NCBI GenBank assembly: GCA_944390455.1
Contig: CALXPU010000003.1
Location: 5,099 to 69,098, forward strand
Direction: 5' to 3'
DNA: 64,000 nucleotides
From: an uncultured Alphaproteobacteria bacterium
GTDB taxonomy: Bacteria; Pseudomonadota; Alphaproteobacteria; RF32; CAG-239
Position 1 is the first letter of the stretch. The number at the start of each line of letters is the position of its first letter. Position numbers and translations under genes: made by a program. The notes under the pieces were generated by a model, which did no database searches, had not been told where the DNA came from, and worked only from the letters and a program-made list of their open reading frames with translations. This document shows positions 1-64,000 of the stretch, piece after piece.

Positions 1-250
1 GCCAACTTTGATGGCTTTAGGTATGGGGCTGGTGCAGATTTTGGATGAAGCCAATCATGTGGCTGATGAATGGTTTATTTCCGTCGGTTCCGCGGACATT
101 AAAGAAGACACTTGTACAATTTTGACAGAATCTGCTTTTAATAAAAAAGACTTAAATCTTGAGTTGGTTAAGCAAATGTATGAGGATTTCAAAAATCCTT
201 ATTACAAATGGTTGTTAGACTATTTTGAAAGAGAAAAAACGAAAAAATAG
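1..250 (+). CDS. Hypothetical protein, 3' part (probably starts upstream of the window)
   Basis: ORF at the window edge, ending TAG at 250 and followed by a terminator; no recognisable motif. Confidence 0.55.
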   Translation, partial: PTLMALGMGLVQILDEANHVADEWFISVGSADIKEDTCTILTESAFNKKDLNLELVKQMYEDFKNPYYKWLLDYFEREKTKK

Positions 251-268
251 TTTGGTTCCGTTTTCTAT

Positions 269-301
269 AAAAGCTGTCTTGTTTTCAGGGCAGCTTTTTT
301 A
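269..301 (+). terminator. Rho-independent terminator
   Basis: AAAAGCTGTCTT-loop-AGGGCAGCTTTT hairpin plus T run. Confidence 0.7.
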
Positions 302-389
302 TTACCATTTGACTGTGTGAAACACGGGTTCAGGTATTGACCTTCATTGATGCATTGGTTAGGCTGTAATAAATTTTGGGAGAACAATT

Positions 390-1898
390 TTGAACAAACT
401 GATTAGTGCCAAAAGTTATTTAGCTAAATTTCAAGTTAAAGCCGGTCTTTTAATTGCGTTGACGGCTATACTCTATGGTTTGTTACTCAATAATATCAAT
501 CTTTGGAGCGATGAAATATATTCTGTGCTCATGGCTAATGACAGTTTCAAAGATATGTTCCATTTGCTATTTACAGAAGATTCAAAACCTCCGCTCTATT
601 ATTTGTATCTCAAATTTGTTTTATGCTTTTTCCCAAAAACTTATGAGATTTTCGGAGCACATTTTGCATCTTACATTTTACTTCTCGGAGCGCAACTTTT
701 TGCTGCCACAGCTATTCGGCGTGACTATGGTAATAAAGTTGCTTTATGGATGATAGCCTTACTTTTGCTGATGCCGCATTCTTTATGGCTGGCGTTTGAG
801 GTGCGTACTTATATGCTATCATCACTCTTAATGCTGATGGCTCTTGTCTATGGTTTACGTTTACTTGATAAGCCTAGAGGTTCTGACTTTTTTAAATTTG
901 CACTCACATCTTTAGCCGCTCTCTACACTCATTATTATTGCGCCATATGGCTTATGTTCTTCTATGGATATTTGTTTGTAACTATCTTGCACGCTCGTCA
1001 TAAAGATACATTAAAAAAATTCTTATATGTGGCTTTTGGGGTGGCTTTACTCTTTGCGCCTTGGCTTTATGTTCCTTACAATACTGCATCCTCTATCAGT
1101 AAATTTTGGTATGTCACTGCTGATTTTGTAAAACTAAGTACCCAATTTTTTGTTAATCCAGTGATGGGGGATATGGTGCAGTCTATTTTCCACGCCTTTA
1201 CCATGCTTGCCGCTGGGGCGCTAAGTTTCGTTATTGTTTGCGGGGTATGTTCGCCTGGTGGTATTCTAAAACAAAATAATAGACTTTATCGTTTATTGGC
1301 TGTCGCATTTTTTACGGTCATTGCCTCATATTGTTTATTATATGCGCTTTCACTTATAGTCAGACCGATGTTAACTTCTCGTTATATGCTTATTTTCTCT
1401 CCTTTGTGGCTTTTAGCCGGTGCGGTGGTGCTTTCTTCTTATCAGTTTTTGCAAAAAGGTTTCTTAGTTTTGGCTTTTTTAGGGTTCTTTGTTACTTATG
1501 GTGATGTTCGTGCTGCTTCATTTGATAAAGGCTATTCAAATCTCGTTCATGATCTTAGATTATTTGTACCGAAAGATGTCCCTATTCTTACTCTTGATAA
1601 CAACAATCTTTTTTGTGAATATTATTTACCTGAATACACATGTTTGGCTTTGGTAGATGAAAGCGGAGAAATCTTACGTATCCCTTCTATTTTGAAAAAT
1701 TTGGATCATTATTATGATCCTCTTCCCCCGATGGTTTTAGCGATTGAAAGTTATCAGCAACTTTCAAAATCCCAAGAGTGCATAAACTTTAAAACTCAAT
1801 ACCGTAAAAGCTTTGGTACGGATGTTTGTAAACTCAAGGCTCAAGATGCGGCTATTTTGTTGCAAAAAAGCTTAAAATTACGTTTGAACAACTATTAA
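390..1898 (+). CDS. GT-C fold membrane glycosyltransferase (family 39, PMT/ArnT-like)
   Basis: LWSDE, D-x-KPPLYY, EVRTY and LYTHYY motifs; many transmembrane segments. Confidence 0.8.
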   Translation: MNKLISAKSYLAKFQVKAGLLIALTAILYGLLLNNINLWSDEIYSVLMANDSFKDMFHLLFTEDSKPPLYYLYLKFVLCFFPKTYEIFGAHFASYILLLGAQLFAATAIRRDYGNKVALWMIALLLLMPHSLWLAFEVRTYMLSSLLMLMALVYGLRLLDKPRGSDFFKFALTSLAALYTHYYCAIWLMFFYGYLFVTILHARHKDTLKKFLYVAFGVALLFAPWLYVPYNTASSISKFWYVTADFVKLSTQFFVNPVMGDMVQSIFHAFTMLAAGALSFVIVCGVCSPGGILKQNNRLYRLLAVAFFTVIASYCLLYALSLIVRPMLTSRYMLIFSPLWLLAGAVVLSSYQFLQKGFLVLAFLGFFVTYGDVRAASFDKGYSNLVHDLRLFVPKDVPILTLDNNNLFCEYYLPEYTCLALVDESGEILRIPSILKNLDHYYDPLPPMVLAIESYQQLSKSQECINFKTQYRKSFGTDVCKLKAQDAAILLQKSLKLRLNNY

Positions 1899-1976
1899 AC
1901 ACGTTGACACTATAAATTTATGGTCTATACTTTGTTATAGGTTGTATTTTATAAGAAAAAAAATAAAAGAGGCGTC

Positions 1977-2834
1977 ATGGTTGGAAGAAGTAAAAAACCT
2001 CAGGTGGCTGCTATCGGTGAAGTTGTGTTTGATATTATGCCCGAAAGCAGAAAACTTGGTGGTGCACCAGCCGATTTTTTACATTATGCGGTTAAATATG
2101 GTGCAGCAGGACATTTAATCAGTGCAATCGGTGCAGATGATTTAGGACGCGAAGTTGTTGCAGAATTGCATAAATTTGAAATTAATCCAGTCTTAGCCAT
2201 CACGCCATATCCGACCGGTCGAGTTATCATATTTAAAAATTCAAATGGTTCACTTACCGCTCATATTCTAGAAAATGCTGCATGGGATTATATTCCTTTT
2301 ACTGAAGATGCTGAAAAATGTATTAAAAATATTGATGCGGTTTATTTTGATACGCTGGCTCTTCGTAAAGCCTATTCAAAAGGAACTGTCCTTGATTTAA
2401 TTGCATCGGCTCCTAAAAAAGCTGTTAAGTTTTTTGATGTTAATCTGCGGCAAGATTACTATGATAAACAGACTATTCTGCAATTGCTTGAGATGGCTGA
2501 TATTTTGAAAGTTAATATGGATGAACTGAAAATTTTAAAAAACATACTTAAACTTTCAGGCTCTACTGAAGAGATGTGCGGACAAATTAGAGAGCGTTAC
2601 CAACTAAAATATCTTATCTTAAATGATACAGCTAAAGAAAGTCGAGTTTTTGGTGAAACAATGACTTTTGTTAAAAATGACGGTATTAGACAATCCTTTG
2701 CTTATGGTGCCGGAAATGCTTTTGCTGGTGCTTTTATGTCGTCTATCCTTAAAGGAAAATCTCAGCAAGAAGCTCATGATATTGCTAATCAGGCAGCGGT
2801 TGAAGTTTGCCTTGCCTCTTGTAAAAACTCGTAA
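1977..2834 (+). CDS. PfkB/fructokinase-like carbohydrate kinase (catalytic GAGD is GAGN)
   Basis: GEVVFD, GGAPA, IGADDLG, PTG, FFDVNLR and GAGNAF motifs. Confidence 0.85.
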   Translation: MVGRSKKPQVAAIGEVVFDIMPESRKLGGAPADFLHYAVKYGAAGHLISAIGADDLGREVVAELHKFEINPVLAITPYPTGRVIIFKNSNGSLTAHILENAAWDYIPFTEDAEKCIKNIDAVYFDTLALRKAYSKGTVLDLIASAPKKAVKFFDVNLRQDYYDKQTILQLLEMADILKVNMDELKILKNILKLSGSTEEMCGQIRERYQLKYLILNDTAKESRVFGETMTFVKNDGIRQSFAYGAGNAFAGAFMSSILKGKSQQEAHDIANQAAVEVCLASCKNS

Positions 2835-2866
2835 ACGTATTATCTATATATAAAAAAGTTTGGGCA

Positions 2867-3988
2867 ATGACGGTAGAATTAAAACATATTAATCAAGAAT
2901 TTCATTTAACTTTCAACAGTGATACAAATACTGCTGATGAAGATGATATTACGCCAATTATAGATGATATAACCGCATGGAAAAATCAGGGTGGAAAAAT
3001 AATTTTTTTTGAGGTGAGCGATGCTTCAAACACCTACTCTTCTCCTATTGCCGCACAAATTTTTGGATGGGCTAAGAGAATTAAATCGCTTGGTCTTGAT
3101 TTTAATCTCTCATTATTACCTAAAAATTTGCAAGAGATGCTGGTTCTCGCTCTTAAAGTAGAAAATACACCGCCGAAAGAAAAAAAGAATGCTATGCCCT
3201 ATTTGGAGAGAATTGGAGCAAAGAGTTTTGAAGTTTTCAAAAAAGTTAAATCTGCTTGTCTGTTTATTCATGAAACCAATTTATCACTTTTGCGCTTCTT
3301 TACCGGTCAAGCTATTTGGCGAAAAAATGATTTTTTATTCGTTTTTGCCGATTGCAGTTATAAGGCTGTCGGGATTATCTCTCTGGTTAGTTTTTTGGTC
3401 GGTCTTATCTTAGCTTTTGTTGGGGCTCTTCAATTACGTACATTCGGCGCAGGTATTTATGTTGCCAGCATGGTGTCTATCGGTATGACACGAATTATGG
3501 CTGCCATTATGGTGGGGATTATTATGGCCGGTCGTACGGGCTCTTCATATGCGGCCACGCTCGGTACCATGCAAGTTAATGAAGAAATTGATGCGCTTAA
3601 AACTTTGGGTATCAAAATATCTGATTATCTGATTACGCCTCGTCTGATTTCTTTAGTTTTCACTATTCCGTTTTTGACAATGCTTGCTGATGCTTTAGGT
3701 ATTTTTGGCGGAGCTATTGTTGGTGTTGCCTTTTTGGATATTTCCTCATCTTCTTATTTTGATTTTGCTATTAAGGCATTGACTTTGGAAAATATTTTGG
3801 TGGGTTTGATGCATAGTATTGTCTACGGTATTATCATTTCTTTATGCGGTTGTTATGAGGGACTTAATGCCGGAAGAGACGCGGATAGTGTCGGTAAAGC
3901 AACCACAGGTGCGGTTGTTACAGCATTAGTTTGGATGATTGTTGCCACAGGTATTTTGACTGTGCTTTTGGAAATGGCAGGTATATGA
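2867..3988 (+). CDS. mlaE: MlaE-family ABC permease with N-terminal STAS-like extension
   Basis: AGRTGSSYAATLGTMQVNEEIDALKTLG and VGKATTGAVV motifs; operon context. Confidence 0.9.
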   Translation: MTVELKHINQEFHLTFNSDTNTADEDDITPIIDDITAWKNQGGKIIFFEVSDASNTYSSPIAAQIFGWAKRIKSLGLDFNLSLLPKNLQEMLVLALKVENTPPKEKKNAMPYLERIGAKSFEVFKKVKSACLFIHETNLSLLRFFTGQAIWRKNDFLFVFADCSYKAVGIISLVSFLVGLILAFVGALQLRTFGAGIYVASMVSIGMTRIMAAIMVGIIMAGRTGSSYAATLGTMQVNEEIDALKTLGIKISDYLITPRLISLVFTIPFLTMLADALGIFGGAIVGVAFLDISSSSYFDFAIKALTLENILVGLMHSIVYGIIISLCGCYEGLNAGRDADSVGKATTGAVVTALVWMIVATGILTVLLEMAGI

Positions 3989-4749
3989 TGAAAGATATTA
4001 TTACAGTCAAAAATCTTAGAGTTGCTTATGGGGATTTTATCTTGTTTGATGATATTAACTTTTCTGTACAAGAAAAAGATATTTTCATCATTATGGGCGC
4101 CAGCGGTTGCGGTAAAAGCAGTATGTTGCGCGTTTTAACCGGTTTGGTTACACCGGTGCAAGGTGAAGTTTTGGTCAATGGGCAGAACTTTTCTGATGCC
4201 GATGCTCAACAAAAAACAGAAATCATGAAAAGCTGTGGCGTGCTGTATCAAAGTGGCGCCCTATTCTCTTCCATGACGTTGAAAGAAAATGTTTCTATGC
4301 CGTTGGAACTTTATACCAACTATTCTAAAAAAGAAATTGCCGAGTTGGCTTCTTATAAACTGGCACTTACCGGTTTACATGGATTTGAAGATTTTTATCC
4401 GTCTGAAATTTCCGGCGGTATGAAAAAAAGAGCTGCTCTTTCCAGAGCTTTGGCTCTTGATCCTAAAATTGTTTATTGTGATGAACCTTCTGCCGGACTG
4501 GATCCTATCAGTTCCAAGCGGTTGGATGATTTAATTTTGGAACTTAATCAGAATTTGGGAACGACGTTTGTGGTGGTTACACATGAATTGCAGTCTATTT
4601 TTGCAATCGGTAATAATTCTATCTTTCTTGATGGAAAAGTTAAAAATATTACCGGTAGAGGCAATCCGAAACAAATGCTGCAAACGCCGCCTAACCCTGA
4701 AATACTTGAATTTTTAACCAGAGGTGTCGAAAATGGTCAAACAGCCTAA
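3985..4749 (+). CDS. mlaF: MlaF-family ABC ATPase
   Basis: Walker A GASGCGKS, ISGGMKKR, DEPSAGLDP; start overlaps the mlaE stop. Confidence 0.9.
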   Translation: MMKDIITVKNLRVAYGDFILFDDINFSVQEKDIFIIMGASGCGKSSMLRVLTGLVTPVQGEVLVNGQNFSDADAQQKTEIMKSCGVLYQSGALFSSMTLKENVSMPLELYTNYSKKEIAELASYKLALTGLHGFEDFYPSEISGGMKKRAALSRALALDPKIVYCDEPSAGLDPISSKRLDDLILELNQNLGTTFVVVTHELQSIFAIGNNSIFLDGKVKNITGRGNPKQMLQTPPNPEILEFLTRGVENGQTA

Positions 4750-5575
4750 CTTAAAAATGATTGGTCTTTTTGTCAGTATCGGGCTTTTATCGCTCTTTTT
4801 GATGTTGGCATATTTCTTAAAATCTAAATTTTCTGACAACGAATCTATTGTTGTTATGTATTTTGACGAATCGGTGAAAGGACTTGATGTCGGCGCTCCG
4901 GTCTTATTCAAAGGAGTTAAAATCGGTGAAGTTACTGAGGTTCGTTTACAAGCTAATTTGCAGACTATGCAATTTCTTATTCCGGTTTATGCCAAAATCT
5001 ATAACGGAAAATCTTTGATTACCAATAATCGCGATGAAAGAACCAGGCTTGATAAATTTATTCAAGATGGTTTGAGAGCGCGCTTGGCAATTAACTCTGT
5101 TATTACAGGTCAGCTGTTAATTGAATTGGATATGTTCCCTAAATCTAAGATTATATTACACGAAGAAGCAAAAAATGAATTTGAAATTCCTACTATCGGT
5201 TCGCCTTTTGCTGAAATATCCAAGAGTATTCAAGTAATGCCGATTACACAAATTGCCGATGATGTGCACAACATTACTCAGGCTTTGAACAAAGAACTTC
5301 CGCCTTTACTTTCTAAGATGAACTCTACTCTTGATACCGTTGATTATATCTTGAAAGAAAATAAAAATAATACCACAAAAATGGTGGCTGAATTCGGTAC
5401 GGCAGCACAAAACGTCGGCGGTGCGGCTAAGTCTATTGATGCGCTTATGGGAGAGAACGCAGCACAAATTTCAACCTTAATTGAAACTTTAACGGCTGCG
5501 GCTAACTCTCTAAAAAATCTAACAGATTATCTGCAAATGTACCCAAGTTCCATTATTACCGGAAAGGATGAATAA
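4733..5575 (+). CDS. mlaD: MlaD/MCE-domain protein
   Basis: N-terminal TM helix; FDESVKGLDVGAPVLFKGVKIGEV MCE motif; C-terminal P.SII.G. Confidence 0.85.
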   Translation: MVKQPNLKMIGLFVSIGLLSLFLMLAYFLKSKFSDNESIVVMYFDESVKGLDVGAPVLFKGVKIGEVTEVRLQANLQTMQFLIPVYAKIYNGKSLITNNRDERTRLDKFIQDGLRARLAINSVITGQLLIELDMFPKSKIILHEEAKNEFEIPTIGSPFAEISKSIQVMPITQIADDVHNITQALNKELPPLLSKMNSTLDTVDYILKENKNNTTKMVAEFGTAAQNVGGAAKSIDALMGENAAQISTLIETLTAAANSLKNLTDYLQMYPSSIITGKDE

Positions 5576-6143
5576 GATGAAAAGATTTTGGTTATTACTC
5601 TTGATTTTTACCGTTTCTGCCTGCGCCAGTAAAAATCCTAACTTCTATCAACCCGTTGCTTGGAACGAAACGCAACTGGTTTATCCCGATTTTAAACAAA
5701 ATATCTTAGTTGATAATGTCCTTTTGCCGGCTTCTCAATCTAAACCCCAAATTACAACTTTGGGACGTGAAAACTATGAACTCAAAATTGATGAGTTTAA
5801 CCGTTGGGGTGCTAATCCCGATAAACTTATTCAACAAGTCCTTAATGATAATTTGAGCTTTATCTTCCCTAATGCTATTGTTGAAAATAAAACGACTCTT
5901 CGCAAAAACTATAAATTTGCCGTATGGGTTGAGATTCAAAAAATGAACGGTCGGCTTGATGAAAATGCTATGTTGCAAGCCTCTTACTTTATTAAAAATC
6001 AAAAGGGGCTTATCCTAAAACAAGGACAGTTTAAACAAAATATCGTCATTGACGGTGATTATGATGCTTATGTGCCGGCTCTGAGCAAACTCCTAGGACT
6101 TTTAGCTCAGACTATTGCCGATGATTTGGTTTCTCTTAAATAA
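5568..6143 (+). CDS. PqiC-like ABC auxiliary lipoprotein
   Basis: Lipobox VSAC, FNRW motif, last gene of the MCE operon. Confidence 0.75.
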   Translation: MNKMKRFWLLLLIFTVSACASKNPNFYQPVAWNETQLVYPDFKQNILVDNVLLPASQSKPQITTLGRENYELKIDEFNRWGANPDKLIQQVLNDNLSFIFPNAIVENKTTLRKNYKFAVWVEIQKMNGRLDENAMLQASYFIKNQKGLILKQGQFKQNIVIDGDYDAYVPALSKLLGLLAQTIADDLVSLK

Positions 6144-6163
6144 ATGGACTGTTTTTAACGCTT

Positions 6164-6200
6164 ATCCAATCAGGTTCGTTTACTTGATTGGATTTTTTTT
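6164..6200 (+). terminator. Rho-independent terminator of the mla operon
   Basis: ATCCAATCAGGT...ACTTGATTGGAT followed by a T run. Confidence 0.65.
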
Positions 6201-6292
6201 GTATTTGACGTTTCTTTCTTCTAAAAACTATTTGACAAAATTTTTTTTTGACTTATGCTGTTTGGCGTATCATTTATTAAAAATATATTTTT

Positions 6293-6970
6293 ATGGAAGA
6301 AAAAATCGTTAAGACCGTTGCTTGGTCCGATGCCAAGGCGCTTGTAACAGCCCTTGCCAGTCAGAATTTAGGTAGAGCCAATAATAAGAAGCCTGCCGAT
6401 TTTTGTGAGTTTATTGTTGCTTATCCGATGATTACCAGAAAACGTATGGTCGATTTTTTGGAAAATATCGTATTAAACAAATCGCTCAGTGATGTTACTT
6501 CTATGGCCACGGTTGCCGAAGACAGTTGCTTGTTTTCTACAGAAACAGCTACGGCTCTTGAAGTTGTTCTCAGACATCTTAACAAACTGAATAACGGGGG
6601 AAAATTACAGTCCTTGTGGGGCTTCTTGGATGATGATAAAAAAGCTGTTATCCATTTCGTCAATAAAGGCGGATGGTATGCCGAGGCTTATTTCAGCAGT
6701 CCTACGGAATTTTCTGTCGTTCATCTGATGTTGTCATCTCAAGGAGAGAAGTTTTTTATTCCGGTTACTTTTGTTAAAGATTTGAGCAAATTGGCGGCAA
6801 AAGTCAGCTTGACGGGAAATTTCTGTTTGCATGACTATTTGCCTCGAACAAAGTTCGATTTTCTTTCTAAAGGCGGTAAACAGTCCGGGGATGTTTCTCA
6901 GTCACTTTCCAGTGAGAAAAAACACTCTCTTCACAAACGTCACTCTCGTGACGCAGGTGATTTTCTTTAA
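6293..6970 (+). CDS. Hypothetical protein (stand-alone, no SD sequence)
   Basis: 225-aa ORF with its own terminator; no recognised motif. Confidence 0.65.
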   Translation: MEEKIVKTVAWSDAKALVTALASQNLGRANNKKPADFCEFIVAYPMITRKRMVDFLENIVLNKSLSDVTSMATVAEDSCLFSTETATALEVVLRHLNKLNNGGKLQSLWGFLDDDKKAVIHFVNKGGWYAEAYFSSPTEFSVVHLMLSSQGEKFFIPVTFVKDLSKLAAKVSLTGNFCLHDYLPRTKFDFLSKGGKQSGDVSQSLSSEKKHSLHKRHSRDAGDFL

Positions 6971-7060
6971 CCTTATGATTTATATTTGAATTATTTTTTG
7001 TTTAGCATGTTACTGAGGAGAATTATCGTGAGATAGAGATCTCCTTATTTGGACAAAGTC

Positions 7061-7140
7061 AGAAAAGAATTTCGTTGTGAAACGAGGTTCTTTTTTTATG
7101 TAAAAAAAAACAGCCTGAATACAAAATCAGACTGTTTTCT
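7061..7140. terminator. Two hairpins terminating convergent genes
   Basis: AAAAGAATTTCGTT..AACGAGGTTCTTTT and AAAACAGCCTGA..TCAGACTGTTTT. Confidence 0.6.
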
Positions 7141-7148
7141 TCTTTTAC

Positions 7149-7970
7149 TTAAATCCAAAAGCATGGAATAACTTTTATATCCCGGTCAATGTAGATAGAA
7201 CCTTGAAAGCAACCTCCGTCTTTTTGCATAGATATACCTTCCAGAGAGCGGCCGTTCCAATGTGACATAGGAAATGTCCCTACTCCGTACCATAAGCCTA
7301 AAAGCGGAGCAACCATCTCATTTGCAGATCTAGCCGCTTTCATCTCTGCCGGTGATATCATAAAGCAATCATTCGGATTAAGACCATTTTTAGCATAATT
7401 GGTAATATATTCCCAAACTTCTGTCTTTATTACCTTTAATCGAAACGCTTTATATATTGCTTTGGTATTAGCATAGCCGTCAGGAAAAGCTTCAATTGCA
7501 TCCGGAAGATATTTATCCAAACTTAAATAAATGAGTTTCATTTCCACAAAATCTGGGACACAACACAAAGCGCGATAACCTATCGGTGCGGTTTTATCAG
7601 GATTTACCCACAAAATATACCCGCTTAATTCTGCTATAGAAAAACCATTGCGTATGACTATCGAACCGTTATTATAAACTTTTCCGCCACATTCGGCTTT
7701 TGCTATTTGTTCCGCTGTTACCTTCTTTGCCAGCTCAATAATCGGCGCGGATGATCGCGGCATTTTAATCGGTTGGTGCTTTTTCTCCGTTGCTTCTGTA
7801 AAAGATTTTTCTTGCAAATTATCTGCCTCAAATGGCTGTTTTATCGTCGCAATGGCATTTAAGCGACCGTTGACGAATTTACGCCCATAGCTTCCATCTT
7901 TGAATAGATAAAACGGATAGCCGATTTCTTGGCCGATGGCATTTAATTGGCTTAAATTTAATTTTTCCAT
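7149..7970 (-). CDS. Hypothetical protein (stand-alone, no SD sequence)
   Basis: 273-aa ORF containing DGYANTKAI; no confident family. Confidence 0.65.
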   Translation of the reverse strand: MEKLNLSQLNAIGQEIGYPFYLFKDGSYGRKFVNGRLNAIATIKQPFEADNLQEKSFTEATEKKHQPIKMPRSSAPIIELAKKVTAEQIAKAECGGKVYNNGSIVIRNGFSIAELSGYILWVNPDKTAPIGYRALCCVPDFVEMKLIYLSLDKYLPDAIEAFPDGYANTKAIYKAFRLKVIKTEVWEYITNYAKNGLNPNDCFMISPAEMKAARSANEMVAPLLGLWYGVGTFPMSHWNGRSLEGISMQKDGGCFQGSIYIDRDIKVIPCFWI

Positions 7971-8136
7971 AATTGTTGATTTTAATAGTTTTGATAATAA
8001 TTTTCTTTGTGGGCGATTATATGATGGTATCTATAATTGTCAATCTCTATGTCTTACCTTTTTTGTGGGAAAAAGGGTTTTATGGTTGCAAGTTTTCTCT
8101 TTGCGTTTATGGTGTAAGAAATAAGGAGTTTTTCTG

Positions 8137-9396
8137 ATGATTTTTTCAAAATTTGAGAATATGGTTGCGGGCAGATATTTGCGCGCAAAACGCAAAGAAG
8201 GATTTATTTCGGTTATTACTTCTTTTGCTTTTATCGGTATTGCTTTGGGGGTGGCAACGCTTATTATCGTTACATCCGTTATGAACGGTTTTAAATCTGA
8301 ATTACTCGGGCGCATTTTGGGAATTAACGGACATATCAGCATTGTCGCTATTCGCAATACGCCGTTTAATAACTATCAAGAAGCCGTTAAGCTGTTAGAA
8401 AGCAAAATTCCAGGAGTTAATATTGCTATTCCGATGGTTGAAAAGCAGTTACTCGCAACGGCAGGTAATTCTGCAGAAGGCGTTATGGTGCGCGGAATTA
8501 ATGCCACGGATATTCAAAAGAAAAAGGTTCTTCGTGATGGATTCAAAGATTTTGATTTGAAATTGTTTAAGGGGGATACTATTGTTTTAGGACAACGTCT
8601 TGCCAATAAACTCGGTGTTATGGAAGGCGATGAGGTTACCCTACTCTCTCCAAGCGGTAAAATTACAATGTTCGGAACTGTACCGAGGATGAAAACTTAT
8701 CGTGTTGCGGGAACATTTAACTTTGGTATGTATGAATATGATGCCAACTTTATTTTTATGCCGCTTGAAGCTGCGCAAAAGTTCTTTTCTTTGGGTAACG
8801 GCGTTACCGGAATTGACGTTACTCTTCGTGATGATGCTGATGTTGATTATATTCGCCAAATCATTGCTGCAGCTATAGAATCTTCCGGCAATAAAGCTTT
8901 TGTATATGATTACAGACAAACAAACTCTGCATTCTTTAATGCGATTGATGTTGAGCGCAACGTCATGTTTATCGTTCTTACCCTTATTATCTTAGTGGCT
9001 GCATTTAATATCATTACCGGCTTGATTATGCTTGTTAAAGACAAGGGACGCGATATTGCCGTTTTACGAACAATGGGGGCAACTAAAGGTGCTATTATGC
9101 GCATTTTCTTCCTTGACGGTGCATTTATCGGAGTGGTTGGAACTGTTCTTGGGGTTATTCTTGCTTTGCTCTTCTGTGATAATATTGAAAATATCAGACA
9201 GTTTTTGCAATCTGTTGCCGGACGCGATCTTTTTGCGGCAGAGATTTATTTCTTGTCTCAATTGCCGGCTAAAGTAGAAATGTCCGTCGTCTTAACCGTT
9301 GCGGGAATTTCTCTCTTGCTTTCTTTCTTGGCAACACTTTATCCGGCTTATCGGGCTGCGAAAATGGATCCTGTGGAGGCTTTGCGCTATGAATAA
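8137..9396 (+). CDS. lolE: Lipoprotein-releasing ABC permease LolC/E
   Basis: RYLRAKRKEGFISVI, GIALGVATLIIV.SVMNGF, ATLYPA.RAA..DPVEALRYE. Confidence 0.95.
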   Translation: MIFSKFENMVAGRYLRAKRKEGFISVITSFAFIGIALGVATLIIVTSVMNGFKSELLGRILGINGHISIVAIRNTPFNNYQEAVKLLESKIPGVNIAIPMVEKQLLATAGNSAEGVMVRGINATDIQKKKVLRDGFKDFDLKLFKGDTIVLGQRLANKLGVMEGDEVTLLSPSGKITMFGTVPRMKTYRVAGTFNFGMYEYDANFIFMPLEAAQKFFSLGNGVTGIDVTLRDDADVDYIRQIIAAAIESSGNKAFVYDYRQTNSAFFNAIDVERNVMFIVLTLIILVAAFNIITGLIMLVKDKGRDIAVLRTMGATKGAIMRIFFLDGAFIGVVGTVLGVILALLFCDNIENIRQFLQSVAGRDLFAAEIYFLSQLPAKVEMSVVLTVAGISLLLSFLATLYPAYRAAKMDPVEALRYE

Positions 9397-10126
9397 TGAT
9401 TTAATTAATAATGCACCGGTTTTGCAACTGAGCGGTATCGTTAAAAACTATAAACAAGGAAAACAAACGCTTGAAGTCCTTTCCGGTGTTGATTTATCTA
9501 TCCATACAGGCGAAGTTATCGCTTTGGTCGGACAAAGCGGCTCGGGTAAATCCACCCTTTTGCAAATTGCGGGCCTTCTGGATAAACCTTCCGGCGGACG
9601 TATCTTTATTAATGGCGAAAATATTGGTAAAGCTTCTGATGATTTACGCACGTCTCTTCGTCGTGATTACATCGGTTTTGTTTATCAATATCACAATTTA
9701 TTGGGGGATTTTTCCGCTCTTGAAAATGTTATGTTGCCGATGCTTATTGCGGGTAAATCTCCTAAAGAAGCCGAAGATAGAGCTACTCTATTGCTTGATA
9801 AATTAAAGCTTTCTCATCGCTTAAAACATCGTCCGGCCGAGCTTTCCGGCGGTGAACAGCAGCGTGTCGCTATTGCCAGAGCTTTGGCTAACTCTCCTAA
9901 ATTGTTGTTAGCAGATGAGCCGACCGGCAATCTTGATCCGAACACTTCCGAAGGGGTATTTTCCGCTTTGCTCGGGATTATCAAAGAAACCGGTTTGGCG
10001 GCTTTAATTGCTACACATAATATGGAACTAGCGGCTCGGATGAATCAGCAATACAAACTCAAAGACGGTGTGCTTGAAAATATGAACGAACCACTCTTTA
10101 CTAAAGTACGGAAGAATTTTTACTAA
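9389..10126 (+). CDS. lolD: Lipoprotein-releasing ABC ATPase LolD
   Basis: GQSGSGKSTLL, GFVYQYHNLL, LSGGEQQRVAIARAL, DEPTGNLD. Confidence 0.95.
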   Translation: MNNDLINNAPVLQLSGIVKNYKQGKQTLEVLSGVDLSIHTGEVIALVGQSGSGKSTLLQIAGLLDKPSGGRIFINGENIGKASDDLRTSLRRDYIGFVYQYHNLLGDFSALENVMLPMLIAGKSPKEAEDRATLLLDKLKLSHRLKHRPAELSGGEQQRVAIARALANSPKLLLADEPTGNLDPNTSEGVFSALLGIIKETGLAALIATHNMELAARMNQQYKLKDGVLENMNEPLFTKVRKNFY

Positions 10127-10402
10127 GTTCCATTTTTTGAGTGGTTTTAGTGTATTGCATAAAAAAATGCTTGCAAAATTATTTTTTTGCGATATGTTAG
10201 GTTCACTTCCGAGAAAGAGGACGGTGTTTTTCGGGATTCAAGTGGGGAGTTTTACGCACCCTTTGTTTCTCAGGCATAACGCCCCGTTTGCGCAGATTGT
10301 TTGATATACTTGCTTTAGAGCATTTTTCTTTAGCTTATATCTTATCTCAACGACAAAACTATCGGGACAATAATTTAATAAACTAATTTAAGGATTTTTT
10401 TA

Positions 10403-11017
10403 ATGAAAAGTATTGTTAACGCTAAAAAGAAAAATAGCCGTCGTTACGGTCAAAATCTGTGGGGTGATGCTAACAGCCCTATTTTGAAGAGAAATTATGC
10501 TCCTGGTCAACATGGTCAAAGAAGAAAAAAGACTACTGACTATGGTGAGCAATTATATGCTAAACAAAGATTAAAAGTTTACTATGGTAACATTTCTGAA
10601 AAGCAATTCTATAAATATTATGAAGAAGCTATTCGTAGAAAAGGTGATACAGCTGAAAACCTTATCGGTTTGTTAGAGTCTCGTTTGGACAACTTGGTTT
10701 ACAAAGCTAAATTTGCTTCTACAGTTTTTGCGGCTCGTCAATTTGTTAACCATGGTCACGTTACAGTTAACGGTAAGAAAGTTAACATTCCTTCTTATAT
10801 GGTTAAAGCAGGTGATGTTATTGAAGTTCGTGAAAACTCTAAGCAATTAGCTGTTGTTTTGGCTGCTATTCAATCTCAAACACGTGACTTCCCTTCTTAC
10901 TTGGAAGTTGATGCTTCTAAATTAACAGCTAAGTATTCTTTCGTTCCGAAATTTGATGACGTTCCTTACGCTGCTCAAATGGAACCAAACTTGGTTATCG
11001 AGTTCTACTCCAGATAA
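10403..11017 (+). CDS. rpsD: 30S ribosomal protein S4
   Basis: [39 protein letters not shown]-terminal VIEFYSR. Confidence 0.98.
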
Positions 11018-11072
11018 TAGCTGTAATATGGCGGTTTCCTTATTGCGAATCGCTTATAAAATGCAAAATTTT

Positions 11073-11102
11073 AAGCAGAGTTTCGGCTCTGCTTTTTTTT
11101 TG
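11073..11102 (+). terminator. rpsD terminator
   Basis: AAGCAGAGT-TTCG-GCTCTGCTT plus T run. Confidence 0.85.
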
Positions 11103-11337
11103 CTTTCCTTCCTTCAACCGACTATTGGCCCGAAATTCTCTCTTTTTAATTCTTCTGCTGTACTGCAACAACACCACTTTATCTATCACTAATATAAGTA
11201 AAACGTTTCTGTGTCGTTCTTTTTGAAAATTTGTGTAGTGATTATTTATCCTTTGGACACATTTTTATTGACAAAAACACAAATACTCCTTATAGTTTTG
11301 GCAACTAAATATTATTATTCACTTAAATTTATCAGTT

Positions 11338-12411
11338 ATGGAAAAAAATTATTGGAAATTTGTTGAACAAACACGAGATGTGTTGGAAGCGTTGGAATGT
11401 TATTGGGGCTTTTTCGGTGAAAGAACAGTTAATATGGAAGATCCTGATGAACTGCTTTTTTATCCTAATGGCTTTTTTACTATTAAGGATCCTGAAACAT
11501 ATCATTTGCAAGTTTATGATAATCGTTGTCGCTTGATTGCTAAAGACGCATTTGATTTTCATGGATTTGAAAATGGATATTATGCTCTTTCTGCAGAAAA
11601 TGAGAAATCGTATCAATTTTATAATCCTCAAGGAGAGATGATTGCTTGCTACGATAATGTTCTCTATCTCGGGCAATATAGACATTTTGTATTACGCAAA
11701 GATAACAAGTTTTTTGTTTTGCCGGTAGATGATTTATCCCAAGGGCGCGCTCTTGGATCTGTACACCATGTCTGTTGCTTTAGAGATGCGGATGATGGTA
11801 AAATCGCTTTTTATCAAGAAGATGGCGTCGTCTTGTATGATAAGGATTTTTGTAAAATCCATCTTATTCCTCATATTAGCGGTGTTGATTTTTTCGCTGG
11901 TGGTAATTTTATTGTTTGGACTGAGAAAAAAGGTATCCTCTATGGTCCAACTTACATCCCATTACTTGATGATCTGGACGTTAATTATCGTTGGTTAGTT
12001 CAAAAGAAACTGTGTCGAAATATGGATGCAACGTATGACTGTCTGACAGCAAAACCCGTTGATGAATATCAATGTCTGCCAGGCGCTCCTAACTGTAAAT
12101 TTTCGGTTTCCAGTGTCGGTAATGTCTTTCTATGCTTTAGTAACGGAGAAAAATTCGCTATCCAAGATGATGATTTTGTTTTCGTTTTTGCAAAAAAATT
12201 TATTGGTCTTGTTCGTCAAAATCGCCTTTTGGTTTTGGCTCTTGATATTCCGCTACAACAGCAAAAGATGCTCTTTGATGCCTTTATTCGTAAAGTGCCA
12301 GGGGAAGATATTTCAGAATCTCTGTTTGACTATGGGCAGAAATTTATCTCGCTTGTGCAAGGCGATACTTTAAACAAACGCGAAATTCTGCGTTATTTAT
12401 TATCGCACTAA
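11338..12411 (+). CDS. Hypothetical beta-rich protein (stand-alone, no SD sequence)
   Basis: 357-aa ORF; TTGACA-N17-TATAGT promoter at about 11267-11296; terminator downstream. Confidence 0.65.
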   Translation: MEKNYWKFVEQTRDVLEALECYWGFFGERTVNMEDPDELLFYPNGFFTIKDPETYHLQVYDNRCRLIAKDAFDFHGFENGYYALSAENEKSYQFYNPQGEMIACYDNVLYLGQYRHFVLRKDNKFFVLPVDDLSQGRALGSVHHVCCFRDADDGKIAFYQEDGVVLYDKDFCKIHLIPHISGVDFFAGGNFIVWTEKKGILYGPTYIPLLDDLDVNYRWLVQKKLCRNMDATYDCLTAKPVDEYQCLPGAPNCKFSVSSVGNVFLCFSNGEKFAIQDDDFVFVFAKKFIGLVRQNRLLVLALDIPLQQQKMLFDAFIRKVPGEDISESLFDYGQKFISLVQGDTLNKREILRYLLSH

Positions 12412-12430
12412 GCTGTGTTTGTTCTATTTC

Positions 12431-12456
12431 AAGCCCTCTTCGGAGGGCTTTTTTTT
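12431..12456 (+). terminator. Rho-independent terminator
   Basis: AAGCCCTC-TTCG-GAGGGCTT plus T run. Confidence 0.85.
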
Positions 12457-12537
12457 ATTTTTCTTATCTCTTCCCCCTTTACTCTTTGTTCTTCTTAGGT
12501 TATAATTAGTGTAGGATTAACAGCTCACAGAGGTTTT

Positions 12538-13431
12538 ATGTTTATTGTCTTTATTGCTTTACTTGCTCCTTTCTTCACGTCTTTTGCTAATATCATTGAG
12601 TGCAAACTTTCTAATAATAATTTTAAGCATCCGCTCACTATGATTTTTTACATTTCTTTGATGAACTGCGTCTTTTTGCCTCTGCTACTCTTCTTTGGTA
12701 TGCCTACCTTACCGACACTTAGTGTCTTACCTTTTTATCTTATCTTGGCGGTTATTGATGTTGTTTACCTTTACCCTTACTATAAAGCGATGAAGGTAAT
12801 TGATACCTCTATCGTATCAGCCCTCTTCTCTTTGGGACAAATTACCATACCGATTATGACTTATTTGTTTTTGGATGAACATTTACAAACATCTCAGTAT
12901 TTTGGCTTTGTTCTCATTATCTTGGCTTCCATTGTGCTGAGCATCAACGATTTCAAAATACCGAAACTTAATCGCGCTTTTTATTATATGCTCTTGGTTT
13001 CATTCTTAAGAGCTTTTTACGTCGTTATCCAAAAATGCGCCTTTCAATATGACGATAGCTGGATTAATATGATGATTTATGTAAACACACTTTCCGGCTT
13101 CTTACCGTTTCTGCTTTTTTTGCATCCGACTTCTGCGGAACGCATCAAAAAAGCATTTAGCTCTTATCGTAAAAGAACTAAAATATTTTGCTTAAATGAA
13201 CTCTTATGTTTCCTCGGCGGCGCCGCGTTTATTTTCGCTTTATCTAAAATGTCCGCCGTTACCCTTTCGGCTATCAATGCCACCGCACCTATCTTTATGC
13301 TCTTTATCAGTCTTACCTTAAAGAAAATATTTGATATTCGTGTTAAAGAAACTATTTCTCCTCTTATTATGGCTAAAAAGGTGGTTTGCTTTGTCGTTAT
13401 TGTTGTCGGTGTGATTATGGTTTCTATATAA
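12538..13431 (+). CDS. EamA/DMT family transporter
   Basis: About 10 TM helices in two repeats; YYKAMK..DTSIVS.LF and LFLDE.L motifs. Confidence 0.8.
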   Translation: MFIVFIALLAPFFTSFANIIECKLSNNNFKHPLTMIFYISLMNCVFLPLLLFFGMPTLPTLSVLPFYLILAVIDVVYLYPYYKAMKVIDTSIVSALFSLGQITIPIMTYLFLDEHLQTSQYFGFVLIILASIVLSINDFKIPKLNRAFYYMLLVSFLRAFYVVIQKCAFQYDDSWINMMIYVNTLSGFLPFLLFLHPTSAERIKKAFSSYRKRTKIFCLNELLCFLGGAAFIFALSKMSAVTLSAINATAPIFMLFISLTLKKIFDIRVKETISPLIMAKKVVCFVVIVVGVIMVSI

Positions 13432-14380
13432 TCTTACATTTCTTTCGTAGGTTTATTAATTTTAGCGGGGTTTTAGTATGCGCACGTTTATATGCTGTAG
13501 CCTTTTTCGCTATATAATTATATAATCGCTGCATTTTTTGATTTCCTGTTGCAGCCAAATCTTCTGGATGTCCTTGCACGCATAAAATCCCAGCTGTCTC
13601 ATTCCCCCAAATTTCTGGAATTCCGTCGGCATCAGAAACCGCATACATATCCATTTTCACTAGCGGCGTTCCTTCTACATAATCTTGTAACGCAGGATGA
13701 ACCATAGCCTGATTGTGACGCGAATTTATCATGATTTTATCTTCGTCTGAGGCTAAACCCATAATGTCATATATTGGTGTACCTTTTATCAACTTCAATC
13801 CATGGATACGGACATCTGTTTCCGCTTTTGGTTTATGAACTGTCTTTTTTGACACTTCTTTTTCAATGCTGCGGTACATTTTCATATTACCCAACAGCGC
13901 ACCAATCATTTGCGCACCGGCACAAATTCCCAACATAGGTTTATGATTACGATGGGCTTCGGTTATCGCTGCTTTGTAAGCAAAAAAGCGTTTTCCTTCT
14001 TTACCTCCCATATCTTTGCCATCAATAAAGAAATCTTCCGGATTATCAAAGGCCCCTCCCGGTAAAATAACACCATCGCAACCTTTCATCTGTTGATAGG
14101 TACTCTCATAGTCTAAAAACTTTATCTCCGCACCTGTTGACAACGCCGCTTGCGCATAGGTCAATCCTATGGTGTAATATTCTTCACCATTATCACCTTT
14201 ATCTTGCCCTAATAGAAAGCCGACAGTCGGTCGATCTGTGCTTTTATTTTCATATAATTCTTTATGAAAGCGAATATCGGCAACTATTCCCTGTTTCTTT
14301 AATTCTTCTATTTCTTTTTTAGGTATACCGAAACTCTTAAATTCTTCCAGATACTCCAGATATATCGTTTTAGTTTTCAT
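13424..14380 (-). CDS. Class I glutamine amidotransferase, peptidase C26/PuuD-like
   Basis: GVILPGG, nucleophile elbow LGICAGAQ, INSRHNQA, QGHPE. Confidence 0.85.
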   Translation of the reverse strand: MKTKTIYLEYLEEFKSFGIPKKEIEELKKQGIVADIRFHKELYENKSTDRPTVGFLLGQDKGDNGEEYYTIGLTYAQAALSTGAEIKFLDYESTYQQMKGCDGVILPGGAFDNPEDFFIDGKDMGGKEGKRFFAYKAAITEAHRNHKPMLGICAGAQMIGALLGNMKMYRSIEKEVSKKTVHKPKAETDVRIHGLKLIKGTPIYDIMGLASDEDKIMINSRHNQAMVHPALQDYVEGTPLVKMDMYAVSDADGIPEIWGNETAGILCVQGHPEDLAATGNQKMQRLYNYIAKKATAYKRAHTKTPLKLINLRKKCKII

Positions 14381-14472
14381 TGTAAAAACTCCTTTTTTGC
14401 ATATACCTAAGTTTACCCAAAAAACAGGTAGCTGTCAATTATTCATTTTTACGTCTTTTCTACTTTCTGAGG

Positions 14473-15183
14473 TTATATTTCCAAATACTTCAACACATCA
14501 TCCGGATTATTTACCGCAACGACTTCCGTATTTTCCATATTCCGCAGAGCTTCGGCCAACGTATAGTCGTTTCCTCCTTTTTCGGTTCTATCGCCTAAAA
14601 AGATGATTTTATGATTTGGATACATTTCTCTTACCTTGTGCGCAATTTGCCCTTTACTGCAGCCTTTGGTCACTATATCAACGGATATTTTTCCGCCGAC
14701 ACTGGCTTCATAATCCGGGAAATTATCATTTATTTCTTTAACGACGGCTTCTCGTTCATGATGCTCATTATCCCATTCATTATACTTTGCTCTCTCAGTA
14801 AACGGACAATTTCGCCCTAATACGCTAAAGTTCAGCATTCCCGGACGCAACTCCAGATAATTTCCGTATAATTGTCCTTCATACTTGGTATTGCGGCGGT
14901 AGCGTTCTAAGGTTTGTAACAATTCTTTCTTTAATTTTATCTCGTGGCGATATATTTCTTCGCCTTTTTTATGAAAGACATTACCCATTGAACTGTATAT
15001 ACCACTAAATGCACCAATCGCATCCGATGGTATTTGTTCGCAAACTTTTTCAAAGTTTGAGCCGGCGGCTAAATAAGCTAAATGAGATTTTAACCACGGA
15101 ATAAATCTCCGACTAAAGTCAGGCGTCATTGGCTGGCGCGCTGGGGTTATTGTTCCGTCCATATCAAATATATATATCTTCAT
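14473..15183 (-). CDS. HAD-IIB hydrolase of the eukaryote-type phosphomannomutase family
   Basis: FDMDGTIT.AR, ELRPGMLNFS.LGR, GG.IS.DI, FLGDR...GGNDY. Confidence 0.85.
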   Translation of the reverse strand: MKIYIFDMDGTITPARQPMTPDFSRRFIPWLKSHLAYLAAGSNFEKVCEQIPSDAIGAFSGIYSSMGNVFHKKGEEIYRHEIKLKKELLQTLERYRRNTKYEGQLYGNYLELRPGMLNFSVLGRNCPFTERAKYNEWDNEHHEREAVVKEINDNFPDYEASVGGKISVDIVTKGCSKGQIAHKVREMYPNHKIIFLGDRTEKGGNDYTLAEALRNMENTEVVAVNNPDDVLKYLEI

Positions 15184-15256
15184 AGCGTCTCCTTTCTTAC
15201 AAATGCGTGTACAGAGACTGGACTTACGGCTAATTTATTCCGTTACTATCTCATCA

Positions 15257-15571
15257 CTACTTATCCGCTACGCATTTATAATAAGCTTTGGAGGGTACAA
15301 AAAGTCTGCAACTAAATATATCATTGTCTATCTCTTCGGCATGCGTCTTTTCTTTATGCTGACGACATAGCTCATCGGCCTGAGCTTTTACCTCTTCTCT
15401 GTCATAAAATAAAGGATTATAGCATATTGCCGGACGTCCAGGTTTGGATGCTCCAACATATACGTATTCCGTTCCGGGCTCACGTCTTCTGTCCTCAAAA
15501 GGTGCAAACTGTGAGCACGCACTAATTAAGCAAAACATAGATAATAACAATGATAATTTTAGTGTGGACAA
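15257..15571 (-). CDS. Small Cys-containing lipoprotein
   Basis: Lipobox ISAC; four further Cys in the mature part. Confidence 0.7.
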   Translation of the reverse strand: MSTLKLSLLLSMFCLISACSQFAPFEDRRREPGTEYVYVGASKPGRPAICYNPLFYDREEVKAQADELCRQHKEKTHAEEIDNDIFSCRLFVPSKAYYKCVADK

Positions 15572-15629
15572 TTTGTAAAACTCCCGTTAAATTGTGTATG
15601 TTAGTCATTATATATAAAGATGAATTAAA

Positions 15630-16241
15630 ATGCAAAGTGAAAATGTATATATTGGGGATGATAAATTTCAACGCTTCCTCGCTCATTATAATTGTCCGAC
15701 ACCGGTTGATGTTGCTAAACTGAAATTTGCCGGTGCTATCTGTAGTCCTAACCCAAACTTGAGACCGACTGATGTTATTGCGTCTTTCTTTCCGGATAAC
15801 GCTCAACCTCGCTTAACCACTAAAGCTGAAGCTGAGTTGTTCTTTAAGTTTTTTATGGGACTTTGGGACCAGATGTTTGTTGAAATTAAAACGAACACTC
15901 TTGAATTACCTAAATTTCAAGGTGATATTCACGACGCTCAAAGTCTTATTGAATTATGCTACAACCGTTCTGACCAAATTGAATGCGGTTTTGTTGAAGG
16001 CTTTTGGGGCGGTTGTGAAACCCTTAATATCCCTAATTTTGCAGCTGAATTAATCTCTTCTCTTTCTGATATGGCCGGTGTTTATGCTATGCTTGCTAAA
16101 AAGCTTTCTCAATCAGAAAAGCCTGATGATATTTATCCGGTTATCGTTAATACCGATCAAATGGTGCTCAAAACCTTGCACTTCTTGATTGAACATTTGG
16201 TATTACCTCACATTGAACAATTACAGAGAAGTGTTAATTAG
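15630..16241 (+). CDS. UPF0149/YecA-like protein
   Basis: GAICSP, GF..GF pattern, helical fold expected. Confidence 0.55.
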   Translation: MQSENVYIGDDKFQRFLAHYNCPTPVDVAKLKFAGAICSPNPNLRPTDVIASFFPDNAQPRLTTKAEAELFFKFFMGLWDQMFVEIKTNTLELPKFQGDIHDAQSLIELCYNRSDQIECGFVEGFWGGCETLNIPNFAAELISSLSDMAGVYAMLAKKLSQSEKPDDIYPVIVNTDQMVLKTLHFLIEHLVLPHIEQLQRSVN

Positions 16242-16264
16242 CTTTTTTTATAGGAGTTTTTAAT

Positions 16265-16795
16265 ATGGAATTATATGAAGGTCTTTTAACCAGACGTTCT
16301 ATCAGAAAATATAATCCTGAAAAAAAATTGTCTGATGAACAAATTATTGAACTTTTACGGGCTGCTAGCTATGCGCCTTCCGCTCATAATAAACAACCTT
16401 GGCATTTCTTGGTTTTAAAAGATGCTGAAACTTTGCGCACCTTAAGACAACTTCAACCTTGGACTTCTTTTGCTAAAGATGCAGCTTGTGTTGTTATTGT
16501 TTGCGCTGATGAAGTTGAATGTTTCCACCGCGAAAAAGAAGGTTGGAATTATGCGCAAATTGATGGTTCTTTGGCTGCAGAAAACCTTTTGTTAGCTTGT
16601 CATGCCAAAGGTTTAGGCGCATGTTTTTGCGGGGCAGCTCCAATGCCGATGGTTGTTGATAATTTACGCAGAAAGTTTAATATGCCGGAAACAATGCTCC
16701 CAATTGCAATTGTTACTATCGGTTATCCAGAAGAAGAACCGAAACAACCAGAAGATAGATTTAATCCTGACAAAGTACATTGGGAAACTTTCTAA
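16265..16795 (+). CDS. Nitroreductase family protein
   Basis: RRSIRKY, APSAHNKQPWHF, ENLLLA.HA.GLGAC, IGYP. Confidence 0.92.
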   Translation: MELYEGLLTRRSIRKYNPEKKLSDEQIIELLRAASYAPSAHNKQPWHFLVLKDAETLRTLRQLQPWTSFAKDAACVVIVCADEVECFHREKEGWNYAQIDGSLAAENLLLACHAKGLGACFCGAAPMPMVVDNLRRKFNMPETMLPIAIVTIGYPEEEPKQPEDRFNPDKVHWETF

Positions 16796-16812
16796 TATTT
16801 CGTTTTATACAG

Positions 16813-16851
16813 AAAAGCCTCGCAGAATATTTCTACGAGGCTTTTGTTTTT
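16813..16851. terminator. Bidirectional terminator
   Basis: AAAAGCCTCG..CGAGGCTTTT between convergent genes. Confidence 0.75.
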
Positions 16852-16862
16852 TGTGTTACAGT

Positions 16863-17606
16863 TTACATAGTTGCATAACGCGCAAAGTAGGTTTCTACCT
16901 CTTTACGATTACCGCGTTCCAACAGCTCATCCTCGGCTTCAAGCCCTTTGATTGATTCTTGAATATAATCCATGATAGCATTGTGGTTGCCACTCTTGAT
17001 AAGCAAACGCTGCGCGTCAATACATAAATCTTTGTGTTTAAGGATATAATCTCTGACACATTGTTCGCACTTGTCTATTAAACTATCACGTCCAGAGCCT
17101 AAGTTCAAATAGCTCATTAGCTCCTTTTGCCCTTCAGGCGATAATTCATGCTTATTCAGATATTTTGCAACTGCCTTAACACCATCCAGATTATTTGTAT
17201 TGCGGCTTTCCTCCAAGCTTTGTTGAAGTAAGTAAACTTCAGCTTGAGAAGACAGCTTTCTCTGAATTTTTGTTTTTTTATCAATCAGTAGCTTTTCCAA
17301 TTCCCAGCACCAAATACAATTTTCTATCATCCAATCTTTAATCTTATCTGATTCAGATGAATGATTATATATATGCATCTGGGCTTCACTACTCAGAGGT
17401 GTTTTCGTTCCGAAAACTTCTAACATGGCTTTGATTTCGGTTTTATTCCCTCTCTTGATAATCGCCATTTGTTCTTCTGAACTGATGTCCTTTTTACCTG
17501 ACTTCTGCTGTTCAATCTTTTCCATTACAGCGTGATGTTGCTTTCTTTCTTCTTCTGCAGTTTCGCGTAATCGGCTGATTTCTGCAACACTGATTTTTTC
17601 TTCCAT
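16863..17606 (-). CDS. Hypothetical helical-repeat protein (stand-alone, no SD sequence)
   Basis: Repeated LS.EAQ/E..LI..GN motifs. Confidence 0.65.
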   Translation of the reverse strand: MEEKISVAEISRLRETAEEERKQHHAVMEKIEQQKSGKKDISSEEQMAIIKRGNKTEIKAMLEVFGTKTPLSSEAQMHIYNHSSESDKIKDWMIENCIWCWELEKLLIDKKTKIQRKLSSQAEVYLLQQSLEESRNTNNLDGVKAVAKYLNKHELSPEGQKELMSYLNLGSGRDSLIDKCEQCVRDYILKHKDLCIDAQRLLIKSGNHNAIMDYIQESIKGLEAEDELLERGNRKEVETYFARYATM

Positions 17607-17727
17607 AATTTGTACATTTTAATTGATTTGACATATGTATATTTTATCGCTTTTTGATGTATTGCAGATTTCATTTTTTGTCAATCTATTTTCTTAAAAC
17701 AAAAAGGGGAGCTTGCGCCCCCTCTTC

Positions 17728-20700
17728 TTATTTATAGATATCGTAGAGTTTTTTTAAGACTTCCGGTACATCTACTTTTAATTCCGCTAAAACATATGCA
17801 GCTGTATCCAAGTTTAATCTAGCAATTGACTTAATGCTATATTTATCTTGGTTTTCAATCCAGCGCGGATTATTGTAATCTACCCAATAACGTTCACGAT
17901 ATGACGGAATTGTCTGTACGCTTGGTTTTTGAATATGTAATTTTCCGCTCGGTGCAAGGTAGGCAAATTTTACCAAACTACCATCTTTATCATAAGATTT
18001 AACAGAAATTTCCCCATTGTTGTAGAATATTATTTCTGTCTTTACTTTACCATTGCCATAATATTCCACAACGGTATTGCTCTTGCCATCAGACTTAAAT
18101 TCTGATGTTACGCCGCCTTTCTTGCCATAAACTTTTAAGCTATCTTTCAAAAGACTGGTGCTATTTTTTGCCAAGTTTGTCGGCATATCTGCTTTATTGA
18201 GTTTTAATGACTTTATATCTCCTTTGTCATTATACTCTTTTTCTATAACAGCAATACCATGTTGCTCTGTTTCTTTAGACAATTTACCATCTTTAGCATA
18301 TTGTTTAGTTACAAACACTAATGGTCCTGTTTGTTCCGTTTCAGTTTTCACTTTACCTTCAGGATAGTATTCTTTATCACTAAACAATAAGGTTTCCGGT
18401 TTACGCTTTATTTCATAACGGGCATTTCCATTGTCGTAAAAATCTTCACGAGAAACAAAAGCCATAACTGCGTTATCAGTGTAAGCCTTGTGTGTCTTAC
18501 GACGTATCTCTCCGGAACCATAGTATTTTTCAATCAAAATACCATCTTTTTCGTACATTGTATCGGTTATCAGCAGACCTGTTTTGGAATATTCTTTAAT
18601 TTCTTCCGTACGGCCATCTTTTGTTTTTATAGTCTTACGAAGATTACCGTTCGGATAGTACAGTTTTTGTGTCTCTTCTTGAGCTTTTTCTGTTTGTTCA
18701 GCTTTTTGCCCCAAGTGTTCTTTAGATACAACATCTGCTAAATCCTCAATATCCGGCTTTGAAACGGGTCCGATATTTTTCGCAGCTAACTCTGCTTCTT
18801 TTTTGTCTTCCGCTGTCGGTATAATCGCATTTTTTACCTTAATATCTTCAAAAGATATCGGCTCCAAATCTTCTACCATCGGAGCAGCTTCCTCTGGTAA
18901 GATCGGAGATACTTCTACTTCTTTTTTATTAAGCTTGGTCGGAGCTTTTGTTTTTTCTGTTGCTTTTATATCAGCCTTTGGCGCACTCTCTTTAACTACT
19001 GCTTTAGGTGTAATTATCGGCAAAGCACTAGCTACCGGCTTGGAGGCACTGATTTCTAAAGTGTTTGTCGGTGCTTTTTCTTCTGAAACCTTTTCTTTCT
19101 CCTCTTTTATATCAGCTTTCGGAGAAACTTGAACTTCTTGCATCGTGGTTGTTTGATTACTCTCAGCTTTCAAGACAGGTGCGTTTTTCTCATCATTATC
19201 GCTAATCGGCTCTTCTGCTTCTGCAATAACCTTCGTTTCTTTTACAACATTTTCTACTGTTTGCGCTTTGTTATTATCCATAACCTTAGCTGTTTCAGCT
19301 ACATTTTCCGTTAAAATTGATTTTGCTTTATTCAACTGTTCAATCGTTTCAAAGGTTTTATCTTCTTTAGCTTCGGTTGCTTTGGATTGGTCTGCAATCT
19401 TTACTTCAGCAGGTGGAAGTATTTTTTCGGCTTCCGGCTTTGCAACGGATGACTGAGGCAAAGTTTCTTGAGGCGTTGCTACTTGTTCATATCCGCAGAT
19501 ATGACCACCTTTTATCAATTTATTCTCTTTGTAAACCAAGTACTCGCCCAGCGCTAAATTATATTCTATGTAATTGAACGGATTAGTTGCGTTTACTTCT
19601 CTGACATAGTCCAATTTATCGTCATAAAATCTGATAAATATGTCTTTGTTTTTACTAGGTTCCGCAATAAAAGCATCCTTCTTTTCATTTTGAGAATAAT
19701 TAGCGCTAAAAGCTAATTTTCCATCTTTATCATAACGTACATAGACTGATTTTGAGCCATCGTCCGCAATAGTTATCATTTCGTTTACAGCCCCGTTCGG
19801 GTGATAACTTCTGGAACTCTCAGCTTGTTTGTCTTGATTAAACGGTATTTCCGCAAGCAAATCTCCGTTCTCATTAAATTTCTGAGCAATTCCTTGTCTT
19901 TGTTTTTGATAATACGGAATACTATAAATGCGATTGCCTTTTTCGTCATAAACCGTTTCTGATGCGTATTCTCCACGGTTGTATCCGGTTGGGAAAACGG
20001 CTCTTAATCTATTTAAGCGATCATAGCAGGCATAATTGCTGTTTTCCGGCTTAAAGGAATTGAAGTCAATGCAATCCCAAGGAATATCAATTTCAAAGGC
20101 TTTCTTTATAGTGTTTATATTGGCATCAACTTCTAATTGCAACTCGTTACGCTTGTTTTCAAAATCAAGGCAGCCTTTATCCGGTTGGGATAATTCTCCT
20201 AATTTTGATGGATTAATCATTCTTTGTTGTGTTTGCGGTTCAGCACCATCAATTTTTCCATCTGTGAATTTAATTTCTCTGGCTTGTGGTCCATATATCT
20301 TGGCAACACCTTCTTTTATACCGTTTTTATATGGAAATTCCGCAGCAACGCCGCCTGTTGGGAAATAGCATGTTAGAGTTCCTGAAACTTTACCATTACT
20401 ATATCTCTTTCTAAAGGCAACTTCTTTACTTGGAAAATAACCATTGGCCATTCCGTCTTTTATACCTTGTTTGTAATTTATTTCTGCTGTTAAATTACCT
20501 GATGCATCAAATTTTTGCTCTACCCCATTTTTTAAGCCGCCGACATATGGAGTGATTTTCCTAATCATGCCTGTTTCATCATAGCTAATTTTTGAAGTCA
20601 TATTACCACGAATATCGGCGATTTCATAAACAAAATTTTCGCGATATGGCAATCCGCATTTGTTATATGAAATATCTCCCTCGTCTTCATATAACTCCAC

Positions 20701-21480
20701 CAGTTCATCCAAGCTCAGTTTTACAACTTTATCTTTACAATTTTCTTCATTTAAATCCGGAGCAAAATTCAAAATATTTACATTTTCAACTTCTTTTATG
20801 CTACGCCCCTGACGATTGAAGAATATATTTTTTCCTTCTTTACCTACGGTAAAAGATGCGGCTATGCGTCCATCCGGATAATAGGTGATTACGTTTCCCT
20901 GACGAATCGTTTGCTGAATTTTGTTTTTATCTTTATCTTCAACTTTAGGCAACACCCACGGAATTTCTTGACGGAGCACGCCGTTATTGTCATAGCGTTT
21001 CTCTGTTCCTATTTTATTATTTTCATTCAGGTAGGTAGCTTGACCAGCGAGTTTTCCGTTAGGATAAAAGTCTTCCGCATAGAAGCCTTGACTGCCTTCC
21101 ATTGCTGTTATTTGACGAGAAATTTGTCCGTTAGGGTGATAATAATTGAGAACTTTTTTAATTACTTCGCTATCTCTAATTGTCTTTTCGGCAATTACTT
21201 TTCCATCAGGGGAAAGTAATTTTTCTATATAACCGTCTTCTGTTTCTTCTTTGATAATTTTAGGCTTATCCGCCGTATTCTCCGTTGTTTCTTCCTTATT
21301 TAAAGGTACAACGTTTTTCACCTCTGCTTGTGCTTTTTGTTGAAGTGCAGCCGCTTTTTCTTCATCTAATTGATAAATACCGGTTGAAGATGAATCTTGT
21401 TGTACAATGGCTGAGTTTGCCCACACTAACGCCGGCAAAGATACAGTTAACATTAAAGCTAAACTAAGTGATTTTTTCAT
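17728..21480 (-). CDS. Large exported MORN-variant (YwqK-like) repeat protein
   Basis: Signal peptide MKKSLSLALMLTVSLPALVWA; many YYPNG.L/NG.K.G repeats; central Pro/Ala/Glu/Lys-rich linker. Confidence 0.8.
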   Translation of the reverse strand: MKKSLSLALMLTVSLPALVWANSAIVQQDSSSTGIYQLDEEKAAALQQKAQAEVKNVVPLNKEETTENTADKPKIIKEETEDGYIEKLLSPDGKVIAEKTIRDSEVIKKVLNYYHPNGQISRQITAMEGSQGFYAEDFYPNGKLAGQATYLNENNKIGTEKRYDNNGVLRQEIPWVLPKVEDKDKNKIQQTIRQGNVITYYPDGRIAASFTVGKEGKNIFFNRQGRSIKEVENVNILNFAPDLNEENCKDKVVKLSLDELVELYEDEGDISYNKCGLPYRENFVYEIADIRGNMTSKISYDETGMIRKITPYVGGLKNGVEQKFDASGNLTAEINYKQGIKDGMANGYFPSKEVAFRKRYSNGKVSGTLTCYFPTGGVAAEFPYKNGIKEGVAKIYGPQAREIKFTDGKIDGAEPQTQQRMINPSKLGELSQPDKGCLDFENKRNELQLEVDANINTIKKAFEIDIPWDCIDFNSFKPENSNYACYDRLNRLRAVFPTGYNRGEYASETVYDEKGNRIYSIPYYQKQRQGIAQKFNENGDLLAEIPFNQDKQAESSRSYHPNGAVNEMITIADDGSKSVYVRYDKDGKLAFSANYSQNEKKDAFIAEPSKNKDIFIRFYDDKLDYVREVNATNPFNYIEYNLALGEYLVYKENKLIKGGHICGYEQVATPQETLPQSSVAKPEAEKILPPAEVKIADQSKATEAKEDKTFETIEQLNKAKSILTENVAETAKVMDNNKAQTVENVVKETKVIAEAEEPISDNDEKNAPVLKAESNQTTTMQEVQVSPKADIKEEKEKVSEEKAPTNTLEISASKPVASALPIITPKAVVKESAPKADIKATEKTKAPTKLNKKEVEVSPILPEEAAPMVEDLEPISFEDIKVKNAIIPTAEDKKEAELAAKNIGPVSKPDIEDLADVVSKEHLGQKAEQTEKAQEETQKLYYPNGNLRKTIKTKDGRTEEIKEYSKTGLLITDTMYEKDGILIEKYYGSGEIRRKTHKAYTDNAVMAFVSREDFYDNGNARYEIKRKPETLLFSDKEYYPEGKVKTETEQTGPLVFVTKQYAKDGKLSKETEQHGIAVIEKEYNDKGDIKSLKLNKADMPTNLAKNSTSLLKDSLKVYGKKGGVTSEFKSDGKSNTVVEYYGNGKVKTEIIFYNNGEISVKSYDKDGSLVKFAYLAPSGKLHIQKPSVQTIPSYRERYWVDYNNPRWIENQDKYSIKSIARLNLDTAAYVLAELKVDVPEVLKKLYDIYK

Positions 21481-21584
21481 AACAGCACCATAATCCCTAA
21501 AATTAAATATAAAGTTCTCCACTATTGATTTAAACATATATATCTTATTTTTTAAAGCATTAATTCTTATTTACACAACTTGAT

Positions 21585-22853
21585 TTAGGCGTGTGTGTTT
21601 TTCTGATGTTGCATCTTTTTTATTTCATTTAACATCAGATTTGCTTTTTGATTTTGAAATTCTTCACGACTGATTTTATGAGTTTTTAATAGAGATAAAC
21701 TTTCTCTAAATTCTGGAATTGTTTGTAATTTTATTGAGGAAACTTTATCGTATAAATCTTGTAGCTCTGTTGCTATGTCGTTAAAATTTTTCTCATCTTC
21801 CGGCGGAATTTTATAATCTCGCCCATGTATATCTGCTGACATTACGGCGATAAAACGCTGAAGATATATTCTTTGCGGAAAATTATGCAGTCCTATGGCT
21901 ATTTGCATTAATTGCTTTTTGACTTTTATCAATGGATTATGCGATACCATATGATTAAGTGCGCAAAAACGCGCAAATTTAGTATATGACGTCGGAAAAT
22001 GCATTCTCTTGGACATTATCTCAATTAGTTTATCCCCTAAAACATCATGCCCCTTGTGCGACGGCCATTTTTGCGGATTTGTTTCGCCTTTTCCTACGTC
22101 GTGCAAAAACGTTCCAAAATTAACAAAAGAATCATCTGATGATGCGGCTTGAATTGATAATAATGTATGTTGCCCGCTGTTTCCTTCCGGATGATAGTCT
22201 AATCTTTCCGGCACACTCCATAGTTTCTCTATTTCAGGAAAAATCTCTTGTAGTGCTCCACACTCTCTTGCCGTTAAGATAAATTTATCAAAATGCTTGC
22301 AATGCAACGCTTTTTCTATTTCATTCCAGATACGTTGATTACTCAAATTTTTCAACTCGCCGTTTTTTACCATCTGACGGCATAAATCCATTGTTTCCGG
22401 CGCTACTGTAAAATCCAATTGTGCGGCAAAACGACACATGCGCAAAATACGAAGGGGATCTTCACAAAAATGTGCGGAAATATGTCTTAAAATTCGCTTA
22501 TTTATATCTTCTATACCGTTATGAAAATCCAATATTTCATTTTTTTCTTCATCAAAATAAAGCGCATTACAGGTAAAATCACGGCGAAGCGAATCTTCTT
22601 CTAAAGTTATGTCTGGGGTAAATTCAAATTTAAAATCTTGATGTTTTTTCCCGATTTTTATTTCTTTTCGTGCTAATGCGTATTCTTCTCCGGTTTTGGG
22701 GTGCAAAAAAACAGGAAAGCTTTTACCTACTTTCTTAAAACCTAAGGCTAACATTTCAGCCTCTGAGCCTCCTAAAACGACAAAATCTCTATCTTGACTC
22801 CGACGTTTTAGTACCCTATCCCGAACGGCTCCGCCAACCTGATAAAAACGCAT
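21585..22853 (-). CDS. cca: CCA-adding tRNA nucleotidyltransferase with HD domain
   Basis: YQVGGAVRD, DRDFVV, EYALARKE, RRDFTCNA, EDPLRILR..RF, YHPE, LHDVGKG. Confidence 0.93.
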   Translation of the reverse strand: MRFYQVGGAVRDRVLKRRSQDRDFVVLGGSEAEMLALGFKKVGKSFPVFLHPKTGEEYALARKEIKIGKKHQDFKFEFTPDITLEEDSLRRDFTCNALYFDEEKNEILDFHNGIEDINKRILRHISAHFCEDPLRILRMCRFAAQLDFTVAPETMDLCRQMVKNGELKNLSNQRIWNEIEKALHCKHFDKFILTARECGALQEIFPEIEKLWSVPERLDYHPEGNSGQHTLLSIQAASSDDSFVNFGTFLHDVGKGETNPQKWPSHKGHDVLGDKLIEIMSKRMHFPTSYTKFARFCALNHMVSHNPLIKVKKQLMQIAIGLHNFPQRIYLQRFIAVMSADIHGRDYKIPPEDEKNFNDIATELQDLYDKVSSIKLQTIPEFRESLSLLKTHKISREEFQNQKANLMLNEIKKMQHQKNTHA

Positions 22854-22953
22854 TTTTCTTCCTTTCTTTAGGTGGTAATGTAATAAAATAAACTCAATTT
22901 TGCAAGGTGTTTATCCGGTGCTTAAAAAAAATATCAAAAATCAAAAAAAACTA

Positions 22954-22981
22954 TTGCAAAAAAAAATCTTTTGGTTATAGT
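22954..22981 (+). promoter_or_regulatory. Sigma70-like promoter of tRNA-Lys
   Basis: TTGCAA-N16-TATAGT with upstream A-tracts. Confidence 0.55.
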
Positions 22982-23000
22982 CATTGAAGATTTTGGTTAT

Positions 23001-23077
23001 GGATGCGTAGCTCAGTTGGCTAGAGCAACTGACTCTTAATCAGTGGGTCCAGGGTTCGAATCCCTGCGCGTCTACCA
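23001..23077 (+). tRNA. tRNA-Lys (anticodon CTT), probable prophage integration target
   Basis: Cloverleaf: D arm GCTC/GAGC, anticodon arm ACTGA-CTCTTAA-TCAGT, T arm CAGGG-TTCGAAT-CCCTG, encoded CCA. Confidence 0.97.
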
Positions 23078-23079
23078 CT

Positions 23080-23153
23080 ACATCCCCTTGTATTTACGTG
23101 TTTTATTTTGTGTTTTAGTTAGGGCATTGTTTGCAAGGGGATGTTCTTTTTTT
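23080..23153 (+). terminator. Long-loop inverted repeat/terminator after the tRNA
   Basis: ACATCCCCTTG (23080-90) / CAAGGGGATGT (23134-44), then a T run. Confidence 0.55.
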
Positions 23154-23169
23154 GCGATTCGTTTCATTA

Positions 23170-23191
23170 AATTAGCACAAAATTAGCACAA
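23170..23191. repeat. Tandem 11-bp direct repeat, candidate integrase arm-binding sites
   Basis: AATTAGCACAA twice, about 95 bp from the tRNA end. Confidence 0.55.
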
Positions 23192-23208
23192 TATTTTTAG
23201 TTTCGTTT

Positions 23209-23668
23209 TTTCCATTTTGGAAAGAGTTGAACTTGTAAGGATTGCTTACTTGTTCAACCTGTGCAAATTTTGCACAAGTTCAGTCGGTGACATTTTGTCA
23301 GCAACTGTTCGATTTTTTCGAATAGTTCGGTTTTTCCGATTTTTCTTTCTAAGGACATTTATGTCATTACCAAATTGTTGGCATCAACAAAATGGCTTCA
23401 TTTTATTGAATATCAATAAAAATTGTGTGTCATCGTTATTTGTTTGCACCATATTTCCCTCTTGGTGAAAATGGTGTCATTTTGTCACCGGTTCGTTATC
23501 CTGCAAAAAATGTGATTGCAGTCCTATATTTCCCTGCTAAAAGTGTGATTATTTTCCATTTTTTCGTGCCTAAAATATAATTCTGTGAGATTTTTTCACA
23601 CAAAACGGTATTTATTATGGCGGATTCGCCATATTAAAAAAGAACTGTCAAGCAAAACTTGACAGTTC
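23209..23668. repeat. Array of about 14 heterogeneous short palindromes
   Basis: e.g. AACCTGTGCAAATTTTGCACAAGTT, AACTGTTCGATTTTTTCGAATAGTT, TTTTATTGAATATCAATAAAA, TATGGCGGATTCGCCATA, GAACTGTCAAGCAAAACTTGACAGTTC. Confidence 0.9.
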
Positions 23669-23771
23669 CACCTATTACCGATATTTAGCTGATACCTAAT
23701 ACCTTATAAAAAAATTATCTATTGCCCTAGATAATTTTATATTAGTTCATCCCCATAAACTATCAATATTT

Positions 23772-24008
23772 TTAACGACTTTTCCCCATATACATTTGCA
23801 ACATTTTATCTGCTTGTATTTTCTTTTTAACCGCTTCAACAATACCATCATTTATAACACATCTTGTTTTATATTCGGGATAGGACTCAAGAACGCTCTT
23901 CACAAAATCAATCCATTTTTCTCGTTTTTCATAAGATATTGTAGGACATTTCCCAGGTATATACATGCCAACATAATCGTCAAACTTAACTATATATACT
24001 TCCCTCAT
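23772..24008 (-). CDS. Phage hypothetical protein
   Basis: 78-aa ORF with GGGGGAG RBS. Confidence 0.6.
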   Translation of the reverse strand: MREVYIVKFDDYVGMYIPGKCPTISYEKREKWIDFVKSVLESYPEYKTRCVINDGIVEAVKKKIQADKMLQMYMGKSR

Positions 24009-24113
24009 CGCTCCCCCTTTAATATTTTTCTTGATATTCAGCCAAACATTTTGCCATATCTAACGGCGTTTTAATTCTATCAATACATGTTATAGGCTCA
24101 CGTGGTGCCTCGA

Positions 24114-24689
24114 CTAAATAAAAATCCAATGCATATTTCCAGCTGTTTTTCTAATCCCTTTACATACCAGACTTATACCCGAAGGATTTATCCCTGTATT
24201 TCTATAAGCTTCTTTGCAAGACGTATATATTTTTCCTGTTTCTACACATTTTACAGCATGCTTAAATGCAGAAAGAGATTTTTTTAATTTAGTTTCTGAG
24301 GTATCTTTAATTCCTGTTCTTCCTATTTTATATTTTTCTAAGCTTATCGGATTTCTATTGTTTTCTGAACGAGTAACCCATCTTAAATTACTGATGGAAT
24401 TATTTGTTCTGTTCGTATCAATATGGTCAATTTCCGGTTTATTTTCAGGATTTGGTAAAAAAGCCTGTGCCACAAGCCTATGAATATAAAGACGTTTATT
24501 ATCCAATGAAATCTGTCTGTATCCAGTATCGCTTAAACAGGTTTTTAATATTTTTTCGGGCTTCACTTTTTTATATTGAAAACAGGAAATAATCCGTTCA
24601 ATACTTTTTATTCGTCCCAAAGAGCTTATTTGATATTTTGGATGTTCCGGAATATCTTTCCACACTTCTTCTACCATTGTTTTCTCCAT
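24114..24689 (-). CDS. NUMOD4-HNH homing endonuclease
   Basis: EVWKDIP..YQISSLGRIKS, IHRLVAQAF.PNP..IDHIDT.R.NN...NLRW. Confidence 0.92.
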   Translation of the reverse strand: MEKTMVEEVWKDIPEHPKYQISSLGRIKSIERIISCFQYKKVKPEKILKTCLSDTGYRQISLDNKRLYIHRLVAQAFLPNPENKPEIDHIDTNRTNNSISNLRWVTRSENNRNPISLEKYKIGRTGIKDTSETKLKKSLSAFKHAVKCVETGKIYTSCKEAYRNTGINPSGISLVCKGIRKTAGNMHWIFI

Positions 24690-24734
24690 AAAAAAAGCCC
24701 CCCTTTCAGGTGGCTAATGCTGTGTTTGTTAATT

Positions 24735-24899
24735 CTAATATTTTGCAGAATACTCCGCTAAACAGTTTAACATATCTCTAGGTGTCTTTATGCTGTCTAT
24801 ACAAAGAACAGGCTCTTTAGGCACCTCAACATAAACATATTCAGTTTTTGTTGTGCAACCGCTTAAAATTAAGCAACACAGGATTATCAGACAAATCAT
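24735..24899 (-). CDS. o-spanin (Rz1-like lipoprotein)
   Basis: Lipobox LSGC; overlaps the 3' end of the i-spanin in another frame. Confidence 0.7.
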   Translation of the reverse strand: MICLIILCCLILSGCTTKTEYVYVEVPKEPVLCIDSIKTPRDMLNCLAEYSAKY

Positions 24900-25146
24900 A
24901 ATTCCAATTAAAACCCGTCTTATCCTTGTCAATCTGTTTGTTGTTTTCCTGTTTAAGCTTATCGGCCGCCAGCGCTTTTTCGTTTCTTCTCGCAATTTCA
25001 CCCTCCAAAAAAGTTGATTTCCCTTTATACGCATTTAATTTCGTCTCCAACGCTTCAATTTCATTTCCGCGCTCAGTATATAAGTTAAACAAGATAAAGA
25101 TTACCACGCTCAAAAAAACGAACAAATAGGATAAAAATTTAGTCAT
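24841..25146 (-). CDS. i-spanin (Rz-like)
   Basis: N-terminal TM helix plus coiled coil, downstream of the endolysin. Confidence 0.7.
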   Translation of the reverse strand: MTKFLSYLFVFLSVVIFILFNLYTERGNEIEALETKLNAYKGKSTFLEGEIARRNEKALAADKLKQENNKQIDKDKTGFNWNYDLSDNPVLLNFKRLHNKN

Positions 25147-25336
25147 TTGGCACTTCCATCTTTGTTTCGGATGCACTTTTTCTAATTTGCTCTTTGTATT
25201 TTTCTATTTCTTTAGACAATTCACTTCTTCTATCCATAACTTCAAAATAATTTTCCCCTCGTGAATTGTACAAACAATTACGATTTATCTTACGCATATT
25301 GCTTTCAATGTCTGGTCTGTACACCCAAATATCCAT
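25139..25336 (-). CDS. Phage hypothetical protein in the lysis cassette
   Basis: 65 aa, tightly packed between endolysin and spanin. Confidence 0.55.
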   Translation of the reverse strand: MDIWVYRPDIESNMRKINRNCLYNSRGENYFEVMDRRSELSKEIEKYKEQIRKSASETKMEVPND

Positions 25337-25337
25337 C

Positions 25338-25820
25338 TTACTTCCTTAACCAAATACCATCACTAATCAATTTTGCGATTCTCCTGGCTCTTGCAGGTGT
25401 TTGTTGCGCATAAAGCGAATCTAAACACTCTTTAGATGCAAGCTGAAATTTACCCCAGCGCATATAATCTAGCATCTTTTTAAACTTGCATAAGCCCTCA
25501 TAACCGAGTTGAAAACACATATCAAGTAAAGCATATTGTCGCTCAATATCTAGCTTTGCATAAAAATCTATACCGGATAATTGTTTTAAGCAGATAGCTA
25601 TATCATTTCTTAATAACATTAAGGCGGCATTTCGTGTTATACCATGCCGCCAATCTCCCAACGCTCTTTTTTCAGCTTCCGTAAACTCTCTAGCTTCTAT
25701 ATTGTGCCCTATTCCTATGGTTAATTTCCCTTTTGAACATTTATAGGGTTTATCTCTAAAACCTTCATGAAATTCAAGACGGCGAGCTAACCAATCAAAA
25801 TCTTTATCAACTTTTATCAT
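25338..25820 (-). CDS. Endolysin, T4-lysozyme-like (GH24)
   Basis: HEGFR.KPYKCS.GKLTIGIGHN, AL.DM.FQLG, S.YA.QTP.RA.R. Confidence 0.9.
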   Translation of the reverse strand: MIKVDKDFDWLARRLEFHEGFRDKPYKCSKGKLTIGIGHNIEAREFTEAEKRALGDWRHGITRNAALMLLRNDIAICLKQLSGIDFYAKLDIERQYALLDMCFQLGYEGLCKFKKMLDYMRWGKFQLASKECLDSLYAQQTPARARRIAKLISDGIWLRK

Positions 25821-26121
25821 GATTCCTCCACATTTTAATAAAGTTCATAGGATCTTTTTCTACCGACTTTAATATACTTTCGGCAATCATAAATAACCGA
25901 ACAGCAAATAGTCCGCAAACTCCAGAAAGTCCATAACGAACAGAATCCGGCATATCAAAATACTCAAACATCAATCCTGATAACATACTAACTACAAAAG
26001 TTATAATTGCATCGCGAATACTATGTTTAATTGAAATAAAAGGTCGTATAAAAAAAGATATAACACCAAGAAACGCTCCCCAAATGGAATACGTTGCAAT
26101 TACTTCCTTAATTTTATCCAT
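25807..26121 (-). CDS. Holin (three predicted TM segments)
   Basis: Hydrophobic 104-aa ORF overlapping the endolysin start. Confidence 0.7.
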   Translation of the reverse strand: MDKIKEVIATYSIWGAFLGVISFFIRPFISIKHSIRDAIITFVVSMLSGLMFEYFDMPDSVRYGLSGVCGLFAVRLFMIAESILKSVEKDPMNFIKMWRNHDKS

Positions 26122-26194
26122 TTTAATCCCGAACAAAGAAGGAGGCAATAGCCCCCTATAATTATTTCTTTTCATAATAATCGCCCTTAAAGGA

Positions 26195-26401
26195 TTATAA
26201 TTCAGAATTTTCATGGTGTTCTTCTTTAAGATAATGCCAAGATTTAACAATATCTCTTTGAGTTGATGCCATATCTTTTGTAATATCGGACAATACACCA
26301 AGTAATTCGGCCGAAATTTTCTCCGGTCCTTCAAGTCTTGCTTCAACACGTTGCAAGATTTTATCTTTAAGGACATCTAATCTTTTCAAATATTCTTCCA
26401 T
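26195..26401 (-). CDS. Phage hypothetical protein (accessory cassette)
   Basis: 68-aa helical ORF, coupled to the upstream gene. Confidence 0.6.
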   Translation of the reverse strand: MEEYLKRLDVLKDKILQRVEARLEGPEKISAELLGVLSDITKDMASTQRDIVKSWHYLKEEHHENSEL

Positions 26402-26402
26402 T

Positions 26403-26717
26403 TTATATACCTTTCATTTTCAAAACAAAAGGTGATACTTTTGAATAAACATCAACCAATCTGAATTGATTGTCAGGTAATGGAATTTTATCACTTATGA
26501 TATTTTTAAGTTTTTTAACATCTACCAAACCTTGTTCATTCATACATGGAACAGCTAACTCTTCAAAAATAGTTATGTATTTTTGAACCTTATCAGATAA
26601 ATCATACTTAAAAATTCCAAATTTAATAATAAATCTTTCGGGCTCATACCCGCCAAATAAATCTGTTAAGAGTTTTTTCTCAAACAAATCTAATTCCATC
26701 TGCTGCATGTCATTCAT
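26403..26717 (-). CDS. Phage hypothetical protein (accessory cassette)
   Basis: 104-aa ORF, ATGA overlap. Confidence 0.6.
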   Translation of the reverse strand: MNDMQQMELDLFEKKLLTDLFGGYEPERFIIKFGIFKYDLSDKVQKYITIFEELAVPCMNEQGLVDVKKLKNIISDKIPLPDNQFRLVDVYSKVSPFVLKMKGI

Positions 26718-27121
26718 AGCATATCACCTTTTGTCTGTGCTCTTAGCTTTTCAAGCTCTTCCCTAAGTTCAATATTTTCCTGTTCTAAACTTTTGGCTTT
26801 TTCTGCACTTTCCTGCGCGACAGTAAAAACAACTGCAACGTAATTTTCGGCCAGCACATTAAATTGTGGAACTGAAACAAAATCATTTTTGAACTTTTCA
26901 AACAGCCAATCATCAAACACCGTTATCATCTTACGTCTTGCTTCTAACACATTTTTGTCATTAGCTACGTATGAAATTTGCGTTTCTGATAAACTATTTC
27001 TTATTGCGTCAAACTTATCCCAGACTTGCGCTTGCGACGTGATTTTTTGACCGCTTTCGGCGTTTCTTCTGAGCTCTTCAAGTTTACGCTCAAGTTCTGA
27101 AATTTTGTGTTGCTGTTCCAT
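26714..27121 (-). CDS. Phage coiled-coil hypothetical protein (accessory cassette)
   Basis: 135-aa ORF, GAGG RBS. Confidence 0.65.
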   Translation of the reverse strand: MEQQHKISELERKLEELRRNAESGQKITSQAQVWDKFDAIRNSLSETQISYVANDKNVLEARRKMITVFDDWLFEKFKNDFVSVPQFNVLAENYVAVVFTVAQESAEKAKSLEQENIELREELEKLRAQTKGDML

Positions 27122-27142
27122 AATTTTACCTCATTTAGACTA

Positions 27143-27655
27143 TTAAGCTGCGGGAGTAGACGTTGTTGTTGCGGGAGTAATTGTAACGTTACCCCACCCA
27201 GGGCAAACACTTGAATTTGGTACAACCAACTTAGTTAAAGCTTGAAGTTGAGCAATTTGCTGTTGCATGCAAGCAATAGTTGCCGTTGTTGTAGCATTAT
27301 TGACAGCGCTTTGTTTATCAAGAGCAGCATAAGCGGCTGCAAACTCTTTAAACTGAGCATTGAGCTTTTCATCATTTTTATTTGACAAAGCAATAGCTTC
27401 TTTGAAAACACCAATACCTACGGAATCAGCGTAACGTTCAGCTTTTTCTTTTGCCAATTCTGATTCAAGAGCAGAAATCTGGCGACTGTCCTTCTCATAA
27501 GAATTACATCCACCAAACAAACCACCAAATAAGCCATTACCGTAACCGTTGTTCATAAGAGCAAGGGCTGTACCGGCAATACCCAAACCAAGTCCTGCAC
27601 CACCAACACCAGCAGATGCAACACTTTTATCGCCTTCTGAAGTTTTAATAATCAT
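27143..27655 (-). CDS. Gly-rich hydrophobic N-terminus plus coiled-coil protein
   Basis: ASAGVGGAGLGLGIAGTALAL, coiled coil, C-terminal VCPGWG; GAGG RBS. Confidence 0.75.
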   Translation of the reverse strand: MIIKTSEGDKSVASAGVGGAGLGLGIAGTALALMNNGYGNGLFGGLFGGCNSYEKDSRQISALESELAKEKAERYADSVGIGVFKEAIALSNKNDEKLNAQFKEFAAAYAALDKQSAVNNATTTATIACMQQQIAQLQALTKLVVPNSSVCPGWGNVTITPATTTSTPAA

Positions 27656-27778
27656 AGTTTTAATCCTCAACTAATTTAAAAAAACAAAAAGGCGAAAAGC
27701 TTATAAATTATTTTATAAACATTTCCGCCTTCGAAGGCATTTTAAAAAAATAAACCACAATAATACACGCTTACATTT

Positions 27779-28054
27779 CTACTTTTGAGGACACTCTAAA
27801 AGCCTTGCAACGTAAGCAATCAAAAACTTTGAGGACATTGATAACGCTCTTTGATACCTTCTTGAAACTGTTTTTGTATCAACATTTATTTCATTTGCAT
27901 AAATCTTTTGCCATCCGCGTTTACATTTATGTCCTATAAAACCATCAATCAGGACTTCTTTATCTATTTGTCGAATAGGAAAAGAAAGAATAAGCCTTAT
28001 AGCGGTATCTGACGATAATCGTTGATACATATATTCGGCATATTCTTTTTCCAT
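27779..28054 (-). CDS. HTH protein, sigma-70 region-4-like
   Basis: YANEINVDTKTVSRRYQRAL helix-turn-helix pattern. Confidence 0.55.
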   Translation of the reverse strand: MEKEYAEYMYQRLSSDTAIRLILSFPIRQIDKEVLIDGFIGHKCKRGWQKIYANEINVDTKTVSRRYQRALSMSSKFLIAYVARLLECPQK

Positions 28055-28080
28055 TTTTTTACTTCCTTATTGCTTAAAAA

Positions 28081-29385
28081 TTAAGCTTCTCCCAATACTG
28101 TGCTAACTTCATAGCGACCTTGGTCGTCTGTGCTTCCTGTAGCAAAACCTGTTAATGTTAAAGAATTACGTTGCGGATAAGTGTCTGCATACCAATCTTC
28201 GGAAGTTGTTGCAAGTTTGTAACGAGCATTATAACTTCTAGTAGGAACTATAAAAGCTGATGTCATATCATCGGATAAAAAGAATCTACAAGGGTCTTCT
28301 GTTGGTGTAGCTTCTGTTGGTAGCTTTATTGTTAAATTAAGATTTTCAAAAGTCTTTGTTTCCTTATTATACTTAAAAGCATAAACATTTGTCATACCAC
28401 CAATGGTTAAAATACCTGTATCATTATTGTAATCAATACAAACCTTTTCAGTATTTACTAATGCCTTTAAGTCTGGTTGTAAAGAAGCGTCCTCAATCGG
28501 TAACATCTCATCATTAAATTTATAAATCCCTAACAAATCATTTATTGTAGTTATAATGTACTCCCCAACTTCTAATCCAGTTACATATTTCAAATGATTT
28601 TTATATATTTCGCTTATTCCCGTTTTAATAAGAGTAGCTTGTCCACTTCCAGTACCATTATCAGAATAGTAAAAATAACTACCATCTGATAAATTATAAA
28701 AGTATTTTGAGCTACTAGAAAAAGCACTAAGAAAACTATTTACTCCTTGTGAAAATGTCAATTTATCCTCAACAATATCTCCTGTGGTTGGATTGATTGT
28801 TGCTGATTTCATGTTATTTTCATTATCTTTATAAATAACTAAGTTTGTATCAACATAAGTTCCTACCACGGGAACACTTAAAGTATCATCTGTAATACAA
28901 CTATATGTTTTATTAAGACTTGATACAGCAACTGTATGTGAAGCAATTACTTTACCGTTAATGTGTTTTAAATATTTTGTAGTTGAAAAACTATTTGTTA
29001 AATATTGATAACTCCATTTTTTAGTATCAGGATTATATGTATATAAAGGTTTTTGAGATGTACCTGTCATAACTACAATGTTGTTATCTTCATTAAAGAA
29101 AGCACAAGATGAATAAGAGTTTGTATAACCTGTATATTCATACGCAGTATTTTCATCAAGGTTGTGTTTATTTAACCAAATCTTTTGTCCTGCCACAATA
29201 TTAGCACCAGTATTGTTAATGGCAAAAACGGAGTCTCCTCCACCACCTGCCGTTATGCTTTCAATCGTAGAAGCAAGATTTTCGCTGTTTTTTTGCTCAG
29301 GGATAACCGCACCTTTTTCTTGGCACTTAGTATAAGCGTTTGAAATATTTGTTTCAATTCGTGTAATTTGTTCAGCTATACTCAT
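28081..29385 (-). CDS. Putative receptor-binding/tail protein
   Basis: N-terminal MSIAEQITRIETN..LASTI.SI.AGGG docking-like segment; Ser/Thr/Tyr-rich body; follows the fibre adaptor. Confidence 0.6.
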   Translation of the reverse strand: MSIAEQITRIETNISNAYTKCQEKGAVIPEQKNSENLASTIESITAGGGGDSVFAINNTGANIVAGQKIWLNKHNLDENTAYEYTGYTNSYSSCAFFNEDNNIVVMTGTSQKPLYTYNPDTKKWSYQYLTNSFSTTKYLKHINGKVIASHTVAVSSLNKTYSCITDDTLSVPVVGTYVDTNLVIYKDNENNMKSATINPTTGDIVEDKLTFSQGVNSFLSAFSSSSKYFYNLSDGSYFYYSDNGTGSGQATLIKTGISEIYKNHLKYVTGLEVGEYIITTINDLLGIYKFNDEMLPIEDASLQPDLKALVNTEKVCIDYNNDTGILTIGGMTNVYAFKYNKETKTFENLNLTIKLPTEATPTEDPCRFFLSDDMTSAFIVPTRSYNARYKLATTSEDWYADTYPQRNSLTLTGFATGSTDDQGRYEVSTVLGEA

Positions 29386-29386
29386 C

Positions 29387-30145
29387 TTATACCTCACTTA
29401 ATCTTGTTTCAATATCGCCAATCATATTGTCAATTTCAGACTTGCTATAAACATTACTTTTGTCAGCTTTAAGCCCAAACAAATCATCAGACTCATCTTT
29501 TGTATAAACATTGATACTATCGGCTTTAGCCTGCAATAGTTTATCAAGTTCGCTCGTAGAATAAGAATCGTAAATAGAGAACTTAGACCAATACGAAGAT
29601 TCATCTCCGGGAATGTTTCCTTTATTTTTATTGTAAAGACTTATCCACCAATAACCGTTATAACGAGTTAATTCCATAGCAGAATACTCATAATCTTCTT
29701 TCCAGTATGTCTGCCCTTGTGCTTGACAATCTAGCCTTAGAAACGAAGAAAACACCTCTTCAAAAGTTTCTCCTCCGGGGACAATGGTAACACATCTTTC
29801 CAATCTAGCATAAAAATCTTGAAGAGCCATATAGATTCTATCTAGTGAATACTCATAATCTTCTGCCGGAAAATCCTCACCCTCAAGAAACTTAATCAAC
29901 TGATACAAAGGAATTCCTCTGGTGATTGTTATAAAAGTATCTTTTGCCGGAGCTTCCTTAAAAGTTACTTCTCCACCGTCTCCATTATTGATTATAGTAT
30001 AATCCTCATCTTTAACGTAAGTAGAAAAAGACTTGTTTTTATAAATCATAATCTCGTCATCAAAAAACTTCCACGGGATTGTAAAAGTTTTTGTTATTCC
30101 GTTGCAAGAATAAGTCTTCTCTGAATAGTTTGATAATATTGTCAT
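29387..30145 (-). CDS. Tail fibre adaptor (T7 gp17 N-terminal-like) with KADK repeats
   Basis: YSCNG.TKTF.IPW.FF, I.I.R..P..Q, E.SLDR.YM..Q; repeated Y.K.E.D..L..KAD. Confidence 0.8.
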   Translation of the reverse strand: MTILSNYSEKTYSCNGITKTFTIPWKFFDDEIMIYKNKSFSTYVKDEDYTIINNGDGGEVTFKEAPAKDTFITITRGIPLYQLIKFLEGEDFPAEDYEYSLDRIYMALQDFYARLERCVTIVPGGETFEEVFSSFLRLDCQAQGQTYWKEDYEYSAMELTRYNGYWWISLYNKNKGNIPGDESSYWSKFSIYDSYSTSELDKLLQAKADSINVYTKDESDDLFGLKADKSNVYSKSEIDNMIGDIETRLSEV

Positions 30146-30255
30146 GCCCTTTTCTCCATAAAAAAAGGAGAAAAGGCTATGAGCCAATTCTCCAATATAC
30201 TTAAATCTTAACTAAAACTTGTCAAAAGTGTCAAGTCTGTTTTACTTATCAACAG

Positions 30256-33200
30256 TTAATCTGCTATTTTTTTAACTGTTCTTACCGCTGTTCCTAAGCC
30301 GGCACCAGTGCCAACATCAACTATAGCGCCTAATATTTCAGCCCAATCCCAAGAAGTTTTATCTTTTTTAACGGACTTCCACATTAGCCTATTTAGTGAA
30401 TCTACACCAAATACTTGCAAAGCATCCCATGGTTCTGGACTTTTTCCGGTTACAGCCGACTCAATTTTATCAACACCAAATCTAGCTAAATCGGCTACAA
30501 TAGGTAAACCTGCGATCGGTGATAATGCTATTTCCGTCATCATGCCATCATACCAATCGTCATCATCATCACCATATAGGAATGATTTAATCATCCAACC
30601 TAATGCGATATATAATGCAGACTGAATAAATACATAGTTTGCTATATTGCTGTAAAAACGTGCATCTGATATTTCACCACGCCTCCATTGTGTAGCCGTT
30701 GTTGTAATCAAACGCATATATTGAGCCGGTACATCTCTAAAAGCTGTAAAGAAGCGCAAAGTTTGCTCTCTTTGGTACTTAGCACGAGTTGCCGGATTAC
30801 CAGCCGCCTGATTACTTAATGTTTCATCTATAAAGTCTTCAATAATTTTTTCACGTGATACCCCTCTATCAATATTGTATTTCAATTTAGCATATCCGCC
30901 CCAGTAAATTGCAAATATGTCAGCAAATCTAATAGGCGTTGTTGCTATATTCTTCCAATTATGAGTAAATCCTGCTAATGAATATTTTGAATTAACCAAA
31001 TTATTAGCTTCTGCCATCGCACGTCCAATAGCATCTGATTGAGAGCCTTGTTCAAAACGTGTTTTCAAAAAATCACCAACATAAGAATCCATAGTTTTCT
31101 TTACTTCTGCTGGATGCGTTGCCGCATACATGAAGTTTTTTATAAATTCTTTTTTAGGCATATTCACAGAATAGTTTAAGGCAGCCGGTAATTGTTTAAT
31201 TGCCATCGGTACGTTAAGAGCAACAGTTCCGCTTACAAGATTATTAAGCAACGTTTGCATCAATCTACCTACTTCATTGTATGTTTTTACAGCGCCCTTA
31301 ATGCTCAAATCATCAAGATTTGCCATAAATGCTCTGTAAAAATCATCTCCATATTTTTCAACAATTTTTCCTCTTATTGCCTTATCTGTCATCAAAGCAT
31401 GCAGATCTTTATACTTTAAAGCTACATTTTGAACATATCCGACATTAGTTATATACTCTTGATACTTTGTCCAAACATTTTTAGGACGTGGCGTAACCGT
31501 TGACGCACGTTCCTTAAAGAAAGAAGGAGTTTGACTTCTTACCCGTAAATTCTCCATAACATCATAATCAAGCGTATTTTTAGAAGTTCTAGGAAAATAA
31601 TTCTTATTATGAGGTAAATCAATTCCATACATTTTTACAAATATATCGTTTTCAATTTCCCACATATCGGCAACTTCTTGTTGCAGCATATCGGCAAATT
31701 CCATATCTTTTTGACTTAAATGACTTAATAATTTTCCTAAATTATCTGTTAGAAGATGCTCTTTAAGTTGTTCGTCAGACATGCTTTCTATGGCTGCTCT
31801 TAAAGATGCTCTATCTGTTGGCATCGTATCGTCAAAAGTTTCATAAGCCGCGTAAAAGTTTGCACGAGTATTATCATCCTTCATTTGAATATATATATCT
31901 AATATATCCAAGACAGACATTCTTTGGTAATCACCATCATTGTCGCGCAGTTCAAATTCTTCTTTTGATTTATTTTGCATCAACTGGAGAAAATCACCTT
32001 TAGACTTTGAGCCATAAATATTCATGGCCTGTTGCATAACTTTAGCACTATTGTTTCTTAAAAAGATATTTACCTTTTCAAAAGCTGTTTCTAAGTTCCA
32101 TTTATCAGATAGCTTTTTGCCAAACATTTCATTCATGGTTGAACGAATTGTACCAATTTCCGCTAATTTTACAGCAAACCAATTTGATTTTTTAAGAGTT
32201 TCAATAGCATCTAATAACTCATTTTTATTTTCGGTTTTTACTGCCGCTTTTAATTCATCCTCTTGCAACCTTTTATCAACGGCTTCATTTTTGAGCTGTT
32301 CAAGAGAAGATGCTAAATCTTGCAACAAGGCTAAAGATGTATCGGCCCCATTGATTTTATAGTTATACAACATATTTCTTACGCGATCATATTCACTCAC
32401 TCCTTGAGCCATATTCTCATCAGAAAAAATATTATTACTTAATTCTTCAAAGGCTTTTGCAGCTTCTCCCTGAGAAAGTTTTAATATATCGCGCATTTCC
32501 TGAAAGAATTTATTATCCTCAAATGTATAGCGTTGTTTACGGAATTTTAACGGTTTTGTTGATTTAATAATTTCCTCAATATTCCGGCGATTTAATTGTT
32601 TTTCCTCATATTCAATATAATCCCTAGCTCTTTTACGTACGTCATTAAATACCTTAGCAAAACTATCGGCATCTTTAACCCGTTGAATATTGCCATCTAA
32701 AGAGACTTTTCTATCCCCGGATATAGGAAGATTTTTAATAAATTTACGTAACCGGTCTTGAAGTTCATACCTGGTTTCATTCCGTACCTTTTCGCCTTGA
32801 TATAATTGCTTTATCGTATTGCGATATTCTTTATTCATTTCATTGAGTTTAGCTTGCAAATACTTAATTGCATTACGATTAACTTTTACAATATCGGTAT
32901 CATCAGACTTACTCAAAACATTCGCCAACAAGGTGTCTAAATCTTCAATAGTTTTCAAACCAAGTTTATTGTCTTTTAGTAAATCATCTATAAACGATTG
33001 AATTTTTGCTTGATTTTGAATAGCTGCATCTCTTTGACGTTGTATTTCACCTTCACGCCTAGAATAAATATGCTCGGCATCCTGTAAAATATTTTGAATT
33101 TTAGATGATAACGCTTCTGTTTGAGTATATGTTTCAGTGTCTATATTATCCAATAAACCTAAATCCATAAATATTTCAGCAACGCGATTATCCTCAACAA

Positions 33201-36200
33201 TTCCGGCATCATAAACCAAACGTCCGTTTAATACATCAACCTTGTAGCCTAAAGATTTTAATTCTTTATCTAAAGTCATTCCAGGGCGGCGAACTCTTGT
33301 ATGTAAACCTTTACGCAAATTAGCTATACTTTTTCTATTTTGGCCGCGAAATGTAGCACTTTCTCCACGTAAAGCCTGCTGTATAGCTTCTTCAAAATCA
33401 GCTTTATTTTTTATAATATTATCTATGTTTGGAATTTCCCCTTCCCTAGATACTAGAGAATCAAAGAAATCTTTGACTTCGCTGTTAGCGTATTCTCTGT
33501 TATCATTAAATACATCAAGAATCCACTCTTTTGCTTTTTCAAATAAACCACGTGTCGCGATTGTGGGGGAATTTCCGGTATTAAGATAACGAATAAACGC
33601 TTCGGTTAAATTTTCCCAATCTTGATTTTGCATGTCGTCAAAGTTTGTTATTTCTCTTTTTCCTTGGCGCGATAGCCATTTAAATACGCCCCTATCATAA
33701 TCAGAAAAGCCAAATTCTTGAGCGGCCCTAAAATGATTTTGGAAGAAGTGATGCGATAATTCATGCGTTAGCGTGTCTGGTCTAGCATCCTTAAATAATT
33801 CAATTAAATGCTCAGACGGATCATAAGTGCCATATACTTTTTCATCACTATTTGAATAATATATATTATTACTTTCAGGGCTAAACGTGCCTCTATTGTA
33901 TACGGATTTTATTTGATTAGGATTGAACGCTACATAATCTCCGTTTTTTTTAGAAATAATCCCGTCATATCCAGCATTAGCTAAATACTCGTTTACATTA
34001 TCTCTTGATAATAAATCCTTATCTACTCCTAAAAATTTTGCTATATTTTTTAACTCATCTTTGTAAAACCAAGCTTGCTCGGTAACAAAAGGATTTTTAA
34101 AAGATATATATACTTCATATAAATTATCACCCCAAAAATGTGTTGCTTGTTTATTATTTGCAAAATAGAAACCTCGTCCAAGATTGTTTAAACCTCTACT
34201 TCTTCTTGTTTTAAAAGCATTGAATAATCTATCACTTCCATGAAAACCTTCAACAGTTACAGCTTTTCCTGTTTCAAATTTATAGTCTTTAGCTTGTTCC
34301 GATGTAACAACCTCGCTATTACCACTCCACCTCTTAAACTCAGGTGTGTTTATATCTGCTTTGCCTTTTTCATCATAAGCATCGGGAGGTAATTGATTAT
34401 TTTCTTTAGAAAAAAGTTTATTGTTGACTTTTATGTTTCCTGATGCTATATTTTGGGTAAACGCAGGTACCACTGTTGATTTTTTTAATTTATCAATTAG
34501 TCTGACTGCAGAGGGAGTCGTTTCGGACGTAGGCTCTCCGATAGCTTTAACAAGGTTATCAGATGATACTCCCTCAATTTTATACATAGTCTTAGCTGCT
34601 AACTGTTTTTCTTTGTCCCTAATTTCCTCAACATAATACGTCGTACCGTCTGGTATTGTTTTTAAATAACCTACTCCATCTCTTCCATTATCTGTCTTTG
34701 TACCGTATACTAAATAATCAGGGGAATTAACAATATTAGGTATATTTTCAATATCTTTATCTGTAACTGGTATCTGATTATCCGTTAGCTCATTTCCTTT
34801 ACCGTGCCGATTGAAAATATGTTTAATACTTCTTGCATCAACAATATGTTTATATCCCTCAATATCTAAACCAAGACGTTTGGATATTGTAACAAGCCAT
34901 CCCTTTGCCGTTCCAAAACCTGCTTTTACTTTTGCATCAGGTATTTTTTTATCTGCTTCTCGAATAAGCATTGGAACACTTTTAGCAAAAACTTTTTGCT
35001 GTGTATCCTCTTCTGCAATTTCTTCTCTGCTTTTACTAAATAACCTTCTGCTTGGCCGTCCTTCAAAAAAATCTATTTCATCATCAGACATTTGTCTTGT
35101 TTCTGCTTGGCGCTCAGACCAAATTTGAGATATTTCTTCTTCTGTCATGGGAGCTGTCTTTTCTATAACTTGATTACCCACCTTAACAGCTTCCACGTTA
35201 GATTTATTTGCAATATTTAAATTAAGCCATCTTTTTTGAAATTCGCTTAAACTTCCTTGAAAAACGCCGTTTTCTTTAGCTAATTCATAATCATTTTTGA
35301 CGGCACGTCCCCAATACAGAGATTGTGTTTTTGCTTCATTTTCTTGAATACCTGCATCTGTTAATGTTTTTAATAAACCATCATAAAAAGATACTTCTGC
35401 AATGGCATCTTCGTTATCCAATCCACGAGACAATTCTATACTTTTCTCATAATCTGCCGCAAGTTTTTGCATTTCTTCGGGAGACACATCTGGTACATTA
35501 TTAACTAAGCTATTTAAAAATTCTGTAGCATCTTCTGTTATTTGTCCTTCTGTTGGAACGGCACCTTGAGCAAGTTTTAAAGCCATTTCAGGAGATTTTC
35601 CTGCTTCAATCGCTGCATTATAGACTAATTCTCTTCTATGTAAAAATTGATTTGTTCCTTTTGCCGCACCGACTGTAAATGTCATACCACCTAATGAACC
35701 ATACCAGACGCTATCAAAAACATCATCAAGTTTTTGATCTGCTGTTCTTGTATCATATTGTCCAGAAATGGCAATATCTTTGATTGACTGTGAACCCTCT
35801 TGTATTCCTTCTGATGCACCAGAACTTAAAATAAGCCAAGGAAAATGTTTTCTTTTATAAAAACGATTCAAAGACATCAAGCCAAACTGCTCTAATCCAG
35901 TTTCCGCTGCTCCTGCAAGATTAGAACGAATATACGCATCTACAATACTTCCACCATTTTCAAGTACATTCTGGTACATGTTTTCCGCAGAGCTTAATCC
36001 AAAAATTGACGCAATGGGTGCGTTTGTTTCTAAAGCGGCTTTAAGTCCTTTTCCTCTTAATATTGAAGCTAATCCAAAAACTCCAGTTGCTAAAAGTGTC
36101 GGGGCTAATGAACCCATACCTTGAGCCGATTTTGATTCATAAGGGTTTATGTCATATTTAAATCTGGATGCTGACTTTTCTCTTGCTTTCATTCTATCTA

Positions 36201-36687
36201 TAACATCTTTTGCTAAATCTCTTTTCCATTTTTCTCTACTTTCAGGAGATAATTTATCTTGATTTTCAAGCCATGCAACTCCAGCCCCAATAGCTTCTGG
36301 TGCTTCTCTTAAATACGTATATGAGCTTTCGGTTATATCAACGCTTTGATTCCATCCTGAGCGAAGAAGTGTCGAAAACCAATTTGTATCTTTTCCTTCT
36401 TGTTTATATTTTTCAAAAGCTAATCTCTTGTTTATTGCATCATCTAATTTGGGAACATTATTTATATCTTTAGGGGTAAAATAAACAGATGGTGTATAAT
36501 CTTCATTAAAAGGAATACTTTTTTTACCATAAGCAATTTTCTCTTCAGGCGATAAAGAATTATTTAAATTTTTGCTATATTCTTTAATAAGGCTATTATT
36601 CCAATTTTTTGGAGCTTGAACATTTATATTATAATCTACAATATAAAAATTTTCTAATTCAGTATTTTCTTCCATGTCTTTTCCCAT
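30256..36687 (-). CDS. Large polyvalent internal virion/ejection protein
   Basis: 2143 aa at the gp16-equivalent position; BECR-type nuclease, ADP-ribosyltransferase-like and HExxH segments. Confidence 0.8.
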   Translation of the reverse strand: MGKDMEENTELENFYIVDYNINVQAPKNWNNSLIKEYSKNLNNSLSPEEKIAYGKKSIPFNEDYTPSVYFTPKDINNVPKLDDAINKRLAFEKYKQEGKDTNWFSTLLRSGWNQSVDITESSYTYLREAPEAIGAGVAWLENQDKLSPESREKWKRDLAKDVIDRMKAREKSASRFKYDINPYESKSAQGMGSLAPTLLATGVFGLASILRGKGLKAALETNAPIASIFGLSSAENMYQNVLENGGSIVDAYIRSNLAGAAETGLEQFGLMSLNRFYKRKHFPWLILSSGASEGIQEGSQSIKDIAISGQYDTRTADQKLDDVFDSVWYGSLGGMTFTVGAAKGTNQFLHRRELVYNAAIEAGKSPEMALKLAQGAVPTEGQITEDATEFLNSLVNNVPDVSPEEMQKLAADYEKSIELSRGLDNEDAIAEVSFYDGLLKTLTDAGIQENEAKTQSLYWGRAVKNDYELAKENGVFQGSLSEFQKRWLNLNIANKSNVEAVKVGNQVIEKTAPMTEEEISQIWSERQAETRQMSDDEIDFFEGRPSRRLFSKSREEIAEEDTQQKVFAKSVPMLIREADKKIPDAKVKAGFGTAKGWLVTISKRLGLDIEGYKHIVDARSIKHIFNRHGKGNELTDNQIPVTDKDIENIPNIVNSPDYLVYGTKTDNGRDGVGYLKTIPDGTTYYVEEIRDKEKQLAAKTMYKIEGVSSDNLVKAIGEPTSETTPSAVRLIDKLKKSTVVPAFTQNIASGNIKVNNKLFSKENNQLPPDAYDEKGKADINTPEFKRWSGNSEVVTSEQAKDYKFETGKAVTVEGFHGSDRLFNAFKTRRSRGLNNLGRGFYFANNKQATHFWGDNLYEVYISFKNPFVTEQAWFYKDELKNIAKFLGVDKDLLSRDNVNEYLANAGYDGIISKKNGDYVAFNPNQIKSVYNRGTFSPESNNIYYSNSDEKVYGTYDPSEHLIELFKDARPDTLTHELSHHFFQNHFRAAQEFGFSDYDRGVFKWLSRQGKREITNFDDMQNQDWENLTEAFIRYLNTGNSPTIATRGLFEKAKEWILDVFNDNREYANSEVKDFFDSLVSREGEIPNIDNIIKNKADFEEAIQQALRGESATFRGQNRKSIANLRKGLHTRVRRPGMTLDKELKSLGYKVDVLNGRLVYDAGIVEDNRVAEIFMDLGLLDNIDTETYTQTEALSSKIQNILQDAEHIYSRREGEIQRQRDAAIQNQAKIQSFIDDLLKDNKLGLKTIEDLDTLLANVLSKSDDTDIVKVNRNAIKYLQAKLNEMNKEYRNTIKQLYQGEKVRNETRYELQDRLRKFIKNLPISGDRKVSLDGNIQRVKDADSFAKVFNDVRKRARDYIEYEEKQLNRRNIEEIIKSTKPLKFRKQRYTFEDNKFFQEMRDILKLSQGEAAKAFEELSNNIFSDENMAQGVSEYDRVRNMLYNYKINGADTSLALLQDLASSLEQLKNEAVDKRLQEDELKAAVKTENKNELLDAIETLKKSNWFAVKLAEIGTIRSTMNEMFGKKLSDKWNLETAFEKVNIFLRNNSAKVMQQAMNIYGSKSKGDFLQLMQNKSKEEFELRDNDGDYQRMSVLDILDIYIQMKDDNTRANFYAAYETFDDTMPTDRASLRAAIESMSDEQLKEHLLTDNLGKLLSHLSQKDMEFADMLQQEVADMWEIENDIFVKMYGIDLPHNKNYFPRTSKNTLDYDVMENLRVRSQTPSFFKERASTVTPRPKNVWTKYQEYITNVGYVQNVALKYKDLHALMTDKAIRGKIVEKYGDDFYRAFMANLDDLSIKGAVKTYNEVGRLMQTLLNNLVSGTVALNVPMAIKQLPAALNYSVNMPKKEFIKNFMYAATHPAEVKKTMDSYVGDFLKTRFEQGSQSDAIGRAMAEANNLVNSKYSLAGFTHNWKNIATTPIRFADIFAIYWGGYAKLKYNIDRGVSREKIIEDFIDETLSNQAAGNPATRAKYQREQTLRFFTAFRDVPAQYMRLITTTATQWRRGEISDARFYSNIANYVFIQSALYIALGWMIKSFLYGDDDDDWYDGMMTEIALSPIAGLPIVADLARFGVDKIESAVTGKSPEPWDALQVFGVDSLNRLMWKSVKKDKTSWDWAEILGAIVDVGTGAGLGTAVRTVKKIAD

Positions 36688-36717
36688 AAAAAAAGCCCTT
36701 TATAGGGCTGTTGAAAA

Positions 36718-39477
36718 TTATTTTATAATATTACCACCATCATAATTAGAATATTTTTTACTTATATATTCATAAAAAATAGCTTCTGAACTAATAAAAT
36801 CTCCATCTATGCTAACATTACCCCCAAAAACTTCCCTTGCTAAATTAGCAATTTTATACCCCAAAGTTTTCTCTTTATCTAAAGGTACACCCCACATTTC
36901 TAAATTAGCAGCAATTTCATTTAAATTATTATAAAAATTTTGATAATCTTTAATTTCCGAAGAGAATAAATCAAAGTCATCAGTTTGGGGATATAAAAAA
37001 TTCTTTAACCTTACAGCCATATCTCCTATTACAGTATCTGGTTTAGCCAATGTTTCTTTAACAATAGGCTCATAAGCTGCCATTAAAGGACGCATATATT
37101 CTTCATATTCTGATTTTGTTATAAAACCTTTATTATATGAATCTTGTACAGTCATTTCATAGTTTCTTAAATTACCAAAAGTCGCATCCTTATTTAATGA
37201 TATTGATGATGTTTTATACGTTGTATCATCATCTTCTATTTTTGTCTCACCTATTAAAAATATCTTATCTTTTTGATTATCAATTAAATAACGAGCACTG
37301 GTTTGATTTATTCCATGCTGTCGTAATTGTTCCGCTGAAGGTTTATATTTGTTTATAATTGTCATAATCTCAGCATCAGATATCCCCTTGTCTCTAGCCT
37401 TTGTTAATATTTCATTAACCGCTTGATATTTTTGCTGTTGTTCATAATCGGTTAATTCTAATCCAATCGGTGTAAAATACAAATCCACCTTAGATTTAAC
37501 ATTATTTAAAATTGATTCGTCCACATTTCCTATTTCTTGAAATTTCTTTTTATAGTCTTCTTCCACATTCGTACCGTATGGAGCTATTTTAGTCAGAGCC
37601 AATATATCTTGACGTTGCATGTCCTCAGGAACAACGTTTCCCATATGCTGCAAAACAATTTTAGATAATTCTGCCGTGTATTTATTTTTTTGAGTATTCA
37701 GATTAAGTGTATGTAACTTTAAAATATCATCCTGACTTAAATCATCTTCAAATAATTTATAGTCAAAAATAACACCTTTTTCGCTACTTAAATAAGCTTT
37801 TTTAAAAACCTCTTTTATACGGCTCTCTTTAGATAATTTATTTTCTTCTTCTAATCTTTTATCTTGATTGTTTTTAAGCGCAGTTGCTTGTTCTACTCTT
37901 ATTTCTTCATTACTTACTAAATTTTCTAATTCTTTAGGACTAAGATAATCATTACTATTCAATAATTGAGTGTAACGAATATCCTGTTTAAGCTTTTTTG
38001 CAGATTCATTATTAAGTTTTCCTTCTTTTTTAAGATTTTCTATTTTAGCAGAAATTTTATCAATTAACGTTCCTCTATCGTCTTCTGTTAATTCTTTAGC
38101 ATAAGTATCATATATATTTAATAATGTTTTATCGTCTGAAGAATTAGATATTGCTATATTAGCATCATTTAACCTTGACTTAGATGTTTCTTTAATATTG
38201 GCATCATTTTTTTTAGTTTCTGCTTCTTTTTGAGTTTTTGCTATTGACGATAAGGTATTATATAAATCATTTTTTTGTTTTTCAGAAATATTTAAATCTT
38301 TTATATTCTTGTCTTCTTTAGCTATATCTATTTTTTCTCCGTTTACATACCGAGACTCTAAATTATTTTTAAACTTATATTTAATTTCATCGTTTTCCCC
38401 TTGTTCTCGTTTAATACCAAATTCTTTATCTAAATCATCTCTTGTACTTCTTGCTTTTGAATCCATAGCAATTTCAGCAAAATTATTTTTTACATATTTT
38501 TCATATTCCTCTTTTCCTTTTTTAGCGGCTTCAGATAAACCTACTTGTAATCCAGTTGGGGAAGTAGAAGAACCTTGTCTTTTGCGTATGAACTCACTTA
38601 CATTTACCCCTACACCATTATCGTATTGTAACGCTTCTTTTTGAATTTCAGCTGTTTTTTCGGGATTAGCAATAATTTGAGCTTTGTAATATTCCTCTTT
38701 TGCTGTATTCATATCAGATTGAATAGTTTTTGCTCTTTGATATGCTTGCCATTCATCATTTGCTTTTTGTGAATTATACTGTTCAGCATCTCTTCTAATT
38801 TTATTAACATCAATTCCATATTTAGCCAATCCAGATTCTGCTTGATTTACAAAAGAAAGAGCAAAATTAGGATCTCTTGTATATAATTTACCAATAAAAT
38901 CTGTGGCAAATTGTTTTTGCATTTTGTCTCTGACTTCAATATTCAAGTGTTTTGTATTGCCAATAGCATTTATACCGCTATCAAAAAAACTTGCAGCACT
39001 TCTTACGTCCCCTGTTAAGGCCGCCGCGGAAGACATTTCATTTAATGTACGGTCTAATTGAATAGCTGTAAATTCATGCATCTTTTGAATATATTTTTTT
39101 TCATAATTCAAATTCATGCCATCTATCCAGCTTCTCTTATAACGGCTATTATTGTAAGATTTAGCCCATACCGTATTATCTAATGGCTTATTAAATTCTG
39201 TATCGTATTTATTTTTGATTTCTTGAAGCTGGCAAGGATCGGTTGCATCGTCCATTTCATGAAACATTTGTGTAGCCATATTATCGTATTTAGCTTCATA
39301 CTCATCATATCTTAATTTGCTGTACGTTTCAGCAAATTCATTTGTTTCATTCATAAGATTTGATACGTCCCTTAAAGGAGATTTCCAACTAATCTGCGGG
39401 ATTTGAGGAGATGTATCGGCTTGTACATATCTTTTTTGAGTATCAACCATTCCAGGTAATGTTTGTTTATTAGCCAT
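36718..39477 (-). CDS. Internal virion (ejection) protein
   Basis: 919-aa helical protein between the gp14-like and giant virion genes. Confidence 0.65.
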   Translation of the reverse strand: MANKQTLPGMVDTQKRYVQADTSPQIPQISWKSPLRDVSNLMNETNEFAETYSKLRYDEYEAKYDNMATQMFHEMDDATDPCQLQEIKNKYDTEFNKPLDNTVWAKSYNNSRYKRSWIDGMNLNYEKKYIQKMHEFTAIQLDRTLNEMSSAAALTGDVRSAASFFDSGINAIGNTKHLNIEVRDKMQKQFATDFIGKLYTRDPNFALSFVNQAESGLAKYGIDVNKIRRDAEQYNSQKANDEWQAYQRAKTIQSDMNTAKEEYYKAQIIANPEKTAEIQKEALQYDNGVGVNVSEFIRKRQGSSTSPTGLQVGLSEAAKKGKEEYEKYVKNNFAEIAMDSKARSTRDDLDKEFGIKREQGENDEIKYKFKNNLESRYVNGEKIDIAKEDKNIKDLNISEKQKNDLYNTLSSIAKTQKEAETKKNDANIKETSKSRLNDANIAISNSSDDKTLLNIYDTYAKELTEDDRGTLIDKISAKIENLKKEGKLNNESAKKLKQDIRYTQLLNSNDYLSPKELENLVSNEEIRVEQATALKNNQDKRLEEENKLSKESRIKEVFKKAYLSSEKGVIFDYKLFEDDLSQDDILKLHTLNLNTQKNKYTAELSKIVLQHMGNVVPEDMQRQDILALTKIAPYGTNVEEDYKKKFQEIGNVDESILNNVKSKVDLYFTPIGLELTDYEQQQKYQAVNEILTKARDKGISDAEIMTIINKYKPSAEQLRQHGINQTSARYLIDNQKDKIFLIGETKIEDDDTTYKTSSISLNKDATFGNLRNYEMTVQDSYNKGFITKSEYEEYMRPLMAAYEPIVKETLAKPDTVIGDMAVRLKNFLYPQTDDFDLFSSEIKDYQNFYNNLNEIAANLEMWGVPLDKEKTLGYKIANLAREVFGGNVSIDGDFISSEAIFYEYISKKYSNYDGGNIIK

Positions 39478-39957
39478 TTACCAAGTACCTCCCATTGATG
39501 TATAACCTTTTGCAAAAGAAATTGGAGCTTGTAACAAACTCATATAAAATTGATTTTTTCCTTGTTTCTTTGTTATATTAGCCGATTGATTTAAATAATT
39601 AGCTTTAATATCCATACCTTCTGCCGAAGAAAGGCCTTTATAACGCAAATCAAGAGCATTCTGTTCTAAATCGGTAGCTTGCTGGCCTAATACTCCAATA
39701 GTTGTTGTGCTATTACCCATGCCTTGTTCAATACTTGCCGCCGTGTTTTGAGCTAAAATTCTGCGATTTTGTTGTCTCTCTCTATCCTCGTTGATAGCTG
39801 TTTCAAGACGTGTTCGATACGCATTTTGGCGCAAAATATCAGCATTACTATTTGCTTGCTCAGCTTGAAAATTTGCTTCTTGCATACCAGCAACCCCTTG
39901 AGTAATAGTTGCCGCTGCTGAAATAGCGCCTATTGTTAAAGATACAGGATCTGCCAT
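39478..39957 (-). CDS. Internal virion protein (gp14/Bbp10-like)
   Basis: Ala/Gly-rich hydrophobic N-terminus, Gln/Asn-rich coil; gene position. Confidence 0.7.
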   Translation of the reverse strand: MADPVSLTIGAISAAATITQGVAGMQEANFQAEQANSNADILRQNAYRTRLETAINEDRERQQNRRILAQNTAASIEQGMGNSTTTIGVLGQQATDLEQNALDLRYKGLSSAEGMDIKANYLNQSANITKKQGKNQFYMSLLQAPISFAKGYTSMGGTW

Positions 39958-40370
39958 TATTTTACCCTTCCCCAAATATTAAAGTCTAAGCCATTATAAT
40001 ATTTTTTCATCGTCCCTTCACATGTGAAACCTAGCATTTTAGCTAATCTTTTTGCTGCCGGAAAATTATCTTGTGTTATCATTTCAACTCTTTGTGTTTC
40101 GCCATCATTAAGAAAATCATCAATAATTTTTCTCATTTGTTTAAACATTGAAAAACCTTTATCACGACAATCGGCAGATATTAAAGCAGACAACCATACT
40201 CTCCCACCATCCTCAAAAAAAGGTCTAACAATAGCTAAAACTCTATTATCATATTCAAAGACAATCGTATCTTCATCATCAAATAAATACCAATTATCGG
40301 TATCTTCATGTTTTTGCTCAGGCTGTAATTTTATTCTATCACAATCGCCTTTTTCAAAATGTCTTATCAT
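39957..40370 (-). CDS. GNAT-like virion assembly protein (T7 gp13-like position)
   Basis: N..A.R.A..LGF..EG.M..Y motif. Confidence 0.7.
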   Translation of the reverse strand: MIRHFEKGDCDRIKLQPEQKHEDTDNWYLFDDEDTIVFEYDNRVLAIVRPFFEDGGRVWLSALISADCRDKGFSMFKQMRKIIDDFLNDGETQRVEMITQDNFPAAKRLAKMLGFTCEGTMKKYYNGLDFNIWGRVK

Positions 40371-42817
40371 AGTCCGTTTCCGCTTGTTGAGAAATGAGGG
40401 GCAATCGCTAAAATATTCATAGGATATACGGAATCGTTTTGAATCATTACCGTAGCACCCTTTTCTTTAATGGTTGTTGTATTAAAACTTAATGGAATTG
40501 TTTTATTTCCGGTATATAAGTCAGAACTTTCACCCATTACATCATCTGTTTTTCTGAAATATATCGCTTGCAAATCTTTGTTGTTTGTTCCAACTTTACC
40601 ACCCATTGACCGCCACAGCATAAGAGTAACGTGATCTATTCTTTGCACATCACCAATCCCCGAACTATTATTACCTTGTAAATAAATATTTTGCGGTATA
40701 TAAGCGCTATTGATTGGTAATCCAACAATAATATGTTCGCTATTCCATGGAACAGTAATTGCACCATTTTTAACAATTTGTCTTTCATATTCAGCACCAT
40801 CTATCATAATGGCAACTTCTTTACCCTCTAAGTGGTCTAATCCATCTAAAGAAACATCGTTTTCTTTTAATTCAGAATATATTTTGATACTTATTCTTGT
40901 AAATGTATATCCTATGGTAGTATCAGTATCTGCTTCAAATGTTAAACTATCACTTTCTAATGTTCCAGAATAAAAAGTTCTTGAAAAACCGCTTTGCTCA
41001 TTTTTATAAAAGAATCCTAATACTTCTATTTTTTTACCAATAAAGTTATTACTTAATCTGATATTATAGGTTGAAGAATCACCGGATTTAACTTCTGCAT
41101 AAATGGAAACATATCCCTCACCATTTTCAAATTTATCAATAATAAAATCTAGGGTATTGTCTTCAACAGTTAATGTTTTTTGTGCTTGTATTTGACTATT
41201 TCGATTGTAGCAAGTAATTGTCCTGTTAAGTAAGTTATCGGAAATAGCAAAAAAAGTTCCGCTTACACTAATTGTTCTCTCAACAGATAAACCGCTATCT
41301 ACATAAAAACTGTTCCTTTTGTAGTAATCACTCTCCATACTTTCTCTGCTAAAATAATCAAAGTTATTTTCGATTTCATCAGATGAGATAAGAGGATAAC
41401 CATTATCAAGCCATTCTATGCAAGTTTTTCCGTCTCTATCAACTTCTAACCATAAGTCATCCGCTAAACCGTTAGGATTAGGTATAACGGCTATACTCTT
41501 AACTTTTCCTCCTGTGTTATGACGATGAAAAGCAGAAACATTTTGCTCAGATGAAAAAGTTAATCCTATTAAATTACCATTACCCACAACAAACCAAGCT
41601 ATTTTATCTGGAGTTTCTTGATACTTCATATCTTTAATTCCAGACCTAAACAAATGTTTACCATACAAAGACAAATCAATAGGATCATAAGAATCATTAG
41701 CGTAAGAATAAACTATATCTCTTATACTTGTTTCTGTTGCAAACAAAGTATGCGCTCCTATTTTCATGGGAGTAATAGGTAACGAGCCTATTTCAGATAT
41801 AATTTGTGTCTTAACATTGTCAGGAGCTAAAGGCTCAGATGATGTCGCAGAATCAATATAAAACTCTCCAGATGATGTTCCTACAAATAAAACATTAGAT
41901 GAATTTAACCACCTTCCTGCATTGTACTTAGCATTAGTAATAGACACAGTAATAGCATTTGTGGCTAATACTTCCCCATAGTCTTTGTCTGCAAAGTTAT
42001 TATAATCATCTGAACAAGATAAACATACTTTAGGTATGCCATTATCATTTATCAAAAAACAGAATCTGCCCCTAAAAAAAGTACCACACATAGGATTTTC
42101 TGAGCCACCATATATAAGCCCTAACTCCCAATAATTTGTTGGTTTATTTACCAAAGTTTCAGGCATATTCCCATCAATTTCAACATCTACCTCAGTTTCG
42201 GAAATATATCTTGATATTTTACCTTGTCCATATCCTGCGTGCATATATTCAAAAAGAATAGATCCATCAGAGCGTGTACCCTCAGTGTGTACGGGTTTTA
42301 CTGTTCCAGTTTTACCTGATGATTTGGCCTTATAATATTTATTATCAGAATACAATATATCACCTGATGACACATCTTTTTCAGCTTGCCAAGCTGTATT
42401 TGTATCATCTACAACAGTTAATCTAATAAGTCTGTTTACATCTTTTTCTGTAAAAACTGGAGCGGACGCTTTTACTCTTGCTGTATCTGTTGTTCTTGAT
42501 ATTGTAAGTGTTGTCTCACTTGTATTTACATTAGACCACGGACCAGATTTAAACTCAAAATCCTCTAAACGCCAATCTGTATTTCCGTATCGGCTTAAAG
42601 TCTTAGTCGGATAATCCTTATGGAAAATATAAAGCACATCACCGTTTTGAGCGAATTGCAAATCATTTAAATCATCTTCCAAATAAGGCGTTGCAACATT
42701 ATATAAAGCACCATTATCATCTACCAAATATCCGTGTTGAGCAAAAAAAGTGATTGATTTTTCTCTAAAAAACAAGACAAAACTCAAATCTTTATCAATT
42801 ATAAAATCTTTAATCAT
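40367..42817 (-). CDS. Tail nozzle (tail tubular protein B), main part
   Basis: TPY...DL..LQFAQ.GDVLY, P....FF..R, AFHRH, YVDSG, GLDHLEGK.V, VGLP. Confidence 0.85.
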   Translation of the reverse strand: MIKDFIIDKDLSFVLFFREKSITFFAQHGYLVDDNGALYNVATPYLEDDLNDLQFAQNGDVLYIFHKDYPTKTLSRYGNTDWRLEDFEFKSGPWSNVNTSETTLTISRTTDTARVKASAPVFTEKDVNRLIRLTVVDDTNTAWQAEKDVSSGDILYSDNKYYKAKSSGKTGTVKPVHTEGTRSDGSILFEYMHAGYGQGKISRYISETEVDVEIDGNMPETLVNKPTNYWELGLIYGGSENPMCGTFFRGRFCFLINDNGIPKVCLSCSDDYNNFADKDYGEVLATNAITVSITNAKYNAGRWLNSSNVLFVGTSSGEFYIDSATSSEPLAPDNVKTQIISEIGSLPITPMKIGAHTLFATETSIRDIVYSYANDSYDPIDLSLYGKHLFRSGIKDMKYQETPDKIAWFVVGNGNLIGLTFSSEQNVSAFHRHNTGGKVKSIAVIPNPNGLADDLWLEVDRDGKTCIEWLDNGYPLISSDEIENNFDYFSRESMESDYYKRNSFYVDSGLSVERTISVSGTFFAISDNLLNRTITCYNRNSQIQAQKTLTVEDNTLDFIIDKFENGEGYVSIYAEVKSGDSSTYNIRLSNNFIGKKIEVLGFFYKNEQSGFSRTFYSGTLESDSLTFEADTDTTIGYTFTRISIKIYSELKENDVSLDGLDHLEGKEVAIMIDGAEYERQIVKNGAITVPWNSEHIIVGLPINSAYIPQNIYLQGNNSSGIGDVQRIDHVTLMLWRSMGGKVGTNNKDLQAIYFRKTDDVMGESSDLYTGNKTIPLSFNTTTIKEKGATVMIQNDSVYPMNILAIAPHFSTSGNGL

Positions 42818-44046
42818 TCATCAACTCCACGAGAACCAACATCTGTTAATTCTAGTAAACCAACACTAACTTTATTATTTTCTTGTGCGTATGTAGAACC
42901 GCAACCGTGTGAGTAATTATAATCTCCAGATTCTCCACTTCCTTTACCCATTTCTGTTCGTGATGGTGTAACAATGGAAGATATAATATATCCACCGCCT
43001 ATACCTTGAGCATTAGGATAATCTGAATCCCCACCAGTAGCTGATATAATAATTTCTTGTACATCTGAAATAGAAGTATCTCCACCTTTTGTCTGACCTG
43101 TAAATCCTATCCCTACATCACCTGTTTCAATAAATAACTTTTTATTATATTCTGTTATTTCAAAAGTTCCTCTAGCACAACCAGCACCGCCACCTACATA
43201 AGTATCATTAGCAACAACAAAAGAAGCACCACCACCCCCAACACAATAAGCGTCATACGTTCCTAATGGAAGTATCATTGTATGAGACACATTAGACACT
43301 CCGATTTTAGTTATACTACTATTTATTGTACTTATGCTTGATGTATCAATAATATTTTCTCTATTTTCAGATAATTGTTTTTCAACTAATAAATTATCAT
43401 CTAATAGCATTATAAATAAATAACATCTATCCCTAAGTGTCGTAAATAATTTATCAACCATTTGCCCTTTATAAGTTACTAAAACTCTAAAATACTTGGG
43501 ATTAGTTAATTCCCAATTTTCATCGAGATAAGATAAAGGAACATAAGTATATCCATTATGTGCAACTGGTTTATTATTTACCTCTATATCAATATCATCA
43601 GTAAAGGAATATATATATAATTTAACAGTTTCCCCTAATTCCATTGTTTTTTCTAAGGTTGTATCGCTCTTTACATAATAAGTATCATATATTGGCAAAT
43701 AGCCCTCAGCTTCTATATTGTAATTAGCACCTTGTCCTTTAGGATAAACTAATTGAGTAGATGTCCAAACATTGCCCTCATTAGTTAAATTTACTGTTTT
43801 TCCGTCAACTGTTAATGTCGGAGTAACATCGCAAGTAATTTTAAATACTAAAGTGTATGTTTTAAATGTTTCAGGAGAATAAACAAAATGACTTCCCCCT
43901 CTACGCTTTAAAGAACCCTCTACAAGAGGTATAAAATTTTGACACAACTTAGCTGAATAGTTGTATTTATCCCAATCAATTCTCCCTTCTAATTGTGGAG
44001 AAATCTCTCCACCATTAAATTGATTAAGTGCAGGTTTATAAGCCAT
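42814..44046 (-). CDS. Nozzle N-terminal segment fused to beta-sandwich-like and Gly-rich domains
   Basis: N-terminal FNGGEISPQLEGR.D..KY....C.NFIP...G.LKRRGG, then unrelated sequence with VGGGGAS..GGGAG. Confidence 0.75.
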   Translation of the reverse strand: MAYKPALNQFNGGEISPQLEGRIDWDKYNYSAKLCQNFIPLVEGSLKRRGGSHFVYSPETFKTYTLVFKITCDVTPTLTVDGKTVNLTNEGNVWTSTQLVYPKGQGANYNIEAEGYLPIYDTYYVKSDTTLEKTMELGETVKLYIYSFTDDIDIEVNNKPVAHNGYTYVPLSYLDENWELTNPKYFRVLVTYKGQMVDKLFTTLRDRCYLFIMLLDDNLLVEKQLSENRENIIDTSSISTINSSITKIGVSNVSHTMILPLGTYDAYCVGGGGASFVVANDTYVGGGAGCARGTFEITEYNKKLFIETGDVGIGFTGQTKGGDTSISDVQEIIISATGGDSDYPNAQGIGGGYIISSIVTPSRTEMGKGSGESGDYNYSHGCGSTYAQENNKVSVGLLELTDVGSRGVDE

Positions 44047-44641
44047 TTTGCCATCCCTCACGAATTGATACCCAACTATTATCGCCAAATGATTGTGTAT
44101 CTTGAATTATATCATTGTTTTGCATGGCAGCTGATAAAACAGATGAAAATTCTTGTTCAATTAGTTGATATAAATTAAAATTTTGATGAATCTTTATTGT
44201 CATATCCATAGCCAACTTTAGAGAAAAAGCATCTTTAAATAGCGGAGGATATTTTGTAGTGTCTTCTTCATCTACAATATAAACAAGCGGCAACGGATTT
44301 AAATTACTTTCAATTTTATCTCCAATAATTAAATATCGTTCACCGGAAGATAAAACAAAATCTCTTAAGTCTGGTATTTTAAAATAATCACCAATTCCAA
44401 TAATACTTATTAGATCGGATGGTTTTTGAAATACATATTTTTTTATGGAGCTGGCTGCTTCGTCTAATGGTGCTAAATTAACTTTTTTAACAGCAAATCT
44501 CCAATAATACATGGATAAGAGACTTCTCCTAACGTCATCATAAATTAGTTTAAACGATATTCCGTGCGGTAATTCGTTTTCCGAGCTAATAGGATTTTCT
44601 CCTAATTTCAATAAAGCTCTATTTACAATGTCTATATTCAA
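44036..44641 (-). CDS. Tail adaptor (tail tubular protein A)
   Basis: IVNRALLKLGE..I.S, YD..RR.LL..Y.W.FA, Y.F..P.D, F..A....LA. Confidence 0.85.
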   Translation of the reverse strand: MNIDIVNRALLKLGENPISSENELPHGISFKLIYDDVRRSLLSMYYWRFAVKKVNLAPLDEAASSIKKYVFQKPSDLISIIGIGDYFKIPDLRDFVLSSGERYLIIGDKIESNLNPLPLVYIVDEEDTTKYPPLFKDAFSLKLAMDMTIKIHQNFNLYQLIEQEFSSVLSAAMQNNDIIQDTQSFGDNSWVSIREGWQNGL

Positions 44642-44663
44642 AGTCTCTCTCCTTGTTTTATAA

Positions 44664-44694
44664 CAAAAGAAAAGCTGCTTTATTTAGCAGCTTT
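44664..44694 (-). terminator. Terminator after the capsid genes
   Basis: AAAGCTGCT-AAATAA-AGCAGCTTT plus T-rich tail on the minus strand. Confidence 0.7.
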
Positions 44695-44696
44695 AT

Positions 44697-45047
44697 TTAG
44701 CGTGGGATATAACCTAAAGTGGTTCTAAGAGTTGTTGTTTCTCCTGAGCCATCGTATGTAGCTGTTACATATTTATCTACATCCCAAGGAAGCATCAACT
44801 CACCAATAACATCATTCTTTTTATAGGTTTGTGATGCTTCAATAGTAATTGTTCCAATTTCATCGGTTACAGCATCTTTTGTTTCACCGCTTTTAATTGT
44901 AACAGTAGTTGCCTTAGAGGTTGCAATATCTTCTAAAGCAATCACACGCACAACAAGTCCACCCATGTTACCTTGAGCCTTGACAATTTGTGCTTCATTG
45001 GCAAGGTTTAAATCCTCGCCATATACAGTAAGTACGTGTTTATACAT
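44697..45047 (-). CDS. Capsid cement/decoration protein (Bbp16-like position)
   Basis: Beta-rich 116-aa ORF directly after the major capsid gene. Confidence 0.55.
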   Translation of the reverse strand: MYKHVLTVYGEDLNLANEAQIVKAQGNMGGLVVRVIALEDIATSKATTVTIKSGETKDAVTDEIGTITIEASQTYKKNDVIGELMLPWDVDKYVTATYDGSGETTTLRTTLGYIPR

Positions 45048-45056
45048 ATCTGTCTC

Positions 45057-45971
45057 CTATTCAACAGTAACGGTTGCCTCTGTACCTTTATCAAAGTTAC
45101 GAGATGTAATAAATGGAATATTATTCCACATCATAAAGGTACGATTGATATTCTTATCACCACTTTGAGCCTGCAAAATATTGCCTTTGTATTTATTCAA
45201 GAAAGACAATACTTTTGGATGGCAACAAATAAATGAACCACTGTCAGCACGAATATTATCCAACATATCATCAATTTGAGCTTCTGTCGGAATATTTCCT
45301 GATTTAATATTTACAATAGCTGATACAGCTTCCGGATCTTTTAGTTGAAAACCAAAATATCCTTTAAATCTCATACCATAGCCAAGAATGCCATGTTCAT
45401 CTTTATAAAGAGCGCCATCATTGATTTTCTTTACATCAATACCTGCACCACTTTCAAATCCAACCGGAGAATATAAACCACAGTTTACACCTTTTACAGG
45501 ACGAAACGCAATCATGCTATAACCATTACCACCTGTACCACCTGCATCAATAACATTATTATTATCAATAGCAAATTGGCGCAAGTTGTCATAAATGAGT
45601 TTGCGTTCTGTTGTCATACCTGCTGTTTTTAAAAATGGCTGAGCTCTTTCGGCAAAAAATTTATCTGGTCCGCCAAGTGCACGAGCTTTATCCTCAGGTA
45701 CAAACATTTCACCACCCATAATACCTAAATCAACCTTTTCAAGTTTGGTATCCATATTCATTTGAGGTAATTTGGCATTAAGTTCTACCCAACCGGCACT
45801 ATCAATTTTTGTTACACGTTCTGCTAAATTCCAAAAAGGATGAGAAGCAGGCATAAATGGGATTTTATTTAAGACCGGAGTATCTTCAAGCAAAAAGTTG
45901 ATAAGCTCCGGTTGTTTTTTGGCCAAAGCATTATTGATTTCGGCCAAAGTATTATAATCAGTATTAGCCAT
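45057..45971 (-). CDS. Major capsid protein (BPP-1 Bbp17-like)
   Basis: TLAE, L....P.L..IPF, GLY.P.G...G, WNNIPF C-terminus; follows the scaffold gene. Confidence 0.85.
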   Translation of the reverse strand: MANTDYNTLAEINNALAKKQPELINFLLEDTPVLNKIPFMPASHPFWNLAERVTKIDSAGWVELNAKLPQMNMDTKLEKVDLGIMGGEMFVPEDKARALGGPDKFFAERAQPFLKTAGMTTERKLIYDNLRQFAIDNNNVIDAGGTGGNGYSMIAFRPVKGVNCGLYSPVGFESGAGIDVKKINDGALYKDEHGILGYGMRFKGYFGFQLKDPEAVSAIVNIKSGNIPTEAQIDDMLDNIRADSGSFICCHPKVLSFLNKYKGNILQAQSGDKNINRTFMMWNNIPFITSRNFDKGTEATVTVE

Positions 45972-45990
45972 ATTGATTAACCTTTCTTAC

Positions 45991-46689
45991 CTATAAATTT
46001 TTGAAAAATTCTTCTAATGTCTGCTGTTCCGAAGTTTCTTTCGATTTTGAATTAGGAATATTATCCTCCGAAATAGCTTCGCCAAGTGCTTTTAAAGATT
46101 TTAGGTATTTAGCAGGACCTATTACCATTTTTATAGCGGATAAGTCGTTATCTTCTAACCCTAAAATTTTAGCACCACGAGACACTAATTCTTTGTTTTT
46201 GTCAGCATCATTACCCCATTCGGTAATAACGCTTTCCTCTTGTTTTTTGTTTTCAGCGTCAATCATAGCATCATATTCTTTTTGCTTTTCTTGCTGCAAA
46301 CGTTCAAAACCGGCCACAAGCGCTTGCGCCTGTTTTGGAGTTTGATTAGTTTCAAAAAAGAGTTTTTGAATATCTGCTTTATCCTTATCATTAACGCTAA
46401 TGTCATACTTGTCAGCTGTTTCCGGCTTACCAAGTTTAGCATAAAGTTTACCCCAAGCATCCGCGTCTTCGTCCTTTGGAATAGAAATTTTTGTGCTTGC
46501 TTGTTTTTCAAGCTCCTTATAAGACTTCAAAACGTCATCGGGGGTTTTCCAACCCTTGTCGCCAACATATTTTGAGTCTTCGTCGGAAAACCCTTTCCAA
46601 GAAGATTCTGAAGAGTTGTTTTCTTGTTCATGAGTCATAGAAGAGTTATCGGGATTTGACTCGTTTCCCGGCACAATGTTATCTTGCAT
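45991..46689 (-). CDS. Capsid scaffolding protein
   Basis: KGWKT.DDVLKSY.ELEK, LGKPETADKY, EWG..A, LGEAISED. Confidence 0.8.
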   Translation of the reverse strand: MQDNIVPGNESNPDNSSMTHEQENNSSESSWKGFSDEDSKYVGDKGWKTPDDVLKSYKELEKQASTKISIPKDEDADAWGKLYAKLGKPETADKYDISVNDKDKADIQKLFFETNQTPKQAQALVAGFERLQQEKQKEYDAMIDAENKKQEESVITEWGNDADKNKELVSRGAKILGLEDNDLSAIKMVIGPAKYLKSLKALGEAISEDNIPNSKSKETSEQQTLEEFFKNL

Positions 46690-46699
46690 ATTGATTTCC

Positions 46700-47047
46700 T
46701 TAAATATCTATATTTTGTTTCAATATATCCAAATCATCCATTTGCTCTTCTTCAACGCTTCGCAAATTAAAGATTTGGTTTAAGTCCAACGACAAATGTT
46801 TAACAATCAAATTAAACATACGTTGTTTACCAAGAATGAAAGCTGCTGCTCCAAAATCAAAACGACCTTGATTGTCATACAAATAAGGAGAACCATTACG
46901 TCCTAATTCACCTTTACTTGCGCTTTCATTCCTTAAAAATGCCAAAACTTTTTCAGCTTCGGGTTTAAGTTTACCGTCTTGCATGAATAAATCTTGAAAT
47001 GCTTTCGAGAGTTCGTAAGTGTTTTTTGTTTTTTGCTTAGAAGCCAA
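46700..47047 (-). CDS. Bbp19-like phage protein
   Basis: Position after the portal; A..VL..L and AF..G..R pattern. Confidence 0.6.
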   Translation of the reverse strand: MASKQKTKNTYELSKAFQDLFMQDGKLKPEAEKVLAFLRNESASKGELGRNGSPYLYDNQGRFDFGAAAFILGKQRMFNLIVKHLSLDLNQIFNLRSVEEEQMDDLDILKQNIDI

Positions 47048-48641
47048 ATCTACCTCCCTTATATCCTATATTTTTCAAAGATTTTGTTAGAACTTCACTT
47101 GCACCTAATAAACTTTCTGCTTGCTGCGCTTGAGCTCTTTGCTCACCTAATTGTTGAACTTCATCACGAGAACGAATTGCTGAAACATCAACATCGTAAT
47201 AATTAGCAATTTGGCGTAATGCTTCTGGGAAATTGAGAATATCAAGTGCGCTAGGATCTGCTTGCGCCATTGTCATTGTGGCTTCAATCGTCTTATATAG
47301 TCCTACGATGCGTGAGGAATCCTGCATGTGTACTGCCGGATTTTCGTATTCTATCGCAATAGAACCTTCATACATAAGTTCATCTGGCACATCATCCAAT
47401 AGCCCATATTGTGAAAGAATATCCAATTCACGAGCAATATTGCCATTAAGCCATTCTGCGGCTATGCGTTCGCACATAGGCGCAAGAAGCATAGCTTTTT
47501 CAACTTCACGCTTTTCGACTTCGGTAGCTGTCATTTCCTTTTCTTGCGTTAAAGCTTGGAACAACGGAATAAGAAAAGCCCTCTCAATAGACATTCTTAC
47601 AGATTGCTGCATTTCAAGAGTAACGGCGAGATTATTTCCGTATTGCATAGATATAGCAGCCGGTCTACCTTGAGAATCAAGCCCACCTTTAACAATCGCT
47701 CCGGCTTGTCCTAATTTAGAAGCATCCAGCATATTTTGTCCGACTAATACCGGAGGATTTGCTTGAAGTTGTCCGGTACGTAAAATTGTTTTAGCCATTT
47801 CATTAGCGGTTAATATATCATTAAACGCTTGCAATCCCGGACTATCACCATAAGGGCTGTCTTCCATAGCAAGAAAACGTGGTGCCATATACGGCATAAC
47901 ACGATAGCCGCTTTCTCTAACAATTTTATTCGTATCAACCTCTAAATGATAACTTGCATATTTCATACCGGTATAATCTTTTGCCTTAGGATTACGGTCT
48001 TCACGTGGTTCAACGGCATGAATAAATGAAATCTCTTGGTCCGGTTTTTCCGTTGCGCATCTTTTCACTTCATCTGATACTTTATCACCATAAATTTGAT
48101 AAGCCTGTTTAGCTGTTAATTTAAATTTACGATATACGGTTTCAAGTTCACCTTTGACATTTCGTGATATGTATATTTCGTTAGCCGGAATTACTTTATA
48201 GACAATACCTCTGTTGATATTTTCTTCAACATACCAATAACCGGTGCCATATATTCCGATTTGGTTAAACAAAAGATCTGCATTTACGGCAAATTGTGAA
48301 TTATTATTATATCTAACCTTGAATAACAAATCATTTACATATTGCAAATAAGCCGTTGCATTATCATTGTTTTCAAACGCGGGGTTAGATGATTTAAGTT
48401 TGTGCCATCTCTGAGTTGTTGGAACAAGGATGCTCTTAAATGATGCAGAAAAGTAAGTTAAAGAGTTTCTGGCCGTATTATCAAAAACATTCTGACGCCT
48501 TCTATTCCTTTTATCCTCCGTCCATATTTCAGGAGAAAAAGAGCACATTTCAGCCAATTTTTTCCAAAACGGCTCAAGAGGTGTTCTCTCCTGCTCAAGA
48601 ACAGCAAAGCGCCTTTTAATATGTTGACTTAATTCTTCCAT
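47037..48641 (-). CDS. Portal (head-tail connector) protein
   Basis: FDNTA, VP....W..L, ESGY...PY...R....SPYG.SP, MTATEV. Confidence 0.92.
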   Translation of the reverse strand: MEELSQHIKRRFAVLEQERTPLEPFWKKLAEMCSFSPEIWTEDKRNRRRQNVFDNTARNSLTYFSASFKSILVPTTQRWHKLKSSNPAFENNDNATAYLQYVNDLLFKVRYNNNSQFAVNADLLFNQIGIYGTGYWYVEENINRGIVYKVIPANEIYISRNVKGELETVYRKFKLTAKQAYQIYGDKVSDEVKRCATEKPDQEISFIHAVEPREDRNPKAKDYTGMKYASYHLEVDTNKIVRESGYRVMPYMAPRFLAMEDSPYGDSPGLQAFNDILTANEMAKTILRTGQLQANPPVLVGQNMLDASKLGQAGAIVKGGLDSQGRPAAISMQYGNNLAVTLEMQQSVRMSIERAFLIPLFQALTQEKEMTATEVEKREVEKAMLLAPMCERIAAEWLNGNIARELDILSQYGLLDDVPDELMYEGSIAIEYENPAVHMQDSSRIVGLYKTIEATMTMAQADPSALDILNFPEALRQIANYYDVDVSAIRSRDEVQQLGEQRAQAQQAESLLGASEVLTKSLKNIGYKGGRFGF

Positions 48642-48642
48642 A

Positions 48643-48843
48643 TTATTCCCCTAAGGTTGTTTTGCGTACAGAATTTCCGGACAAAGATGTATTACCGGCT
48701 ATCATCTGCATAGCAGATCCTCTTCTTTTCTTACGAGCTCTCTCCATAGCTTGAGTTTGCTCTGAGTTATCAATAACCGTAGGTTCTGTTTCAATTACCT
48801 GCGGTTGAACTTTTGGTTTATTAAATATACTTGACATTTTCAC
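48643..48843 (-). CDS. Small virion protein preceding the portal
   Basis: Basic RKKRRG and C-terminal KTTLG typical of this position. Confidence 0.65.
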   Translation of the reverse strand: MKMSSIFNKPKVQPQVIETEPTVIDNSEQTQAMERARKKRRGSAMQMIAGNTSLSGNSVRKTTLGE

Positions 48844-50168
48844 CCCGTATAAACATTATCATCCACAAAATCTGCATCGTTATTAAAAACATTAAGGTTT
48901 GATGGATAAAATTTCTCAGCAAATGTTAAGGCCAAAGCATCCCCGACATCCGTTGAACGTCCTAATCTTTTTTTAATTTCTTCTTTTTTCTCTAATAATA
49001 AACGCCCCAAACTATCATATTTCTTGTTTGGCGCGGTTAAATCTTCACTTAAACCTTCGCAATCTACCAAAGAAACAGGAAGCTCAGAAGTAAGCCATTC
49101 TTTTAATCTTCCCCACATCTCTGCTCTTCTGTTACAATAACGTTCGCTTTCTTGAGCTGCTTCACCAAAATTAACAGGACGAACGATACTTCCATATCCT
49201 CTATCAAGAAGAATATCCACAACACCAGCACCTACGCCGCCAACGTCTATATTAACACGGGCCGGTTTTTCCTCATGTATAATATTTACAATCATATTTG
49301 CGGTTTCTACCAAATTCATTTTAGAGCATGTTCTTATACGAAAAGCCCTACGGCCTATTCTTCTTGCAACTGCCGTTTTATCATCACCAAAACGAGCCAC
49401 ATCAACGCCGATAATCAAAGGAAGATCAACAGAAACGGAATTTTCAACATGCGTTTCAAGGGCTTTGTAGATTTCCTTATATCCAATAAGTTTTGTATCG
49501 CCTTCTTGCACCGGTTCTCCGGCCCACACATGCAGCCACTGCTCATAATCTTCTTCTTTGACGCGCTCAGCAATCTTTTTCATTTCCGGCGGGCAATAAA
49601 TATTATCGGTATAATTAACTTTTTGTATGAATGTATCTTCGTGAGGATTTTTAGCCAAAGCCACCCAAATAGGATCGTTTTCAAGCTCTCGGTTCATTGA
49701 AATCCATATTTGCGCCCCTGGTTTACGAATTGTCGGATCCAATATTTCCCAACTTTTTTTGGAAATTGATTGACCTTCCTCTATCCAGCAAATATCAACA
49801 CCTTCCAAAGATTTAATATTTTGAGCATTGTTATCCTGCAAACCCTTAAAAATAAATCTGCTCCCCGTTTCTATGTTTTCAATTCTATCTTCATAGAAGC
49901 GGTAATCATCAAATCCCCAATATTCCGCCCTATCCTTTAATAATTTATACACAGAGTCCTTAATAGAGTTTTGAACTTCACGAACACAAGCAATCAATAT
50001 CTTGCCTTGTCGGCCCAAAACAAGCAAAGCATCACCAAAACCGTAAGATTTACCGCCGGCACGCCCACCATAATAAAGTTTATAACGCACTTCCGGCATA
50101 TTAAACAAAGGCGCATACTGCTCTTGTATCTCAACCCTTATTTTTTCTTCTTTAACTTTCTTTGCCAT
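48840..50168 (-). CDS. terL: Terminase large subunit (PBSX-like)
   Basis: YGGRAGGKS, REVQNSIKDSV, IKSLEG.DICWIEE, GVDVARFGDD, D.GDALALTF. Confidence 0.95.
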   Translation of the reverse strand: MAKKVKEEKIRVEIQEQYAPLFNMPEVRYKLYYGGRAGGKSYGFGDALLVLGRQGKILIACVREVQNSIKDSVYKLLKDRAEYWGFDDYRFYEDRIENIETGSRFIFKGLQDNNAQNIKSLEGVDICWIEEGQSISKKSWEILDPTIRKPGAQIWISMNRELENDPIWVALAKNPHEDTFIQKVNYTDNIYCPPEMKKIAERVKEEDYEQWLHVWAGEPVQEGDTKLIGYKEIYKALETHVENSVSVDLPLIIGVDVARFGDDKTAVARRIGRRAFRIRTCSKMNLVETANMIVNIIHEEKPARVNIDVGGVGAGVVDILLDRGYGSIVRPVNFGEAAQESERYCNRRAEMWGRLKEWLTSELPVSLVDCEGLSEDLTAPNKKYDSLGRLLLEKKEEIKKRLGRSTDVGDALALTFAEKFYPSNLNVFNNDADFVDDNVYTG

Positions 50169-50700
50169 TAGCGTTTTTTTAACCTTTTATATGTTATAAT
50201 TTATTGACAAAATGTATTTTTGAGCCTGGTATTTTACCGGTATTTTTTGACACTCAAACGACTAAGTTATTGTTTTTATTATACGCGTTTTTTGTCAAAA
50301 TCGTTTCCTAGAATCATTTTTTTATAAAAATTTACTTACCTCCCACTTGCTCTTTAGCTTTGCAAAGGGATTTCTTACCTGCCAAAAAGAAGTATCTTAT
50401 TGTTTTTATTTATTTTCTTAACTTGACACAATTTTTTTAGACTATTTTTTTTGTTTATAAACCCGTATTCTAACGCACCTTATTTTGGGGCTCTTTTTTT
50501 ATCCTATTGTTTTTATTCAATAGTTATTAGACAAAATTTTTCACCTGGAATACGATAGCGTACCGAAAGGGGTATGGTTGTTTGAGAGAGACCAGCGCGC
50601 GCGGCCCCCACCCCCCTCTACCGAAAAAGCATGCTTAGGCCTATGCGGCGCGTTTTGTGCGCTTGCCTGTCTCCCCTTGGTTTCCTTGGGGTTGCGGTGC

Positions 50701-51297
50701 TTATTCTTCGCTCTTCTTAAGCTTTGTTCCCTTCTTGCGTCCGCGTTTCTTTGGCCTTCCTAACTTCTTCCCGTGGCTTGCTACTCTCTTTGGCTTGGCG
50801 ATGGGTGCAGGATCCGCGGAGGTTTGCACGGTTTCCGCTTCAATCGTGGGAATGTTTGCGGGTTTTAGCTTTGTTGTTTGCGCGTTTACATATACGACAA
50901 GCGCGGTTTTTGGCGCTTTTACTGCGGTTGTCTCGATGGACTTCATATCTTTCCAATCGTCCTTTATGTTAGACAGCCAGAAGATCGCACCGCTTGAGTT
51001 TTTACTTGCAAGAACAGGCTCCCAGAACTGCTGCAGCCTTAGATTTGCACGGTGTATAACCCGCGCGAACGTTGGCTTTTGTGCATACTCCCAGAGTGAG
51101 CACCTGTTCTCAAACCCCAAAAAGTAAGCAAGGCCGGAGGACGTGGGGAGCGACTCATCAAATACCGGCTTCCCCCATTTATCAAAGATTACATCGCCAT
51201 TCTTATCACGCAGTGGCTCCCTGTTTTCGAAGCGCGCAAAATACTCATCAATTAGCTTTTCTAATTCCTCCGGCTTGCCATACTTCGCAGCTCCCAT
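50701..51297 (-). CDS. terS: Terminase small subunit (P22 gp3-like) with basic C-terminal tail
   Basis: EEL...IDEYF, PT.SGLA.FLGF..R.SLWEY, GAIFWL.N. Confidence 0.8.
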   Translation of the reverse strand: MGAAKYGKPEELEKLIDEYFARFENREPLRDKNGDVIFDKWGKPVFDESLPTSSGLAYFLGFENRCSLWEYAQKPTFARVIHRANLRLQQFWEPVLASKNSSGAIFWLSNIKDDWKDMKSIETTAVKAPKTALVVYVNAQTTKLKPANIPTIEAETVQTSADPAPIAKPKRVASHGKKLGRPKKRGRKKGTKLKKSEE

Positions 51298-51547
51298 CTT
51301 GCACTTTTTCCCTTTTTTCGCTCTGTTCTGCCGTTTTCTAAATTACACATACAAAAAAGCCCGCGACTTAATACGGCCGCGAGCCTTGATAAACTTATAT
51401 TTGCGCACACTTATTTCTTATTATCATATATCACACTATTTTTTGACATACAAGCTTTTTTTTAATTTTGTTAATAAGTCTAAATTATACATACGTTTAG
51501 TATGTTTATTTTTTATTAAGCGCTTGATTTTATGTAAAATTTTTTTC

Positions 51548-51577
51548 TTGACAATTCTCTTTTTTGTGTCGTATAAT
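51548..51577 (+). promoter_or_regulatory. Consensus sigma70 promoter for the plus-strand accessory operon
   Basis: TTGACA-N18-TATAAT; IHF consensus TAAGCGCTTGATT at 51517-51529. Confidence 0.75.
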
Positions 51578-51646
51578 AAGATATAATTAAAAATAATAAA
51601 TCAAAACACCCGCCGGCAACAGGCCGACACACTCAAAGGAGATTTT

Positions 51647-52129
51647 ATGATGAAATACTTTAAAGACTTTTCAAACTTGGAGCAACTCCGCAAACAATAT
51701 AACGGACTAGCTAAAAAATATCATCCAGACATTAACCACGCCCCGGACGCTGTTCGCATCATGCAGGAAATAAATGCAGAATATGCGCTGGCTATACAAT
51801 GGCTAAAAAATCACGATAGCGAACATTTAAACTGTTACGAGGGAACAGATCCGGCCGCATATCCTGAAATTATATCTAAAATTATCAGCTTGACAGAATT
51901 AACCATTGAAATTTGCGGATCTTGGGTATGGCTAACGGGTAAAACCTGGCTATATGTGGACCAACTCAAAAACGCCGGTTTTAGATTTTCCCGCAGCAAA
52001 AAGGCTTGGTATTGGGCCGACAGCATCAAAAAAGCGCACTTCCGCGGCAGATATTCTTTAAACCAAATTCGCGAGAAATTCGGAACGCAAGAAGTCGAGA
52101 CGCAACAAATGGAGCTTTTATTTAATTAA
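51647..52129 (+). CDS. J-domain (DnaJ-like) protein
   Basis: LRKQY..LAKKYHPD...MQEINAEY; C-terminal GSWVWL.G.T...LK.AGFRFS..KKAWYW. Confidence 0.85.
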   Translation: MMKYFKDFSNLEQLRKQYNGLAKKYHPDINHAPDAVRIMQEINAEYALAIQWLKNHDSEHLNCYEGTDPAAYPEIISKIISLTELTIEICGSWVWLTGKTWLYVDQLKNAGFRFSRSKKAWYWADSIKKAHFRGRYSLNQIREKFGTQEVETQQMELLFN

Positions 52130-52166
52130 CCGGGGGATTTATTCCCCCCACTTAAAGGGGGTTACT

Positions 52167-52360
52167 ATGAACAGCAAAAGACAGATCAACAGAGCGAACG
52201 CAATCGCCAAAGCGATTGTGGATGCTTAGAGCTATCTTTATGGGAAAATCATATTTTGGTAGCAAGCTCCGGATTTGTCGCCACCAAAAATAAATTAGTC
52301 TATAAAAATAATACCTTAATTGATATTGATACACTAGATATTGATTTTTTTAACTATTAA
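52167..52360 (+). pseudogene. Small gene apparently broken by a 1-bp deletion
   Basis: RBS and ATG at 52167, TAG after 20 codons; the -1 frame stays open to TAA at 52360, just before the next RBS. Confidence 0.4.
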
Positions 52361-52372
52361 AGGAGGAACACT

Positions 52373-53992
52373 ATGAATACACTTTTTGACTTAGACAATC
52401 CGCCACGCAAAAGTACAAGGCAAATTGTCTCCGAACTCAAAGAAGCCGGACAAGATTTTGAATTTTACCCCACCACAAGAGAAATGATGGAGGTTGTTTT
52501 TAATCATATATCCGATTGGGGGGATATTTTAGATATAGGATGCGGAAACGGAGGATTTAAACGTTTTTTAGAAGCTAAAGGAAAAAACGTTACTTATTAC
52601 GGTATTGAAAAATCAGAAATACTTTTAAACCAACTTCCCGCAGATGTTTACATATTAGGCACAGATTTTAATAACTGCACGCTCATTGACAAGAAGGTAA
52701 AAATTATTTTTTGCAATCCTCCATATTCTGAATATGAAACATGGACAAAACGCATCATAACAGAAGGAAATTTTAAAGAAGCTTTTTTAATTATACCGGA
52801 AAGATGGAAAGATAACAAAACCATTCAGGAAAGTTTGAAATCAGCCAATATACGCGCAGTTTCTTTAGCTGCTATGGATTTTTTAAATGCAGAAAGACAA
52901 GCGCGTGCCAAAATTGAAATTATCAAACTAATTAAGGATAATTATTCTTCTAATTATATTGATCCTTTTAATCTTTGGTTTGAAACAACTTTTAAAATCA
53001 ACGTTGAGAAAGGAAAATGGGAATGGGAATACGAAGAAGAACAACGTAAAAAAATAAAAGACCAAATAGTTTCTGCTCCAAATAAAATTGAAGCTTTTGT
53101 AAATCTTTATAATGAAGAAATGAACAGACTTTATACTTCTTTTAAATCCATCTGTGCTCTTGATGCGGATACATTAAAGGACATAGGTGTTGATACAGAG
53201 AAGGTGCGCGAAGCGTTAAGATATAAGCTTGAACACACTAAAATTTTGTACTGGCACAGAATTTTTAATTTTCTTGATGAAATTACAACCCGTTTAACTT
53301 ATAATGCTAGAGAAGAGCTTTTTAATAAATTTGATCGTCTTAATCAAGTTGATTTTAACGAATCTAATATTAGAAGTGTTGTAATTTGGATTTTAAAAAA
53401 TGCTGTTTCTTTATTTGATGATCAACTCATTAAACTTTACATGACTCTTACGCAACCGGATAATATTATAAAATATAAAAGCAATCAGAGAGTATTTAGA
53501 CGAGATCAATGGTACAATAATCATTTTAATAGAGAAAATTCAATTTCTCATTATTGTTTAAGCTACCGTATAATTTGTGACAGTTTATATTTTCGTACAA
53601 GTACTTGGAGTGGGGGTTATGAAATAGATAGAGGAAAAGTACAAACGATTGTTGGCGATTTGTGTGCCATCGCTTATAATTTAGGTTTTGTCTCTGCGTC
53701 AAAAGATATTCCAGAAAATTTTGGTGAAAAATATTATATTTTAATGCCAGACGGTAAGCCCTTAATTGAGTTTAAATTTTATCAAAATGGTAATACCCAC
53801 TTAAAATTAAATAAAGAATTTGCCAAAGCGCTTAATGTTGAGGTTGCTCGATTGCTAGGATGGATCCGGGATAAGTCTGATATAGCCAAAGAGTTTCCTG
53901 ACGAAATGGCCGAAGGTGCTGAAAAATACTACAATTCAAACTTTTCTCAAGCCATCATGACAACAAAAATAAAACTCTTAACCTCAAATTAA
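52373..53992 (+). CDS. Amino-methyltransferase-like protein (DUF4942-like C-terminus)
   Basis: EFYPT, LDIGCGNG (motif I), FCNPPY (motif IV), AER.ARA, F..NGN.HLK. Confidence 0.8.
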   Translation: MNTLFDLDNPPRKSTRQIVSELKEAGQDFEFYPTTREMMEVVFNHISDWGDILDIGCGNGGFKRFLEAKGKNVTYYGIEKSEILLNQLPADVYILGTDFNNCTLIDKKVKIIFCNPPYSEYETWTKRIITEGNFKEAFLIIPERWKDNKTIQESLKSANIRAVSLAAMDFLNAERQARAKIEIIKLIKDNYSSNYIDPFNLWFETTFKINVEKGKWEWEYEEEQRKKIKDQIVSAPNKIEAFVNLYNEEMNRLYTSFKSICALDADTLKDIGVDTEKVREALRYKLEHTKILYWHRIFNFLDEITTRLTYNAREELFNKFDRLNQVDFNESNIRSVVIWILKNAVSLFDDQLIKLYMTLTQPDNIIKYKSNQRVFRRDQWYNNHFNRENSISHYCLSYRIICDSLYFRTSTWSGGYEIDRGKVQTIVGDLCAIAYNLGFVSASKDIPENFGEKYYILMPDGKPLIEFKFYQNGNTHLKLNKEFAKALNVEVARLLGWIRDKSDIAKEFPDEMAEGAEKYYNSNFSQAIMTTKIKLLTSN

Positions 53993-54029
53993 CTACACCT
54001 TGCTAAAAGCAAAATAAGGAGATACAGAC

Positions 54030-54494
54030 ATGTTACGTAATGAAGGTTATTTAAACGCTATTGAATTTAAGACTATCCGCGAAGAGCTTGGCTTAACTCA
54101 GTCCGAGCTCATGCGGCTAATGAATATTAAGAACTATCGCACAATCCAGAGGTGGGAAAAGGGAGAAAATGTTATAAGTAAACAAGCATGCGATACAATA
54201 ACTAACCTTCTTAATGAAGCGGCAAAACATATTAACAAAAATTTAGATGCAATTCTTGAACGTTACAAACGTTTTGAGTTTGCCGATTTTGTTCTAATCT
54301 TATATCCAAATGACGTTTATCAAAATGCCGCTGTTCGTAAAGCATATTGTCGCTTTATTGCAGAGGGTAAAAAAGCCCACCTGATACGATTCAATGAAGA
54401 AGATTATAAAAGCTACCTAGAACTTCAAAACTTGTCAGACAGCGAAAAAAACAGGGAAGAATGGGCTCTTTATACCTGGAGAAAACAACGTTAA
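54030..54494 (+). CDS. XRE HTH protein (DUF1870/YdiL-like)
   Basis: EFKTIREELGLTQSEL..RTIQRWEKG. Confidence 0.75.
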   Translation: MLRNEGYLNAIEFKTIREELGLTQSELMRLMNIKNYRTIQRWEKGENVISKQACDTITNLLNEAAKHINKNLDAILERYKRFEFADFVLILYPNDVYQNAAVRKAYCRFIAEGKKAHLIRFNEEDYKSYLELQNLSDSEKNREEWALYTWRKQR

Positions 54495-54886
54495 TGTTTT
54501 TTAGCGTAGAAGTCTGCCAATTCATCCAAACCACGAACTAAATCCCGTTTGAGTGCATACACCTGCTCGCGAGATTTGTTTTTTACCGGTATTCTCTCTT
54601 TTTCAAGTACGACATGTTGCACAATCGCCCAGTTACAAAACGAAACGCAACGGATAGCCTTATTAAAGCGATCCTGTGCTATTTCCTGAGCTTCCGGAGC
54701 TCTTTTTAATCCCTTACAATCAACACGTGGACGAGATGGATCCATTGTGTGCATAATCTTACCGGCCCTTACAAAATCACGCCATAAAAGCGTACCGGCG
54801 CGCAATCTATCAGCAGCCTTCCAGCGCCCCTCCTCTATTGATAATATGCCGGTTGTATAATATCTTTCTAAAACACTATCCTCCAA
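54491..54886 (-). CDS. Putative late-gene regulator (DUF6456/Q-like position)
   Basis: Last early-right gene; LERYY..G, AG..L..DF, L..GLD.LA.FY. Confidence 0.55.
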   Translation of the reverse strand: MEDSVLERYYTTGILSIEEGRWKAADRLRAGTLLWRDFVRAGKIMHTMDPSRPRVDCKGLKRAPEAQEIAQDRFNKAIRCVSFCNWAIVQHVVLEKERIPVKNKSREQVYALKRDLVRGLDELADFYAKKH

Positions 54887-55094
54887 TTTTCTTCCTCCTT
54901 ACTATATCAAAATCAAGCATACTTGAATTATTGTATATCATCCGACCACGCATCGCCGCTTTATCAATTATAAATACCTTAGGAGCATTATTTTTAAGTT
55001 TAACGGCTTGCTGTAACTTCTCTTGCGACAGACTTTCTGCTATAAATACCGTTTCCCCCTTCTTTGTCTTAAAAATAAGCTCGTATGGCATCAA
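54876..55094 (-). CDS. Phage hypothetical protein
   Basis: 72 aa, coupled overlaps. Confidence 0.55.
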   Translation of the reverse strand: MMPYELIFKTKKGETVFIAESLSQEKLQQAVKLKNNAPKVFIIDKAAMRGRMIYNNSSMLDFDIVRRKKIGG

Positions 55095-55312
55095 TATACC
55101 TCTTGGGTTATTTCTCTTAAACTTTTATTTGAGGATATTTCATCCAGGCGCTTTTCTTTATTGTAAAACAAAGGACTTGCGATGTTCGATAAACTCACTG
55201 TAACCTTTTTTGAATATATACTAATACGTACTTCTATGCTTGTAGGTTCTTCCGGGTATTCTGAAAGACACTCGTTTACAAAACTTTTTACTTTGCTGCC
55301 AATCTCATTCAT
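55091..55312 (-). CDS. Phage hypothetical protein
   Basis: 73 aa, GAGG RBS. Confidence 0.55.
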   Translation of the reverse strand: MNEIGSKVKSFVNECLSEYPEEPTSIEVRISIYSKKVTVSLSNIASPLFYNKEKRLDEISSNKSLREITQEVY

Positions 55313-55348
55313 TTTTTATCCTCACATAAAATAAAAATTACTTTGCGC

Positions 55349-55747
55349 CTAAACACCTTGCGCCACAATAAACTGCAAAAATTCCTCTTTTTTATCGGTC
55401 TTAAACACATCTCCCGCCGTACTAACAACATTATACTTCTTCTCTTTTTTTCTAGGATAATTCAAAATGTAAATCTTATATCCCCCCAGAACATCAGTCT
55501 TAAAAGATTTGCATCTCTTTTCTTTATCCCTCTTTGCCAATGTATTGAGACGAGCTTTTTTTTCCGCCCTATATTTTCTTTGATAAGAGCGGGCATGTTC
55601 TAAGTTTTTTTCATACCACTTTTTAACCAAAATCGTTGCACAATCTTTACAGATGGATTTCAATCCGTATTTACCATGTTTTTCTTTAGTAAACATACTT
55701 AACGGTAGCTCACGATTACATTTTGAACATACTTTCGTTTCATTCAT
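55349..55747 (-). CDS. Zn-finger phage protein
   Basis: KVCSKC...LPLSMF....G.KS.CKDC. Confidence 0.65.
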   Translation of the reverse strand: MNETKVCSKCNRELPLSMFTKEKHGKYGLKSICKDCATILVKKWYEKNLEHARSYQRKYRAEKKARLNTLAKRDKEKRCKSFKTDVLGGYKIYILNYPRKKEKKYNVVSTAGDVFKTDKKEEFLQFIVAQGV

Positions 55748-56303
55748 TGCGCAAGGTCCATTTTCTAACAAAACTATCCAATATACGCTTGGCATCGCAT
55801 GATTTAGCTTTAACACCTTTCAACCCTGAACGCTGTAAATCATCATCACTAGGAAATTCAAAATCTCGTGGTTGCTCCCCACGTGCAGCAGTTCTTCTGC
55901 GACAAGAAAGTTTTAATCCTTCATCAAAATCAGTTACCTCTCCGGATTTAATCATAACCGCAGCATCTCGATAGCAATACAAGTTATGGCGACATCTCCC
56001 CAAAGCTAAATCCTCATGAAATCTACGTTCCGGTAAATCCTCGACAATCTGTCCAGGCGATTGATAAGCGGGAACTCTTTGACTTTTGATTACCTTCAAA
56101 ATTTCCGCAATATCCTTTGGTTGTGGCTCATATCGACTTGAGTTTTCGGCAATGTATTTCACAACTGCGCTCTTTGCTTCATCAAGCGTTGCATCGCCCA
56201 ACGCTTCCTTCCATCCGGAAAGTTGTAAATCACTTGTAGGATTGAATTTGGGAAAAGCCGATTTTACACTTTCAATCCAGTTGTTTAATTCATAGTTTTT
56301 CAA
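55740..56303 (-). CDS. Helicase loader/inhibitor-like replication protein
   Basis: W...L.D.....AV..YI....Y.P.P.DI; follows the initiator gene. Confidence 0.6.
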   Translation of the reverse strand: MKNYELNNWIESVKSAFPKFNPTSDLQLSGWKEALGDATLDEAKSAVVKYIAENSSRYEPQPKDIAEILKVIKSQRVPAYQSPGQIVEDLPERRFHEDLALGRCRHNLYCYRDAAVMIKSGEVTDFDEGLKLSCRRRTAARGEQPRDFEFPSDDDLQRSGLKGVKAKSCDAKRILDSFVRKWTLRNE

Positions 56304-56947
56304 TTATCTTCTCCAAAAAGTTTATTGATAAGTTCAAGTCTTTTTTTGCTTTCTTCTTCCGTAGTAATTTCCGGCGGCTTGAGTGTCTCCTTAGCAACGT
56401 TGTGATTTTCCCAAGTAACAAACTTTTGTTTCCAGTTAATCACAGATTTCCCCGTACTATCCTTCCAACCTCCAATCGAGAAATAATCAAAAAATTGTTT
56501 AGCTAGATCCGCCCTTCCCCGTTCTGTTGCGTAGCTCAAAACATCCTCGTATGAAGGTGGAATAAATTTTTTAGTTTTTTTCTCATTTTTTGGGAAACTA
56601 ATATCTTCTGAGGATTTATCCGAAGAAGATATAAATAATTTTATCTGCTTATCTGCTTTATTATTATCTAATAATTTATTATTAGATATGGCTTTGTTAT
56701 CTGTTTCCAAACTGTTATTAAACCGTTTTTTTCTACCCCCTTGATTTTTCGCAATAATATTGTGCTTTATAGCTTCAAATAAAATCATTGTTGAATCTTT
56801 TAATTTTACATCCTGCGGGAATGTTTGATTAAATCCGTAATAAACTAATGCAAAACACAACGCATTTCGTTCCGATTTTGATTTAATTTTCATCAAAAGT
56901 GTGAAATAATTTTCCCAAATTCTAACTGCAAAATGCTCTTGTTTCAT
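56300..56947 (-). CDS. Replication initiator (O-like)
   Basis: C-terminal F.PPS..DV..YA..FFDY....GW......NWK....TWE; central AT-rich repeats. Confidence 0.75.
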   Translation of the reverse strand: MKQEHFAVRIWENYFTLLMKIKSKSERNALCFALVYYGFNQTFPQDVKLKDSTMILFEAIKHNIIAKNQGGRKKRFNNSLETDNKAISNNKLLDNNKADKQIKLFISSSDKSSEDISFPKNEKKTKKFIPPSYEDVLSYATERGRADLAKQFFDYFSIGGWKDSTGKSVINWKQKFVTWENHNVAKETLKPPEITTEEESKKRLELINKLFGEDN

Positions 56948-57042
56948 CTTATAACCTCATTCCCCAAAAAAGGCGGGAGCGCAAAGTTGGAAATGAGGTA
57001 GAAGCCTTAGCGCCCCCATTATCGAGACAATACCTCATTGTT

Positions 57043-57189
57043 TTACCTTCTCCTATAAAGTTCATTTCCCATTTTATTTTTGCCATCTGGAACATCCACA
57101 CGGCAATTATAGCCATACTTCAAAATCAGTATAAGCAACTCCCTAAACAGCCATAATGGAATTTTTATCGGTATAAGTATCTTATTCAT
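57043..57189 (-). CDS. Small ORF after cro (48 aa)
   Basis: ATG overlaps the cro 3' end; translated by hand as MNKILIPIKIPLWLFRELL... Confidence 0.35.
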   Translation of the reverse strand: MNKILIPIKIPLWLFRELLILILKYGYNCRVDVPDGKNKMGNELYRRR

Positions 57190-57385
57190 TTTTACTTTCC
57201 ACATTATAGAAATCATTTGCTGTAACTTCCCCTTTTGTATAGGCTACAATTTTAGCCATCGTTTCAGGGCGGGGAATTTTATTTTCATTGACATAACGTC
57301 TAATATATTCATACGGCAAATTTAAATCATTCGCCATTTGTTGAATAGATATATGCTTTGTATCCAAAAATATTTTTAGTTTCAT
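57182..57385 (-). CDS. Cro-like repressor
   Basis: HTH with IPRPE.M.KI...T.GEVTANDF; GGAGG RBS; divergent from cI. Confidence 0.85.
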   Translation of the reverse strand: MKLKIFLDTKHISIQQMANDLNLPYEYIRRYVNENKIPRPETMAKIVAYTKGEVTANDFYNVESKNE

Positions 57386-57404
57386 TATAAACCTCCTAAA
57401 AGAC

Positions 57405-57472
57405 AAGTTACACATCTAAAGTGTTAGTGTCAACACTTATTTTGTGTTTTACAATAACACTTTTTTTGTGCA
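57405..57472. promoter_or_regulatory. OR-like region with three operators and a PR-like promoter
   Basis: ACAC-N7-GTG(T) at 57410, 57433 and 57457; minus-strand TTGACA-N17-TAACTT. Confidence 0.8.
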
Positions 57473-57503
57473 TAATAATAAGAGGATGTATTAGGAGAAA
57501 AAA

Positions 57504-57950
57504 ATGAATAAAATCAAAGAACGTAGAGAGGCTTTAGGGCTATCACAAGCCGCCTTAGGTGAAAAAATAGGTTGTTCACAACAACATATTCAACGTTTAG
57601 AAAATGGTGGAGAAATAACTCCAGATAAAATACTATCGCTTTCTAAAACTCTTAATATTCCCATATCAGATCTTATTTCTAATAATCTAAAAAAAATCAT
57701 TTCAGCCTTATCTGAATGTCCTGTAAAATCATCTAATGATGTTTTTTTATCTGAAAATAAATTTATAGAGATAATCTCAACAGCTTTTGATGTATTTTAT
57801 GAATGTATGTCTGAAAATCATAAGGATATTAAAAATATTGGACTAAAGATGGCAGAAATTTGTTTAAGTGCCACAAAAGTTGATACAACAGATAGAAAAG
57901 GACAAATTAAAGGAATGGTTGTAAACCTTACACAAAAAAAAGCCGTATAA
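57504..57950 (+). CDS. CI-like XRE repressor (no S24 peptidase domain seen)
   Basis: IKERREALGLSQAALGEKIGCSQQHIQRLENG. Confidence 0.85.
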   Translation: MNKIKERREALGLSQAALGEKIGCSQQHIQRLENGGEITPDKILSLSKTLNIPISDLISNNLKKIISALSECPVKSSNDVFLSENKFIEIISTAFDVFYECMSENHKDIKNIGLKMAEICLSATKVDTTDRKGQIKGMVVNLTQKKAV

Positions 57951-57998
57951 CCAAAATATATATACAGAATTGTATACTAGAACTTTTTTAGGAGAATT

Positions 57999-58187
57999 AT
58001 GATGAAAAAAATATTTTTGATTTTATTGTTTACATGCTTTTTTACAGAACAAAATATGTGCCTTTTCCCTCAATTTGATACATTACAAAGACAAGGATGT
58101 TGTTCATGGCACGGTGGGGTTTGTGGTTGTGTTGGTGGAAGAGCTAAATGCTGTGATGGAACTTTAAGTCCTAGTTGTGGATGCTAA
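57999..58187 (+). CDS. Small exported Cys-rich peptide
   Basis: Signal-like N-terminus; GCCSWHGGVCGC..CCDGT.SPSCGC. Confidence 0.75.
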   Translation: MMKKIFLILLFTCFFTEQNMCLFPQFDTLQRQGCCSWHGGVCGCVGGRAKCCDGTLSPSCGC

Positions 58188-58189
58188 AT

Positions 58190-58678
58190 ATGAAAAAAAT
58201 ATTATTATTCTTGTTAATATTTCCATCGTCATCTTATTCAAGTGCTTTGGTATCCGATAATAAATCTTTATTTGTAGAAGATATGGCTTCACAATGTGCT
58301 AAAATACAATATCAACTTGAATACTATCCAATATATCATTCTGAAAAACCTATTCAATATACTTATAATGATTTGCAAAATTGCCTAAATATATATCAAC
58401 AACAAGGAGGCCGAATGGACTTGTATCTGAGTATCTATCAAAAAGCCCAAAATGCGGCTTACTACGGATACCAAAAATGTTTAGATGATACATTAAAGAA
58501 AAAAAATGGCCTATCTTTCCTATGTTCACTTTTTCATGAATTGCATTATGAACTTACAATAACTTTTATATGTTGCCCAGAAGTACATAAAGGTTACGAA
58601 ATTAACGTTGATAACTTTTCATATTTTAGTGAAAAATGTATGCAACAATGTCATGGAGAATGTATATGCTATAAATAA
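58190..58678 (+). CDS. Exported Cys-rich hypothetical protein
   Basis: Signal peptide MKKILLFLLIFPSSSYSSA; multiple Cys. Confidence 0.65.
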   Translation: MKKILLFLLIFPSSSYSSALVSDNKSLFVEDMASQCAKIQYQLEYYPIYHSEKPIQYTYNDLQNCLNIYQQQGGRMDLYLSIYQKAQNAAYYGYQKCLDDTLKKKNGLSFLCSLFHELHYELTITFICCPEVHKGYEINVDNFSYFSEKCMQQCHGECICYK

Positions 58679-58882
58679 CTATATTTTTAATTGCACTACT
58701 TGGCTAAAAAACTTGACTGATAAAAAATTATTAAATAAATTATTGACGAGCTTAGAAAACTCAATCACAATATGCCGCTTGGCGGAGTCTGTGTAATAGA
58801 TTGAATAAGCAGGCACTAATTGTGAGGTGTTTCTAGCTCCGCCGCCTTTGCGCCAAAGGCTTCCCTAGAAAGGAATCACATT

Positions 58883-58993
58883 ATGGACGAGGAAGTATTA
58901 AAAAAAACCCTCACTTTCATCGCAGAAAAACTTGATGAAGTTACGAAAATTCTTCATCAACTATTAGATGAAAAAGATAAGCCCCTGAATTAA
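58883..58993 (+). CDS. 36-aa amphipathic peptide behind a structured leader
   Basis: AAAGGA RBS; MDEEVLKKTLTFIAEKLDEVTKILHQLLDEKDKPLN; promoter TTGACG-N17-CACAAT at 58743-58771. Confidence 0.55.
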   Translation: MDEEVLKKTLTFIAEKLDEVTKILHQLLDEKDKPLN

Positions 58994-59005
58994 GGGGCTT
59001 TTTTT
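58979..59005 (+). terminator. Rho-independent terminator
   Basis: AAGCCCCT-GAATTA-AGGGGCTT plus T run. Confidence 0.85.
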
Positions 59006-59027
59006 ATTTATGCACAAAATATCATGC

Positions 59028-59071
59028 AACACATTTTTTGTGTTGACTTTAACACATTATAAGTGTATAAA
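59028..59071 (+). promoter_or_regulatory. OL/PL-like promoter with two operators
   Basis: AACAC-N7-GTGT at 59028 and 59051, overlapping TTGACT-N17-TATAAA. Confidence 0.8.
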
Positions 59072-59079
59072 ATCCTCAG

Positions 59080-59329
59080 ACATTTGAACAATGCGTTTTT
59101 TTCAAATGTTAGGAAAGGGTTGTTGTTTGTTCTACGCTACTTCGTCCCTTTCCTTTTTCGGGGGAAGTCCGCACGTAATCCTTTAAACATTCTTCCCCCT
59201 CCTTCGGGAGAGTGCTTTTTTACACTTTAGCTATATGACTCCGGCAGAGCCTGCGAAAAGTCTAAAAAATATAAGCAAGCCAAACTCTCCCACTTTGGGA
59301 GGGTATCCATCCGACCTATTGCCCTCCCA
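59080..59329 (+). ncRNA. Structured PL leader with five tandem stem-loops
   Basis: Five 8-9 bp perfect stems, directly readable in the sequence. Confidence 0.55.
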
Positions 59330-59354
59330 CCTTAACTTTTTTTAGGAGATAAAA

Positions 59355-59696
59355 ATGTCAGAATGTAATGAAAAACAAGAAAAGAAAAAAATAATAGATG
59401 CAAAAATCGCAGAGTTAAAAGAATTATGCCCGACTTTATTAGTTTTAGCAACTTTTTATAAAGAAGATAAAAAAATTCCAGCTATTGCGGTATCATCAGG
59501 AAGAATGTTGGAAATTGTTGGGTTGATTAAGTGTTTTCTCGATCTCCACCCAGAAGCAAAAATAGCTATGGCTTTAATAGATAATGTTAAATATACCGTA
59601 GAAAAAAAAGGAGAATGCGGAAGATGTCTCCAAAAAATAATCCCCCGAAAAAAGAGAAAACTATTGAAAACAGTCTTAACGAACTTCAATGTTTGA
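59355..59696 (+). CDS. Phage early hypothetical protein
   Basis: AGGAG RBS; first gene after the PL leader. Confidence 0.6.
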   Translation: MSECNEKQEKKKIIDAKIAELKELCPTLLVLATFYKEDKKIPAIAVSSGRMLEIVGLIKCFLDLHPEAKIAMALIDNVKYTVEKKGECGRCLQKIIPRKKRKLLKTVLTNFNV

Positions 59697-59881
59697 TGCT
59701 GCTTAATCTCAAAGAAATTCAAAAAAGTTATGAAATGATTGAAACCATTTGGCGGCTTCAAGAGAAATACCACGCAAAAATCAGAAGAATAGACAGTAAA
59801 CAAATCAACTTCCACCAATGGCTATTTAATATTTTAATAGCTGTGTATGTGGTTTTAGCATTATTAAGGTTGTATATCTGA
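59615..59881 (+). CDS. Hypothetical protein with C-terminal TM anchor
   Basis: GGAG RBS, hydrophobic C-terminus, TGATG coupling to the next gene. Confidence 0.5.
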   Translation: MRKMSPKNNPPKKEKTIENSLNELQCLMLLNLKEIQKSYEMIETIWRLQEKYHAKIRRIDSKQINFHQWLFNILIAVYVVLALLRLYI

Positions 59882-61320
59882 TGACACCAATAGAAGAAAA
59901 ATTAGACCGGCTATATCCTAAACTTCGTGTGGGTAGAAAATGCGCAAACCCAAACTGTTCTCGTGATGCCGTGCATGTACACCACATTGTGCGAAGAAAT
60001 GTTGATTTACTACGCTACGATGTAAACAACTTGCTTCCTCTTTGTGAAGAATGCCATCGCAAAATACATGATGAAGGTATGTTTAATCGCGGCTTAGATT
60101 TTGTGGATGAAGCTAAACGCCAATATCTTATGCGCTTAAAAAATGTTGACTTTAAGCAATATCTTTTGGAGCTGAATATTACAAAAGATGATTTTTTTGC
60201 GGCAAAAGAACGAGACATATTAAAGCATATCGGCAAGACCGAGTATAAGCAAAATACCGAAGAATGGCTAGACCAAAAAAATTATGGAATAGGCGCAAGC
60301 GAAATAGCATCCGTGGTTAAGAGTTTTGTTCCGCAAAAAGAGCTTATTGAAACAATGGGAGAAAAACCGGCATTAAACTTCTTAAGTGAAAATCTATTTT
60401 CAACCGGTTACCAAGTGTACCACAAAATTAAACGTGGTTATCGCATGGAGCCTTTGCCTGATGAATTATCAATCTATGGACACGCCATGGAAAAATATAT
60501 TGATTGGCTATTTAGAGATGACGTTAATTTTTGCTTTAGTGGTACTGACGACTTTATCAAACGCCCGGACATTTCAAAATATGCGGTTTGCTCGCCTGAT
60601 GGTTACGCAGAAAGCATGAATTTAAGTTTTGTTGATATAAACTTAAAAACTCATACATGCAAGCACCTGGTTTGGGAAAAGAAAACGGTAAACCCATTTA
60701 AGGCCGCGCGCGAAAATATCTTTTATAACGGCTTGCCATGGCAATATATATTCCAACTTCAATATCAAATGAAACTTTGTAATACAGAAGCCGGTATTAT
60801 ATCATCCATGGTTTTGGAACAAGACACCCCATTTAACCGGGGCCGCATAGTTAGCTTAGTTGAACAAGGTTTGTTTGATGAAATCCAGCGTTTGTTTGAA
60901 ATAAGAACCGATAATTTTATCTACGGAATTATTCCAGAAATTCAAATGGTGATTGATAAGGCGTTATTCTACTTTGAAAAAGCTATTGATGAAAACCGTA
61001 TTCCAGAGATTAACGATAAATGTGCCAGATTGGCCGAAAATGATTTTAAGATTTATCAAGCCGTTTATAAAGCTAATCCGGATGCGCGCAAACTTGCAAC
61101 CGCTCAAGAAGAATTTGAAGGTAAGCCGCTATGTGATTTTGTTAATGATTACATTTGGCTAAATGGCGTTATCAAAGACAATAACGAGCAAGATAAATTA
61201 AATAAGACACTTTTGAAAAAATACATGTACGACAACAAACTTTGCGAACTTTACACGCTTGACGGCGGATCAATCCGTTTGTCTGCGAGTGGCGCATTAT
61301 TGACAAAGGCGATACAATGA
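59881..61320 (+). CDS. HNH (NinG-like) domain fused to a YqaJ/lambda-exonuclease domain
   Basis: C...C..HVHHI..NL..LCEECH..IH; GIGASEIA, SPDG, E.K, Y..QLQ.QM. Confidence 0.8.
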   Translation: MTPIEEKLDRLYPKLRVGRKCANPNCSRDAVHVHHIVRRNVDLLRYDVNNLLPLCEECHRKIHDEGMFNRGLDFVDEAKRQYLMRLKNVDFKQYLLELNITKDDFFAAKERDILKHIGKTEYKQNTEEWLDQKNYGIGASEIASVVKSFVPQKELIETMGEKPALNFLSENLFSTGYQVYHKIKRGYRMEPLPDELSIYGHAMEKYIDWLFRDDVNFCFSGTDDFIKRPDISKYAVCSPDGYAESMNLSFVDINLKTHTCKHLVWEKKTVNPFKAARENIFYNGLPWQYIFQLQYQMKLCNTEAGIISSMVLEQDTPFNRGRIVSLVEQGLFDEIQRLFEIRTDNFIYGIIPEIQMVIDKALFYFEKAIDENRIPEINDKCARLAENDFKIYQAVYKANPDARKLATAQEEFEGKPLCDFVNDYIWLNGVIKDNNEQDKLNKTLLKKYMYDNKLCELYTLDGGSIRLSASGALLTKAIQ

Positions 61321-61814
61321 CAAATGAGATTTATAAACCAGTAGTCGGATATGAGGGGCTTTATGAAGTATCTAATATAGGTAATATAAAAAGTCTATAC
61401 TTAAAAGGTAAAAGAAGAGATAAAATATTAAAACCACAAGCAAATATTAGAGATTCATATTTTCAAGTTATTTTACATAAAGACGGCATAAAAAGAAAAT
61501 ATCCCGTCCATAGACTTGTTGCTAAAGCATTTCTTCCACCTATTGATGATAAGCCGTTCGTGAATCACATTGATAGTAATAAACAAAATAATAATGTTGA
61601 AAATCTCGAATGGTGTAACAACCAAGAAAATATTATTCATTCCTTTAAGAGTGGATTACGAAAAGTTACAAAGATTAGAGATGTTGATACAGGAGAAATT
61701 TTTTTAGGATATGAAAAAGCAGGAAAATCAATAAATGCAACTGCTTGTGCCATAAGAATTGCCTTGATTAACAATAGAACAGTTAAAAAACATAAATTTG
61801 AAAGGGTTTTATAA
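61317..61814 (+). CDS. NUMOD4-HNH homing endonuclease
   Basis: GYEGLYEVSN.G.IKS, VHRLVAKAF, VNHIDSNK.NN...NLEW. Confidence 0.92.
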   Translation: MTNEIYKPVVGYEGLYEVSNIGNIKSLYLKGKRRDKILKPQANIRDSYFQVILHKDGIKRKYPVHRLVAKAFLPPIDDKPFVNHIDSNKQNNNVENLEWCNNQENIIHSFKSGLRKVTKIRDVDTGEIFLGYEKAGKSINATACAIRIALINNRTVKKHKFERVL

Positions 61815-62695
61815 TGAACGAATTAGATATAAAGGACACTACACAGAGTGAAATTATCTTAAAGTTTTTTGACAATAATGGTATAATTAAATATTTTACC
61901 GAAACATTTTCCTTTCCAGAAGCCTATGTTAAAAAAAATGCCGTTAATTTTGCCTTAAAAGTTAAAAACCTAGACGCTCAAAATAAAGATGGCAAACTTT
62001 TACAACAATGCTCTCCACAATCAAAGGAACAAGCTTTTGTAAATCTTCTATCTTGGGATATTCCATCTGATAATAGAGATTTTTATTATTTATACAATGT
62101 AAATGGAAATATGAAAATAGAATTATCTTACAAGGGATTGATATATATTGCATCAAAAAATGGTATTGAATTAAGAGGAGATTTAGTTTTTGAGGGTGAT
62201 GAGCTTGAAACAAAAGAGACCTCAAATGGAGATACTTACGAAATTAAACGTAAAAATATATTTGGCAGAAAGAAAATAGATGGAGCTTTTGTATATGCTC
62301 GTTTTACCAACAATATATCAACCCCTAAACTATACTTATATTCTTTTGAAGAACTAGAAGCATCACGACAAGCAGGCGTGAGAAAAATGTTTAATAAAGA
62401 GAGTCCGGCTTGGAAATCATTTCCTAATTCAATGTATCTTAAATGCGCTTTTCGTAAGGCTTTAGGAATAATATTGTCAAGTAATGTTAATAATGTTCCT
62501 AATATTTTACTTGATGACGAGATGCAGGAACCTATCTCCTCGCCTGCTCCCGTCTCCTCCCTAAAGACGGCAGATTTTGCCAGCCAAAGTTTTGATATGG
62601 ATGAAGCTGAAAAAGTTGACGAAGATTTTAAGCAACAGCAGTTTGCTGAACTTCAAAAACAATTTGATTGTAGGAATATAAACGATGAAATGTAA
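61814..62695 (+). CDS. recT: RecT-family single-strand annealing protein
   Basis: L..C.P.S, YKGLI.IA, V.EGD, SPAW.....MY.K.A.R.AL. Confidence 0.8.
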   Translation: MNELDIKDTTQSEIILKFFDNNGIIKYFTETFSFPEAYVKKNAVNFALKVKNLDAQNKDGKLLQQCSPQSKEQAFVNLLSWDIPSDNRDFYYLYNVNGNMKIELSYKGLIYIASKNGIELRGDLVFEGDELETKETSNGDTYEIKRKNIFGRKKIDGAFVYARFTNNISTPKLYLYSFEELEASRQAGVRKMFNKESPAWKSFPNSMYLKCAFRKALGIILSSNVNNVPNILLDDEMQEPISSPAPVSSLKTADFASQSFDMDEAEKVDEDFKQQQFAELQKQFDCRNINDEM

Positions 62696-63014
62696 GTGGT
62701 GTGGAAAAGAATTTACGCCTAAATCCTATAACAATGTTTATTGTTCAAAGGATTGTTACGACGAAGGTAATCGCCGTAATGGATTAAGTGATATAGTATA
62801 TGAGCGAACTTGTCCCGTGTGCTTAAGCAAATTCAAAACTCAATATAAAAGAAAAGTTTTTTGTTGCGCTGATTGCGCCGATGAGTACCGAGATATTGCC
62901 GCAGATATTTTACTTAAACGCCGTCCGGTTATTCGCAATATGCTTCTTAAAGTTAAAGCAGATCCATCTATTGACATAGATAATCTTCTGAGAAAGGAGT
63001 ACCCAAAGATATGA
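62685..63014 (+). CDS. Tandem Zn-finger phage protein
   Basis: Two CxxC..F....(Y/F)C..C units. Confidence 0.65.
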   Translation: MKCKWCGKEFTPKSYNNVYCSKDCYDEGNRRNGLSDIVYERTCPVCLSKFKTQYKRKVFCCADCADEYRDIAADILLKRRPVIRNMLLKVKADPSIDIDNLLRKEYPKI

Positions 63015-63331
63015 CAAACGCGTGGAAAAATATGAACACGGCGGATTTATACGGAGCCCTTTCCGCCCCTAATCCTCAAAAAGCGATGGATGAATTGTTA
63101 CGAGCAAAGCGAGCCATGGTGTTAGGAGCTAATCGCAAGAGGGTTAAAGTCGGGCAAAAAGTTATGAATGAATTTCACCGCCGACTTATGAATTATATTG
63201 AGGAATATAAAGAAGAATACGGACCAAACTATCGTGAAGAGCTTAAAGATCTTCCTAACATTTGGGAATTTTTTGAAGACGATGAATTTAAGGGGCTAAT
63301 CAAAGAGTATATGGAGTGGTGCTATGACTAA
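63011..63331 (+). CDS. Phage hypothetical protein
   Basis: AGGAG RBS, ATGA overlap. Confidence 0.6.
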   Translation: MTNAWKNMNTADLYGALSAPNPQKAMDELLRAKRAMVLGANRKRVKVGQKVMNEFHRRLMNYIEEYKEEYGPNYREELKDLPNIWEFFEDDEFKGLIKEYMEWCYD

Positions 63332-63494
63332 AATTTTGAACAAAATAATAATGTTTCTTGCGGGAATAATAGTTGCTTACTGTTTGGCTAATTTATACCA
63401 CCTAACATCAAAAAATCTCGTTTTAGAAAATTACCTTCTTGAAAATGAAATCAACGACTATATTGCCGCCAAATTGGAGCAACGTCATGAATGA
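63324..63494 (+). CDS. Small membrane-anchored protein (56 aa)
   Basis: Translated by hand as MTKILNKIIMFLAGIIVAYCLANL...; overlaps both neighbours. Confidence 0.45.
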   Translation: MTKILNKIIMFLAGIIVAYCLANLYHLTSKNLVLENYLLENEINDYIAAKLEQRHE

Positions 63495-63774
63495 TATTGA
63501 TGAAATTTTGGCTTGGCATAAACAAACATTTCCTGAATTTAGCTCGAGAAATCAAGAGACAAAATTAAATGAGGAAATTGGAGAATACCACGCCGCCATA
63601 GATACAGTGATTGAGACTGGTTTGCAATCAGACCTTGAGAAAGTAAGGGAAGAATTGGCAGACGTAATTATCGCCGCTATTAACATGATGCGCTATCCAG
63701 AAATTCAAACACTTGTAAAGGATAAAATGGCAATCAACCTTAAAAGGACTTGGAAAGATGGGCGCCACAACTGA
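63487..63774 (+). CDS. MazG-like nucleotide pyrophosphohydrolase
   Basis: W...TF, KLNEEIGE, EELADVII, KM.IN..R.W. Confidence 0.8.
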   Translation: MNDIDEILAWHKQTFPEFSSRNQETKLNEEIGEYHAAIDTVIETGLQSDLEKVREELADVIIAAINMMRYPEIQTLVKDKMAINLKRTWKDGRHN

Positions 63775-64000
63775 TTACAAAGAGAAATATCTTAAAAGTT
63801 TTTTCAAATGGCAAAACAGCTACGAAAACGCTTGCCAAAAGATAAAAGAACTTGAAGAAAAGCTGGAGATTGCCATTAAGGCTTTGAAATGGATTGAAGA
63901 ACAAGCCGACACCTCAACACAATATGACTATGACGCAGAGGCTATTCTTAAAAATATCGTATTTGACGCACAGCAAGCATTAAAGGAGATGAATTTATGA
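63758..64000 (+). CDS. Phage coiled-coil hypothetical protein
   Basis: LEIAIKAL..I...A.QAL pattern common in phage early genes. Confidence 0.55.
   Translation: MGATTDYKEKYLKSFFKWQNSYENACQKIKELEEKLEIAIKALKWIEEQADTSTQYDYDAEAILKNIVFDAQQALKEMNL

Follow-up and report, generated by a model that had tools for sequence, protein, structure and literature searches.

A palindrome array beside a prophage attachment site carries counterparts of in-gene palindromes from candidate defence genes

Inside a ~45-kb prophage, directly adjoining its left attachment site at a tRNA-Lys gene, lies a 460-bp array of mutually different palindromes (23209-23668 of the 64,000-nt stretch of DNA analysed here, which we call the window). 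Eight of its 14 units are within 3 mismatches (inner 19 nt) of a known in-gene operator, as compared with 3 of 1565 background palindromes of the genome, none of which comes within 2. We read the region, tentatively and with slightly more doubt than belief, as a mosaic operator array of at least three candidate anti-phage families that would act as a protein sponge or decoy. The decoy function is plausible and is our inference: the array may be bound in vivo, to some benefit of the phage. An earlier note, made from the letters of the sequence, had proposed a decoy of this kind, and its interpretation as a whole is partly supported.

Position, density, and makeup of the array

The array is the most palindrome-dense 460 bp in the whole 1.54-Mb genome. 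Counting as hairpins only structures with 8 or more matched bp per arm, no more than 1 mismatch, and a loop no longer than 7, we found 6 in it that do not overlap, against a mean of 0.71 in dinucleotide-preserving shuffles, none of which reached 6 (n = 1000); arm thresholds of 6, 7, and 9 likewise gave an excess over shuffles. In a sliding 460-bp count over all 32 contigs, the array window had the maximum of 7 hairpins, the genome mean was 0.625, and the runner-up, with 6, was a contig end with tRNA-like repeats. The single-strand fold of the region gave z-scores of -8.7 (+ strand) and -8.8 (- strand), equalled by none of 100 shuffles. The palindromes listed in the earlier note are all present in the sequence, and the density above shuffled DNA that it expected was borne out; they do not fill the whole stretch, however, for 23500-23565 is a 33-bp tandem direct repeat instead. 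The units are 15-33 bp long, none has a second genomic copy longer than 17 nt, and the other palindrome-rich places of the genome, which are tRNA/rRNA-like or AT-rich, have no units in common with the array (Table 1).

Table 1. Features of the attachment region and the array (positions in the window)
Feature	Position	Strand	Description
tRNA-Lys(CTT) gene	23001-23077	+	ARAGORN; Rfam tRNA 69.4 bits; 3' half is part of the att repeat
attL	23027-23180		Copy of the ~154-bp direct repeat bounding the ~45-kb prophage; 97% identity to attR
Two direct 11-bp repeats (AAATTAGCACA)	23169-23190	+	At the edge of the att repeat
u01, degenerate RhuM-type operator	23204-23228		Core TTTCC/GGAAA; right half ends AGTT; left outer arm lost
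u02, RhuM-type operator	23226-23258		Core GTAAG; symmetry extended to 33 bp (GTTGAAC...GTTCAAC)
u03, RhuM-type operator	23256-23280		Core GTGCA; R1 36.4 bits, E 1.7e-7 over the window
u04, Bro-N-type operator	23282-23306		Core GGTGACA; 3 mismatches
u05, RhuM-type operator	23303-23327		Core TTCGA; R1 29.9 bits, E 1.2e-5; 3 mismatches
u06, partial RhuM-type operator	23321-23345		GTTCGGTTTTTCCGA as in L174/L053; right outer arm lost; 4 mismatches
u07 and u08, palindromes, no cognate found	23350-23395		Distances 8-11, as background
u09 and conserved promoter-upstream motif	23399-23444	-	AACAAATAACGATGACACACAAT...TTGATA on the - strand; -10 element poor here
u10 (no cognate) and u11 (Bro-N-type)	23447-23493		u11 core GGTG(T/A)CA, 2 mismatches to L246; u10, 9
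Relic promoter region including u12	23500-23625	+	Two 33-bp tandem repeats (..AAAA(A/G)TGTGATT..); TTTCCA-17-TATAAT (23553-23581)
u13, KilA-N-type operator	23611-23638		2 mismatches, inner 19 nt
u14, RhuM-type operator and intrinsic terminator	23641-23669	-	Core TCAAG; GAAC...GTTC symmetry; R1 29.5 bits, E 1.5e-5
Late-arm end genes	23772-24689	-	78-aa ORF (23772-24008); NUMOD4/HNH_3 homing endonuclease (24114-24689)

A direct-repeat search found only the 2-copy 33-bp tandem and short families and no constant repeat with unique spacers, in agreement with the view of the earlier note that this is not a CRISPR array. In an Rfam 15 scan of 22900-23900, the tRNA alone was above threshold. The same note had set terminators aside for want of U-tails, which is true of most units but not of the last: on the - strand (23669-23641), u14 forms a 13-pair stem followed by TTTTTTAA and is an intrinsic terminator behind the late/lysis operon. 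On the + strand u05 weakly resembles a terminator, and the other units lack a T-tail; the terminator scan gave 2 terminator-like sites against 1.0 expected, and the promoter scan 7 promoter-like sites against 6.3.

The array is non-coding, and one decayed gene is ruled out as its origin. Pfam matched neither of the only ORFs that cross it (83 and 51 aa), and DNA searches of 61 and 282 related genomes returned nothing but short patches, none longer than 83 nt, from different genes and from intergenic motifs, rather than a collinear alignment to one gene. One stretch, the tandem at 23500-23565 together with 23553-23625, is a relic promoter, leader, and start codon like those upstream of an AAA-ATPase gene in related genomes, where such a gene, encoding 432-437 aa, directly follows 32-bp repeats in 6 of the 8 loci that we inspected. 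The u12 palindrome sits at the expected transcript start, and the leader and ATG that follow have no gene behind them. The motif associated with u09 is intergenic in four other loci (L065, where it occurs twice, L066, L078, and L080), and in L078 it precedes TTGACA-17-TATAAG ahead of a tRNA gene.

The att repeat includes the tRNA terminator hairpin (23080-23144), and its attR copy lies beyond the window end (G000:C3:73618-73771), where it is adjoined by a tyrosine integrase and an HTH_17 ORF. The attP form is represented by a 37.9-kb contig of run X8, which joins the integrase side directly to 23030. The array is placed between the late-operon terminator and attP, and in the circular form it is downstream of int. 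Spanin, lysozyme, and holin genes lie upstream of the two last late-arm genes, the 78-aa ORF, which has no assigned function, and the homing endonuclease; the prophage also encodes RecT and a YqaJ-like exonuclease. The AAATTAGCACA repeats are a candidate integrase-binding motif; similar GCACAAAAT repeats adjoin the homologous att region of G010, the closest integrase relative, and ATTAGCACAA adjoins the integrase of G112.

In-gene palindromes and their counterparts in the array

We examined 80 RhuM loci from many phyla, of which 78 were evaluable. A 25-bp palindrome with at least 9 matched bp per arm occupies one fixed codon position, 55 or 46 nt ahead of the codon for Y in YNLD, in 65 of the 78 genes, compared with 3 of 467 control windows; once the centre is fixed, 9 or more of the 12 positions pair in every one of the 78. 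In the 12+1+12 dyad the outermost bases are AAC/GTT (or AGT/ACT), positions 6-10 form the 5-bp core that covaries, and the middle base is A or T. Among 68 distinct sites, 90.9% of the cells are paired (70.2% in shuffles) and two-sided changes affect 181 cells (51.5 in shuffles; 0 of 500 shuffles reached this), and the mismatches have no wobble bias (G.T 19, A.C 17, other 57). The core, variable and always paired, takes up 5 bp in each half-site, the two centres being separated by 10 bp, and 24 cores occur among 79 genes. Its mutual information with the protein is confined to the end of the turn and to positions 1, 2, 3, 5, and 6 of the recognition helix of the helix-turn-helix (HTH), and is near zero for other, equally variable columns. 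At 45-55% background identity, pairs of genes with the same core (n = 107) share 68% of these 7 helix/turn residues, as opposed to 19% for pairs with different cores (n = 1827).

Because the core covaries only with the HTH recognition helix, we take the palindrome to be the protein's own predicted operator: to judge from sequence, it behaves as a protein-binding site rather than as an RNA hairpin. In principle, the covariation could instead reflect co-evolution, internal to the protein, between the helix and the strand that the palindrome encodes. Of 50 distinct model matches in related genomes, 17 are outside ORFs of at least 100 aa, some of these being pseudogene fragments; the core of one intergenic site is that of the RhuM gene 12 kb away, and elsewhere two RhuM-type sites abut each other. 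The RhuM N-terminal domain has a confident AlphaFold2 model (pLDDT 82), for which Foldseek found no match in the PDB at E <= 0.001 (best 0.26).

The RNA question bears on the array as well, which might be transcribed, from either strand, into a hairpin chain that acts as a multi-target antisense, or might be a place where int and late transcripts are processed, as at sib, or terminated. An array transcript could pair with palindrome-bearing mRNAs because a palindrome is its own complement, and several features point the same way: the strong folding on both strands, the genuine terminator in u14, the conserved promoter-upstream motif directed leftwards into u08-u01, and the circular form, in which int transcripts would enter the array as they do at lambda sib. 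We nevertheless think a role as RNA quite improbable, given that the in-gene palindromes have no G.U bias and are symmetric through the centre, which an RNA loop does not need, that terminator-like sites are so few, that the -10 element of the leftward promoter is poor, and that the array has no Rfam match.

In-gene palindromes are also found in other families. For Bro-N, 40 loci were fetched and 19 were evaluable by motif; 18 of these 19 have a palindrome whose centre lies 29 nt ahead of the DGK codon, compared with 3 of 94 controls, and it encodes the peptide ESV(S/T)(K/N)CHRLKL. The core of this dyad is GGTGACA or a variant of it, and the outer bases are AGT/ACT or AAC/GTT. The KilA-N dyad, TTAATTATGGCG..CGCCATAATTAA, occurs both in the gene, where it encodes NYGxFA, and in the promoter, as in L240 and L241. 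For DUF1016_N, a 25-bp palindrome lies within the gene in 3 of 5 loci, none like an array unit, and ORF6N was matched in only 1 of 151 genomes, where no informative palindrome was present. The RhuM, Bro-N, and KilA-N families are defence candidates in PADLOC, labelled PDC-S05 (PDC-S23 when RhuM is fused to Fic/Doc), PDC-S13, and PDC-S22, respectively, and a preprint describes ~1000-fold protection against T7 and T5 by a PDC-S05 (Virulence_RhuM) gene (10.1101/2024.09.26.614923). In G020, a 44-kb element with tRNA-Lys repeats on either side carries a Bro-N gene of the PDC-S13 type; thus, such genes travel on elements at the tRNA-Lys att site.

The array holds counterparts of all three families, each of which the earlier note had named on the basis of translated peptides. 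A covariance model (R1), built from 68 foreign RhuM genes only, found three sites, u03, u05, and u14, all in the array and the only ones in the whole genome (E <= 1.5e-5 over 64 kb); the next-best match in the window scored 15.8 bits. By core and arms, u02, u01, and u06 also fit the RhuM type below the R1 threshold (u02 was not detected by R1 at E <= 10), so that four units match the RhuM in-gene palindrome and two, u01 and u06, do so in part. Since the array is non-coding, its sites have no counterpart of the fixed RhuM codon position. Four of its six RhuM cores are among the 8 core types of 12 genus genomes, where ~2 would be expected by chance, an overlap to which we attach no weight. The closest single matches are 1 mismatch for u03 against a known in-gene site, 2 (inner 19 nt) for u01 against the RhuM gene of L223, and 3 for u02 against L110; BLAST placed u02 on the palindrome inside a RhuM-N/Fic gene of G003, and u14 agrees in 26 of 27 nt with a site that immediately follows the Rha domain in a gene of G163. 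In both u02 and u14 the symmetry (GAAC..GTTC) is longer than genes allow, because there a Ser or Ala codon fixes that base.

The Bro-N in-gene palindrome is matched, over the inner 19 nt, by u04 and u11; the left half of u04 matches PDC-S13 genes and its right half the Bro-N gene of L077, and the AACTG at its end is common to u05. The KilA-N palindrome, peptide NYG(E/G)FA, is matched by u13, which shares 16 identical nt with the palindrome inside the PDC-S22 gene of L240, in a small sample of 5 KilA-N loci, 3 of them with this type. Both u06 and u12 are marginal in operator matching. For u07-u10, of which u08-u10 would correspond, as CATTTT..AAAATG palindromes, to the DinD-like HF....KM segment named in the earlier note, the nearest-operator distances (7-11) are those of the background, and searches of 282 genomes of the family gave no significant in-gene match; family-wide matches of u07 and u08 are at chance level and in unrelated genes. 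Thus, the claim that the palindromes are sites of several DNA-binding families stands for RhuM, Bro-N, and KilA-N, and is not supported for these four units, for which no cognate was found.

We found no protein that would bind these sites. Neither the host assembly (92% complete), searched for RhuM, Bro-N, Rha, ORF6N, KilA-N, and DUF1016_N, nor the 29 prophage ORFs compared with Pfam or PHROGs (int, the HTH ORF next to attR, and 26 ORFs of the window) contain any of the cognate families, as the earlier note had said of the window. The 73 strong palindromes inside long ORFs of the host genome include nothing of the RhuM kind. Therefore, the array has nothing to bind in this lysogen.

Turnover of the array and its possible roles

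Near-identical phages from other studies (runs X5, X6, X8, and X11) have kept the att region and the 78-aa ORF, whereas, over the parts of the stretch that these runs cover, their array units are deleted, replaced, or permuted, with several breakpoints at unit borders; arrays of related phages gain and lose units, as the earlier note anticipated. Among variants of this phage, losses from the array reach 224 bp, and a 402-nt insertion also occurs. Beyond these variants, we found only two small operator clusters, in G112 and G231, which adjoin tyrosine recombinase genes. The homologous att arm of G010 (integrase 79% identical, att region 80% identical) has no array, and 30 loci of the genus have no comparable array downstream of tRNA-Lys, some of them having stacked ~270-bp units. 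A blastn search of 23080-23760 against the phage collection gave no match, the 78-aa ORF and the integrase have no relatives in viral_contigs, and relatives of the lysozyme are found in two distant phages (51-54% identity), neither with an array.

This distribution bears on two explanations that start from the position of the array. It could be an ordinary attP arm, with sites for the integrase, excisionase, and host bending proteins; it does lie beside the att core, and the AAATTAGCACA repeats are conserved beside related integrases. We give this very little credence, as no two palindromes are alike and their matches are to operators of unrelated proteins, G010 has a closely similar integrase and att region and no array, and up to 224 bp of it is missing from variants. 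The array could also be a cis-regulatory landing pad on which resident RhuM, Bro-N, or KilA-N proteins, encoded by the host or other prophages, act on the phage, which would thereby sense the cell's systems, the target being the attP/int region (integration or excision) or late-operon read-through. On the one hand, the operator identity rests on the same evidence as for a decoy, the array adjoins the attP core downstream of int in the circular form, and the clusters of G112 and G231 are beside recombinase genes. On the other hand, the left array has no promoter of any strength, one copy each of many specificities suggests breadth rather than control, and the nearest integrase relative works without an array, all of which makes a landing pad improbable.

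Our preferred reading, the decoy, would work as follows. RhuM, Bro-N, and KilA-N proteins each have their own 25-bp dyad operator (12+1+12) in the coding sequence and sometimes in the promoter too; the phage has, end to end, one copy each of several specificity variants and none of the proteins. The sites may bind such proteins once the phage meets a producing cell or a rival prophage; replication of the phage genome would multiply them to hundreds of copies, and these may soak up the proteins or hold them on the DNA, so that defence or exclusion is blunted. Turnover of units would then track the specificity repertoire of the host population. Several points count against this. The cognate proteins are missing from the host assembly, u07-u10 have no cognate and u06 and u12 are marginal, u02 escapes the RhuM model, the covariation might be internal to the protein, the closest integrase relative has no array, and beyond variants of this phage we found only two small clusters. 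Titration of an autorepressor could raise, not lower, the level of a toxic defence protein, and the array region contains a relic promoter and start codon without a gene; therefore, non-functional fragments do persist there.

A variant of the decoy idea, which we regard as doubtful, is that the effectors are held in check by sitting on their in-gene operators. RhuM-, Bro-N-, and KilA-N-type proteins would guard their own DNA, and a phage that degrades or remodels host DNA would remove the anchor and let the effector fire; compact, fast-evolving operator arrays on phages would be surrogate anchors that keep the effectors DNA-bound. The many operator/helix specificities would be the trace of an arms race, and the array would be the first DNA-level, multi-specific anti-defence decoy.

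The main rival to the decoy, if a somewhat unlikely one, is that the units are scars without function. The region between the lysis module and attP would be a moron hot spot, where cassettes, among them RhuM, Bro-N, or KilA-N defence genes together with their operators, are gained and lost, the cassettes being deleted and their palindromes left stacked by recombination at the outer arms (AAC/GTT microhomology), perhaps through the phage RecT/YqaJ or palindrome instability. Much of what was described above would fit: the gene-less relic promoter, leader, and start codon in the same stretch, units that share or abut at AAC/GTT, the RecT and YqaJ-like exonuclease, variants that differ by deletions, replacements, and an insertion, the tRNA-Lys-flanked element with a Bro-N gene in G020, and a genome without cognate proteins. 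It is harder to reconcile with scars that no unit has coding remnants beside it, gene homology ending at the palindrome; that 8-10 units of three families tile with spacings from overlaps to gaps of 0-5 nt, unlike random deletion end points; that the flanks of u02 and u14 are more palindromic than any gene copy can be; and that the units are still nearly perfect dyads.

If the decoy reading is true, RhuM/DinD, Bro-N, KilA-N, and DUF1016-type candidate defence genes, which are widespread but little understood, may share an undescribed in-gene dyad operator, and the covariation of RhuM operator and helix would be a readable recognition code and an experimental handle on control or triggering. 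Phages may then counter DNA-binding defence with bare DNA, a modular library of sites, instead of with a protein or an RNA, and such counter-defence would be invisible to gene-based annotation. The array would also predict host range, in that the units it contains should correspond to the operator types found in the defence genes of susceptible hosts. We found no literature report of in-gene operators or of counter-defence by a DNA array; subscription journals and supplements were outside the scope of this search, and an earlier description is possible.

Comparison with known systems

Lambda also has structured non-coding DNA past attP that is downstream of int in the circle and separated from it in the prophage. 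However, sib is a single RNase III hairpin and the attP arms carry direct arm-type sites, neither of which accounts for 14 different dyads that match foreign operators. Integron attC arrays are similar in their imperfect palindromes running from ..AAC to GTT.., variable in sequence with symmetry kept, and in cassette turnover near a tyrosine recombinase. The attC sites are 57-141 bp long, adopt a single-strand fold with extrahelical bases, lie on either side of cassettes, and depend on IntI, whereas we found units within 15-33 bp (the array units compared here are 25-33 bp), no cassettes between them, and a 352-aa phage-type integrase that targets tRNA-Lys. REP/BIME elements are likewise mosaic extragenic clusters of short palindromes, but the REP units of enterobacteria belong to few families with hundreds of copies per genome and are linked to RAYT transposases; each array unit is single-copy in its genome and matches in-gene operators elsewhere. 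The hrs of baculoviruses are viral arrays of ~30-bp imperfect palindromes associated with Bro-N family genes. They repeat one palindrome type, bound by IE-1, and serve as enhancers and origins in eukaryotic viruses, and we know of no link between them and in-gene palindromes.

Other known systems resemble the array in its proposed action. E. coli datA, a cluster of DnaA boxes, and incA of plasmid P1, an iteron array, are both binding-site sinks and thus, like the array, non-coding site clusters proposed to titrate a DNA-binding protein. Each has one repeated site for one protein of the same replicon; in the array, all sites are different, they belong to several unrelated families that are not encoded with them, and the proposed target is the defence of the other side. 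RNA anti-CRISPRs (Racr) are solitary CRISPR repeat units borne by phages that act as decoys, and there, too, a phage has non-coding copies of a nucleic-acid element bound by a defence protein. Racr is an RNA with one repeat type that acts on Cas, whereas the array consists of double-stranded-DNA-type dyad operators of HTH, Bro-N, and KilA-N domains.

The array at the left end of a prophage

The 154-bp repeat at the tRNA-Lys gene occurs again 45.5 kb further downstream on this contig, shortly past the window end (97% identity); the second copy adjoins a 352-aa tyrosine integrase gene and a small HTH_17 ORF. Between the repeats lie phage genes for holin, lysozyme, spanin, tail, head, portal, terminase and RecT/YqaJ, together with a CI-like repressor and two NUMOD4/HNH_3 homing endonucleases; a third HNH domain is fused to a YqaJ-like exonuclease. 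The repeats, the integrase and these genes place the array just inside a prophage of ~45 kb, as its first DNA at attL. It follows the leftward late operon; in the circular form of the phage, it stands immediately past attP as seen from int. The attP arrangement is seen in a 37.9-kb contig of X8, another public run with a near-identical phage, where the sequence that follows the integrase gene stands left of 23030.

Features of the prophage and its left end (window positions)
Feature	Position	Strand	Remarks
tRNA-Lys(CTT)	23001-23077		
att repeat, 154 bp	23027-23180		tRNA 3' half and ~100 bp behind
Array	23209-23668		non-coding
Promoter-upstream motif	23399-23444	-	same motif 5' of promoters elsewhere; -10 poor here
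33-bp tandem direct repeat	23500-23565		
Relic promoter region	23500-23625		gene gone
Promoter-like TTTCCA-17-TATAAT	23553-23581		
Late-operon terminator	23669-23641	-	u14 region
NUMOD4/HNH_3 endonuclease gene	24114-24689	-	
YqaJ-like exonuclease fused to HNH domain	59881-61320		
NUMOD4/HNH_3 endonuclease gene	61317-61814	+	

That the array is a plain attP arm is very unlikely, as related genome G010 lacks it despite 79% identity in the integrase and 80% in the att region. The G010 prophage (L014, G010:C81) has six 22-bp iterons, GGGG(T/C)AAAAGGCACAAAATGA, ~720-860 bp past tRNA-Lys, and a GCACAAAAT motif is found again beside the att core in G010 and in the window. In four other genomes of the genus, G034, G015, G005 and G022 (loci L032, L033, L035 and L040), two or three tandem units of ~270-300 bp stand behind tRNA-Lys, each closing with a copy of the tRNA 3' end and a terminator hairpin; these resemble a stack of miniature integrative elements, or what is left of them, at this att site.

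The inverted repeats listed in the earlier note (here u01 to u14) are all present within the 460 bp. In the comparison with shuffled sequence that it proposed, the array has six non-overlapping hairpins (8 or more matched bp per arm), against a mean of 0.71 in dinucleotide shuffles, and none of 1,000 shuffles reached six. It is also the densest 460-bp window of the whole 1.54-Mb assembly (7 versus a mean of 0.625), and no unit recurs over more than 17 nt anywhere else in the genome. Single-strand folding gives z = -8.7 for one strand and -8.8 for the other. A role of the array as RNA seems improbable to us. Second in palindrome richness within the window is ~58650-59110 (seven hairpins whose arms have 7 bp or more), in the prophage early/regulatory region, which has no units in common with the array. 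Elsewhere in the host assembly (G000:C23:366-693), five palindromes cluster ahead of a serine recombinase gene and within its 5' end; one is a 25-bp dyad encoding QTVENQRF right behind the catalytic YIRVSTDKQ motif.

Parts of the stretch are ordinary. The units had been described as lacking U-tails, which is incorrect for the last one, because its 13-pair stem precedes TTTTTTAA, the two forming the late-operon terminator. The tandem repeat, the promoter-like sequence, and a leader and ATG that resemble starts of genes in other genomes together mark a relic promoter region. Counterparts of the tandem repeat are 32-bp repeats (..AAAATGTGATT..) present in two to four copies immediately 5' of a conserved 432-437-aa AAA-ATPase gene at six of the eight related-genome loci examined; such repeats (..TTCCTTGCAAAAATGTGATT..) occur in many genomes of the family (L004, L064, L068, L069, L072, L079) and may serve that gene as tandem promoters or as an operator array. 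In G008, the AAA-ATPase gene sits behind that of a 193-aa tyrosine recombinase. One foreign promoter with the promoter-upstream motif drives a tRNA gene.

A palindrome inside RhuM genes

Weak BLAST matches of the array in 60 relatives fall at the same spot of RhuM-family genes; a Pfam search over 36 genomes of the genus detected such genes in 12. All 12 of these genes have a palindrome of ~25 bp there, with differing sequences. The N-terminal 120 aa were aligned (alignment A1) and 80 loci were collected, the best 80 of 595 candidates, from many phyla and including one archaeon; 78 were evaluable. At a fixed centre, a palindrome with at least 9 matched bp per arm is found in 65 of the 78 loci versus 3 of 467 control windows from the same loci, and at least 9 of 12 positions are paired in all 78. 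The centre lies exactly 55 nt before the Y codon of the YNLD motif (46 nt in one subfamily). Across 68 distinct sites, 90.9% of cells are paired, compared with 70.2% in shuffles and 23-42% in slid registers, and changes on both sides affect 181 cells versus 51.5. Two full-length RhuM genes (L203 and L205, in G131 and G015) also have a palindrome of another type, AGTTATTCAAAA(A/T)TTTTGAATAACT, right behind the stop codon, 846 bp from the in-gene one.

Mismatches within the RhuM palindrome (G.T 19, A.C 17, other 57) show no G.T bias, its symmetry passes through a 1-nt A/T centre, and its variable but almost always paired part, the core, takes up 5 bp of each half-site, the centres lying 10 bp from each other. 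The absence of wobble bias, the symmetry through the centre and the half-site spacing point to the anatomy of a dyad operator, not an RNA hairpin. The 79 RhuM genes (L109-L188, L051-L062, many phyla) have 24 core types. In these sequences, the core shares mutual information only with the palindrome-encoded residues and seven further columns (summed values of 1.45-3.74; other equally variable columns below 0.9, most below 0.3). In an AlphaFold2 model (pLDDT 82), the seven columns are the turn end and positions 1, 2, 3, 5 and 6 of the second HTH helix, and the palindrome-encoded part is the first strand of the beta-hairpin after the HTH. Among pairs at 45-55% identity elsewhere, identity at the seven residues is 68% with the same core versus 19% with different cores (107 versus 1,827 pairs). 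Helix residues and core can be read as a simple code: for example, TCAAG goes with the recognition helix ..TKQNISLH, GTGCA with ..DRTSI.RH, TCCGG with ..DVRTINEH and TTGCA with ..RDKS(V/T)ISRH. We conclude that RhuM-family proteins are predicted to recognise the palindrome of their own gene; the covariation could also reflect co-evolution within the protein, of the helix with the palindrome-encoded strand.

Operator copies outside genes and in the array

A covariance model of the RhuM-type operator built from foreign RhuM genes only (R1, 68 sites) has matches in 39 of 151 family genomes. We examined 50 distinct sites: 33 lie within ORFs of 100 aa or longer (25 RhuM-like by motif; RhuM variants, truncated genes and one Bro-N gene make up the remaining eight), and 17 lie outside such ORFs, some in pseudogene fragments and others clearly intergenic. 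One site outside ORFs in G121 has the same core as a RhuM gene 12 kb away, one lies right behind the stop codon of RhuM genes, and two in G231 abut each other next to a small tyrosine recombinase. In intergenic copies, the symmetry often reaches out to GAAC..GTTC; gene copies cannot follow, the base in question being fixed by a Ser or Ala codon. Small non-coding clusters of two to four different RhuM-type operators, the sole other arrays found, adjoin tyrosine recombinase/integrase genes at L070/L238 (G112:C8, ~347.1 kb) and L222 (G231:C1, ~42.5 kb).

Other families have in-gene palindromes as well. In Bro-N genes (PDC-S13 type; 40 metagenome loci, 19 evaluable by motif and 21 not), a palindrome with varying cores is centred 29 nt before the DGK codon at 18 of 19 loci versus 3 of 94 controls. 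In a small sample of KilA-N genes (five loci, 151 genomes), three loci carry TTAATTATGGCG..CGCCATAATTAA, which encodes NYGxFA and also stands just 5' of the start codon, the expected place of an autoregulatory operator. In an equally small sample, three of five DUF1016_N genes have a 25-bp in-gene palindrome; none of the three resembles an array unit. DUF1016/YhcG-type palindromes (L286, L287, L288) occupy one codon position, with the peptide FPT(R/H)CVGN.

Within the array, R1 matches u03 (36.4 bits), u05 (29.9) and u14 (29.5), the next best score in the 64-kb window being 15.8; these are also its only sites in the whole genome. Counted as mismatches in the inner 19 nt against the closest of 107 collected operators, the distance is 1 for u03, 2 for u01, u11, u13 and u14, 3 for u02, u04 and u05, a marginal 4 for u06 and u12, and 7-11 for u07-u10. 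Among 1,565 other palindromes of the genome, none lies within 2, three lie at 3 and ten at 4. Against this background, eight units are, judged by sequence, copies of operators, five of the RhuM type, two of the Bro-N type and one of the KilA-N type. The match to in-gene palindromes of DNA-binding families claimed in the earlier note thus holds for these eight; u07-u10 have no cognate among the 107 operators. Units u01-u06 tile 23204-23345 with outer AAC/GTT arms common or abutting, and u02 and u14 have the extended symmetry of intergenic operators. That the array is a mosaic of operator copies is well supported by these comparisons.

Variation, candidate binders and possible function

Contigs of four other runs, from three other studies, were compared with 22700-24400, rare forms and absences being beyond contig resolution. 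The att region and a 78-aa ORF are conserved at ~95-99% identity; the array differs, with units lost, replaced and reordered. The earlier note had proposed to compare related prophages for gain and loss of units. X8 lacks 23224-23447 (31 other letters instead) and 23475-23528. X5, and X11 where covered, lack 23322-23447 and 23476-23539; in X5, 402 letters replace 42 at 23665/23708. The order in X6 is ..23321, 23448-23490, 23326-23348, 22 new letters, 23500... Several breakpoints fall at unit borders.

RhuM, Bro-N, Rha, ORF6N, KilA-N and DUF1016_N have no matches in the host assembly (92% complete) or in any of 29 scanned ORFs of the prophage (26 within the window, int, and the HTH ORF next to attR), in agreement with the earlier statement that the window does not encode the binder families. 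Regulation of the phage in cis by RhuM, Bro-N or KilA-N proteins is a reading to which we give little credence. In G020, a PDC-S13 gene lies within a 44-kb element with tRNA-Lys repeats at both ends, so such genes also move on elements using this att site.

We tentatively propose that the array is a binding-site sink against RhuM-, Bro-N- and KilA-N-type proteins of defence or exclusion. Its sites would neutralise such proteins or hold them DNA-bound, and the sink would grow in copy number as the phage replicates. The main rival, which we consider rather unlikely, sees the units as scars left by cassette turnover at a moron hot spot. On the one hand, the stretch also holds a relic promoter and the phage has a RecT system, both of which would fit such turnover. 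On the other hand, the units are tightly tiled, their symmetry is perfected, and flanking coding remnants are wholly absent.

The proteins that a sink would address fall into candidate defence families of PADLOC: RhuM is PDC-S05, RhuM-N/Fic fusions are PDC-S23, the Bro-N protein is PDC-S13 and KilA-N is PDC-S22. For one PDC-S05 (Virulence_RhuM) gene in E. coli B, a preprint reports plating reduced ~1000-fold for T7 and T5 and ~10-fold for T4 (10.1101/2024.09.26.614923).
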